Notes under the pieces: generated by a model
The model's database searches: none
Seen by the model: the letters and a program-made list of their open reading frames with translations, nothing else
Told to the model about the DNA's origin: nothing
Source: Trichosphaerium sp. ATCC 40318
Taxonomy: Eukaryota > Protista > Tubulinea
Assembly (NCBI GenBank): GCA_038496445.1
Contig: JALMLS010000447.1
Coordinates: 1 to 64,000 of the forward strand
DNA length: 64,000 nt
Direction of reading: 5' to 3'
Translations under genes and position numbers: made by a program
Shown: one piece after another, positions 1-64,000 of the stretch
Layout: each line of letters opens with the position of its first letter
Numbering within the stretch: position 1 is the stretch's first letter

Positions 1-534
1 CAAGCCAAGGTACCCACACGTGATAAAAATTTTAAGAAAACAACGTTTTTCTTTTAAAGGAAAAAACGCCACCAGTAGGCCTGAAAATAAGCACGTGCTT
101 GGCCGATTTTTTCGATTATACCACCAAGCGTATTTGAACTGACAATTACCATTAGTGGTACCCAGAGCTAGTACACTACAGTCCTGGGAGGCCATTATCT
201 TGGTCGGCACAAAGTCGATTTGCGTTCAGACAGCGCCATTCAAGAAAAAATTGAAGGCTGTTGGACAGAGCCCAATCACTGTTGAACAAGGTAACGACCT
301 CGCTAAAAAAGTAAGCGCTGTTTCCTACATGGAATGCAGTGCTAAAACCCAAGAAGGTCTAAAAGAGGTACCACCTAAGAAAGAAAGAGAGAGCAAAAAA
401 AAATTCCTAAATTGTTCCTTTTTTTATTTTGTTTATCAGTTTGCTTAACAAGATGGTAGGTATTCGATGAGGCTGTAAAAGCTGTACTCTTTTCTAGCAA
501 CAAGAAGAAGAGAGGAAGGTGTACATTATTGTAG
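1..534 (+). CDS. 3' part of RacC-like GTPase, mirror copy in left arm with indel frameshifts
   Basis: Encodes ...[14 protein letters not shown] / [24 protein letters not shown]. Reverse complement of 16199-16733. Confidence 0.8.
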
Positions 535-1934
535 AGGGCTAATACTTTGAATTATAAGCGGACTACTGTATATCGTATGATCGTCTCTATGATGCGGGTG
601 TAATTTGAGTTAGAGGATTTTCCAAAAAAGAAAAAAAAAAGAAAAAAAAAGACAAAAAACCCCAGACGGCTTGTGGGCTTTGTTGACACTTAAAAAAAAC
701 ACTGTAACTTGTTAATCCCACACCAGTTTAAATTAATTATGTGTACACCTATTATTTGTCAAGTAATCTAGAAATATCATCGCCGTACGCGCTCCCCAGA
801 TTGACAGGAAAAATTGTATGATTTTTTGTCTCTGGAGTATTCAGACGGGACAGGACTTGATAAACTGCTATTCACTTTACTATAAGATATTTCACGTGAA
901 CGTTTCGAGGTACAACACGTGGTGACGCTTGCCTCAAGATACAATCTCCAATTTCATTGGGAGGTGCCTGTGGTGCAAGTATGCGAGCAGCGAACAAAGT
1001 GGAAGATCTATTAAGTGAGCGTTTATAAGCCTGTGCAGTTGGTGTTCTACTGAATTGCAGAAAAACTGAAGAGAAAACTACACAATTGAATTGGAGTTTT
1101 AGGCATTCTGCGCTTCTATTATTGCAATAATATGCGACGTAGTAACAATCTAAGACTTCCAAAAAAGAAAACAACAAGTTAAATTTAACTCAAAGTATAC
1201 CCAAAACAATACTTCATAGTATCCAACACACGACTCGTAAGTGGTGTTACGTAACGTATACGTTGTAGAACGAACCGCGTAGTTTCGTTTTTTGTTTTCA
1301 GATTATCTCTTTGTATCACCATCAAACAAACGCTTAATGTATATCACATGAACACTGTGTTGTGAACCCAATTAGAAAACTAAAGGTCACTTTTGTTGAT
1401 AAAAATGTTTAGTTTGCAACTTGCAAACACTTCATTTTACACTACCCTACAATACGTATACTTCTAAGTAATCTAAACACCTCAAACGAATAAACGAAAT
1501 AGCGCTAGTTGCGGAAATTCTGACTCAAACAAAGAAAAAAAGTCGCACAGTCACCGTAACTTGTAGTGCAACGATCATTGCTACCTTTCATGTCCAACAA
1601 GTGCTGTCTAAACTTGAAAAAGAAGTAAACTAGCGATATAAACTCCCTATACCAATAGAACAATCATAAAGGGAGTTGCAACCATACAATACGTTTTTCG
1701 TACGCAGTAGAAAACTCGCTTTTTTTTTCTTTTTTTGGTCAAATCCTCACACCAAAAATCCAAAACAACACACGTCTTGGATTTCCTATTTCACAAATGG
1801 TACGGGTGTATACATATCAGAGAAAATACCGCAGTTGCGGTATTGTTTTTTTTTTTTTTGTTGCTTTAAGCTTTAAATCTTTTCCCTCGCTTTCCTGGTA
1901 CACAAAACACAACCACAGTTCGGTTAGATACCCT

Positions 1935-4451
1935 ATGGTATCCCCACAACGCCCCAATTTTATCCGGAATACCTAGTTTTCGATTAACAGGAATTTGATA
2001 CGCAAAACATCACCCACTACTTGTTGTTTTTTTTTCTCGTATGTATGCTAACTAGACGCTTAGTCACTCACTAAAGCCATTTTACTGGCTCTATTCGCCG
2101 TAGTGGTTCTATCACAATCTATTGATTTGAGCCGTTGCCCTGAAGTAGATCTCGTGTTTTTATATGGTACGCACTCTTTAGTAACAACCCTGTGCAATTG
2201 CCTTTTTTTTTTTGCTGCAGTTTTCTTTCATCGCTTTTTGTTTAATTCTGCTAGATTTGTCTCAATCAATGGACGAAGAGGGCGGAAACGCTTGCGAAAG
2301 TATCGCTACTTTAACACAAGCACTAACAGAAGAAGGTATTGGTATTTCGTCAATTCAAAATTGGGCCATGGGTAAACCGGATGATTGGAAAACCAGTGAC
2401 CTTGTGGATCGTTTTGAGTGTGTTGCAACTAACCCAGACGGCCAGTACTTGACTGAAGAAACCGTCTACTTTCAGCCTGATCTACCGAACCAAGAGAGAG
2501 GGGAAGCCTACGACATATGCCAATGGCCTAACGATGAAAATCGTGGTAACGATGAGAATTGGGCTGCAGCAAGTAGTAATGCCGCTGTATACTATGAATG
2601 GACGCGTTGTTCTATGCGTGTAGTCATTCCTTTCGGTGATGAATCCGGCTGCCATGGTAGCGGAGGCTCCGATACTACTGAAGGTGTTTGGCCTTGCCCT
2701 TTTGCAGGTGGCTCAGAGGGTTGCTGCCGTGCGTTTTTTTTTTTGAATATTTGAAATCAGTTCTCTTCAATTAAGTAAACCTCCTTAACCTCCTTGCATA
2801 GTCACTGGTTCTGCGCAAGATACCAGTAGAGAGTATCTGGTAGGAAGACAAGCTGGTAATATTGCTTCAGAGATGGGGGTTACACTATTTCCAATTAGCG
2901 GTGACGTTCCTGGTACGTTTTCTAGCGAATGATTGTTTTATGTTAACATCCTTTTGTTTAGACGTACAAAATGGCTTTACAACAGCTTGCTTAGTAGATC
3001 AAATGACGGGAATGGTAAACAGAGCTCCATCTGGAAGCGCTTTCCTTGCAGATATTGCAGCTGACAAGGAAACGTTCGTGAATTCCATTAAGAACTCAAT
3101 TGAGTCATTGTGTCAACTTATTGCGAGCAATGAGGGTTCTGTTGATCCACAAACCGGACGTTATTGCTACAGTACTGGTGCTAGACCATCTACACTAACT
3201 GCTATATCTGCAAATAGTGTTATTAAAACGATAGACGGATCCCTAACAGGCGGTGAACCACCTTCTGGTTACTTAGCGCAAGCTGACTCTATGAACTATG
3301 CTGGATGGTCTGATTACCAATTCCCAGCTACCCACAATGGTACATATCGGTTTAAAACAACTTCTTGTTATTGTGGGGTTTTTACTAATTCTTACAAACA
3401 GACAATGATAAATTTTTCCGTATCGACTTTCAAATGGATACAAGCGAGTTGGGTTCCTTTAGACCAACTGATGACTTTCCTCCTGTATTTTGTGTATTAG
3501 GTGGTAAAACAAGTACGCAATCAGTACCCACACTAGATTGATTGTTTGGCTAACAACTTTGTTAAAAGTTAGCGCCTGGATGAACACAGAACGACTTGTA
3601 GAAAGTGACCAATTTTCTTCAGGCCGCTATTCCTCCACAACTGGCCTCAAATACAAAAAATGGACACAATGCTGGGAATGGCCAAAGGGCTTTGTACACA
3701 CAAGCGAAGGTCTTAATGCTGAGCGTGCATGGGGTGGTAGTTTCGTACTTGTTCACATTAGTGACATTGATACATCCGTTAACAACCAATTCGACATGAA
3801 ACTCGTCGTCCCTAGAGAAATTGGTGAACTTGTCGATCCAAATGCTCCACCAACGCTTCCTCCTACTAGGCGTACTACAAGTCCTCCTGTACCGCCAACA
3901 CCTGCACCTACTCGTGCTCCAAATACTCTTCCTCCTACTCGTGTTGCTCAACCTACAACTCCAGTAGCACCTACAGCACCAATAGTATTTACAGCCCCAC
4001 CTACAGCAACACAATCCCCAATCTTTAATCCAACTGGACCTCCAACAACAGAAGTACCAACGCCACCAGTAACCCAACTACTGCCGTACCAACTACTGTA
4101 ACCCCTACTATACCTACAACTGAGGCCCCAGTATCACCTACTGAGCGTGCTACTCTTCCTCCACTAGGAGTTGGACAAACATATTCTCCGTCTCAGATTG
4201 CTTCTACAGCTATACCTAGCGAGGGTGTTACTCTTCCTCCACTAGGAGTTGGACAAACGTATTCTCCAGCTCAGATTGCCTCTACAGCTACCCCAGGTGG
4301 TGATGGAAGCGGTCCTTCTGCACCAGTTGCTCCTGATGCTATTAGGACTACGTCTCCTAACGGTAACAGCGGATTTATTGGCAGTTTCTCTTCCCGTGTA
4401 GTCGTTTCATTGGCAGTAATCTGTTTGGCTTTTATCGCTGCATTGCTTTAA
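1935..4451 (+). CDS. Mirror copy of the VWA-domain Pro/Thr-rich surface protein (frameshift near 4075)
   Basis: Reverse complement of 12279-14796. ORF 3538..4101 is truncated relative to 12279..13193. Confidence 0.75.
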
Positions 4452-4894
4452 AAAGCATGAAACACGGCATTTCCATTCAAACAACGAGAGAACTGGAAAA
4501 CTTATCTTATTTTCACACAAAACAAAAAAAAAGAAAAAAGAATCACCAGATCAAAAGTGAAATGTATCAACAACCTTTTAAATAAATTCTATTTACAACA
4601 ATTTGTCAATCTTATTCCTTCAACCAACAATTTGAAATAATGCAGCATGAATTACACGCTACACGCCTACGTGCTCTGTATTTTTCTCGTGGAATAAAGT
4701 TATCTTTCCGGTGGCGACCGGGAGTACAAGACAGTTCCATTCAGGTATTTAAAAAGCCTTCTTTGGTTGTAATAATAACTAAGACAATGTTTATTGCATG
4801 AATGGCTTGAGTTTACATCTTTTTTAGTTTGCCGAATAGAAATATTTATTTAAACGGTGAGGTTTAAGGAGGGGTTTGGGGTTCCTAGCCTACC

Positions 4895-6555
4895 TTATAA
4901 GTCTAGGAGGAGTGTTCTTGGGTCCTCTACGCCTTCTTTGATCTTTCTCAAAAAGAGGACAGCATCACGACCGTCAATGAGACGATGATCGTAAGTAAGA
5001 GCCAAGTACATCATAGGACGGATAACGATTTCGCCGTTTACTACAACTGGTTGCTCCTGTATACCATGCATACCTAGAATAGCGGATTGCGGTGGGTTAA
5101 TGATAGGTGTGCCCATCATAGATCCGTATACGCCTAATTAATAGCTTAGATCTATTATCAATACAAAAGAAGACTGTCAAGTTGTTTTTAAAGGGATTTG
5201 CGTACCGCCGTTTGAGATTGTAAAAGTGCCTCCTTGCATCTCTTCTACGCTAATCTTGTTTTCTTTGCCCTTTTTGCCTAGTTCACCAATAGTCTTTTCA
5301 ACGTCGGCAAAGGACATATTCTCTACTTGTCGTAGCACAGGTACAAGAAGACCGCGTGGTGTAGCAACAGCAATGCTGATATCAACTGAATCCTTGTGAA
5401 CAATATCATTGCCATCAATATGAGCGTTAACGATTGGAAATTGTTGCAAGGCGTTGCAAGAAGCCTAAAAAAAAACCAACGCGTAAATAACAACATGAAT
5501 GATGATTCCAGGGTACCTTAACAAAAGCGGACATGAAGCCCAACTTAACACCATGCTTCTTCAAAAATGCGTCTTTGTGTGTGGTACGCATGTCAATCAA
5601 GTTACCCAAGTTTGCGTGTTGGAACGTTGTGAGTAATGCAGCAGTGTTTTGTGAAGCCTTCAATCTCTCTGCGGTACGTACACGAATAGGTCTCATTCTT
5701 TCCTATTTTTCGAAAAAAAAAGTCAGAACTCTCTACGAGATCATCTGGAGGCACTCAAACAGTTGCCTAGGAAAGGATACGTACACGACGTTCGCCTGAT
5801 CCTGCTGGTTTATCTACTTTAGGTGCTGTAGGAGGTGGAGTTGGTGCTGATTTTGGTTGTTCGGGTTTTTTGGCTTCTTCCTTCTTTGGTGCTTCCGTTT
5901 GGGCCTTGGCTGGTTCTGCAGACTTTGCTGGCTCGGCAGGCTTGGCAGCAGCGGCACCTTCGGTGAGCACAGCGATCTTTTGATCTACTTGTACTGTGTC
6001 TGATTCTTCGACCAATAGGTCGGTGATGGTACCAGCAGTAGGTGCTCTAATGTCTACTTCAACTTTATCCGTTTCGATTTGTCCAATCGTCTCGTCGACG
6101 TCTACTGAGTCTCCTTTTGCTTTGACCCAAGTGTGTAATACACCCTCTGTAATAGAATCACCCATTGGTGGGACTTTGATGTCAATTACATCTAATAACG
6201 CGTCAGAAGGAGATAATGTAATCTTGAGGTTATTTCGGAGACTGTGTCAGCGAAAACGCCATTGGTGCGAATAGAAAGACCGTGGTGAGTACCTCCAGTC
6301 GCATACCACCTAGTTGCGTTCGTAGACGCAGCTAGCGGTGTTTTAATCTCGTTTACGCTGTTTTTTTGCCATAGCGAATAGTTTGCTGATAGTACTTTAG
6401 GTTGGCTTGTAGTACGTATTGTTGTACGAGTATTGTGCTGTACAACACGCTAAACAACACAGTTAAATAATTTAAACGTGAAAAAACGGCTTCACTAATT
6501 TCATTACCTGACTGTACGTTGATGAAAACTTTGTGGCAGTGCGTAGTAAAGCCAT
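4895..6555 (-). CDS. DLST: Mirror copy of dihydrolipoamide succinyltransferase (OGDH E2)
   Basis: Reverse complement of 10173-11835. Confidence 0.85.
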
Positions 6556-6635
6556 TGATACCTATTTGTATTGGTAGAAACGACAGTAAGCGAGCACTTA
6601 TCGAGACTTAAGCATTTTATCAACAAAACCAAACA

Positions 6636-7935
6636 ATGTTGCGTGGAGTGGCTTCGTTACGGATTCAAGCAGTACGACAATACAAATTAAAACAAATTTA
6701 ACCGTATGGCCACATGTTAACCGTATTAGCGTGTTGCGACTCGCCCATACACTACTAGCACGCGTGGTGTACAACGTGTGAGCGTTAAAACAGGAAACAA
6801 TACACTTCGCAAGAATCTGGCTCAAACAGACTTTAACTCCAGTCCTTGGCAACGAGTGAGGACCTACCATACGACTAACTTCGCTTTGAAGAAAGGTGGT
6901 GGCAAAGGAGGAAAGGGAAACAAAAAAAAAGGTGGTGGAGGCGGTGGACAAAGTGACGCAGAGCCTACAGGTGGTAATGAAGCTGAAGGTGCAAAATAAG
7001 AGACAAATAACCGTATTTTGAAAAATGACATTCCTCCTAGAGTTTGACTTTAAAGCGTTCTCTAAAGCAACAGCAGAAGTAATAAGTGAATGTGAGGAGG
7101 AACTTCGCGGTCTGGTACGTTTTCTGACACCTAGAAAAAAGCTGTTTTCTCAATTTTGTTTTGGCAAGTTTGGGTTTCAGTTGGACTTACAGCATATTTT
7201 AGACCCTAGGTAGGGCTGATCCAAAGACTGTTCGTAATATAGAGTGCGAATCAGGTACTATAGCCTCTTTGGGACAAGTTTCTGTTAGAGACAGAAATAC
7301 AATGCTTGTATCTCTCTATGACCCTGATATGGTCAGTGAAGTTGTTGAAGGTTGTCGTGATGCTGATATGGGACTTAAAGTCAGTATTCAAGGTGGTACT
7401 GTCTCAGTTTCTTTCCCAAAGTACGTTTTATTTTAAGTTTCAAAAAAAAGGCATGTTTTTCACGTGTTTTTTTGTCTGTTTTGTACTTGTATTATCTGTG
7501 GTTTCTGTGTTTTTTAAAACCTGTGCATAATGAGCTATTAGACCAACAAACGAAGTACCAAAAACTGATAAAGAAGGCAATTAAATCAAGAAGAAGTATG
7601 GATTTTAATTTTGATTGGATACAAACCGTTAACTCATTATGCTCTTCTGAGAAAAAAGATAATATAAGTCAAGTTTTAAGAACAAACTTAACATGCACAT
7701 TGTAGCCAAACACGTTAAAAAAACAACAAAATTCTACAGGAAGAAAAAAGTGTATGTATGGTCAAAATGTAAGGAAGCAAAACGTCATTTGGCTCATTTT
7801 CAGTCATCCTGGAGACAAACTTTATAATACTCTTAAAAACTTTGCTTTACATGATCAAAATAATGTTACTAGTCGTAGTGTAAAATTGATAAGATATATG
7901 GAAAAAGTGAAAGAAATGAACACAGTCGTGACAGT
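6636..7935 (+). pseudogene. Mirror copy of mitochondrial ribosome recycling factor, 3' exons degraded
   Basis: Matches the right-arm copy up to ~7560, then becomes a heavily substituted/indel version of 8800-9170. Confidence 0.65.
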
Positions 7936-8157
7936 GAATGAAATACGTGAAATGAAAATTGATACAATAATGAAAGAAAGTGAGCTACATATGAATTCTT
8001 GAAAGTAAAATCAGGAATAATAACACGTGACAAGATATGTTTTTAGAATTGGAATGTAAGAGAGCCTACAACCTTGAAGAATGATAAGATATTTAAACAC
8101 TAATCATAAAAACAGATTTGACAAAAGATTTACTTTGCTTGATTACATAAAATCCTG

Positions 8158-8205
8158 TCCCGATTTCAAAAAAAATATGTACGTATTTCTTTTTTGAAAT
8201 CGGGA
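8158..8205. repeat. Short near-perfect palindrome, candidate fold-back apex
   Basis: tcccgatttcaaaaaa (8158-8173) pairs with ttttttgaaatcggga (8190-8205) around ...tatgt|acgta... Confidence 0.85.
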
Positions 8206-8801
8206 TCCTGTTTTATGTATTTTGCACGTATCTTGTACAATTGTTTTTTTGTGAGACTAGGTTGTTTAAAATCTTGCGCGTTCTTCAACTTGTGGCTTAA
8301 CATTGTTTAGTGTTTTTCGACTAAAACAGCTTTCATTGACTTTCACCAGTCTGGTGTTCACCATAACCGCATGAGTTCTTAACAATCAAATTCTTGCTTT
8401 CAATTCTGGGTAATCCTTTTGACTTTAAGACTGGACATTATTAACCCACACTACTTAATAAGCAAAACACACCACCCCTAGCATATAATAGGCTAGACTT
8501 AAATTTCACTTCACAAGATATGTTCTTAATAGATGATACTGAAAAAAGAGTGATACAAATTTCTTTTTTGATGGTACAACATGTTTTAGTAAAAAAGTAA
8601 ATGTTTTGCTCAAATCTGTTTTATGATTAGGTTGTTTAAATATCTTGCGCGTTCTTCAATACTTGTAGGCTCTCTTACTTCCAACTTCTGAAAAACATAT
8701 CTTGTCACGTGTTTTATTTGTGATTTTACTTACTCAAGAATTAAAATATGTAGCCACTTTCTTTTGAGATTGTTGTATGAATTTTGATTTGACGTATTTG
8801 A

Positions 8802-10092
8802 TTATGTCTGTTGTGTTTCGATTTCTTTCACTTTTTCCTTTATCATCTTATCAATTTTAGCATTCGACTCAGTAACATTATTTTGAATCTAGGGTAAAGC
8901 AAAGTGAGTAAGAGCTATTGGAAAGTTTGAAAAAAAAATAGTGAGAAATGGCACAAAGTGGTTTGCTCTTACCCTTGATTTGCTACGACGTATCGCGTCT
9001 TCTGGAACTCCTTCCAATTCGGATAAAAGGTCCATATGCTCATGACGTACTTCTCTTATACTATCTTTATACTAGAAGAGCATAATGAGTTAGACGGTAC
9101 TGTATCCAAACAAAAAAAAAATCCATACTTCTTGTTGAGTTTCCTTTGCCTTCTTTATCAGTTTTTGTCGTACTTCGTTTGTTGGTCTAATAGCTCATTA
9201 TGCACAGGTTTTAAAAAACACAGAAACCACAGATAATACAAGTACAAAACAGACAAAAAAACACGTGAAAAACATGCCTTTTTTTTGAAACTTAAAATAA
9301 AACGTACTTTGGGAAAGAAACTGAGACAGTACCACCTTGAATACTGACTTTAAGTCCCATATCAGCATCACGACAACCTTCAACAACTTCACTGACCATA
9401 TCAGGGTCATAGAGAGATACAAGCATTGTATTTCTGTCTCTAACAGAAACTTGTCCCAAAGAGGCTATAGTACCTGATTCGCACTCTATATTACGAACAG
9501 TCTTTGGATCAGCCCTACCTAGGGTCTAAAATATGCTGTAAGTCCAACTGAAACCCAAACTTGCCAAAACAAAATTGAGAAAACAGCTTTTTTCTAGGTG
9601 TCAGAAAACGTACCAGACCGCGAAGTTCCTCCTCACATTCACTTATTACTTCTGCTGTTGCTTTAGAGAACGCTTTAAAGTCAAACTCTAGGAGGAATGT
9701 CATTTTTCAAAATACGGTTATTTGTCTCTTATTTTGCACCTTCAGCTTCATTACCACCTGTAGGCTCTGCGTCACTTTGTCCACCGCCTCCACCACCTTT
9801 TTTTTTGTTTCCCTTTCCTCCTTTGCCACCACCTTTCTTCAAAGCGAAGTTAGTCGTATGGTAGGTCCTCACTCGTTGCCAAGGACTGGAGTTAAAGTCT
9901 GTTTGAGCCAGATTCTTGCGAAGTGTATTGTTTCCTGTTTTAACGCTCACACGTTGTACACCACGCGTGCTAGTAGTGTATGGGCGAGTCGCAACACGCT
10001 AATACGGTTAACATGTGGCCATACGGTTAAATTTGTTTTAATTTGTATTGTCGTACTGCTTGAATCCGTAACGAAGCCACTCCACGCAACAT
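8802..10092 (-). CDS. MRRF: Mitochondrial ribosome recycling factor (multi-exon)
   Basis: Arg/Ser/Thr-rich presequence MLRGVASLRIQA-RVATRPYTT, then ...EEELRGL-GRADPKTVRNIE...IASLGQVSVRDRNTMLVSLYD...VSVSFP-PTNEVRQKLIKKAKE...IDKMIKEKVKEIETQQT*. This is the RRF pattern. Confidence 0.85.
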
Positions 10093-10172
10093 TGTTTGGT
10101 TTTGTTGATAAAATGCTTAAGTCTCGATAAGTGCTCGCTTACTGTCGTTTCTACCAATACAAATAGGTATCA

Positions 10173-11835
10173 ATGGCTTTACTACGCACTGCCACAAAGT
10201 TTTCATCAACGTACAGTCAGGTAATGAAATTAGTGAAGCCGTTTTTTCACGTTTAAATTATTTAACTGTGTTGTTTAGCGTGTTGTACAGCACAATACTC
10301 GTACAACAATACGTACTACAAGCCAACCTAAAGTACTATCAGCAAACTATTCGCTATGGCAAAAAAACAGCGTAAACGAGATTAAAACACCGCTAGCTGC
10401 GTCTACGAACGCAACTAGGTGGTATGCGACTGGAGGTACTCACCACGGTCTTTCTATTCGCACCAATGGCGTTTTCGCTGACACAGTCTCCGAAATAACC
10501 TCAAGATTACATTATCTCCTTCTGACGCGTTATTAGATGTAATTGACATCAAAGTCCCACCAATGGGTGATTCTATTACAGAGGGTGTATTACACACTTG
10601 GGTCAAAGCAAAAGGAGACTCAGTAGACGTCGACGAGACGATTGGACAAATCGAAACGGATAAAGTTGAAGTAGACATTAGAGCACCTACTGCTGGTACC
10701 ATCACCGACCTATTGGTCGAAGAATCAGACACAGTACAAGTAGATCAAAAGATCGCTGTGCTCACCGAAGGTGCCGCTGCTGCCAAGCCTGCCGAGCCAG
10801 CAAAGTCTGCAGAACCAGCCAAGGCCCAAACGGAAGCACCAAAGAAGGAAGAAGCCAAAAAACCCGAACAACCAAAATCAGCACCAACTCCACCTCCTAC
10901 AGCACCTAAAGTAGATAAACCAGCAGGATCAGGCGAACGTCGTGTACGTATCCTTTCCCTAGGCAACTGTTTGAGTGCCTCCAGATGATCTCGTAGAGAG
11001 TTCTGACTTTTTTTTTCGAAAAATAGGAAAGAATGAGACCTATTCGTGTACGTACCGCAGAGAGATTGAAGGCTTCACAAAACACTGCTGCATTACTCAC
11101 AACGTTCCAACACGCAAACTTGGGTAACTTGATTGACATGCGTACCACACACAAAGACGCATTTTTGAAGAAGCATGGTGTTAAGTTGGGCTTCATGTCC
11201 GCTTTTGTTAAGGTACCCTGGAATCATCATTCATGTTGTTATTTACGCGTTGGTTTTTTTTTAGGCTTCTTGCAACGCCTTGCAACAATTTCCAATCGTT
11301 AACGCTCATATTGATGGCAATGATATTGTTCACAAGGATTCAGTTGATATCAGCATTGCTGTTGCTACACCACGCGGTCTTCTTGTACCTGTGCTACGAC
11401 AAGTAGAGAATATGTCCTTTGCCGACGTTGAAAAGACTATTGGTGAACTAGGCAAAAAGGGCAAAGAAAACAAGATTAGCGTAGAAGAGATGCAAGGAGG
11501 CACTTTTACAATCTCAAACGGCGGTACGCAAATCCCTTTAAAAACAACTTCGACAGTCTTCTTTTGTATTGATAATAGATCTAAGCTATTAATTAGGCGT
11601 ATACGGATCTATGATGGGCACACCTATCATTAACCCACCGCAATCCGCTATTCTAGGTATGCATGGTATACAGGAGCAACCAGTTGTAGTAAACGGCGAA
11701 ATCGTTATCCGTCCTATGATGTACTTGGCTCTTACTTACGATCATCGTCTCATTGACGGTCGTGATGCTGTCCTCTTTTTGAGAAAGATCAAAGAAGGCG
11801 TAGAGGACCCAAGAACACTCCTCCTAGACTTATAA
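10173..11835 (+). CDS. DLST: Dihydrolipoamide succinyltransferase, 2-oxoglutarate dehydrogenase E2, mitochondrial
   Basis: Presequence [10 protein letters not shown], lipoyl domain (MGDSITEG...IETDKV), catalytic domain [42 protein letters not shown] introns. Confidence 0.96.
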
Positions 11836-12278
11836 GGTAGGCTAGGAACCCCAAACCCCTCCTTAAACCTCACCGTTTAAATAAATATTTCTATTCGGCA
11901 AACTAAAAAAGATGTAAACTCAAGCCATTCATGCAATAAACATTGTCTTAGTTATTATTACAACCAAAGAAGGCTTTTTAAATACCTGAATGGAACTGTC
12001 TTGTACTCCCGGTCGCCACCGGAAAGATAACTTTATTCCACGAGAAAAATACAGAGCACGTAGGCGTGTAGCGTGTAATTCATGCTGCATTATTTCAAAT
12101 TGTTGGTTGAAGGAATAAGATTGACAAATTGTTGTAAATAGAATTTATTTAAAAGGTTGTTGATACATTTCACTTTTGATCTGGTGATTCTTTTTTCTTT
12201 TTTTTTGTTTTGTGTGAAAATAAGATAAGTTTTCCAGTTCTCTCGTTGTTTGAATGGAAATGCCGTGTTTCATGCTTT

Positions 12279-14796
12279 TTAAAGTAATGCAGCGATAAAA
12301 GCCAAACAGATTACTGCCAATGAAACGACTACACGGGAAGAGAAACTGCCAATAAATCCGCTGTTACCGTTAGGAGACGTAGTCCTAATAGCATCAGGAG
12401 CAACTGGTGCAGAAGGACCGCTTCCATCACCACCTGGGGTAGCTGTAGAGGCAATCTGAGCTGGAGAATACGTTTGTCCAACTCCTAGTGGAGGAAGAGT
12501 AACACCCTCGCTAGGTATAGCTGTAGAAGCAATCTGAGACGGAGAATATGTTTGTCCAACTCCTAGTGGAGGAAGAGTAGCACGCTCAGTAGGTGATACT
12601 GGGGCCTCAGTTGTAGGTATAGTAGGGGTTACAGTAGTTGGTACGGCAGTAGTTGGGGTTACTGGTGGCGTTGGTACTTCTGTTGTTGGAGGTCCAGTTG
12701 GATTAAAGATTGGGGATTGTGTTGCTGTAGGTGGGGCTGTAAATACTATTGGTGCTGTAGGTGCTACTGGAGTTGTAGGTTGAGCAACACGAGTAGGAGG
12801 AAGAGTATTTGGAGCACGAGTAGGTGCAGGTGTTGGCGGTACAGGAGGACTTGTAGTACGCCTAGTAGGAGGAAGCGTTGGTGGAGCATTTGGATCGACA
12901 AGTTCACCAATTTCTCTAGGGACGACGAGTTTCATGTCGAATTGGTTGTTAACGGATGTATCAATGTCACTAATGTGAACAAGTACGAAACTACCACCCC
13001 ATGCACGCTCAGCATTAAGACCTTCGCTTGTGTGTACAAAGCCCTTTGGCCATTCCCAGCATTGTGTCCATTTTTTGTATTTGAGGCCAGTTGTGGAGGA
13101 ATAGCGGCCTGAAGAAAATTGGTCACTTTCTACAAGTCGTTCTGTGTTCATCCAGGCGCTAACTTTTAACAAAGTTGTTAGCCAAACAATCAATCTAGTG
13201 TGGGTACTGATTGCGTACTTGTTTTACCACCTAATACACAAAATACAGGAGGAAAGTCATCAGTTGGTCTAAAGGAACCCAACTCGCTTGTATCCATTTG
13301 AAAGTCGATACGGAAAAATTTATCATTGTCTGTTTGTAAGAATTAGTAAAAACCCCACAATAACAAGAAGTTGTTTTAAACCGATATGTACCATTGTGGG
13401 TAGCTGGGAATTGGTAATCAGACCATCCAGCATAGTTCATAGAGTCAGCTTGCGCTAAGTAACCAGAAGGTGGTTCACCGCCTGTTAGGGATCCGTCTAT
13501 CGTTTTAATAACACTATTTGCAGATATAGCAGTTAGTGTAGATGGTCTAGCACCAGTACTGTAGCAATAACGTCCGGTTTGTGGATCAACAGAACCCTCA
13601 TTGCTCGCAATAAGTTGACACAATGACTCAATTGAGTTCTTAATGGAATTCACGAACGTTTCCTTGTCAGCTGCAATATCTGCAAGGAAAGCGCTTCCAG
13701 ATGGAGCTCTGTTTACCATTCCCGTCATTTGATCTACTAAGCAAGCTGTTGTAAAGCCATTTTGTACGTCTAAACAAAAGGATGTTAACATAAAACAATC
13801 ATTCGCTAGAAAACGTACCAGGAACGTCACCGCTAATTGGAAATAGTGTAACCCCCATCTCTGAAGCAATATTACCAGCTTGTCTTCCTACCAGATACTC
13901 TCTACTGGTATCTTGCGCAGAACCAGTGACTATGCAAGGAGGTTAAGGAGGTTTACTTAATTGAAGAGAACTGATTTCAAATATTCAAAAAAAAAAACGC
14001 ACGGCAGCAACCCTCTGAGCCACCTGCAAAAGGGCAAGGCCAAACACCTTCAGTAGTATCGGAGCCTCCGCTACCATGGCAGCCGGATTCATCACCGAAA
14101 GGAATGACTACACGCATAGAACAACGCGTCCATTCATAGTATACAGCGGCATTACTACTTGCTGCAGCCCAATTCTCATCGTTACCACGATTTTCATCGT
14201 TAGGCCATTGGCATATGTCGTAGGCTTCCCCTCTCTCTTGGTTCGGTAGATCAGGCTGAAAGTAGACGGTTTCTTCAGTCAAGTACTGGCCGTCTGGGTT
14301 AGTTGCAACACACTCAAAACGATCCACAAGGTCACTGGTTTTCCAATCATCCGGTTTACCCATGGCCCAATTTTGAATTGACGAAATACCAATACCTTCT
14401 TCTGTTAGTGCTTGTGTTAAAGTAGCGATACTTTCGCAAGCGTTTCCGCCCTCTTCGTCCATTGATTGAGACAAATCTAGCAGAATTAAACAAAAAGCGA
14501 TGAAAGAAAACTGCAGCAAAAAAAAAAAGGCAATTGCACAGGGTTGTTACTAAAGAGTGCGTACCATATAAAAACACGAGATCTACTTCAGGGCAACGGC
14601 TCAAATCAATAGATTGTGATAGAACCACTACGGCGAATAGAGCCAGTAAAATGGCTTTAGTGAGTGACTAAGCGTCTAGTTAGCATACATACGAGAAAAA
14701 AAACCAACAAGTAGTGGGTGATGTTTTGCGTATCAAATTCCTGTTAATCGAAAACTAGGTATTCCGGATAAAATTGGGGCGTTGTGGGGATACCAT
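12279..14796 (-). CDS. Secreted/GPI-anchored protein: VWA (MIDAS) domain, Pro/Thr mucin-like stalk, hydrophobic C-terminus
   Basis: Spliced CPEVDLVFLY/DLSQSMDEE gives a DxSxS MIDAS motif, followed by ENWAAA...W..CSMRVVIPFGDESGCHG. PT-rich tail ends NGNSG...VVVSLAVICLAFIAALL*. The start (ATG-only exon) is approximate and needs a homopolymer correction. Confidence 0.72.
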
Positions 14797-16198
14797 AGGG
14801 TATCTAACCGAACTGTGGTTGTGTTTTGTGTACCAGGAAAGCGAGGGAAAAGATTTAAAGCTTAAAGCAACAAAAAAAAAAAAAAACAATACCGCAACTG
14901 CGGTATTTTCTCTGATATGTATACACCCGTACCATTTGTGAAATAGGAAATCCAAGACGTGTGTTGTTTTGGATTTTTGGTGTGAGGATTTGACCAAAAA
15001 AAGAAAAAAAAAGCGAGTTTTCTACTGCGTACGAAAAACGTATTGTATGGTTGCAACTCCCTTTATGATTGTTCTATTGGTATAGGGAGTTTATATCGCT
15101 AGTTTACTTCTTTTTCAAGTTTAGACAGCACTTGTTGGACATGAAAGGTAGCAATGATCGTTGCACTACAAGTTACGGTGACTGTGCGACTTTTTTTCTT
15201 TGTTTGAGTCAGAATTTCCGCAACTAGCGCTATTTCGTTTATTCGTTTGAGGTGTTTAGATTACTTAGAAGTATACGTATTGTAGGGTAGTGTAAAATGA
15301 AGTGTTTGCAAGTTGCAAACTAAACATTTTTATCAACAAAAGTGACCTTTAGTTTTCTAATTGGGTTCACAACACAGTGTTCATGTGATATACATTAAGC
15401 GTTTGTTTGATGGTGATACAAAGAGATAATCTGAAAACAAAAAACGAAACTACGCGGTTCGTTCTACAACGTATACGTTACGTAACACCACTACGAGTCG
15501 TGTGTTGGATACTATGAAGTATTGTTTTGGGTATACTTTGAGTTAAATTTAACTTGTTGTTTTCTTTTTTGGAAGTCTTAGATTGTTACTACGTCGCATA
15601 TTATTGCAATAATAGAAGCGCAGAATGCCTAAAACTCCAATTCAATTGTGTAGTTTTCTCTTCAGTTTTTCTGCAATTCAGTAGAACACCAACTGCACAG
15701 GCTTATAAACGCTCACTTAATAGATCTTCCACTTTGTTCGCTGCTCGCATACTTGCACCACAGGCACCTCCCAATGAAATTGGAGATTGTATCTTGAGGC
15801 AAGCGTCACCACGTGTTGTACCTCGAAACGTTCACGTGAAATATCTTATAGTAAAGTGAATAGCAGTTTATCAAGTCCTGTCCCGTCTGAATACTCCAGA
15901 GACAAAAAATCATACAATTTTTCCTGTCAATCTGGGGAGCGCGTACGGCGATGATATTTCTAGATTACTTGACAAATAATAGGTGTACACATAATTAATT
16001 TAAACTGGTGTGGGATTAACAAGTTACAGTGTTTTTTTTAAGTGTCAACAAAGCCCACAAGCCGTCTTGGGTTTTTTGTCTTTTTTTTTCTTTTTTTTTT
16101 CTTTTTTGGAAAATCCTCTAACTCAAATTACAACCGCCATCATAGAGACGATCATACGATATACAGTAGTCCGCTTATAATTTCAAAGTATTAGCCCT

Positions 16199-17582
16199 CT
16201 ACAATAATGTACACCTTCCTCTCTTCTTCTTGTTGCTAGAAAAGAGTACAGCTTTTACAGCCTCATCGAATACCTACCATCTTGTTAAGCAAACTGATAA
16301 ACAAAATAAAAAAAAGGAACAATTTAGGAATTTTTTTTTGCTCTCTCTTTCTTTCTTTAGGTGGTACCTCTTTTAGACCTTCTTGGGTTTTAGCACTGCA
16401 TTCCATGTAGGAAACAGCGCTTACTTTTTTAGCGAGGTCGTTACCTTGTTCAACAGTGATTGGGCTCTGTCCAACAGCCTTCAATTTTTCTTGAATGGCG
16501 CTGTCTGAACGCAAATCGACTTTTGTGCCGACCAAGATAATGGCCTCTCCAGGACTGTAGTGTACTAGCTCTGGGTACCACTAATGGTAATTGTCAGTTC
16601 AAATACGCTTGGTGGTATAATCGAAAAAATCGGCCAAGCACGTGCTTATTTTCAGGCCTACTGGTGGCGTTTTTCCTTTAAAGAAAAACGTTGTTTTCTT
16701 AAAAATTTTATCACGTGTGGGTACCTTGGCTTGCACGTTTTCATATGAAGTAGGGTTTACAATAGAGAAACATATCAAAAATACGTTTGCGTTTGCGTAA
16801 GACAATGGTCTCAATTTATCATATTCTTCCTGCCCTATTAAAAAGAAATGAGTTTCCCATTTTTCTACTGCAATCCACGAAGAAAAAAAAAACAAAGAAA
16901 GTTTCGTTTCGGTCTGTACATTTACAAATATTTGTTTAAAATCGTTCACACTGTTCGCAGTGATGGTGTAAAAGTCTTGAAAAGAAGATAACAATTTTTA
17001 ATTGAGTTTTTGGGTGTTGTGCCCACAAAAATTCTAAACAATGGACGATTTTGCTACTGGTTTCAAAATCACGTGCCTGCGGTATCCCACAATCCTAATT
17101 CGATAGATTGATCACCTGCAGTCACAGTTACCACGTAATTATCGCTATAAAGAGAAATAAGATAGTGGGGATACGAACGAGGCCAAAACAGAAAAGAAAA
17201 TTGAACATCTCGATGTTTTATCCGTAACACCAAAAAAAATTTGGATTGTTGGTTTTTTTTGATATTTGTTAATTTTGAAAAAAACGTGGTTCTATGAGGT
17301 CGTACAATACAGTAGGTACGTAATCATCAGGGAAACTGTTATTAGCATAACTGATCAAGAGGCACGTTTTACCTATACACGAAGGTAAGTAACTACAAGA
17401 GAAGCATAGACGCGGGTGTAGTAAAAGTATACAAAAAAAAAATTAACTAGACGATTTTGTTGTCTTCTATTTACGATTGCGGAGCCGCCCCACGTGCGCC
17501 AACCGTCATAGAATATATCTCCGAGTGTTTACTTACCAACAGCGCCATCTCCTACTACAACGAGTTTTATTTGTGTTGCCAT
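16199..17582 (-). CDS. racC: Rho-family GTPase, RacC-like
   Basis: [84 protein letters not shown]...CaaX CTLL. Resembles Dictyostelium RacC from memory. Confidence 0.92.
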
Positions 17583-18517
17583 TGAGGTTGTGTTTGAGAC
17601 TATGTTTGAAGCTTGGAAACAAAAAAGTAAATGGTTCGCCTAAACGCAAGCAACGAATGTGATTCCACAAAAAAGACATACAAACAGTTTACTATACTTT
17701 CTTTCAAATAAGAGAACATTATAGGTTCCAAAATAGACGCGTCATTGCGCTGTGAAGCAGTAACAGTGCACAAGGGATGAAAATGGGTTCTATCAAAGCA
17801 AAAACGTCTACAGGTTAATAGACAACTACCACTGTCCAAATATCGCCTTATGATTGATAACTACCACTAATTTTTACTCTGTGTTGGTGTTATATGGGTT
17901 TTGAGGAGCATGGGAGCAAGTTGTTTGCAGCTGCTGATACTTGCTTCAAATCCGAATGGTTTTCTAATGCACTCATATTCTGCATTCTTTTGGCGCATGT
18001 GAAGCGCTAGTAGAACATAATTCATCACGTGATATTAGCTTTCTTTCTTTACTCGAGCAAACAAGTAAAGCACAACAATAAAACAGTTACGCGTGACTAA
18101 ATGCAAAAACCGTATCAACTCGTATCAGATACGAGTTGTGCGAAAATCAAGTCCGGTTTTTTCGGTATTTGATTGCACGTCTTTCTACGTTCGCTATTTA
18201 TGTAGACTACAATGTCAGCTAGTTATTGGTAGCAAAGAGAATCAACTTAGGAGACTTGGAGTACGAAATAGGCGTTTGTTCACAAACGTTGTACTAAATC
18301 CGCTACAGCGTTTTTTAAATGACACAAGAGTTTTGGGTACCATTTGCAAGATATCCTGATGACTTCCTTATTGATATCAACTAATGTGGTCAACTATTGC
18401 CTGTTTAAGATTCGTAACTAAAACTAGCACCACCTAAACAGCTATAGCTGCATACAATCTCGATTACTATATCAATTCCCACGTAGTTGCACACGTAGTT
18501 GTTTTTACCCACTACTC

Positions 18518-19454
18518 ATGTCGTATACTTCGATTCTAGCGCTAGTAGTGCTCGCAATGATATCTATGCATGCCGTAGAAATAAACGCGATGGTTGGTAG
18601 CATGGAACGCTATTTTGACGTAACCAAGGAAAAATCAACGCTACGCCTCAAAGAGTTTCGCGTGGCTAGGACAAACCGGCTAGCAAGCTTTGACGCAAAC
18701 AACATGCTTTATATTCGTGGTGATTGGGATGTCGTTGATACAAGAAGGAGAAGAGCTATAAGCTATCCTAAGCTTGTAAAAGGTGGAATGCTGAAACTTG
18801 GCGTCTACTGGAACACAGCGCGCAAAGCAGGTACTGTACACACTTAAAGACACCTGAAAAGAGGCTGTTTTAGGAATTCTCAACAAAAACCACGCGTTTT
18901 TTTTCTCGTGTCATGAAGCACGCTTCATTCGCTTATTGCTCTCTTAAGCACCTCACATGATTATTTCAACACCAATAAAGAGTGATCCGAAGAGACCTAG
19001 ACATAGCATAGCATCTGGGACTGTTCATCAGTCTGTTAATAGATGGATGAGGAATACGTTGAATGGGAAGTATAGAGGAAAACCAAAAGCCAATACACGT
19101 GGTCTAGCTGGTCCTTTTATTGCCGTAGAGACACTTGTCATGGTGGCTGAAGAACATAAAGCAGTTGTTAATGGTTATAGAACAACTAAGGCTGAATTGA
19201 AGAGTATGTCACATCCTAGCAAGGAAATGCAAAGAAAATGTGGTGGAGTCAATAATAAGGTCCTTTATTTCTATTTTTATGAAGGAGGTCAACCTGTTTA
19301 CACTTGTGCTCTGTTATGGTGGCCAAGGAGAGGTTCTAAACAAGCGCCTATACTCCAAATACGTATGCAGAAAAAGAGCGCAACACATGCAGGTTCTTCA
19401 GTGAGTAGGGTGTACTACACTGACTGGATTTACTTTGTAAGAAGGACTGGTTAA
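18518..19454 (+). CDS. Secreted, highly basic protein of unknown function (2 exons)
   Basis: Signal peptide MSYTSILALVVLAMISMHA. Intron ~18831-18948 (GTACTG...TAAG) joins ORFs 18518 and 18957 in frame. Confidence 0.7.
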
Positions 19455-19756
19455 AGTAATTTTCAAAGCTGCTTCCTTTGGTAATATCCATAGATGTAGC
19501 TGTATGTAAGTAATTCTCTATACATATCAGCCGATTTTTACCCAAACAAAGAGTAAAAAAAACGACATAAATAAACTTAATTTAAAATATCACGTGATGA
19601 CCTTTAAGTTTTTTGGTAGCAACCTTATATTTTACGTATGTTTTTCTTTTATTGAGGGCTTCGTAAGAATACATGCGAACTCACTGAGGGTGATGATACA
19701 TTTCTAGTACAGAAAAAAAAAAGTTGTACAAAGTTGTCACTTTTTTTTTTGATTCT

Positions 19757-21460
19757 CTAAACGCAACAAGGGAAGTTGCCAACTCTTATCATTCTACCAC
19801 GTACTAGTGTAACACAAGCTAAAAATCTTCCAGGTGGTCTCATGCAGAAGCAGTCTCCTCCAGGGATACAGTCACATGGCGTAAGGGTACACCTAAGTAA
19901 AGCATTAGTGAAGGCGCATAAACAATCTGGTAATCTTTGAGGACTTACTGGCAAGCACCGCTCACTATATTCAAGCATGCAAAATCGATTACTAACGCAT
20001 CTACTCCAACTGTAGGAGCGTCTGTAGGAGGAGGCACAGTAACCATTGTGCTTGGTCCTTCAGTAGGTGGAATATTAGTCGGTGGAGCAGTAGGAAATGC
20101 TGTTGGTGGAGGAGCATTTGTTGTAGGTGGTGGTGTTATAATTGTTACTGGTGCCTCTGTTGGCTCTTCTGTTGGTGGAGCCACAGTAGTAGGTGCGTCA
20201 GTAGGTGGTGGAGCACCTGTTGTGGGTGGTGATGTGGGTTGGGCTGTTGGGATATCTGTTGGAGGTGCTGTGGTAGGAGGAGCTGTTGGGCTATCTGTTG
20301 GAGGTACTGTGGTAGGAGGTGCTGTTGGTGAATCTACAGGAGGAGCGTTCGTTGTGGGCTCATCAGTAGGTGGTGGAGCCACAGTAGTAGGTGCGTCAGT
20401 AGGTGGTGGAGCACCTGTTGTGGGAGGTGATGTGGGTTGTACTGTTGGAGGCACTGTAGTAGGAGGAGCTGTTGGGCTGTCCGTTGGAGGCACTGTAGTA
20501 GGAGGAGCGGTTGGGCTGGCAGTTGGAGGTACTGTGGTAGGAGGAGCTGTTGGGCTGTCCGTTGGAGGCACTGTAGTAGGAGGAGCGGTTGGGCTGTTTG
20601 TTGGAGGTACTGTGGTTGGTGGAGCTGTTGGGCTGTCTGTTGGAGGCACTGTAGTAGGAGGTGCGGTTGGGCTGGCAGTTGGAGGTATTGTAGTAGGAGG
20701 TGCTGTTGGGCTGGCGGTTGGTTGTTGAGCCACAATCTCAGGGACAGTCACAGTGACTACCTTCCATACACAATTGCCAGGACCAGAAACGATCATCCAT
20801 GCCTGTTAGTAATAAGGATTAGACAGAATTCAGTAAGTATAACTACTTACTTCAGCTGTTAAGTCTCCAGATGATGAAGCAGGAGCTGTCCATTGAATAG
20901 TCCTATCATCAGATACGCCAACTGGGTTGGCATGACGAATAGATTGGGTGCATCCTCCAATTAGATTTGCGCCACTGGCATCAAACTTGCTGTCTGTAGT
21001 TGAAAAGGTACCTCTTTCTTCCCTTGTATCCTCAAGAAAGAAAGACATTAAGAAGCCCTTATTACAACATTAATCTGCGGCGGAGATTTGCCTGAGAAAA
21101 AAAAAAATCAAAACTTTTTGGGTTCTTTTCCCCAAATAAAGATTTTGTATCTCTTTATCACGTACGCGATATGCCATTGTTGATGATTCTATAGTTATGG
21201 TATAAGTTTGTCCCGGTTCGTAGCCATTTGTAAATAGGTCATCCGAAACTACATCAAGCGGTAGTGAGGCATCTGGCCTGAAGTATCAAAGTGATTAACA
21301 GCGAAATCAAAAAAAAAATTGTTACTAACTGGCTTGAACACATAAAGGAGCAAATACTGCCTCGCGCAGGGCATGCTGAAATAAACCCAGTAGAAAATGC
21401 GGTAGCTGTGAATAAACAACAAGCGAATACCAAACCGAAGGAGAGCTGTGTACTTGTCAT
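19757..21460 (-). CDS. Secreted Reeler-domain protein with Pro/Thr tandem-repeat stalk and Cys-rich C-terminus
   Basis: Signal peptide, AFSTG..C, YEPGQTYTITI...YRGFLM...GTF...C..SIRH...TIQWTAPASSSGDL (Reeler-like), then PTxSPTAPPTTV repeats. Last exon CTLTPCDCIPGGDCFC...FPCCV*. Confidence 0.8.
20010..20725 (-). repeat. Coding tandem repeat, mostly 36-bp unit (PTxSPTAPPTTV)
   Basis: Periodic gttggaggcactgtagtaggaggagc units. Confidence 0.9.
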
Positions 21461-21899
21461 TATTACGGTCAACAGTGCAAATCACTTAAACGAATCTTAC
21501 AAAAAAAAAACACAAAGATCACGTGATTGAACGAAACCACTTGTGTATCTTTCAGCTGAACTACCCTACACTATTCATGAGACTACCAATACCAAAGAGT
21601 GGGTTATGATCTAAAAGGGGTCACGTCAATAATAAAGACCTGTATTGGACCAAGTTGGGCAAACTTTCGAGCCAATGATTCAAGCATGCACAAAGTGCTT
21701 TTAGTGGGCGTCTTGAGTTTAGATGATAGCACTTTTAGCCACATTTGGATGTGAAAAAATGATCAGGCAGACATTGTTTATTGCCCTTTGTACCAGAATC
21801 CATAAACGATTGTACAATCGTACCAAAAGGACAAGGAAAATAGTTGACATTGGCTCCTCAAAACCCCTTTGAATTTATTTAATTAACAGCCGTTCAAAA

Positions 21900-24035
21900 A
21901 TGAAAGCGCTTTATACGCTCGCGTTAGTATTTGTCTTTACGTGCGTAGTACAGGGGCAGAATTGGGTTTGTTCTGTGTCTGGTAACTCCAATATTACCCA
22001 GGACTGTACTGTACCACTCTCCGCAGCTCCAACGTGCGTCCAATTGAAAATCTATCTCAAATACACGCGAATGTTGTATTGAAGTTTCGTATTTAGTATT
22101 TGCGAGACGCTAGATGAATGCGTCAAGCTGTACAATATATCAGTACAAGACAGGGAAAGCCAAGAAATTACTACGACTATAACCGTTCAAAGCGGTGATC
22201 ACAACGCTACTATAAGTCTGGACATCCAACACGCCAAGCACCTCAATATTATTGGTAATGGAACTGTTACAATATCCGGCATAGTACGTTCTACGACACC
22301 AACTGACCAACACAAAGCATTCCTAAACGTAATTTGACACTTACGCGCAAATTGCTCACAAAAGTCTTGAATGATTTTCAAAAACTCTACAAATGCCACT
22401 GCAAGCCTGCTCAACACTCTATATAGGATACGACACGTCCAATAACTATTTTGAACGCCAAAGCTAGTATTCACTTCGAAAACTTTACACTGAGCGGTGA
22501 GAGCTCTTCAGAGGGTGGCTGCTTGAGCGTAAAGAATTCTTCATTTGATATCACGTTTAAAAAGGTCAATTTTAACACGTGTAAATCGCAAGGCAATGGT
22601 GGTGCTGTTTCCCAGGTAAGGCGCAAGCTAAAAAATTTCTTTGTAAAAAAAAACAAACGAGTAACCAGTTTATCATTAACCTCTACTCGAAGCTTGCTAA
22701 CGCAAAGGGATCCAAATTAGTGTTTTCAGAGTGTTCATTTGTTGGGTGTACAGCAGCGGTACAGGAGGACGGATTAGGAGGTCACTATTTTATTTTTACC
22801 CCCTTCGACTCTACAATTAACACCAAACCAGGAGCTATATCAGGCCAAAACATAACAGTGACTGGTGGAACATTCTCTGGAAACTCTGCTGCCAAAGTAC
22901 GTCAACCACCGTCTACGCGTGATACAAACACGTAAACGTGTCAATAACAAATATTTGAAAAACACCTTACCACAATCCGTAGGGAGGTGCTTTATATGTA
23001 GTGAACCAATGGCATATTGAATCGAGTACTTTCGATAAAAATACAGCAGAAAAAGATGGTGGTGCCTTATGGGTCAATACAGCAGCCTACACCACATCTG
23101 TAACTGATTGCACGTTTACAAACAACAAGTATGACTTTCTTTGAAAGAATTCTAGTCACCCCTTTTCATTTGCGTAGAGACGCAATCCTTACGTGTTTTG
23201 CTTTACTAACTACGCGCATAGAGCCACCAACAATGGTGGTGCAATTTATGTACAAAAGACTGGTACATTCAGAGTCTTCTCTTCATGCTTAATAGAAGGC
23301 AATACCGCTGTCGCTAACGGAGGCGGAGTATACATAACAGCTGGCTCAAACCCAGGATGGGAGTATTTTTTCGACACCAAAATACAACATAACAGCGCAG
23401 TAAACGGTGGAGGCGTCGTACGGGATTTTTTTTTTTTTTCAAAGCAGTGTGCTTTCATGTCGCGTTTTTTAACTTTTTTTTTTTGTTTCAAAGTACATCG
23501 ATTCAAAAAAGATGGCAGATATTGAACTAGTTGAGTGTACTGTTTTTAATAATTCAGCTTCAACAGCTGGAGGTGGTCTATATATTATAAATTCACCATC
23601 ATTGTACTTTTCAAACCAAGCAAAGTTGATAGATAACGCTGTTAATGGCAAATACTCACTAGAGGCACGTAGTTGTCATTCAAGTTTTTCGTCTTTTTTT
23701 CCTCTTTTTTTTTTTTTTTTTTTTTTGGATTGGTTGTTTTAACGCCTACTCCTTAGGCCAACGTTCATTGTGGTGCTGGATCTGATGATTCTTGCAGACC
23801 TAACTGTGGCGTACCACAAAGCTCATCGAAATTCAGCTGCTCGGACTGTATTCCAGTACGAGACGCCAAAAATAAACGTACTGGTGCTCTTTCTGCTTGC
23901 TCTATATCCTCGCATTCAGGTAGTGTCTCATGCTACTACCCTTATTGGAACTTTGAGTGCAAGTCTGGAAAGTCGTGCAACTTGAAACAGATTAAACATA
24001 AAGGCAAACCAGCGTGGCAAAGGTACGCCTTCTAA
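21900..24035 (+). CDS. Secreted right-handed beta-helix protein with chlamydial Pmp-like GGA(I/L/V)/FxxN repeats and Cys-rich C-terminus
   Basis: Signal MKALYTLALVFVFTCVVQG. Repeats GNGGAV, FSGNSAAK-GGALY, FDKNTAEKDGGALW, NNGGAIY, FNNSASTAGGGLY. About 8 introns. Confidence 0.82.
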
Positions 24036-24431
24036 CCAATAAAACAATTTCCGAAAAAAAAACTTACTGAGTACTCCTGTAGGAAGTGTAAATAAAGTAC
24101 AGAGATATAAATCCATCTATTAAAAAGTGTAATTGTGCTTTGTGTAAATAAACACGCTTGGATTATTAAAATCAGTTCTCGACTAATTGTTACTTCTTGT
24201 TAACCCTCACTGTGTTTTATAAATACAACACTGCTTATAGGCTGAATAAACTTGAGTGGTCATGGGCAATTGCGCATGGATTATTACAGGTTCCTGCACG
24301 TTATCTATGCCACGTGCAATATAAAGAGAAAAATGACTGGAATATTTTGTGTCTATGTACATTTGTATTTAAAAAATTTTGCTACAAAATATCGAACTTA
24401 GGGATGTATGTATCTAATTCCCATCGGTTAT

Positions 24432-25070
24432 TTATATCCGCGCTTTTGTTTGTGTTGTTGTAATAAATACGATTTGCGCCTATGAATGTACCTACACACA
24501 AAAAACCGTGTTAGTGGTAAAATCATTTTCGAAATTCATTGTGTCCAACGCGATATCACGAGAAAACCACGTGAACAAATGCTTTGTTATCTCTCGCGTT
24601 GTTTTCACAGATCACGAAATGAAATGGATTACGTACCATAACACAGGTACAAAAACAATGACTACAGCGCCCTAAACGGATTTAGAGTGAAAATCGCAAA
24701 TTGACGTCTACCTGAAAAAAGAAGAACAACGTAGTTGGATTAGAAGGATCCGCAATGGGTTTTTCACACGGTTTCTCTTGTTTAGAGATAACTTTACCGC
24801 CGTTATCGTTAATACATACTTCTTCCAATCTCCAACCACTGCCATTGCACCAAGTTTCCTTCTAAAGCTACTTTAAGCATTCTTTTGTACTTTAATAAAC
24901 AAAATTACCATTTCCTCCTCCGTACAGCGTACGCAAGAACTAACACACGCGGAATCAGCATTAACGCGCCCGAATAAAGATAATAACAATATAATTCCAA
25001 AACAGCTAAACCATTCCGTTAACAGTTTACGAAAAAAACCTCCCACGTACCACGTCCTTGCTGTGAGCAT
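24432..25070 (-). CDS. Small type-I membrane protein, JTB (jumping translocation breakpoint)-like
   Basis: Signal peptide, then CVSSCVRCTEEEM/KETWCNGSGWRLEEVC...KPC, TM (FFFFQ/GAVVIVFVPVLW) and basic tail YIHRRKSYL...*. Cys spacing resembles JTB. Mostly missed by the ORF track. Confidence 0.62.
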
Positions 25071-25601
25071 AACGAAATACTTAAAACAATAGCAGAGACT
25101 TGATTTGACTTTCTTCCTCCAAGGTTCGAGTTGGCTTTCATACTTGACCAAACAGACGTAACGTCAGAAATAAAGAGGCTCCCTTTTGTATAAGAATTAT
25201 TTTTTTTGTGTTGCTACAATTTTTTTTCTCTACACGTGGTGCTTTTGTACAAAAAAAAAAGCACCACTCTTTACATTTTTGTGTTCTGTCGATTGTGGCT
25301 AAAGTGTGCGGTTCTTAAAAATGGACAGAGGGCGCTATATACAATCTTCGATTCGGCACGTGACCTCGCTCAGCCGTTTATACCTTTACACGCTCCACCA
25401 CCCATGCTCCACTAGTAACGCTAGTCTTTGTAGCGTACAGTGATTTGTTTTTGTGTTTTTTCCAAAATTTTGGCCAAAGCAGGATGTTGTTGTGGTGAAG
25501 TTTTTTTTTGTTTTTTGTTGTTTTGTTCCGGCTTCTTGCGGGTTTCGTCCAAACGCGCACACTCTTGAGCGCCCTCATGCCCTTTAAGCCTTTAAAAAGG
25601 C

Positions 25602-26916
25602 CTATATCGCATCAACCAATACACTCTTCATGTCATTCATCAAATTGCTTGGGTTCTTGTCTTGGTTCAAAGAGAAGATTTGTTCTACCACAGCAATTTC
25701 TGTTGCAGTTGTTTCGAGGCCAGTAAATGCGAGCCAATCGTTTACAACGAGGCCTAAAAGCATGTGTTAATCCAGAACATGATAATAAAGTGGCCACACC
25801 ACAAAAAACAAAACATTTCAAATAGGGTAACAGTAGAACACGCCAAAGCGTTCATCAACGCATCAAATAAATAAATTTTGTTAACAAGTGCACTTACCAG
25901 CTCCGATGACATCGCTACCGCGATTGATAGTACCAGCTGTGAGAGGAACTTGCAAGAGGGAGGATAACTCGTTTTGATCTTCCATTGACGTCTGTGGATG
26001 GACTAGTGCTCCTTTGTTTGATAGCGCACAGTAAGATCCAACTAATACCTCGCCTAAAAACAATACGTTAGCTCGCTACGCTTCAGAATATTCGTCTAAA
26101 TGGGAAATGATTTCTTTTTTTTTATGGTGACAGTAGAAAACAAATGTAAGAGCAATTAGGGAAAATAATAGGATATAATCAGCGAACGGTTAGGTTAACA
26201 TAAAAACACTACGTACGAGCAATAGTTTGGCGAAATACTTCGACACCGAGTACATCAGCAATAATCTCTTCGGTTTCCTACGCGTAGATCTTAGTATACG
26301 TTCAACCAATGGTGGGAGTTACAGCAAAAAAAACGGAAAAACAATTTTTTGGCATGCTCTCACAGACTCCATTTGCTGGTGACTTACTTTATCAACGTCG
26401 GGGTGAATAAGGGCGACGTAGTCATTAGCAACGATGCAATTACCAAGAGCGGATAGGCGTTCTTCTACACGTTGAACCACTACGCTGTCTGGGAGCGAAT
26501 TGCGTATGTGGAGTAATTCTTGATCCGTTGTGGTGTTTGGTACTAGTAATCCTCGTTTATTTCCTAGCTTTGGTTAGACAGGTTCATAAATGCATCAAAA
26601 TGGCGTAGTGTATAGCACGAGATGCTTACCACAAGTTAGACGACCAACGATCTTGCAACCGGCTACAGAACTGTATACTACAGGTATATGATCAGCCAAT
26701 TCGTTCTCAATGACTTTGAAGTGTTGTGCGCCGCCGTACGCCACCAAGCAGTACGAGTTGGTTAATTTGGCAAATACGCCGATTTCACTTGAATTTTCAA
26801 ACTGTGCACCTACAGGAGCGATAAATACGCGAGTTTACGAAATACGGAGTGCATTTAACGAAACACAGTGGGTGTATTATTAAAGGAGGAAATCATAGAG
26901 CCGTACGTATGGCCAT
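25602..26916 (-). CDS. EIF6: Eukaryotic translation initiation factor 6
   Basis: [26 protein letters not shown]...[12 protein letters not shown]...[23 protein letters not shown]... Confidence 0.97.
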
Positions 26917-27246
26917 GTTGTTGAAACTGTTAGTTGCGTTTGTGAAGGTGTAAAAAAAAACTTAAGTGAGAATAAAACAAGGTTGCTTCAGAAAAAATTC
27001 CAGAGAAACATTTAAGATCCCTACAGTGACCGCCAATTCATTTAAAATTATGCTACATAGTTTAAACGCCAAACAAACTTATTGTGTCATTTCACTAATT
27101 ATTCTCACAAATGCGCTAATGCCACGCTACATACGTGCTATTAATAAAAAAGCAGTTAGGCGTCGTTTAAAAAAAGACGTGAGGGCGGTTAGGAGGGCAG
27201 TCCAGAAATTTCATCAGTTTTCTTTTTTCATCACCACTTATCTAAC

Positions 27247-27753
<507 letters not shown>

Positions 27754-28082
27754 ACAATAAAATGGTATTTGTACAAAAAACAAAACAAAAAAAGCTACTT
27801 TCCAAACCTTCGTCCTCGCTGGATTCGACAGAGTGGCATGCTTGTGACCTTTTTGTTATGGAATAAAATCGGCTGTCAAAAAAAAAAAAATGTCATTTTG
27901 TTCCTTGTAAAAATGGTAGTTGTAGAACTAGTGTACGTATATGGCGTGGTACACGAAATACGAGTTGCGCGTTTTTTTTGGTTGAAAGAAAAACTGTCGT
28001 GCTTTATTATTTTTTTGTTTTACAAGCATAAAGGGCGACATTCTTCTTGTGAGCGTAGTCTTGGCGTGCGTTTAAAATTGTT

Positions 28083-28604
28083 TTAGAGCATGAGACGGAA
28101 AATGTCGTTTTGGACATAGCATCCATTTGCTTCACCTGCCAATTGAAATACTTGTGTGAAGCTAATTGGGTGGTCTGAGCCCTCGACCTGCGCTACGTGT
28201 TAACGGCGGTAAAAATTAAAGATGACGCGGGAAATTACCTTTAATTTGCCTACAACGTAGACGATCATTGAGCTCTGGCCAGAGGGTTGCACGTCAGCGA
28301 ATTGGATTTGATGTTTGCATTGTTGAAATTGAAGGCTCTAACGTGCATTTGTTAGACGTCAAACTAACCGAACTAGACCGTGTACCAAAAGCTTTTGGGT
28401 TATCTTCTCAGTGCCTTGGAATTTTTCTCCTTCAAACGTGAGAAGAGAGTTATTGCGCTAAAAGCTCAATTAACCAGGTTGAGAGTAGATCGACAAGGTC
28501 GGCTCAAACCGTACGTAGAGACCCTGCAATGCCGCTCGGTTGGTGTCAAACGTTGTGTAGTAATGTTGAACGAACTGTTGTGCGACTTGCTCGTAGTTTG
28601 CCAT
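28083..28604 (-). CDS. NTF2: Nuclear transport factor 2
   Basis: MANYEQVAQQFVQHYYTTFDTNRAALQGLY/RNNSSLTFEGEKFQG...DVQPS...SFTQVFQL...YVQNDIFRLML*. Three short introns. Confidence 0.92.
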
Positions 28605-28722
28605 GTGTTGGTTATTGTTTTGGTTGTAAGCAAAAAGACAAAAACCTGAGGCTTCACACTGAAAAAAAAACCCACAAAAAAAATACGGTCATCACAAGTG
28701 TCGCTTATATTTCGCACCTACC

Positions 28723-29548
28723 ATGCTTTGTAGAGCTCTTAGAACATCCACTGCACGCGCAAACACAAAACGTAGCGTTCCACGCACTACTGTGAGGACA
28801 TGTACTTCTCTTGAAGGCTCCAAAACTCACCAAGCGTTGAAAGACGCATTCGCGGGCGAATCTATGGTACTTGGACGCTACGGAGCATTGTTTTATTGAT
28901 TTATAGGCCAATAGACGTTACAACTACTTCGCTCGTAAAGCCGACATTGAGGGTTACCCAGATGTCGCTGCCGTATTCAGATCAACTGCTGAAGGAGAAA
29001 CAGGTAATTAGGATTTAATTACAATCGTTCTGGTTTTAATGACATGCAGGACACGCTTTTGGTCACATGGACTTCTTGGCTTCTGTTGGCGGTACGTTTT
29101 GTAGTAATGTTTCTCCAACGTTACGAAAGTTTTTGGTCATATTACGCACAGACGCTGATTTTTGTGTATAGATCCAGCTACTGATAAACCAATTGGATCC
29201 ACTTCGGATAACCTAAAGTCTGCCGTACGACCTCCCGAGATTAGGTAACCCAGCTCAGAATATTCTTAGATTGCTGGTGAGACACACGAGTACACTGACA
29301 TGTACCCTGGATTCGCCAAAACCGCACGCGAAGAAGTACGTCTCAGTACTCGTTTTTTTTTTTTCATTTCAATTGCTGACGTATTGATGTTATAGGGTTT
29401 TGATGAGATTGGTGATTGGTTTGAAGTACGTTATAGCTCGTAACTTTATTGTTCAGTTTTTTTTTAACGGCTTGTTTAGAGCTTGGCAAAGGCCGAGAAA
29501 TCTCACGCTGGTAGATTCCAACGTGCTTTGAAGAACTTGGAAGAGTAA
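28723..29548 (+). CDS. Rubrerythrin (ferritin-like di-iron domain only) with mitochondrial-type presequence, 7 exons
   Basis: MLCRALRTSTARANTKRSVPRTTVRTCTS-LEGSKTHQALKDAFAGESM/ANRRYNYFARKADIEGYPDVAAVFRSTAEGETG/HAFGH...GETHEYTDMYPGFAKTAREE/GFDEIGDWFE/SLAKAEKSHAGRF*. Absent from the ORF track. Confidence 0.93.
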
Positions 29549-29742
29549 AAAAAAAGTGCATTTACATGCCACACAGTCCAAAACTATAAACTTCTCTTGC
29601 TATTCTTAATAAAGTCATTGAGTACACACGAGGTCTTCTTCTGGTATTTTCAGGTCAGCAAGTTACGCTAGCGCTATCAAGTTATTTTAAGTTTGTTCTC
29701 CAAATTTCCCATTTCTTAATCAAGCGGTAAAAGTAAATATTT

Positions 29743-32700
29743 ATGAGGCTGGTGCTCTTCCTTATCGGTACAACTTTACAACGTCCATACGTTTGGTAAA
29801 TATTAACAAAAAAAGTAGTGTTGTCTTTAGCCGGTTCGCTCGCGAGAACTCTTCAATGGGTACCTACAATAGACCAAGGCGACGTTGGAACGGTACTGTA
29901 GTTGTTTAGTAAACCCAAAAATATTCAAAAACATCCAAGGCAGCAAATTGGCTTGTTGGAGGCAATGCAGCACTAACGGGACCGGAAATAAACGATGATG
30001 TAGCGTTTGTTGGTACTGATCCAGTTGTCATTATGTTTCCAAACGCAGGTACGTCATTGCGCTAGTTGGTAGTACCCACATTTGGTATTTAAAATGCGCA
30101 CGTGACTAACTATCAAAAAAGAAAAAAATTACCAAAACCAAATCCCAAATTTATTCTTTTTGAGATTGTAGTCAACCGTGCGCATGCATGCTTAAGAACT
30201 TTTGTTTTGTTACATCGTTTTTCCGATCTAACTGTAAAATAGGACCTGTCCCATTTAATAGCCTAGATCTAATCTTTTCTGGTAAGTTTGCAAGTCTTAA
30301 ATGCGTGGCTGCTGCTCACTTGTATAACTTTCTTTTTAAAGCGAGATATCATAGTTGGAATTCAATGGATATTGCAGCAGGCGCTGACGTGACGTTTAAT
30401 TTTACAGATAGCCTTGCTGGTGGGGTGGAGACAAAGTATGGTCATTTATTATAATGCCAATTATTTTTTTGTATCTTATGAGAGTGACGACCTTCTAGCA
30501 TAACTACCGACACTGCTGGATCTCTTGCATTCTATTATGGCACGGGTGCGAACTATGGGCTGCGAACTCTAAGGCAAGTATTTTTTTTTGTGTTTTACGG
30601 CGTTTAAAAGCAGTTGAATCCTTTTTTTTTTTTTTTTTGATATGTCTTCATTTGTGGTCTGATCGTAAAAGTAGCATGCCACCTTCATGGACAAATCCTA
30701 TCAGTATCCATACTCAGGGTTCAAATCTGAATTGGGTTACTGTTCCTTTCTCGAACACTTTGACCGTAGATGCGGGTTCCGGTACAATTTCCATTTGGGT
30801 GCAAACGCCACAGACACAAATTAAGTACGCGTAATATTTGAAACTTTACGCCAATTTTTTCTTTATTGGTTGTTTACTTTTTCAAAAGCATGGATTATAT
30901 ATCGTATCGAAGCGATTTAACGCCGAGTACTGAAGTACTGTTCGGCACTCTTGAGGATGAGCCTTTTAATTCAGATTACATCGTCAATATCGGTTCTATC
31001 ACGCAAGCAACACGTAGTGTCTCACATGTTGGAACCACTCTTACTAATGGAATTAATATAAACCTATCGATAATTGTGTCTGGTGTTGTTACAGTGGAGC
31101 AACGTTAGCATTTTACCCCTTTTTCGGATATGTGGTTTTGGGCTAACTCTTTTTTTTTTAATGTCTAGGGGAGCTCAGTTTTAGCCGTGCTGCTGATGTG
31201 ACATTAAATGATGTATCAATTGCTGCTAACAGTCTTGTTCGAGTGACGGTACGTTTGGGGTGGTAGTATACACTGTCTTGTCACAAATTGATTTAAAAAA
31301 ACCCCGTATGGTGTTTTCTCATTTGTTTGTTACTAGAACAATGACAACCTGGCATCCGGTACCTCTTTCACACTGTTGGGCACAGTTAGTGGATCCGGAC
31401 TATTCGTTTTTCAAAATCAAAATATAACCTTTCCGGCTGGCTCTGTGGTTTCTATTCCAGGGATAACATGTCTTGCTACTTCCTTTCCAAATAAGCCATC
31501 ATTCGTGAGGTTCGCTGGAACAGTAGCCAATAGACCGTTTTTATTGTTAAGTCGTACGACATTCTAAACTTTATGCTTTGTCCAAAGATTTGTTTGCACT
31601 CACTGGTTTAATTTGGTTTTTAGTTGCACCAGCAACTATGACTGTAATCATAGATACCACCACTGAAATGAGCGAACTTCAACTTGCTGCTATTGGAGCA
31701 GTCATTTTCCGAGGTCCAGAACACGTGAGTATTCCACAGTTTAACAGCGCTTGCAATCCCAAGAGTAAAACCTGATAACCCGAATGTTAGATCTTTTTCA
31801 GCAACATCACTTTGTTTGGAACGGGAACTAGATCACAGATCGCCAGTGATGGTCGTATCCACTTTGCTGAAAGCTTGGATGGTACTTTTACTACAGAAGC
31901 GGGCGGTATAATATTCTATGATAAAGTACGTTAACGTGTTTTTAAATCGCCTAGCCACCACTTTCCACCACCTCTTTTTATTTGTTTTGACTAAAAAAAT
32001 AAATTTTAGCCGCCTACAGGTGTCACAATAACAGGCGCCGGAAGTATTGCTATTGACAGTGGCGTCATGGACTGGGGAGCGAATTCAATCGCCACTACGG
32101 TAGCCCATATTGCCAACGGGGGAGACTTGGTGTATAACTCACAGGCAGATATCTCACAGAACGAGGTGAGACTGTTAAGCAGCGATGTGACAGGGGCGGA
32201 CTCTCTTCAATTCGTGCGTTTGTTTTGTACGATGATGTCTCTCATTTATTCTTTTTCGAGTATAGGCCAAGATCGTCGGTGCTGCTACAGCTTCTCAAAC
32301 TGTGTCAATAAGGAGCCTACAAAATGCAGAGGTAACGTTACTATCAGTTGAGTCAGGGATCCTATCTATATCACGTGCGCTTTTACTCCTTTGAAAATCC
32401 AAAAAAGAAAGTTTTGTCTTTTAATTTTTGTACAATTAGAATCGTCTGTCTCAGTCTCCAATCAACTTGTATGGGGCGATGAGGGAACCTTGGATATTGA
32501 AATGGGATCTGTCGTAACCGTTAGAGATATTGTCATCAACACTGGAAGTATAGACAAAATGGCGGTGCTTCAAGGTATGAATGAGCGATTAGTATCAAAT
32601 CGATTAAATTCTGATTTTGGCTTTTAGGTGACGGCCTTTTCAACGTCACAGGTAATGTTCAAATTAGCAATGGTACATTGGTTATTAGGCAATCTCAAGC

Positions 32701-35700
32701 CAGGTTTGACGGAACCATTACTATATCTACGGGTGGAATGTTGGTCGTCGAGACGGTGGGCAACATCGAATCCGTTCAAATTTCTGGTATGTCTCATCTA
32801 CTTTTTGAACCTTCAAACCAATCAATGTCTTGTTAACATTATTAGGTAACGGCGTTTTACGCCTAACTGGTGTACGCGTTTTTTTGAATACAAAATCAGA
32901 TAAGTGACTCATTAAATACATCTAGACCGGTCAGTCTGTAGGAGATGTGATAATGTCAGATATCGGATCTCTCTTAGAAGTTGTGGCAAACAGTACCAAG
33001 AGAACGACTGTATCCCAGCAGATACGGTCACTTGATTGGCAAAGAGGTATGATACTGTACATGAGACATACGTTAATGTATTGTAAAGGACAATTAAACA
33101 TGGGTGGCGGCGGACTTGAGGCACAAGGCGTCACGTTATCAAGAGACGGCGAAAAAGTTTTGGCTAACGGGTGCTTGACGCTCAGTGGAACTATTACGTT
33201 CGAAGGTGACGGAACAACCATCAATGGTAACCAAAAAACTCTCCCAAAACCACGCTTAATTGTTGATTTAGGTATATCTCCAAGCACTCTTGTTACTGGT
33301 GTACGATTCTCTTTTTTTTCTTTGTTTCTTCTTTTTTCTTCAAAAACGTGTTCATTAATCGGATTGGACTAGTCGATGGATTTGAACTCTGGCAGTTACA
33401 GGTTTAATGTGGACGAACTTATCACAAGGGTTTGATATATTTTTGTTTTTTTTTACCTCAACACGTGTTAATGGATTCTTAACGATAGAATTTGACTCAA
33501 ATAGTGGACGGTGCTGAGCTTGTTGTATCCGGCACACTCACACAAGAAGGCAATTTTAGGGCTTCAGGTCTTACTGCCCTTGTGATTGCAGACATGATTG
33601 ATAACAAAGGAGTACTAGAGGTCCGCACATTCGTGACTTTTTGTATGACGTGAACCCATACCAACTCTTACTTTTTAGTATTCCGGTTTATTCGAAGGTG
33701 ACCTTCAAAACAGCGGTAGACTCAATGTCGGACTTGGAGATGCCTCTCCTCCTCCAGGAAGGGTTCTTGACATCTCTGGAGAATTCACACAGGTAAGTGA
33801 TTTACTACGTTAGATCCTTGTATTGACCAATTTGCAAGAGTTCTACTGGTTCAATCTTGTTCAAAATAGGAGGACAATTGCGTGCCGATCATGACGCAAT
33901 TCAAGCCATGAGTATAGTCCTTGATGGTGATTTGATACTAGAGACTACAGTACAAGAGATTAACTCTACAGCTCAGTTATCAGTGATGAATTCCAATACA
34001 AGTACGTTTTAAATGCCTCTAATGAACCGCGCCTTGCACGTGCAGAGATTGTTGGCTAAATATCGTGCGTCATAGCTATCGTTGGAAGTTTTTCGAACCA
34101 AACAAAGAGTCCGCTGTTAGTAAACGCCACAATTGGCATACGAGGTGATTCTGTAATCCTCTTTCTCGAAGGCAAGTTTTTTTTTTGATTCTGCATAACA
34201 AAATCCTGGATTTGGTTTTTGTGCTTGCGTGTTGCTCATGTACCCACTTCAGGTTGCCAAGCGCTCGTATCATGTGGAAACTGTATTATCAACGCTGACT
34301 GTCAATGGTGTCAAATCGGAGTAGCTCGATGTTTGTCATCAAGTACGTCAATATTTCATCTTAATAATAATAATCAAAACACTTGATTTGACTTTATACA
34401 ATAGGCGTACAATGTGATTCTAGTGTCGGTATAGGCGGCACGTGTCCAAGTGAATCCACCGACAGTTCTATCAGTACGTTAAATGGTGTTCTTGTTCTTG
34501 TTCTTGTTGTTAAAGAGATGTGTCTAGACGTGGTTGCTATCATTGTACCTATCATTATATGCTTGATCATCATCATACTCGTTGCTGCTTTTCTCATTCT
34601 CAAGTTCAGAAGAGAACCAGAAGGTTCTATACTACAGGTAAGTTATACAACCAAATATCTCATCTTGTTGCTGACAAGTACTTTTTTTAGAGGAAACCAG
34701 GTCCTCCAAACTTCGAACCTATCGCTTTTGGCCAAGCACTAATGATCACTCGTATTGCAAAGGAAGATTCCGGAAGGGCTCAGAGTTTGGACGAGCTCAG
34801 GAGCCTTCTCGTTGAAGATGAGGAGTTCCGACTTGCTAGCGCCATTGCTGATATAACCAAAGCTACAGAACAGGATGGCATGGCTCAAGCCTTTGTATAC
34901 ATCTTTGAGAGTCACGAGGGATCACTCAACCTCATACGTAACTTTATTTCAGCAGAGGTTGCTGCTGTAGAATTGGAAACGACGCTTTTCCGCTCGAACA
35001 GTATGGCATCCAAGATGCTCAAATTCTACTCCAAATTAGTAGGACTACAGTATCTATGGAATACACTCAGTAGCGAGATTTTCTTGCTGATGGAACGCAC
35101 GAAGGGTACGTCATCCTGACTTTTCATGCACTTTGTTCTAAACTTTGATTCAAGGTGACACTGCTGGCAACGACCACATGGAGATGTCGGGAGTTGCTCA
35201 ACCTGCCCCATTAAAGGACTCGATGGCGTTCACTTTTGAACTCGATCCTGTACTGAAGGCAGATGACGAGGATGTCCGTATCAATAAGTACACACTACTC
35301 CTCACAGCGCAGAAAGTGCTCACAAAGATTTTACGATCACTCGATAGCATCCCAATGTACGTCCATCACAAGCTTTTTCTTTTCCCTGTCACGTGTTTAA
35401 TAGCGCTAATATGATTTGTAAAGAGAGTTCCGTGTGATTTGCACGCACTTGGGTAGGGAGGTGCACAAGAGGTTTCCAAAGTCAAAGTACACAGCGATTG
35501 GCGGGTTTATCTTCTTAAGGTTCTTCAACCCAGCAATCAACTTGCCTGAGTCCTACGGACTTGCAGCGGAACCTCCTTCCAGAGAGGCTCGTCGTGTGTT
35601 TGTACTTATAACAAAGACACTACAAAGTCTATCGAACGGTATCAAACTGGGTGGAAAGGAGCCTTACATGGCCGTACTGAATGATTTTATCGATGAAAAT

Positions 35701-35964
35701 CAAGATGAGATTAACAATTTCTTTGATGGTATTGCCACAATGCCTAAGAATAGAACAGAGGATGACGACTTTCTGCCTTCTGTTATACCTGATTGGATAC
35801 AACAGATTGCACTTGCAAACGTGTACAAGATGATATACATGAACAGGACGAAGCTGAACCAAGTCTTGAAGGAAGAAGATGAAGACACACTCGCCACCAA
35901 ATTGGAACAGTTGATTGCCAGAGTAGGTGATCCACTTGCATACGAGAAAAAAGACTCAGCGTAG
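29743..35964 (+). CDS. Single-pass receptor RasGAP, paralog 1: signal peptide, beta-helical adhesin-like ectodomain, PSI, TM, RasGAP
   Basis: MRLVLFLIAGSLA signal. PSI-like CQALVSCGNCIINADCQWCQIGVARC. TM VVAIIVPIIICLIIIILVAAFLIL. GAP motifs LFRSNSMASK and GGFIFLRFFNPAI. More than 20 exons; some internal exon boundaries are uncertain. Confidence 0.85.
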
Positions 35965-36225
35965 ATTAGAAGAAAAGACATTTTTTTAGCTGTTTTTTTT
36001 TCTTCGAAAATATTTAATTGTTTTGTGTCAACAAAGACAGAAGTATGCGCTCCGATTAAAGAACAGATAGTTGTTATTATTAGTTATATTATAAGGTCTT
36101 GTTACTATTTTTATACAAAAAAAGGGTGTAGTTTGTGTTTAATTACAGGAGTGAGGCTATTAACGTTGTGGTGCCAAGGACACAAAAAACGTGGGTAAAA
36201 AAAAGTTGGTCAACACGATGTCCGG

Positions 36226-38241
36226 TTACACTTTCATTTGATTCGCTGCAATGTGTCGCACTGAACCGTAGTGGTAATCCTCATAGTGTGAGAGGATAAT
36301 TGTTCGTCCTTCGACATCACCTGCATCCGTAGGTGATATGGTGACGACCGAGTTGTCGTCCTTTAAACTTGATATTACTGTGATTGTTGCTTTTAGCATC
36401 TAAAACAAATTAACACTCAGATCAGAACGTGCTAATGCAATAGGTACCTGTGACATGGCTGTCAGTGTAATATGGTCTCCCCACGTCCCATTCCGCGCCA
36501 TTTTCTTGAGATATTCCTCCCACGATTGACCTGCAACAAAGTCCTTGATGGATCCTTCAGGCTAAACAAGTTGTAAGCGACAAATTGCTGAGAAACCAAT
36601 AGGACAGAAAACGTACAAAGACCTGATCAGCATTTTTTTGTAGCCACAAGACTGTCACATACCGCAGTTTTGCTGCTTTTTCTGTGCTTCCATACAGTTG
36701 ATCACATACTGCTGCAAACTGGCAGTTACCATCACTACAAGGGAACAATAGCGTCAGTACAAAAGCCCAATTACAGACTAACTTTGCAAAAACGTACGCT
36801 GGTATGACGACTGCCTCTTCTAGACCGTACGATTTCAGTCTGGCATTGAGTCTGTCACGTGCTTGATTTCTGAGTATCTGTGTACGTTCTTGCTATGTGG
36901 CAACGTTAGTACAACAATTTCACTTTTTAGAAAGGGTAGGGTGATGAGGTAGCCGTACCTTCTCCTTGTCGTCATTTACAGAATGCATTATGAACGATAT
37001 TTGAGACCTAGAAAATCCGTCTCTGGTCAAATCAGTCATGAGTTGTCGCATATCTGTACTCATTATCGAATTACGCCAGCCTTTACGAAGAGGTGTCAGT
37101 TAAGCTATTTCCCCTTTTTGAAACTGAAAAAAAAACAAGGTTGTACTGGAGCGGTGTGGAAGTGACATGGCCTGTTTCGCCTGTTTAGGTGTTGGCGTAG
37201 GTTGATTAGATGGAACATTATCAGTTGGAGGCAATTGTCCATGACCCTTCTTGTGCACGTGCACCGGTTCTGGCTTTTCTTGTATAGACGCAGGTGGGTC
37301 CTTATCGGCGTTGTTGTGTACTGTTGAAGCTGGCTTTGTTGGATTTCTGAGAGGTTTAGAAGGGGGTTTGCGTGGTGATGGAGGTTTTGGTTTGTCTCTC
37401 TTCCTCCCAAGTACCAATCGTTGAAACCCACGTCTTATACTTCCTGGTTCTTTCCTGTATAGGAGTCAGAACTGCCTCAAACTCAAAAAAAGTGTATTGG
37501 ATTCATGTGCACAAAATATTTACTTTTTCTTTCGCTTGTGTTCCTGCATGTGTTTACCCGGCTTTTCATTAGACATAAGGTCACCTTCAATGGGTAGCGT
37601 ATAACTGTCTGATTGAATTGACGATGGCGGATCATCACGAGAGCCTAACATGATGGGTAATTCCTTATTTGGGTCGAGTTCCACCTCTCTTTCTAAAAAA
37701 AGTGGTCAAAACCAACCAAATAACCGACAAGAAAAAAAACAAAGCAAACAATCACGTGTTGCAAAAAGAAAATAATGTTACCTTTACTGTGATCTCCACT
37801 GAAACCATTAGACGAGCTCGTCAACTCGGTGAGGTTATCTAGCGTTTGATTGAGGTCCTGCCCGGTGCCGTCGTATGCTTGCGCTATTAGGGATCGTGTG
37901 CAAAGTGGATGAGCACCAAACATGTCGTGCAAGTGCGCAATATCACGCTAGAGCGAAGCGGGTAAATAAGGACGGAAGTTCGCAGATTCGTTTAACAGCC
38001 CTGGGTTTTTGGGTTTTTACATAACGTACCTGGCGTTTTCGGGTGTTGGTACCGCGTGAGCGAGGTTTTCTGGTCGTACTATTGGTATGTTTAACAGTTT
38101 TGCATTCACGAAAAGCCCGTACTGCGATGAATGAGTAGTACTGTGTTTGTGATGGCCTGCGTTATCGCTTACGTAGTCTACATGACCAGCAACATAAAAC
38201 CCTTCCACAAACTCTGGTACGCTTCCTAAAACGTCGTCCAT
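36226..38241 (-). CDS. OTU-domain deubiquitinase with an N-terminal CUE-like region
   Basis: DGNCQFAAVCDQLYGS...WEEYLKKMARNGTWGDHITL...HYGSV (catalytic Cys/His). N-terminal LHDMFG...QDLNQTLDNL is CUE-like. Confidence 0.85.
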
Positions 38242-38350
38242 GCGAATTGCACCTTTATTTCGCTCGTAATTTGTATTTCAAGACCAGAATTGACATTTTC
38301 CCAAATTACAAAAATTTATTTAAATTCTTCAACTCTAAAACGCTGTTGGT

Positions 38351-38960
38351 ATGTCAAGGGTTAAGATAAAGAGGGTGCAAACCCCATTTCCCTTAGTAAG
38401 AGAGGCCAATATGTGTATTACCCTTACAGGTCATGTAGAAAAGGATTAAAGACTTGATGCAAGAAGATGAGGATGTTGGTCGCGTAGCAAAAGGCGTGTT
38501 AGCTCTGAAATTAGTAGTGTCAACATTAATGACTTTTACATAGATGCAACAGTTTTAGTTGGTAATGAGCGTATCTTGTGCGTACCAATACTTTGTTAGG
38601 ACGTGCAGTAGAACTTTTTATCGAGCAATTTACGCGAGACGCATGTAAACACACTCTAGAGCGCAAAGCAAAAACTGTCAAAGCAATGGATTAGTACGTG
38701 AAGCTTCAAGTTTTTCTACTCTATCCTGACACGCTGTTAATGGTTTACCTGCGTAGTAAGCATTGTGTTAACAACAACAAGCAATACGATTTTCTGGAAG
38801 ATGTATTTGACGGTGTGCCAGACAAGGAACAACCCAAGCAATCAAAAAAACGGTAAGCTTGTAATGTATGCAGTAGTACTAAGTCTGAAGCAGTAAAACA
38901 ACATCATCTGATGGTCCTACAAAAGCGAAGAAACCCAAAATTACCAAGGCAACAAAGTAG
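38351..38960 (+). CDS. DRAP1: Histone-fold protein, NC2-alpha/DRAP1-like
   Basis: FPL/KRIKDLMQEDEDVGRVAK/DATVLV/GRAVELFIEQF...YDFLEDV. Includes one GC-AG intron and an 18-nt exon. Confidence 0.8.
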
Positions 38961-39131
38961 GCACTTAAAAAAAAAAAGTCTGTATTATGCCTCGTTACCT
39001 ACCTGTGAGCTTTGTAAAATATGTAGTCACTTTGTTAGTGACGTTATTTTTCGAGAGTGTTCGAATCAGTGAAACTAGTTTAATTTTCACGACCACCGCT
39101 TTAAAGTCCGCCAAGATAAACAACTAGAGCA

Positions 39132-40888
39132 ATGCTACGAGGTTTGCAAACCAAGTCGTTGGTTATTGCAAACAAAACATTAAACGTAAGTCCCCAAATA
39201 AAACCGCTTTCTCTCGTTCACGTATTACTACAAGTGCTAAAATAACGCTTTTTCCATGTTTAAAAGCAGTTTGTGTACCAGTTTAAAAGAAAATTCTAAC
39301 TGACGAATTAGCAATTGCCCACTGCAAAAAAATCAACCAAGGTTACTGCTCGCAGTCCTCACTCAATCAGAATTGATAATGGGCAATGTACGCCCGGCGT
39401 TTTTACACTCATGTTTATACGATAAGCACCATCACTGACGGCCATTATATAGCGCAAGAAACAACAAGCCTAACTCCTAGGCTCGCTAAACTGAAAGAAT
39501 ACTCCAAACCACAAGGCTTTGGTCAGTACACTGATTACAATGCCGCTTTGGAACAACTAAACAGAACGGATTATTATTATTCAGAACAAGACGAATTACT
39601 AGCGGCTCATAACAAGGTCATACACGCAAGCAAAAGCTCTCAGGACGCCTTTGAGAACTTTCGTCAAATGTATGATAACGGCGTGTCACCTGACGTTTCA
39701 ACGTTTATTGGTCTACTCAAACACTGCGCCAACAGCGCAGAGGCAGAGCATGTACTAGAGGAAATGGCAAACACGTACTGCGTTGACCCAGATGAGGTAG
39801 TGTACGAGTACATGATTGGCGTGTACAGGAGAGAGGGCAACACCGTCAAGATAATGCGTATGTTCGATGCAATCAACGAAAACGGCTTAGTCCCAACGAT
39901 GCGATCCTATGAGATGAAAATAGAAGCCCTGTGTATGGGTGGATTGCCAAAAGAGGGCCATGCCGTGCTAGAAGAGATGAGACGTCACGACTTTGTGCCT
40001 TCTGCGATAGCTTACAAGTTTATTGTTTTGAGCTACGCGACAAGAAAGCTTGTTGAACCGGCCGTTAGAGTCATGTCAGAGATGAAGGCTTTGCATCAGA
40101 GCGGGGATATGGTAGATTTGTATCACCACTTGATAGTACTCTCCTTCAATAACGCGCAGTATAGCTACGTCAAGATTTTGTATAAAGGTACGTCGTCGCA
40201 GTCGACATTGGATTCCCATTCGCTCCAGCACTTGGGGTTTTTTTTTTGTTTTTGATTATTTGCGGTCAATCTCACTCGACTACTAGATATGCGTAATGCT
40301 GGTTATGTACCAATGATTCATACTTACAACACTTTATTGGGGACTGTTTTAAAGACCAAGTCAGAGGGTGATCTGACTGCTGTTATGGATGATATGAAGA
40401 GAACCAAAGTAAGGCCTAACAAACGCAGTTTCAATCTGCTACTGGCTTGCCACAGTACTTTGAACCTACATGAAAAAATGCCTGAGATTGCAACGGCTAT
40501 GGTGAATAGCGGCTACTCCCCTGACGCCAACACGTACAGCCAGTTCTTCAATATACTCAAAAAGCCATCAGATATGTTCAACATGTACGATACAATGAAG
40601 GAAAATGACGTCATACCTCAAGATGATATATACAAAACGTTAATTGATACTTGTCGCGAATTAAACCTTCAACAAAAGGCATTTGGGTTCTACTCGGATA
40701 TGATCAAGAACAATGTCAAGGGCAACATTGACACGTACAATACGCTCTTGTTGTTTTGCTCTGGTCTACCACAAGAGCGTGGCAAGGCCGAAGCGCATAA
40801 TGTCCTAATGGATATGGGCCGGGACAATATTAAGCCGGATAGCATCACAGAGTGGGCTATTAATCACTTGTTCCGCCAGCGTGATTGA
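39132..40888 (+). CDS. Pentatricopeptide-repeat (PPR) protein, likely mitochondrial
   Basis: 35-aa repeats (GVSPDVSTFIGLL, PDEVVYEYMI, PMIHTYNTLL, PDANTYSQFF). Presequence-like start MLRGLQTKSL. Confidence 0.88.
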
Positions 40889-41077
40889 ATCCAAAAGCTA
40901 CAGGCTCCCTCCCTTGTATTATCATGATGTAAATAATAAATTTGGTAAAAGTACTATGAAATTACAGTTCAGAATTCATTCCAGATATGAAAGTTGTTGA
41001 CTTTACCACCCAGCTACGGCTAACATAGAGCATGGCAATTTGGTTGTAAATGGTTTGTAATAGCGTTGTACGTAAGT

Positions 41078-42655
41078 ATGCACCGTCGTTTGGCACTCGT
41101 TGACTCCGCTACCAAAGGTACGTTACAATTTTGCATCTTTTATCGATAAACAGCGCCGTCAGCTCTGAGGCACTATAAATAAGCGTCCTGTACAACTGTA
41201 TTATTTAAATAACGACATTTATGGCATAGAGCCCGTAGATTGCAGTTCTGTCACTGTACAACGCAAAATATATGATCATGTCAGCGAAAGACTAAATGTC
41301 AAGCAAATGGAGGATTGGTACAACGTCTCTCAATCGTCATTGGGTCGTTATGGCGGCTGTGCAGTCCTTGCAAAGCACAAGTACTCTCCCTATGCATCCT
41401 TAAAGGCAGTATACCCGGATTTCTGCTGGAGGCCTTGGCGATTCAAGTGCGCCCCAATGAACTACTGGAACAGCGTTGCGCACGCCCGTACTTGCTTAGA
41501 CGATATTGCAGTGACACTGAAGGTAATGACACTGGATGATTGGTACAGCTCTGATCGTGGCGAGGTTGGTAGCCTTGGTATAATACGCTTGATTCAAAGG
41601 TATATTCTTTGCACGAGAAAACCACGGATAGCGTGGAGGCCAACGTGTGTTTCTTTCAGCTCAAACAAATAGGTTCAATGGATGCTTCTACAATATGATG
41701 AAATACGTCTATCCCGACCATAATTGGAGTCCTACTGGGTTCAAGTGCGCATAATTTATAGCGTCGCTCACCGCTGGCGCGCACTAGGTGCTGTTGGTAT
41801 TGACTCGTCGTTGTTTAGCAACAATACTGTACCAAAGAAGTTTTTTGATAGCATTCATAACAGGCGTCAACGATTTGATGCTGTGGGTTCCGTCTTGAAC
41901 GTGAAGAGCCTGGAGGACTGGCAAACTGTATCGCGGGAGCAATTTCTAGCACATGGCGGCGACCTGTCGACTTTGGGCAGGTACACATTACAACGCAAGT
42001 TGTTTCCTCTTTTTTCCACCCAACTTCAACAATGTAACACGCAATCAAGGACTGGAGAGCGTGGATTTGTCAAGTGCTTGAAAGAAATATATCCAGGTCA
42101 CTCATGGGATATACAACATTTTAGGTAACTCCACAAATCATTAAAATGACTTAAACTTGTACTATCTATATTCGTGTTAATAACCCTGCAAAGGTTCAAG
42201 CCTACAGGCTACTGGCAAGATTCTAATAATATCGTATCATTTTTAAAGCGTACAGTTGTTTTTAAACATGGTACATGATGTAGCTAAGTGGTGTTGCAGG
42301 GATGAAAGTAGCGTACGATATACGACAACCTTGGGATTGGACTCAGGTATCACACCCTCAATTCTCTGCACTTGGTGGTGGACGTGTGTTTAGCAGTCAT
42401 GACTGGAGCGCTTATCTACCACTGCTGTATCCGGAAATAGCATTTCATTTGTTGCCGTCACAAGGCGACACTCAGCAGCTAAAATTCGCCTCACAAAAGT
42501 AAGTGTGCTTGTCCCTATGTTTATCGTTGTATTGTTCATCGCTTCTTAGGTTACTTTCCAGACGCATGTTGTCTCTGTTTACCGAATCGCGTAAAAAGAA
42601 GAGGAAAAAAAAGAGTTCAAAGATAACAAACAAGTATTGTATATTTCTAGACTAG
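41078..42655 (+). CDS. Protein with 'LEDWYxV...GG...L..xYP...W' helical repeats, function unknown
   Basis: Repeats MEDWYNVS..GG..LKAVYPDFCWRPWRF..PMNYW, TLDDWY, LEDWQTVS, PWDWTQVS..LYPE. Multi-exon; gene ends are approximate. Confidence 0.68.
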
Positions 42656-42715
42656 GTTTACATAAAAAGTATTTTAAGGTCAATCAATACATTGATATCC
42701 ATTTTTTTTTTCCCT

Positions 42716-45700
42716 CTACTTTTTGTCAGAGCTGATTTCGAGTGGCTCGCCCACCCTATCGATGATTGAGTTGATCTGTGCGCGGAGAGTCTATGCGTTC
42801 AAGGAGTTAGGTAGTCATTAGGCGGGGTATAACAAGGCAATCATAAAACGTGTCGTACGCTATCCAATGACTCTGATATTTTATTTCTGTTTGTGTAAAC
42901 GTGTTTGTACACGTGCGCCAAAGCGACAGCCTATCAAAATTTTTTAGGAATCAAATATGCGGTAGAAAACCAGCAAGCGAGCAACGGGTGGCCGGTTGAG
43001 GTACCTCAACATCTGGTGGAATGCTGGTTGGGAGTACATCTTCATCCTCGCTGTGGCCACTTGGCATACTGGCAATGTCGTCGAACCAGTTGAATATCTC
43101 TTCCTGGTTGTCATCAATGAACTCGTTGAGCTTAGCCATGTATGGCTCTTTGCCACCAAGCTCAATGCCGTTTGCTAGACTTTGTAGCGTCTTTGTAATC
43201 AATACAAACACACGGCGAGCCTCTTTAGATGGTGCACTTCGTGAGAGTCCGTACGATTCAGGCAAGTTGATTGCTGGATTTATCAACCTCAAGAAGATAA
43301 ACCCGCCGATTGCTGTGTTCTTGGAGTCTGGAAATTTTGCAGTCATTTCACGTTGTAGATGCGCACACAGTATTCTAAACTCTCTAAAGTACCGAATTTT
43401 AGTAACCATGAAAACAAACAAAGACAAGTGTTGAAGTAGGAGGAGGGTGCCGTACATTGGTACTTTGTTTAGAGAACGTGTAATGTGTGTCAATATCTTC
43501 TGTGCTGTAAGCAAGAGCTGATATTTGTTGATTCTTATGTCTTGCCAGTCTTCTTTCAAATGTGGATCGAGTTCAAAAGTGAACCCATCACCGCCGCTGT
43601 TGTGAGATACGTCACCAGCGCCTTGTGCTTCAAAAACAGTCAGTTCATATGTTAACAAGGCGGTAAGAGTTACGCCTGTAGCAACACACCTTTGAGTGTC
43701 TCCATGACGATATGAATGTCGTCGCTGAGCGTATTCCATAAATATTGGAGACCGATCAGTTTAGAGTAGAATTTCAGCATTTTAGAGGCCATGCTGTTAG
43801 ACCTGAAAAGCGTAGAGTTCGCGGTCGCTGAACTGATCTAAAAGATACGGTCAGGCAATGTCTAACATGCAAAGTGGCAAAAGGGCATTGAGAGCGTACC
43901 TCTCTGCTTATAAAGTGCTTGATGATATCAATTGAGGACCTCTCAGATTCAGTAATGTATACCAGTGCTCGTGCAACATTGTCTTGGTCTGTCGACTTTG
44001 TAACATCAGCAACGGCCTCAGCCAGCTTCAAGTCGTCTGCCAATATTAGATCACGAAGCTCTGAAAGGGATGCAATACGGCTTTGGTCTTTTCTTGCAAC
44101 CTAAATTACCACAAAATATGGTTAACTCAAAATAAGAAGAAGAAGATGTTTGTACCCTGTGATTGGCGGTGACGAGGTCCCCAAACGCAATAGGTGTGAA
44201 ATCCGGTTGCGGAGGTTTGTTTTTGAGCAGAGCTGCGTTGCTAGTACCGCCACCACCCTTTCCTCTCAAGACGAAGTACACGACGAGAATGGCGATCAAC
44301 ACCACAATCACAATGACGATAGGTACGACAATTGCAGGCACATTCGAGCCACCAGCGTCTAGCTCACATTGGTCCACCTCTATTGATGTTGTTTGAGTTG
44401 ACGTGTATAGTAAATACTAAAAGGGAAAAAGGAAAAGGGGGTTGGCTCTTTTTGTGTACCTCTAAAGTCTGTGCAGTTTGAATTGATGGTCTCCAGGCAA
44501 CGATCTTCTGACGGCCAATCCGCTGCTGCACACCAGCCACATGCTGCGCTTACACAAGGACTACATTCTCCAAGAGCCGCACAACTCCTGGCAATACGTG
44601 CTCCTGTACCATAAGTGATGCGAATGTCATCTCCTCCAATGACACTGTTGTTCAAAGTTAGCAAACAAAAGTCTACGCTGGTCGTACTCGGCGAATCGTC
44701 CAGCGTTGTTACTGGCAAGATCAGACGACACCAACGCCAACGTTAATGCTGTAATATTGGAGTCCAATCGCAAAATTAAAGTGCCTCCAAGGAAGGCTGC
44801 TCCTGTAACAGCCACAGAGTCTGACACTACATCACGGAAACTTGGATTAGCAATAAGTTGGCAGTACCACTCTCCTTTTTTTGTTACTCACCTTCACCTC
44901 CGGCGTCTATGATGAGCGTTCCGGCCTGGGAGTACGTGCCTTCTATCCTGATAGTCTGCGGTGGCGGTTGTCCTTCAGCACCGAGATCGATAATCCCGTT
45001 TGTCGATAGAGATATTTCGCCGCCTATAGTGCCTGTGCCCCTGAGGATGCCGTTTATGTCAAAACTATCGGTCTGTAGTGCATCACCACCATTTATGATC
45101 ATTGTTGACATTTCCATCTGTACAAAAAAACGTGTTAAACACTTTGAGCTTCAGATAATCGAGTAAAAAGAAGACGTGTTGTTATCATCTCACCTGTGTC
45201 ACTGCGCCAAGTGTTACGTCTGCTCCATTTTCAATGGTTACATTGTTGTTGAACACCACGCCAATAGCGTAGTTGTGAGTCACGCCGCTCATAAATGTGA
45301 GAGGTAAACCAATAATAAGGTTGCTGTGGACAACGTGTTAAACTTATTGAAAGAGCCTACATCATACAAAAAGGGGAACGACATTACCTTGCTCCTATGC
45401 CGTTGCTGATACTGAAGGAAGTTCCACTTCCATACGTTATGGATGATACACTGACGTCACCCTGGATTGTCTTGCCTACCGCTGTCTCCTCAATGGTTAG
45501 TGATGTGATGGCCAGAATTGTATCAGCGCTAGCAGATAGTGTGCCGCCTGCCCACAACACCGTTGGTAGAGTGGCGGTAGCTTGCCGTTTTTTGGTGCTC
45601 GCTACAACTTCAATGGCTCCAGAGTCAATACGTGTATTGCCAGTCAACATCTCAAGTCGATATTAACACAACAAGTCTTTTGTTTCAGGTGCATAAAACG

Positions 45701-48700
45701 TACTGCGTTGGTACTGAGTACAAGCTTGCCATTGTCGGATATGGTAGTGTTACTGATAGTATGTTGGCCTCCAGTGAATTCAATCTCGCCAGATCCCATA
45801 GCTTGTATTGCTGACGGATCTTTATTTACAATAAGAGGTTAGTGGTGTTGGCGGCTATAAACCAAAAACAAAGAAAAAACCCAGATTAATAGTTTTTTTT
45901 GAGTTGTGGGTAATTTGACGCACCAACGCCGGTTATGGCTGCCATGTCAATCACGAGCCTTCCTGAGGTGACTATGATACGCTTAAAGTTCCAAGTGCCA
46001 TCGCCAGTGACTGTCCAAGTGTTGCCAGTCCCTATGTTGAATGTGAAGTCTTCGCTTGTTGTAAGCGTTGCCCCAGATGCAATCGCCAAACTGCCTAACC
46101 AGGATGAGAATAACCAATATAAACAAAGTACTTACCCCCTCCGTTGACCTGTGCTAATGTTGCAGATAATGTTCCGCCCCTGTAGTAGCGTTTGTTGTCA
46201 GTCACATATGCACGTGTTTTTAGAATATTTTTCACATTACCCTATTTCTGCACTACTGCCATCCTCGAACGTGGCTTGAGGGACAGTAATGGTTCCAGCA
46301 TTGACGACAATCTTATCGCCATCCGTATCCACTCCGGAGAAGATGAGATCCAAAGTCTGGTCGTTGAAGGTGACAGTGCCGCTCTGTAAGCTCAACGTAT
46401 TGTCAATGGTGCCTGTGAAAGTGACGGCTGCGCCATTTATAACGATGCCCAGCGTTGTGGCGATGTTGTTTAGACCGGTAAAAGTTCCTGTGCGTTGTAA
46501 AATGTGAGGAGAGGTTGATGAAACAAAATTGGCTAATAGGTGTGAAAGCGTACCACCACTCAAAAATACTTGGCCGTCGCCTGTCAAACTATCTTGTGCA
46601 ACCAATGGTCCAGGTATAACGATCTTACCTGCAACAACTGCTACAATCCGTGTGGCCGTTGCTATAGCACAAGGAGTAAGCGGTGAGTACTGGGTGACAA
46701 ACAAGAGCGCTTTCAACAAGACAGACATGATCATTAGCGCTAGTACTTACTTCTAATATCAACCTCGGCACTAGCTGCCACTGTCACAGTTACAGGATTA
46801 GTTGTGGACCAAGTATCAGTTACAAATTTGCCCTGTGCAAAGGTATAGGAGCCAGATGGGATGCTGGTTTGATCAATAGTAACAGTAGTTGTTGTTGAAA
46901 AGCTGCCCATACCGCCTAGATCAAATAGCATAAGCGAAAGATGGCCTTCTACTAATAGATAAAAGACAGAAGTTCTCGTACTGATTGCCAATTGTGTAAT
47001 TATGGCGCTATTGGTCATTACGTGAGAGTTCCTTACATCAAGGTTGCCGCTTTGTAGTTGGCCAGTGACGGTCGTATTTGAATTTATCAACGTTAAATCA
47101 CCTCCATCCACACTCTCAAATGTCGCCAATGGAGCCTTTTATTTGTTAGCTCGGTTAGACAACCCCTGAAGGGAAAAGATAAAGCAAGATAAGAAATTAT
47201 CAGAAACAAAAGAGAAATGGTCGTACATCGACAACGAGAGATCCTTGTGCCATGATTGTGGTTGCACCACATTCAAACCTGTCTAATTGAACTTGCAGGC
47301 GACCTTGATCAATATTACATGTCGTGACAGTCATGGTCATTGTGCTGCTTCCGGTTCGCATTATTTGTCCTCCCCCCTGTCTATTGACGGTTAAATCAGC
47401 TGCATCCCACGTTATCGGTTCGTTGGCAACGGTGTCAACTGTAAACAAAGCTTCGGTATTGCCTCCAACGAAGGAAAATAACGGGTTTTCGATTTGCGAT
47501 GCAGCATTCATCCTCATAGTCATTTGAGGACGTGCCAACTCTGCTGATGTCGACCCCAGCGTCAATTCCGATACCTAGAGAACAGAGTTGTCTATATTAA
47601 TATATATATATGTGTTACTGCACAAACCTGAGTTGTAATTGCTGGTGTGTTAAATCTAAACATGCCAGATTCGACAACAAACTTATACCTGGCATACGAT
47701 AAATATAACGAATGAGTGAGGTTGAGTGAGATTTACCTGAAAGTAGCTCTAATATTTCTCATGTTAATAAAGAATACAAGATGATGAAACAGCGCTGGAC
47801 GTACCTGAACAGGGCTCCACCGACAACTTGAGTATCGTCATAGGTAATTTCGTTTTGATTGCCTGCGACTGTTAAATCGAAAAGCCAAGTAACAAAAGTT
47901 TCAGCTGCATTATTATGTTAATCAGTTTGATATATAACAAATATCAAGGTAAGTATGCATACAGTGTCTTAGGACAGTGACCCCAGTACATGGGTTTTTA
48001 ATCAGCTACACAGTTTTATTAGCCATCAGCAAGTAAATAAAAAAAAACGGGTTCCCAACCATTTTGACATCTGATTGTAAGGTCATCGCTGACCACACGT
48101 GTGTTCTAATTATGCGATCAAAAAAAACCCCTCAACCAAAAGTAGCACGTACGAGTTGCGCATAGGATCGATAGATTCTGGTGCTAGAACAGTACAGTTA
48201 GGAATTTTGTCAACACTTTTTTGGAAATATTTTCAAATAGATCTATTGCGCACTGGCTTCTAAAACAATCGTGGGTAGTGGCGCAGCCGATGAAAACAGT
48301 ACGCTGTCTCCTTCACCAGGAACATACTGTGGTGGAATTGTTCCAGGGAGACTAAAACGTGTTGTAAGTAAATTATTTTGATACCAAATTTACTTGCTCA
48401 AAAACCTAAACACGTCGATTTGGTGATATCACGTGTTTGAATTTATTAATTTTTTGCTGTTGGGAAATAAAAAGTGTTGTACTAAGGTGTATTCGTTGTA
48501 GTTAGTACCTGCTTTCGCATAGCCACAATTCATGGTTAGTTGCGTCTCCGCTTTCAGGTGCTGGGTTTTTTAGTGCGCCCCAAAAGCATCCAAATCCTCC
48601 TGTCTGTGCGTTTGCAACAGTCACAACAAGCGCTAGGTGTCAGGTAGTTAGAGTTAAACACCGCATACCACTGGTTTAAAGAAATACCTAGTACAAGCGC

Positions 48701-48724
48701 TAGCGCACTGTGGTGTAGCTGCAT
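42716..48724 (-). CDS. Single-pass receptor RasGAP, paralog 2 (same architecture as 29743-35964)
   Basis: Signal MQLHHSALALVLALVVTVANA. G/T/S/I-rich beta-strand repeats. PSI-like CAALGECSPCVSAACGWCAAADWPSEDRC. TM VPAIVVPIVIVIVVLIAILVVYFVL. LFRSNSMASK and GGFIFLRLINPAI. Confidence 0.85.
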
Positions 48725-48973
48725 TGGATTGGGGTATTTGCGGTTTTTTAAGTGTAAGAACAATGTGATACTTTAAAATTTGGTCCAGAACGCCACCATT
48801 TGCAAACGTATACGCCATCCATGTTTTTGGAATGGCTGTTGGACGATTTCCGATGTTCTTTTTTTTCCACCCAAATCGCGCTTTCAAATTTGGCTACATT
48901 TTGACACTTAAGTATTGACTGCTCTTTCTGACTTCCAAACGCTTTGTGGCAACCTCTTCAGTCCGCCCTCACT

Positions 48974-50530
48974 ATGTATACGCCTAAAAGTAAACCCAAG
49001 GTGGATAGCTTTACTCATACTACTACGCTTCTGATATGGATACTGGGTTGGTATGCGTTCAGTATGACCGCTGGAATTTACAACAAGAGCTACTTGCAGC
49101 AACACAAGCTTGTGGTACTTTTTACGGCTGCACAGGTTAGTAGACCGACGCGTACTTGGCCACGTCGACGCAATTTGTAACGTTTTTGGCTTAAGCTCGA
49201 TTTTTGACCCAGTGGTAACGTTAATGTAGGCTCTGATGGGTTGCGTTGCTGGTTTCGCTAATCTATACATCCGAGGTAAAATATCTTATCCGAGGTATGT
49301 CAGGACCAAAAAACATCAAAAAAAAACTATTTAACGACTTTGGGCGCGTACTAAATCAAATGTAGGACGCCAGAAAACGTACGCTTGCTTATTGGTAAGT
49401 CTCGATATTTTTTGTCAAGATTCTATGTGAAAAATTAAAAAAAACTGTATTTTGAATAATAACCCTTGTAGTGTGCGGTGTAGTGCACGCTATAGGAACA
49501 CTCCTCACAAACATTAGTACTGTGTATGCTGCCGTGTCATTTACGCATACAGTAAAGGTAAGCACCATTTACCACAATGCTGTCATTACACATCCACACA
49601 CCTGCCTTGTTTTTCTCTGACTTTCTCGTAGGCTGGTGATCCATTGTTCACTGTCTTAGTAGCATGGGCTTTAACTGGCCAAAAGTTCAAGTATGTGCCT
49701 ACCTGTCACGTGCCTTTGAACCGACACTGATTTATTATTCAAGGAAGTTGACAGTATTTTCGGTGGTTGTCATTGTTATAGGCATTGGCATTGCATGTAC
49801 CACAGAATTCCAGTTCACGTGGGTTGGATTCCTGACAGCATTCACTTCTAACTTGCTCTTCTCTGTCCGTACAGTGTACTCGAAGCAGGCATGCAAAAAC
49901 GCTAAAAAACACATTTTTTGATGTTTACTTTATGTCCTCAATACGATAGCTAACCTGAGCGCGTGTAGTTGCTGAACAAATCTAGATTGGACCATCAAAA
50001 CGTATTTTTGTATATTTCTGTAATAACGTTTGCGTGCAGTCTGATTCCATTGGCATTCTTGACATTTTTGTACCCTGCAGAACATCACATGGGCATATGG
50101 GGGTACGTACACACTATCTACGTTTTGACACGTGCATTTGGCTTGCATTCTCACCATCAACTGTAGCGGACAGTTCACCATTTTATTTTACGCTTGCGGC
50201 TCGCATTATATGTACAATGTGACGTCTTATGTATGCCTCAGTTATTTGGCACCAGTCAGTCACAGGTTCGTCGTAAACCATATTTTTTTTTTGCTGTAAG
50301 AAATATTACTGAGATAATGACAATCCTTGTTTAGCGTTGCTCAAGGTTTTAAACGACTATTCATCATTGGCACAGCGATACTCTACTTTAAGAACCCAGT
50401 GTCGTTGTTAAACGGTGCAGCAAGTTGCTTGGCGATTGCTGGCGTGATAATGTACGGCATATCTAAGAAGTCTGGTACAGCAAAGGCCAGACCAAGACGA
50501 GGCAAGGCCGAACCGGCTATATTTGTATAA
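48974..50530 (+). CDS. Triose-phosphate translocator / SLC35E-family transporter
   Basis: WYAFSMTAGIYNK, HAIGTLLTNIS, VSFTHTVK/AGDPLFTV, TEFQFTWVGFLTAFTSN, PVSH/SVAQGFKRLFIIGTAILYFKNPVS. Confidence 0.88.
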
Positions 50531-50729
50531 TACAACTGTTTACTACAACTCTTGTCATAGCAAGTTTTTCTGTTGAAACAAGTGTAACAGCACACTGCCA
50601 TACGGATGGCATCAATAGTTCTGCAATTACAAAGAGAGTAAATCGTCTTCGTCCACACCCTCCTCCGCCTCGCTTCAAAGTATGTCAGCGCACACAATTA
50701 AAAAAAAAAAGGCAGGAAATGGTGGCAAA

Positions 50730-51301
50730 CTACATCATGATAGAGCTCACGCACGTTGTGTAAGTATGGGTTTGCATCGAAGGTGCAGGAAAGTGCATGT
50801 CCAAGGGTTCTTCCTCTGGCTGTTCCTCCGGCTGGTTTTCCTGCTGTGGTTGTCCCAAGTTACCTGACATCTCTCGAAACAAGTGTGTCGCTTGAATTTG
50901 TGCTTCTAGCGGATACGGTAAGGTGTGCAAACTGGAAGCGGTGTCACGATCCATGGGTGCTGCAGTCGTGAAGCAGACCAATCGAGCGTAGTTTATTATG
51001 CTGTCAACGTCGCTTGCAGCTGTGTTGGCTTGTTTAATTACGTCAAGTTTGTCCTTTGCCGTATTTGATAGGTCTTCCATTTGTTTTTCAACGCGTTGGA
51101 GCTGTTTTGCGAGGAATAATATTTGATTGTCCTTTGCCTGTGTTTGGGCTTTAATGTGCTTCGTTTTGTGATAGAACGCTTGATGTGTATGCACTAGTAA
51201 CCAGTTAGACGTGCAAGCGCTTCTTTCGTACGCCGTTGAAACGTTTCACGCATAGTTTTGTCTATGGCCAGCAATTCAATCGCCAGCTGCTTTAGGGGCA
51301 T
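50730..51301 (-). CDS. MED4: Mediator subunit 4-like
   Basis: Coiled coil, then VDSIINYARLVCFTTAAP...PYPLEAQIQ, which matches the Med4 C-terminal signature. One intron. Confidence 0.7.
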
Positions 51302-51734
51302 TTTCGAACGCGTAGAAAGAGTATTTTCTTTTGCTGCTGTCAGTACAGCCACACTTTTTTTCGAAAATGATGCAATAGCCTCTAGCGCTTGCTGACGTAC
51401 AGAAACCTCAACTGTTACTGGTTAATGTAGTGATAAACAAAAGTGACTGTAAAGTACCAGCATTGGCTTCTGTTACGACTGTTTCGGCTATTCAGGGTGT
51501 TAAAGTAACGTTCTATTACATGTATTGCGTACTCTTCGCTCGTTTCACGTGCAGACCGTCCCCGCCATCGAGTGGGCGCTTGTTGGTGCGCATTGTTTGA
51601 ACACGAGCTCTCCACAATATGTAGCTGCAAGTCGTAAATTGGTCAACCACATTTTTGCTGAAACAGTAAAGAATTCATTTTATACTTATTAGCCGAAATA
51701 GTAAATTCAGTTACTTGCATTAGAAGAAAACGTG

Positions 51735-52292
51735 ATGCCACTTTCCGCTGTCATACAGATTTTATTACTATGCATAGCCGCAGCTGTTGCTGATGAGTAT
51801 CCGCAACTTTGTTGGACAAGACCGCAAATAAGAACGCTAGAAAACGGTTGGTCCACTACCTACAGGCGCCTGGATAACAGCCCGTTCAACTACAATGTCA
51901 CGAATTCGTTCAAAATACCTGGCTACGACTACTGGAATCTACAATCCATTGGCACCTACAGGGTAAACTCTTGGGTGCGCGATCTCATTAGCGATAATGT
52001 ACACCCTTCAAAACAGTACTCCAATCGCGTTTTTTGGCAAGCCAACAACACTGATGGCTCCACACGTGGTATTGTTTTTCAAGGTCACTCAGAATGGATT
52101 ACAGCTGATGAAGATGGAGATTCCTCTCTGAATTCATTTGGTTCTTATGTTGCAGTAGTAAAACAGTCACCAGCAAATCCAAAAAAAGTGATTGAAACTT
52201 ACTCTACCCTTCAATACATAGAAAACTTTGATGGCTCCACTTCACAAGATGTTACCTCATCAACTTATGAGTGGGATATTGTTGCATGTTAA
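51735..52292 (+). CDS. Intronless secreted protein of unknown function
   Basis: Signal MPLSAVIQILLLCIAAAVA followed by a single 185-aa open frame. Confidence 0.75.
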   Translation: MPLSAVIQILLLCIAAAVADEYPQLCWTRPQIRTLENGWSTTYRRLDNSPFNYNVTNSFKIPGYDYWNLQSIGTYRVNSWVRDLISDNVHPSKQYSNRVFWQANNTDGSTRGIVFQGHSEWITADEDGDSSLNSFGSYVAVVKQSPANPKKVIETYSTLQYIENFDGSTSQDVTSSTYEWDIVAC

Positions 52293-55054
52293 AATAAACT
52301 ACTAGTTTGGCTTATTTGTAGGTTTTTTCTGACATAAAGTCTAAAAGTTAGGTACAGGTCAAAAGTACAGATCACATACAGGTTTTGTACTGTTGAAAGT
52401 ACAGGTCAAAAGTACAGGTTTCATACGGGTTTAGTACAGGTCAAAATCCCAATTCCAGTATTGATGTACATAAAAGATAAAAAAAAATTTGTAAAACAAT
52501 ACCAAACAAGGTACAAAACCATGTATTATTAATAAAAAAGGGGGTTTTAGGATTATTAAGGCCTTTATTTAAAAAGTAGGAAAACTTACTAAAGAGCAAA
52601 ATGTAGCTTTTTGCTGGGTTTGTCATTTTATTGCATAACTTTGGTCTTTCTGTACAATGCATTGTTTCATGGTGGTTTGGAGTTTGGTGCACCAATTTTA
52701 GGCAAAAATGACAGAAAATATGTATTTGGTAGTTTAAAGACATTTTTTACAGGCAATTATGGGTTTCAAACATTTTAGAAAGTGACTCAAAATCATTTAT
52801 TGGACACTTGTACACTTAATGGAGGATAAACCATATGAAATAATCACCACAAAGTCATTGTATAATTACATTTTGGCTGTTCAGCCAAGAAAAATATTCA
52901 AAAAAAGTGGAGACCAAGATTTGGACAAGCTTCATGCAATGTTAAATGCACAAATGAGATAGTGTGCTTTTGTAAATAGTGGTTCTTTTTTGTGTCTTGT
53001 TCAAATAAAAAAATGGTAAACTCAAAACTCAACCATCTCACCCCAATTGCAAACAATAAAAGGTGTATTTTCAACCAAATAAGCAGTAGTTATGTGTATT
53101 GCATGGCTTTAAAAGTAGGTTAAAAATTCTAAAAATACTCAAAAAACCAACAATTTCTTGATTTTCCTATTTTTTGATGAATAACTCAGGTCTACTAGTA
53201 CAAATCCTTTAAAAACAAAGTATGGCCCACTATTAGATACAATGCATGGTTTTGTGGTGGTTTGGGGTTCAATGTCCCTTTTTAAGGCAAAAACAGATAA
53301 GTTTTTGCTTAAGTATGTATGATAAGGATTGGCACAATGGCAAAAACATGGAGTTGGTTGATATAAACTGGATATTGTTATGATTTTTCTTTCAACAGAC
53401 TTAATGTTAAAATGGGATAAAGGCTCAAATATCAGTTGTTTATTTTATGTTATTGAACTTTGTGGTTTTAATGTTAAAAAACAAGAATTTTGGACAATAC
53501 CAATTAGAATACAAAAAAAGATCCTACAGTGAGTAAAGCTTAGAATATGTAAACAACAATTAGATGGTTCTTCATCTACCTTATTTTATGAACTGTTAAA
53601 GATGCTACATTGTATTGATCACTTAATGAATATGTGCATATTAGATTGATTTTTGGTAAACAGAATTTTCATTGGTAAATTCTTGAATTTCATCACCATC
53701 AAATGCCAGCTTGATTGTTGGCTTTGTTCATTTTTTTTGCTTTTGTTTTTGTTGAACCCATCTTTTTTGAAAAAAAAAGCTTTGTGAGGGGTTTTGTTGT
53801 GTTTTTCAGGTTTTTTTTTGTGTATGTTACATAGAATATGTGGTGTATTGACACACTAAGTAATATTAGTATTGCATAATTTTTAACAAGAAAGAAAAAG
53901 ATGTTGAAGGTTGAGTTTTTATATGTCTTCACTCTTTTGAAATATCAACATTAACTTTAATTGCTCTGATGGTAATGCATCAACAGAATTAAACTCCTCA
54001 ACAACATTTTTGATGAGTAATTGGACAGCAAGTTCCTCCAATACCAGCAACCACTTGAGTACCAACAATGAGGCTTTTTTCAACAAATAAAGTAAGTTTC
54101 TTTACCAAACAAGCCAACTTTGCTTTTTGTGTTAGAGTGATTTTAAGGATACAATCACAGTTATTTTCTGCATTTATGTTTATGCAGTCATGAAGAATCT
54201 TCTTTGGCACAGAAAACAAAGCCCAAGTCTCAGATGGATAAGTCCACATTAGGCTTTTGGACAGCTTTGCCTTTTCATTTAGGTGGTCTTTTCATACTTT
54301 ACCTCTCTATTATTGCCAACTTTAAAGCATAGTGGAGCAGTATTCAAGTTTCCATCTGCAACTTTATGTTAAAGTTTCTGACATAGTCAAACAACATTTT
54401 TAAGCCAAAAGAAGTTAAATGGCTGCCAACACTATAAGAGCTCAAATGCATGGAATTATCCTTATTTTGACTTGTAATAACTTAATGTATCTAAATTGCT
54501 TGGTTATTGCCATCCACAACCCTTTTTTGCAGAAAAAAAAAATCAGCTGTACAGGTCTGTACTTTTAACCTGTACTTAACCTGTATGGATTCCGTATTGT
54601 TGATCCACACTCTACCTGTACGAGTTATGTAAGGGATTTGTATGGGTAGAGTACAATTAAATGGCAGCTTGTAATCATAAGGTACAAAAACATGTATTAT
54701 TAATAAACAAGGGTGTTTTAAGGTTATTAGGGCATTTACTTAAAAAGTAGAGGAGAAAACTTAATAAAGTGCAAAATGTAGCTTTTTGCTGAATTTTGTT
54801 GTTTTATTGAATAACTTTGGTCTGACTGTATGAACTGCTCAGAAAATGTAGCATTAGGTATATTTAGGTACGATGCATGGTTTCATGGTGGTTTGGGGTT
54901 CAACTCACCATTTTTAGGCAAAAACGACAGAGAATATGTATTTGGAGTAGTTTAAGGCATGATGTCTAAAAATCTCCTCAAACAGGTCAAAAACATGGTC
55001 GTTTAGTGGTAATAGAGTTGTAATGTAATGTAATGTATTGTAATGTGTTGTAAT

Positions 55055-56123
55055 CAGTGGTGGAATCGGACAAAATACATGTGCCTAAAACGTGCCATTT
55101 GTGTGGAAAATAAACGTGCCCAAAACGTGTCCAAAACGTGCCATTTGCGTGTTTTAACCATGACCTGTCCTTAATAGAAATTTGGAGAAAAATTCAAAAT
55201 AAAAAAATTGACAAACTCAAAACTCAACCATCTCACCCCAAAGCCGATCGCCTCTGATCGTCAACAATAAAACATGTATTTTCACCAAAGTAAGCAGTAG
55301 TTAGGTTTGTATCGGCATGGCTCTAAAAGTAGGCGAAAAAATCTAAAAATACCCAAAAACCAACAATTTCTTGATTTTTCTATTTTTCGTGAATAACTCA
55401 GGTCTACTAGTACGAATCCTTTAAAAAACGAAGTATGGCCCACTATTAGGTACGATGCATGGTTTCGTGGTGGTTTGGGGTTCGGTGCCCCTTTTTAAGG
55501 CAAAAACAATAGAAAATAGGTATTTAGGGTAGTTTAAGGATATTATGGCTCAATAACTCCATTAAACCCCTTTTTAAAGACGATTATTGGATTTGAGATT
55601 TTTTGCCTAATTAGGTAAATTCTTGCTTAAGTATTTACAATAAGGCAGGATTGGAGAAAAAAGCAGGTAAAATGGCAAAAACATGAAGTTGGTTGATATA
55701 AACTGGGTATCGTTTATGTGGGGATAGTTTTATGTAAAGTTTGTAATAATTGTACCAAACCTCTTTGTAATCGTTATGTGTTATGTATCGTAATAAACTG
55801 TTATTTTTTTTTCCTCTATAAAGTGGTGTTTTATGCGTGCCCAAAACGTGTGATATGTGTGGCAAATATGTGTGCCCAAAACATGCCCAAAATGTGGCAA
55901 ATAAACGTGCCTAAAACGTGCCCAAAATGTAGATAATAAACGTGCCCAAAACGTGGCCAAAACGTGCGATTTGCGTGGCCAGCATGTGGAAGAGAAATGT
56001 GCCTTTTGTGTGGAAAAAAAACATGCCCAAAACGTGTCCAAAACGTGTCTTTTGTGTGGAAAATAAACATGCCCAAAATGTGCCCAAAACGTGTGATTCG
56101 CGTTCTGTCCGATTCCACCACTG
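55055..56123. mobile_element. Non-autonomous TIR element (MITE-like) with AAAACGTGYCC subterminal arrays
   Basis: Perfect 18-bp TIRs: CAGTGGTGGAATCGGACA (55055) and TGTCCGATTCCACCACTG (56106-56123). Flanked by AT on both sides. Confidence 0.8.
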
Positions 56124-56198
56124 ATGTAAATGTACTTGTAATAGTTAAGAAAACAATAAGCCAATCCATCGTTTTTACTATTTTGTGTACACAATTAT

Positions 56199-56650
56199 AA
56201 CTGCCGACACATATTTTGACCTGTACCTAACCTGTACGGGTTCCGTACTTTTGACCCGTACTCAACCCGTACGGAACCTGTACTTTTGACCTGTACTCAA
56301 CCCGTACAGGTTCCGTACTTTTGACCCGGATTAAACCCGTACGTAACCCGTACTTTCGACCTGTACAAAACCTGTACGGGATCCATACTTTTTGACCCGT
56401 ACTCTACCTGTACATTATCCGTACTCCCAATTTTACTACTGTAACTGCTGACACATATTTTGACCTGTACAAAACCTGTACAGGATCTGTACTTTTGACC
56501 TGTACTCAATCCATACAGGTTCTGTATTTTTGACATGAATTAAACCTGTATGTGTCCTGTACTTTCAACCTGTACAAAACCCATACAGGATCCATACTTT
56601 TTGACCCGTACTCTACCTGTACATTATCTGTACTCCCGATTTTACTACTG
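56199..56650. repeat. Tandem ~243-bp duplication built from (A/G)CC(C/T)GTAC units, each copy ending TTTTACTACTG
   Basis: Copies start aactgccgacacatatttt (~56199) and aactgctgacacatatttt (~56443). Confidence 0.85.
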
Positions 56651-56658
56651 ATGTTGAA

Positions 56659-56763
56659 CAGTGGTGGAATCAAACAAAATACATGTGCCTAAAATGTGCC
56701 ATATGTGTGGAAAATAAATGTGCCCAAAACATGCAATTTGTGTGCTGTCTGATGCCACCACTG
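56659..56763. mobile_element. 105-bp deletion derivative of the CAGTGGTGG TIR element
   Basis: CAGTGGTGGAATCAAACA...TGTCTGATGCCACCACTG, flanked by AA on both sides. All CpGs of the longer copy are lost. Confidence 0.75.
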
Positions 56764-57114
56764 AATGTACATGCCACATACAGATTAAATGCAGGTTGCA
56801 AGTACCTGCCATGTATGGGTTTTGTATGTACCAAAATTATACTAGCATAATCTTTAATCCTGCTTTTTTATATTTGGCTAATGAAAGCTAATTAATACTG
56901 GTAGGGGTTTTTTATGGAATTTAAATGATTATGTTAAAAAAATGTTTAAAGATTTAGCAAGGTGTGCATTTTTCTTTAATTGGTACAAAACTGTGCTATT
57001 GGAAACCTATTCTCCACTTTAACCAAGACATTAACTTACAATCCTTTATTTAATTAAAGCCTGTTCAAAGAGGATAAGTAATAGTTTGTCATACAGATTT
57101 CCACAAAACTTTAT

Positions 57115-58377
57115 TTATGTACAAAAACATGCATTTTTACATTGGTTAAAATTCTGTTGATAATATTGCTGAGACCAAACATTTGACACCTGAAAAACTC
57201 CCAAATTATGCCAATTTTTACAAAATTCTCCATTAACTTCATGTGGACCTATAATTGTTAACAAAGACAATACATAGTAATACACATACCAAACAAATCC
57301 TTTTGAGATAAATAAAAAATAGATTTAATAGCCATCAACCAAATGCCAAGGGATGTGTCTTCATTTGCATAATGAGCCAATATAGTAGCTTTCTGCATTT
57401 TGCCAAACTGCCAAGAAAGATCCATAGATAATAAATAACCAGAGCTACCATCTGGGCACTTGAACAACATAAGATAAAGACGAGTATTTTTGCACTTACT
57501 GGAGGATATCTTTTAAGAGGGTATTTATGTTCTTGCCATTTACCAGAGTGCTTTACCTTCAAATTACGCTTCACATTGGTCCATAATGTGCGAATTGGCA
57601 ACAATGAAGGCAGTGTTACCATGAATTTGCTTACATCTATCTTAAAAAATGCAAGTCAATAACAACCAATACCAACTGTTTATATGCACCCATTTGTCAT
57701 CCTAGCTTATTTTAGCAAAATAAAGACCTTTTTACAACACACATCAATCTTCCAGAGCCAATCAAAAGTAGTATTGTACGACACCTTTAAATTCAATGTG
57801 TACTCATGTAACAACGCCATTTTCAGCGTGAGGTTGTGATAGCTATCAACCAAGTCAAGTTTTACCATGTCATTGTGTTTTTCCATCTCAGAATGAAGTG
57901 CACGACCGGTTGCACCACCCTGTTTATGCGTAAGCCTACACTCACACAGACACGAAGAAAACCGTACTGCGTGGCCCACCACAAAACGTAGTAACAGTTC
58001 TGGATACATAGCGGTCAAAGTAGCTATTTGGCACGTTAACCGATTTGTAATACACCCAACTTACCTCCCCATGTTAGTCTGATGTTGTGGCGACGCTTGG
58101 CATTGCCTGGCGCACTAATGACCTGTCAAGAAGCTGTTTGAGATAAAAACAGGTTATTCGCGCATAATAATCCAAAACGTACAGCAACAAACGCCAAGTA
58201 TCGCTTACCACTACGCGTAGCATGCTCCTTGTGCATGTTGCTACGATAAGTCACCTCATCAGCACATACCATCTCGATATCACGTGTGCTGAGGTGGTAC
58301 ACGTTCTGTAAGACTAGAGCCAAGTACAACGTAAACACGCCTAAAGTACCACAAACGAGCCAATGACGCCAACCCAT
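57115..58377 (-). CDS. Beta-1,3-galactosyltransferase family (GT31), type II membrane protein
   Basis: N-terminal TM, ISAPGNAKRRHNIRLTW, DSYHNLTLKM, KID/DDKW, GYLLSMDL, NEDTSLGIWL. Confidence 0.88.
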
Positions 58378-58554
58378 TATGTAATACAACTGTTATCAGA
58401 TAAAATAGCACCAGAGAAGTGGTTCTGACAGCACTTGACAAGACTAATTGACGTTGTGTGAAATACAAAAAATTGTTGAGTGAAATAAAAGAACAAAAAA
58501 GAACGGTCAGTTTCTATGAGTGTTGGTGTGCTTTAGTATTTTATCTTTACAAAA

Positions 58555-59790
58555 CTACAGTTGCTCCTCATCTTCTTTGTTTTCTTGCTCAATGACCTTA
58601 ACAAGTGCCTCTACGCGTTCTAACCCAACAAATTGTAGGCCATCTCTAGTCATTACAGCGACTTCAATATTTTTACTGGATTCTACAACCTACACAACTC
58701 GTCAATCAATCACAACCTCTGTCACTGTGGGAACACATACCTCCATTAGCGCACGCATAGCGAGTTTTAGTGTAGCGTCATCTGTTTGCTCATCTTTTTT
58801 GTAATTTTTCTCCAAGAACTCCCGGACGGTCTTGGAATTGCGTCCTAAGGACAGGATACTGTTAGCTTCCTAAAGCGTAATAACGCATCACCAGCACGCA
58901 CCAGTAGCGTTGGCGTCCCACTCGGAGTAAGTTCCAGAAGGATCGGTCTTATACAGGCGTGCTGTACCATCTTGATCAAATCCAACTATTCACACCAATT
59001 AATATATAAATGGTGTGGTGCTTGTATCACAAGTAGTGTAAAACAAAAAATCATTTTCAGAAGCAAGAAAAAGAATGTATCCAGTATCACTCAGGCCTTG
59101 TCAACGACTGACAAAAAAAGAGTGGGAGGCGTGTACTCAGACACATACCTATAAGTGTGGATATGCCAAACGGTCTGACACCTCCAGACTGTGTGTAGCG
59201 CTGTTGTAGGCCAGCAATGTACCGCGTGATGTATTCAACTGAAACGCGATCTTCGAGACTCAATCTGTAAGACTGACACTCCACACGAGCACTATAAAAA
59301 AAAACGTTTAGAATTGGCTTGAAAAAAAAAAGCACGTTATGCAAGGGAGGAAAAGCAAAAGTATGAGCAATGTCACTACAAGCACGGCAAGAGTTCAAGG
59401 TGTCGGCCTTATTTGATTTATTTTTTTGATAAAACTTTGTATTCGTGTCGGTGGGTTAAAAATGCGCGTTAATTAAGGCGTCGTACCGATTTATAAGCAC
59501 ACGAGCATCTGCTGTAAGGCCAGCGAAGGCAACGCAAACATGTTCGTCTATTGTCAATATTTTACGTAGCGTACGAGCCTCTTGAAGCTTCGCCACCGTT
59601 TTTTTTTCAACAGCAAGGACAATTGAGTCTTTTCCACGCACAGCGACCTGAAATTGCGTGTAAATAGCCCGCGATGATGAATTTAACGTGCCGCTGTCGT
59701 TCCTTTGTTTACAGCTTGCAAAGCGTATTCCACCTGGAACAAGTGACCGTCTGGTGAGAAAACAGTTATAGCTCTATCGTATCTCGCCAT
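58555..59790 (-). CDS. PSMA7: 20S proteasome subunit alpha-4
   Basis: [24 protein letters not shown]...[15 protein letters not shown]...[15 protein letters not shown]...[13 protein letters not shown]. Confidence 0.97.
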
Positions 59791-59897
59791 TTGCTTCTCT
59801 GCTTACAATTTTGTTGTGTTGCATAAGTCACGACAGCTTCGTGTCCGCTTAAAAACAGCGTTCAAAAAAACCAAAAACTCAAAAATCTCACCTCAAA

Positions 59898-60480
59898 ATG
59901 GAAGTAATTGGCCCAGTAGCTGAAGGAACTTTAAATTTCGTACGTAAAACGTACTGGAACAAGCAACTGCGCAATCCTATGCGCTGCAACTACGATTGCG
60001 TCCAAGCCCACCAATGTAAAGCAAACAAAGGTCAGTACTATCACTTGTACGCGCATTAAACGAATGTAGAGTGGTTGGAAGATTTTGAAGAGCGTAGAAG
60101 CCACTTGAGCCGTACGGTTAACAAGGTCAAGGTAGTATGGTGCTACTGGGCTGCTCCATTGCAAAAGGTAACAACAACAATTTCCGAAAAGCCCAGACAA
60201 AAGTGGTTTTGCTAGTATTCAGCTCACGCTAGTGTAGATCAACGAGGTGTTGTCGTTTGGATGGGAACGCGGTTTAGGCGGTTCGCCATTGAACGTGTAC
60301 GAGGACCCAGCTGAGGCTATCAGCTTTGCCACCGACAAGGTACTTGTCGTCTGTAGGTGCGCACTAGGCGGTGGTGCCGACTACAACTATGACCCTATTT
60401 CATCCAAGTACACGTTTAAAGACGGAATGCAAGTGCTCCCAGCATGGCTTGTCACAGTAAAGGCACGTGGCTGGATTTGA
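59898..60480 (+). CDS. Small stand-alone protein with a degenerate PARP/ADP-ribosyltransferase-like fold
   Basis: Three exons: MEVIGP...KANK/EWLEDFEERR...VVWCYWAAPLQK/INEVLSFGW...LNVYEDPAEAISF..VLVVCRCALG...YTFKDGMQVLPAWLVTV. Confidence 0.58.
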
Positions 60481-60818
60481 GGTTTTTAATGTTGAATAAC
60501 CTTCTCAAATGACCTTTTGAAAAAAAAAAAAACGTTAACGGCTAATTGTCCCTCCTACAGGCTAGCGGACAAGGGCAAATCACCCAAGTATCCACAGCTA
60601 CAACAGAAGTAACAATATGTGACGATGTAAACATCGAAGTCACCATTGATTTATAATTCAGCACTCACTCCTTTCACTCACTTAGTAGCTCAGCACGAAA
60701 TAAAACAAATTTTACAGTTAAACTGAGCCTTGATGGAAAAGTTTTGGTTTTTTTATTGAATTTTGTGGTAATTTTGTTGTAGTTGCAATTTGTTTGAAAT
60801 AATATAAATATACTACTA

Positions 60819-63203
60819 TTAGTAATCATCCCCTTCTTTCTTGCGTTGTGTTGGCCGGTACACCTTGCGGCCAGAATTCCTGCCACCATAGTTGGAATGA
60901 TTATTGGACTGGTTGTTGTAATAACGTCTTTGATTGTTGTTCCGTCTGTCGCCATTGTGATTATACTTTCGTCGGCGGTTACCGTATGAAGGCGCTGAGT
61001 TGACAGTTTGAGATCCAAATGTCTCTTCATCAAGTCGTCTCTGTTGTGAGTAATTGTGTCTTCTACCAGTGTCTTTACCGGCCTTACGTGCCAGCTTCTC
61101 TTTAGTCTCGCACGAGATGTCATCAAAAAAGTCAGCGCCACCATCATAACTAGGTGCATCCGCTGCTTCTGGGTCTTCCTGATCGAGAGTAATATCTTCG
61201 ATTTGCTTTGCGACTTGTTCCATAATCTTGTCTTTATCATATTTTTGGTGTGATTTTTCAAAACTGAATTCACCATCTTGGAATTCAGGCTCAAGGTTGC
61301 GATCCGACCACCCCTTTCTATAATTGTTTCTACGACGGTAGCCACTAAATAAGGCATTAGAGGGGACGTTGTTTTCCAAGGATCGCAAGGGAGGAGGTAA
61401 AAAAAAAAGCCAACAACAAAATAATAATACACAAAAAACAAATGATTTGTCGTACCCATTGTTATTATTATTTCGTCGATTTTGTCCATGGTAATGATTG
61501 TTTTGCCTGTGGGACTGACGGCCTTGGTTTTGTCTTTGACCGTCGCGATGTTGTGGTTGTTGTTGCTGGTGTTGCCTGTTGGACTGCGTGCGTCCTTGTA
61601 CAGCGCCTCTGTAATCAATTTTCTTGGATGTTGTTGGGGCGCCTTGTGGTGAAGGTGCTGGTCGGGCTTGGCTGCTTGAAGGCGCACCACGACGTTGCAT
61701 TGTTTGTTTTTGTGCAGCGGCACTCTGTGTGGATGCACGTGGTTTCTGTTGTGTCCGTTGTGTTGCGACTTTGGCAGCATTTGCTGTTGGTTTTGACGCT
61801 TGCTGCTTGGCACGTGATTGTTGCTCGGCACCTCTTGCTTGTGCTGTAGTTGTTCGTTGTTGCATATTACGCTGTGGCGTGGATTGAGGCGTTTTGTTTG
61901 GTTGCCCTTGCTTCTTAGGCGCGTGTGTTGGCGCTTTCTTGGCTGCAGCTGGTTGTGCAGGTTTGTGTTGTTGTTGTGGCGCTCTGGTCGCACTTGCGGT
62001 ATTGCTCCTTGCATTCATGGATTGCTGTGGGGCTGTTGTCGTTGTAGCTGGTGTAGTAGCTTGTTGTTGCTGTGTGCGCTGTTGAGGAGGCTGTTGGCGT
62101 TGTACAGGCGGTTGTTGCATGGATTGCTGTTGTGTGCCTGGAGGCTGTTGTTGATGCGCCATATGCTGTTGCATGGTTTGTTGTTGTTGTCCCATGGTTT
62201 GTTGCTGTTGTCCCGGTTGTTGTTGTCCGTTTTGCGGTTGTCCCATCTGTTGTTGGGCGTGTTGTTGAGGATAATAATACCCATTCCAGTATCCACCATA
62301 ATATTGCCTGAATTGGCAAGAAATGAGTAAAAATCGGATAAAGTAAACAGTATTCAGTTCTACCGGAATCCAGTTCAATGATCGGGTTTTGTTCTCAAGT
62401 GGAATTGATTGTTGTTCAAAAAAATAAATTGAGTTTCAAAAAATCTCAGCGAGCGTACTGTGGAGGGTAACCCATTGGCATGTGGCCTTGTCCTTGGCCC
62501 ATGTACTGCATAGGATATCCCTGCGCGTACATGCCATTCTGTACACCATAATCTCCCATGTACGCCTAAAATTAACAAAAAAAAATGAGCTAACGATCTA
62601 GTACAAAAATCCACGTGCAAAACATTTCCGTGGTGTAAACCACGATACAACGTGTGATTTTATCAACGTTTTTTGAAAAGAAAAACAAAAAATTCAAGCC
62701 GTCAATTCACCGTTTTGGCTTTAGTCAAGTGTGTCACCGAATTCTACGATGAAATTGGATGACATTTTTGAAACGTGGCTTTCTCTAATTGGTTATATCG
62801 CTTACCGGAGCATTTAGAATTGCTGGGTCGTTGGGAGGTGTTGCACGCTGCGTGTTTTGCTGCTGAGGGAGCTCACAGACTGTTAGATCCTTTATATCGC
62901 TCCCTCTGAAGATGATGTAGTCGTAAACTTCATTTGTGGGCGCTATTTCTTTCCCACCGTTTGTTCTGCCTTGAGTACCAAAGGAACGCACTAGTCCAGT
63001 CAAAAAAAAACGAGATGTGTGCAAAAGGGCTTCCAATAGCGCTAAATACGCAAACTTTCGCCTCAACGCGGCGACGTACCATTTTGTAAGGCCACAGTAG
63101 ACTCTTTAGTGTCGATATTATACAATTTGCCTTCATACCGGATATCACTCTTGGATATTAACGATATTCGCGCCCCGATGTAAGGTACGTTATTAGATGC
63201 CAT
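60819..63203 (-). CDS. LSM14: LSM14/Scd6/RAP55 P-body protein
   Basis: [25 protein letters not shown]...VRSFGT...[13 protein letters not shown]-rich linker, DFDF-like (EFSFEKSH), FFD (DFFDDISCE) and TFG (DEETFG) boxes. Confidence 0.95.
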
Positions 63204-63320
63204 TTCCACGAGAGTCGTTTAATAAAGTTATGAAATTCGCGTCAGTTTTCTGGGACCGTTGACTTTTACTATGAAGCATTTTTTTCGTACGCGGAATTTT
63301 TCAGTTTCTGTAAAGCAACA

Positions 63321-64000
63321 ATGCTCAGGCCTCAATTAGTAGCTCTTGACGCCCACGATGGCCCTGATCCTATGTTCACAGATCCTCAGGGCGCAGCTGT
63401 GAAGTTTACGCTACCTGGACAGGTTATAACCAATGAGACTGATGCAATGCGGTACACTTGCGAAATATGCTTTTTGTGTGCGTAATAGTACGACGTAGAG
63501 GCCATGGTACATGGCTGGACTATCAAGGGGATAAAAAAAATATAATGGCCTCCGTTAGTGGCTTGGTAGAACGGGTTAACAAGTTAGTGTCCGCTAAGCC
63601 AATAAAATCAAGGTAACAATTGAGAAGAATGACCTAAGAAATGCCATTTACGTCCCAAACTTGACACTGTGTTAATAGATATGCTGGTGATGTAGGCGAT
63701 ATCGTTGTTGGACGAATTGGTACGTGACATTAATGAACGCACTACACGCGACTGTAAACTAATCAAACGCACAGTGGAAGTTGTATCTGGACGTTGGAAG
63801 GTAGATGTACAAGCTAGACAACATGCAAACCTATTATTGAGCTCTATTAACTTGCCTGGAGGCGTAAGGGTATGTGTAATACACATAAATAACCAACGAC
63901 TCATTTTTTGGGTTGACAGCGTCGGCGTACATTGGAAGATACACTGCAAATGAGATCGTTCTATTGCGAGCAGGATCTTATAGTCGCTGAAGTGCAAAAG
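63321..64000 (+). CDS. EXOSC2: Exosome cap subunit Rrp4 (5' part; runs off the window)
   Basis: PGQVIT...MR/GHGT...[15 protein letters not shown]...[14 protein letters not shown]...RWKVDV...[11 protein letters not shown]...DLIVAEVQ. Confidence 0.92.

Follow-up and report, generated by a model that had tools for sequence, protein, structure and literature searches.

Two predicted RasGAP receptors of an amoeba with an ectodomain end resembling the terminal module of bacterial autotransporter and PEP-CTERM passengers

Results

Two receptor genes in the window

The window analyzed in this work, a 64-kb stretch of DNA from Trichosphaerium sp. ATCC 40318, contains two paralogous genes which, according to the domain order read from the sequence, both encode predicted type I membrane receptors. 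In these, a long ectodomain of repeats ends on the membrane side in a terminal module of ~75-130 residues and is followed, from the outside to the inside, by a PSI-like knot, a single transmembrane helix and a RasGAP domain.

Paralog 1 is located on the forward strand. At 29743..29767, the sequence shows a putative start codon and the beginning of a putative signal peptide (MRLVLFLI) with a GT donor behind it, and transcript contigs begin near 29819-29826, that is downstream of this putative start exon. The N-terminal exon bearing AANW...P...DDVAF (29939..30046) is covered by a spliced contig. It is followed by N-terminal ectodomain exons (30499..31553) and by mid-ectodomain exons (31791..32785), the latter with a periodicity of ~6.6 aa and with weak extra copies of a PATR-like rung pair as judged from the bacterial HMM introduced below and from Pfam. 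The exon immediately preceding the terminal module (NLTQIVDGAELVVSGTLTQEGN..., 33488..33618) is delimited by RNA joints 33428/33488 and 33618/33677. The module itself comprises exon 1 (SGLFEGDLQNSGRLNVGLGDASPPPGRVLDISGEFTQ, 33677..33790; 33679-33789 in the HMM ranking), which was recognized by the bacterial upstream HMM, and exon 2 (SSTGSILFKIGGQLRADHDAIQAMSIVLDGDLILE..., 33837..34001), which is defined by RNA joints. A membrane-proximal ectodomain exon (34076..34171) and a GC..AG intron (34172-34252) separate the module from the PSI-like cysteine knot (CQALVSCGNCIINADCQWCQ, 34253..34342). The transmembrane helix exon (VVAIIVPIIICLIIIILVAAFLIL KFRRE, 34528..34635) is based on sequence and RNA joints, and the cytoplasmic RasGAP domain identified via Pfam is encoded in three exons (34689..35961) and contains the arginine finger TLFRSNSMASK as well as an FLR motif.

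RNA data establish that paralog 1 is expressed and carries many spliceosomal introns, some of which interrupt the module. Spliced contigs from three studies yield the GT..AG joints 33618/33677, 33790/33837 and 34001/34076 and a joined motif that reads ...VLDISGEFTQ followed by SSTGSILFKIGG...; this confirms the joint given in an initial annotation of the window, all quoted strings of which are present in the sequence. The repeat ectodomain is rich in Gly, Thr and Ser and its composition is strongly biased towards T/G/S/L/V/I; similarity between its exons exceeds that expected from composition (z about 16). All strain differences in the N-terminal ectodomain exons (30499..31553) change amino acids: nine are nonsynonymous by computed codon, three further ones fall on codon position 2 in the frame as read, and none is synonymous. 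From 32534 to 35640, seven synonymous and zero nonsynonymous differences occur. The N-terminal part of the ectodomain may therefore be under diversifying selection.

Paralog 2 is encoded on the reverse strand, and its exon structure is predicted, with splice sites taken from DNA alone. The N-terminal exon (…PGTIPPQYVPGEGDSVLF…, 48246..48389) is an open segment, and the largest ectodomain exon (139 aa, 46243..46659; splice sites from sequence) is an orphan at the sequence level. Module exon 1 (…NGILRGTGTIGGEISLSTNGIIDLGAEGQPPPQTIRIEGTYSQAGTLIIDAGGE, about 44892..45117; 44887-45150 in the HMM ranking) was recognized by the bacterial upstream HMM, and module exon 2 (SDSVAVTGAAFLGGTLILRLDS…AGRFAEY, about 44677..44826) is bounded by splice sites read from DNA, its 3' end being approximate. 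A PSI-like exon with approximate boundaries (SCAALGECSPCVSAACGWCAA…RCLE, 44465..44644) and the exons for the transmembrane helix and the RasGAP domain (42865..44330) follow, the latter sharing 50-72% identity with paralog 1. The ectodomains of the two deeply diverged paralogs cannot be aligned to each other, and BLASTP detected no likeness above chance between their module exons. The GC content of the gene is native to the genome.

Both RasGAP domains match PF00616 with 56-57 bits at a cut-off of 28.3 (E 3.3e-15 for paralog 1 and 6e-15 for paralog 2). For paralog 1, the nearest solved structures are the neurofibromin GRD and p120GAP with the arginine finger in register, such that TLFRSNSMASK (FRxNS) pairs with neurofibromin TLFRGNSLASK, and the FLR motif is present as FLRF/FLRL. 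The sequence places both domains in the canonical NF1/p120 type of RasGAP and shows their arginine finger to be intact. The PSI matches (E 2.4e-3 for paralog 1 and 6.6e-4 for paralog 2) both stay under the gathering score of 23.1 bits.

A bacterial family sharing the terminal module

A pattern derived from the LGGTL rung of paralog 2 fetched 120 metagenome loci, 31-32 of which form one bacterial family with the consensus G.L.PG.SPG.L.I.G.YTQ...G.L.IEIGG....D.L.V.G.ATLGGTL...GF.P..G..F......G.F. The family open reading frames are autotransporters (PF03797, PATR, ESPR) or PEP-CTERM proteins, in the latter of which the terminal module lies 65-100 residues ahead of the anchor. The family and the context of its reading frames agree with the statement of the initial annotation that rungs of the type G.L.I.G.YTQ... 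are typical of such passengers. No Pfam model covers the bacterial terminal module. The bacterial profile aligns with residues 471-614 of Serratia marcescens Ssp (PDB 8E7F; E 2.7e-10), which are part of a right-handed three-stranded beta-helix stalk and reach from the end of the PATR, which the module profile overlaps, to autochaperone-like rungs.

The family was first seeded with the member most like paralog 2, paralog 1 being unused in the design, and was iterated with the retrieval pattern masked; the unmasked version drifted to unrelated proteins. Four of five seeds led to the same family. An upstream HMM was built from only those 75 residues that precede the retrieval pattern, so that the pattern itself is excluded. 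Because the bacterial set was fetched via paralog 2, retrieval bias affects all results obtained with it except that of the upstream HMM.

The upstream half of the module is present in both paralogs

When the window was translated in six frames and its 1,665 segments were ranked with the upstream HMM, module exon 1 of paralog 2 came first (E 1.4e-6, 25.1 bits) and module exon 1 of paralog 1 second (E 1.4e-4, 18.7 bits). Ranks 3-5 are ectodomain exons as well, including paralog 1 exons 31791-31931 and 32615-32833 at ranks 3 and 4 with weak E values of 0.09 and 0.17. In 2,000 shuffles, neither real score was attained (maximum 12.7 bits), the mean score of reversed and shuffled sequences was ≤2.5 bits, and other exons that match the two module exons in composition and periodicity scored 10-20 bits less. 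With the first seed left out, E values of 1.3e-5 and 5.5e-4 were obtained for the two module exons. The result also holds for an HMM made from autotransporters only (E 1e-5 for paralog 2 module exon 1); an HMM restricted to the PEP-CTERM type gave poorer E values of 0.2-0.5 for the amoeba exons. In hhalign, paralog 2 module exon 1 reached a probability of 64% (E 6e-5), and paralog 1 module exon 1 obtained a weak 8%, which provides no support.

The upstream half recognized in both paralogs by the upstream HMM follows the scheme G.L.G.G..g.v.n.G.l.pG.s.pG.l.i.G.ytq..G.L.iei.G. The central rung, D.L.V.G.ATLGGTL, is represented in paralog 2 by DSVAVTGAAFLGGTL, itself the source of the retrieval pattern, so that this comparison is circular. 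In paralog 1, the likeness of DAIQAMSIVLDGDLIL to D.L.V.G.A.LGGTL is one by eye only and not significant on its own in the HMM. The full HMM gave 21.9 bits for module exon 2 of paralog 2, a score that is not independent because the exon holds the retrieval pattern. A passenger-like end of the ectodomain, as put forward in the initial annotation, is thus borne out for the upstream half but not for the downstream half (gf.p..G..F.i......G.F...y....l.v), for which a downstream-only HMM found no significant match in the window when the intron-split exons were searched singly.

The initial annotation had also pointed to a W...(N)W...P...D.V.F motif at both N-termini. The strings are present, split over exons in paralog 1, and the motif is real in bacteria, where W.G...W....NW....P...D.v.f, looked for directly behind the signal peptide, occurs in seven of 22 open reading frames scanned (nine copies). 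The bacterial motif HMM, however, was not significant on the amoeba exons (E 2.4 for paralog 2 and 5 for paralog 1).

Searches for relatives and known domains

No close relatives of the two exons tested were found in any search, which covered 1.84 billion proteins and 185,579 prokaryote genomes. An exhaustive phmmer search with the 139-aa exon of paralog 2 against 1.84 billion representatives returned nothing at E≤1e-3 and did not recover the exon itself either, and phmmer with the same exon against the PDB found no match. Word-indexed searches with two paralog 2 exons were likewise negative, an outcome of little weight given that only proteins of similar length are visible in them. A scan of the 185,579 prokaryotic genomes with a paralog 2 exon was negative as well. 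A Vicinamibacterales locus that scored 33 bits with a paralog 1 exon was rejected as a chance match; it rests on the exact 8-mer seed DGDLILET and belongs to a Big_7 Ig domain.

When every ectodomain exon of both paralogs was compared with Pfam and NCBIfam, no model matched at threshold. The best PATR (PF12951) match was exon 32615-32833, which stayed below threshold with E 0.22 and with E 0.078 for Fil_haemagg. No exon matched the PF03797 beta-barrel translocator, nor Sema or Plexin_cytopl in Pfam; the PEP-CTERM signal (PF07589/TIGR02595) had no Pfam or NCBIfam match, and Pmp repeats (PF02415, Chlamydia_PMP) matched no ectodomain exon at E≤1. Language-model neighbours in the ESM Atlas were PATR, Pertactin, AC_1, AIDA and rOmpB, all of them weak (<0.9) and taken as no more than a lead. 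AF2 on two single exons run without alignment gave pLDDT values of 36 and 41 and no confident model.

Discussion

Our results support a specific and significant sequence resemblance between the ectodomain end and the module found at the end of passengers, both in autotransporters and in PEP-CTERM proteins, because the two module exons take the first two ranks, no shuffle equals them and the bacterial profile maps on the Ssp stalk. The ectodomain is accordingly predicted to form a right-handed beta-helix rod, and its end probably came from bacteria long ago. We consider it reasonably probable that the receptor as built, consisting of rod, conserved terminal module, PSI-like knot, transmembrane helix and RasGAP domain, has a rod of bacterial-passenger ancestry. 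The most likely course would be that a bacterial passenger was captured long ago, was then colonized by introns and became the receptor rod. The initial annotation had proposed that a horizontally acquired adhesin fold was fused to a eukaryotic signalling module. Fusion to the PSI-like, transmembrane and RasGAP part and the presence of introns in the gene are confirmed, the latter by RNA, but horizontal acquisition is not, as no relatives were found. A bacterial origin is unproven on account of the lack of close relatives, the many introns and the mutually unalignable ectodomains. Since the 139-aa exon has no relative at E≤1e-3, the case for transfer rests on the abundance of the module in bacteria and not on a tree.

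Convergence offers a different explanation. A three-sided right-handed beta-helix with coils of ~20 residues tends towards G-x-hydrophobic-x rungs, and the likeness could thus reflect constraints on folding instead of ancestry. The modest scores (25 and 19 bits), the strongly T/G/S/L/V/I-biased composition, Pfam repeat models under threshold, language-model scores below 0.9 and the failure to find a close homologue anywhere would fit this idea, yet exons of like composition and periodicity fall short by 10-20 bits, shuffles attain at most 12.7 bits and the matching rungs are the last ones wherever they occur, be it in either paralog or in the bacterial proteins. We regard convergence as unlikely.

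It is also conceivable, if quite improbable, that the module is homologous but that the ectodomain belongs to an old, vertically inherited amoebozoan or wider eukaryotic family, maybe sharing its origin with the Pmp-like rods of Dictyostelium GrlP/Q/R, or arrived via a giant virus, in either case without lineage-specific transfer from bacteria. GrlP/Q/R are amoebozoan receptors with bacterial-adhesin-like N-termini resembling Chlamydia Pmp (PMC1885808), many giant-virus genes have been reported in this very amoeba (PMC10521059), and many introns, native GC and deeply diverged paralogs agree with this reading. Against this speak the lack of any Chlamydia_PMP match on the exons, the absence of eukaryotic relatives from every search run and the ties of the bacterial module to export and anchoring systems that are exclusively bacterial. 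Given that receptors of the GrlP/Q/R type are on record (PMC1885808), a transfer, if there was one, could date far back, with vertical inheritance since then. That the match arose by chance, or from composition through the way the test was designed, is largely refuted and very improbable: although the family was fetched with a pattern from paralog 2, was first seeded with its most paralog 2-like member and was tested in the search space of a single 64-kb window, the pattern was left out of the HMM, four of five seeds converged, both matches survived removal of the first seed, paralog 1 played no role in the design and reversed or shuffled sequences averaged ≤2.5 bits.

Returning to a rod of bacterial ancestry, the terminal module may cap the helix or nucleate its folding, just as the autochaperone-proximal rungs do in bacteria, and this role would explain why it survived while the remaining ectodomain diverged beyond recognition. 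The rod would bind an extracellular partner, and engagement of this partner could position or switch the RasGAP domain, leading to a local, plexin-like shut-down of Ras. A more far-reaching and rather doubtful proposal is that an amoebozoan ancestor captured a whole bacterial passenger, from the W..NW..P..D start behind the signal peptide to the terminal rungs, and turned it into a rod for sensing on a receptor that inactivates Ras, with the module serving as folding nucleus in the eukaryotic secretory pathway and the tip under diversifying selection for recognition of prey, mate or self.

If the homology is true, a eukaryotic receptor that is wired directly to Ras would use a building block of the bacterial outer surface for ligand binding, and a short unannotated terminal module common to autotransporters and PEP-CTERM proteins would be conserved beyond bacteria. 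Such conservation would be relevant to the question of how a beta-helix is capped and folds where the export machinery of bacteria is absent. The receptors would also represent a candidate route by which a phagocytic amoeba couples surface recognition with local Ras shut-off.

Comparison with known systems

With type Va autotransporters (Ssp 8E7F; pertactin/AIDA-type) the amoeba proteins share the rung sequence G.L.G.G.v.g.v...G.l.pG...pG.l.I.G.ytQ..G.L.I..GG....D.l.V.G.a.LGGTL, for whose last rung the comparison is circular in paralog 2 and one by eye in paralog 1, and the placement of the module, which closes a long stretch of repeats on its C-terminal side. The bacterial profile falls on the beta-helix turns between PATR and the autochaperone-like cap. 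They differ in that they have neither a beta-barrel translocator nor an ESPR nor a PATR match at threshold, in that the module is followed by PSI, transmembrane helix and RasGAP, and in that the gene is eukaryotic and intron-rich. In exosortase-anchored beta-helical PEP-CTERM proteins, the distance of 65-100 residues between terminal module and anchor is similar to that between module and PSI/transmembrane part in the amoeba; the amoeba proteins, however, lack a PEP-CTERM signal, and it is the PEP-CTERM-only HMM that matches them less well.

Among eukaryotic receptors, plexins (Sema-PSI-IPT-TM-GAP) exhibit the same type I layout with a membrane-adjacent PSI knot, which in the amoeba is PSI-like and below the gathering score, and a cytoplasmic GTPase-activating domain of RasGAP fold. 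Sema and IPT domains are missing from the amoeba receptors and their GAP is of the NF1/p120 type (PF00616, finger FRSNS) and not Plexin_cytopl, so that, provided the homology holds, the plexin layout is paralleled with different parts. Dictyostelium GrlP/GrlQ/GrlR (PMC1885808) are likewise amoebozoan receptors in which a bacterial-adhesin-like repeat ligand-binding part is placed on a eukaryotic signalling unit. There, the repeats are of the Pmp type and the signalling unit is a class C GPCR with seven transmembrane helices, whereas the receptors described here have no Pmp match and combine a single transmembrane helix with a RasGAP domain.

Organization of the two receptor genes and expression of paralog 1

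The window is eukaryotic DNA (GC approximately 0.41, short GT..AG introns), in which paralog 1 (approximately 29743-35961, + strand) and paralog 2 (approximately 48400-42865, - strand) are oriented toward each other. Upstream of paralog 1, exons of an S27-like ribosomal protein gene (27308-27750, +) support a native chromosomal context. Between the receptor genes, long open segments at 39380-40885 (+) look like helical repeats of the pentatricopeptide type (…VVYEYMIGVYRREGN…, …TYNTLLGTVLK…).

Splice joints of paralog 1 were derived from spliced contigs of three studies placed on 29740-35739. They total 29, of which 15 are listed, and two fall within the terminal module that closes the ectodomain. 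The exons thus defined on the + strand include 33488-33618, the module exons 33677-33790 and 33837-34001, and 34076-34171, 34253-34342, 34405-34473, 34528-34635, 34689-35104 and 35154-35356. The spliced contigs thus show expression of paralog 1 and confirm the junction of VLDISGEFTQ with SSTGSILFKIGG; all strings quoted in the initial annotation were found in the window. Intron 34172-34252 (+), which separates the membrane-proximal from the PSI exon, is of the RNA-supported GC..AG type, with GT..AG at the other listed joints. Exon borders of paralog 2 are predicted from splice consensus in the DNA only, and the intron positions in its terminal module (approximately 44892-45117 and 44677-44826, -) are not those of paralog 1.

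The cytoplasmic parts of the paralogs are 50-72% identical; their ectodomains gave no tblastx match at E<0.01, and BLASTP likeness between their module exons was not significant. In an exon-by-exon scan, the C-terminal halves showed a PSI-like cysteine knot that stays under the Pfam cut-off (E 6.6e-4 and 2.4e-3), one hydrophobic helix and a domain of the RasGAP family (PF00616, E 3e-15 and 6e-15). The nearest relatives of the latter are the neurofibromin GRD and p120GAP, and the arginine finger TLFRSNSMASK pairs with neurofibromin TLFRGNSLASK in the alignment. The RNA-confirmed RasGAP joints of paralog 1 (35104/35154 and 35356/35424) coincide with the ends of aligned blocks, which in paralog 2 end at matching places (approximately 43688 and 43450, -); the RasGAP introns common to both genes seem to be older than the duplication.

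Standard searches of the ectodomain

No ectodomain exon reached threshold against Pfam or NCBIfam, the nearest Pfam matches, Fil_haemagg (E 0.078) and PATR (E 0.22), both lying on exon 32615-32833. The largest exon (46243-46659, 139 aa) had no match in 1.84 billion representative proteins (E<=1e-3), in a word-indexed search or in the PDB. The two terminal exons retrieved one locus only (33 bits) from 185,579 prokaryotic genomes. This locus, in a Vicinamibacterales MAG (L001:3001-3102) and identical to paralog 1 exon 33837-34001 in 18 of 37 residues, was rejected as a chance match: the exact 8-mer DGDLILET seeded it, and it lies inside a Big_7 Ig-like domain. AF2 on single exons yielded pLDDT values of 36 and 41, too low to use. 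The predicted proteins were searched one exon at a time, which reduced power for the module, as one or two introns interrupt it.

A module family of bacterial autotransporters and PEP-CTERM proteins

A metagenome collection was searched for V.G...LGGTL, a rung of the second module exon of paralog 2, in GC-rich codons, and 120 loci were returned, a set skewed towards such codons and towards LGGTL-type rungs. Once the search pattern was masked, four of five seeds led to a single family of 31-32 of these loci, with the consensus G.L.G.G......N.G...PG.S.G.L...G.....AGG.L..EI.G...G...D.L.V.G.ATLGGTL......G.....G..F..........G.F. One group of family ORFs combines a C-terminal autotransporter beta-barrel (PF03797) with PATR repeats and ESPR signal peptides, another ends in a PEP-CTERM anchor. 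Common to both is a module of approximately 150 aa just before translocator or anchor (e.g. metagenome loci L012:9421-9888 and L095:2664-3131), which bears out the attribution of the motif to such proteins in the initial annotation. None of nine ORFs scanned had a Pfam model over this module, which explains the blank family scans of the ectodomain.

An HMM restricted to the 75 residues that precede the retrieval pattern was run, filters off, on the complete six-frame translation of the window, 1,665 stop-free segments totalling 81,106 aa. Paralog 2 exon 44887-45150(-) ranked first (E 1.4e-6, 25.1 bits) and paralog 1 exon 33679-33810(+) second (E 1.4e-4, 18.7 bits), followed at ranks 3-5 by other ectodomain exons of paralog 1. 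The real score of neither exon was reached in 2,000 shuffles (highest values 12.7 and 9.6 bits), and the reversed exons scored 2.5 and -0.6 bits. Omission of the first seed left E values of 1.3e-5 and 5.5e-4. A model of just six autotransporter-type members found paralog 2 at E 1e-5; one restricted to PEP-CTERM-type members was weak, still with ectodomain exons on top. In hhalign, the bacterial alignment matched the paralog 2 exon with a probability of 64% (E 6e-5) and the short paralog 1 exon with 8%. The second module exon of paralog 2 scored 21.9 bits with the full model and was not counted, because the retrieval pattern lies in it. No significant exon-level match in the window was obtained with an HMM of the module's downstream half.

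The N-terminal W..NW..P..D.v.f motif, likewise noted initially, is genuine in proteins of the bacterial family, where it follows the signal peptide directly, but its HMM was not significant in the window (E 2.4 and 5 for exons of paralogs 2 and 1); in paralog 1 the motif is divided between exons.

Predicted fold and possible function

Among solved structures, the bacterial profile matches one, the Serratia marcescens Ssp passenger (8E7F, residues 471-614, E 2.7e-10). This region is a seven-turn stalk of right-handed three-stranded beta-helix, in which a PATR spans residues 464-496 and the final three rungs, similar to an autochaperone domain, lie beneath a beta-hairpin cap (PMC9977779). By transitivity, the amoeba module would correspond to the rungs between PATR and cap, and a beta-helix is the fold predicted from these profile matches rather than from a 3D model. 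Weaker observations fit: the paralog 1 ectodomain has a periodicity of approximately 6.6 residues (peaks at 6-7, 13-14, 20 and 26-27, z 3-4), equal to three faces per coil of approximately 20 residues; similarity among ectodomain exons exceeds that due to composition (z approximately 16 versus shuffles); and a language model placed two paralog 2 exons near passenger families of the beta-solenoid type, every score being weak.

Such a rod could offer a binding surface, linked to the membrane by PSI knot and TM helix, and the NF1-type RasGAP would reduce Ras-GTP at sites of receptor engagement or clustering. Conservation of the terminal module while the ectodomains are unalignable points to a structural function, either as a cap or in nucleating the fold. 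Compared with spliced contigs of another strain, exons 30499-31553 (+) differ by nine nonsynonymous (computed codon) and no synonymous changes, plus three differences at codon position 2 by reading of the frame; eight of these differences lie within 130 bp (30923-31053). Over 32534-35640 (+), seven differences are synonymous and none nonsynonymous. This split is consistent with diversifying selection acting on the distal part of the rod or with a gene-conversion tract, and the differing contigs could represent a close paralogue rather than an allele.

Origin of the terminal module

Abundance of the module in bacteria and its tie there to bacterial-only export and anchoring systems make a bacterial source, as initially proposed, the simplest reading of the comparisons. 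Such a transfer is neither dated nor proven, however: no close bacterial relative was found in our searches, paralog 1 is intron-rich (29 joints, two in the module), GC content is native and divergence between the paralogs is deep. Many bacterial-like genes are reported in the genome paper, by BLAST and alien-index screening only (PMC10521059). Amoebozoan receptors with bacterial-adhesin-like ectodomains are a kind already known, as Dictyostelium GrlP/Q/R carry Chlamydia-Pmp-like N-termini (PMC1885808).
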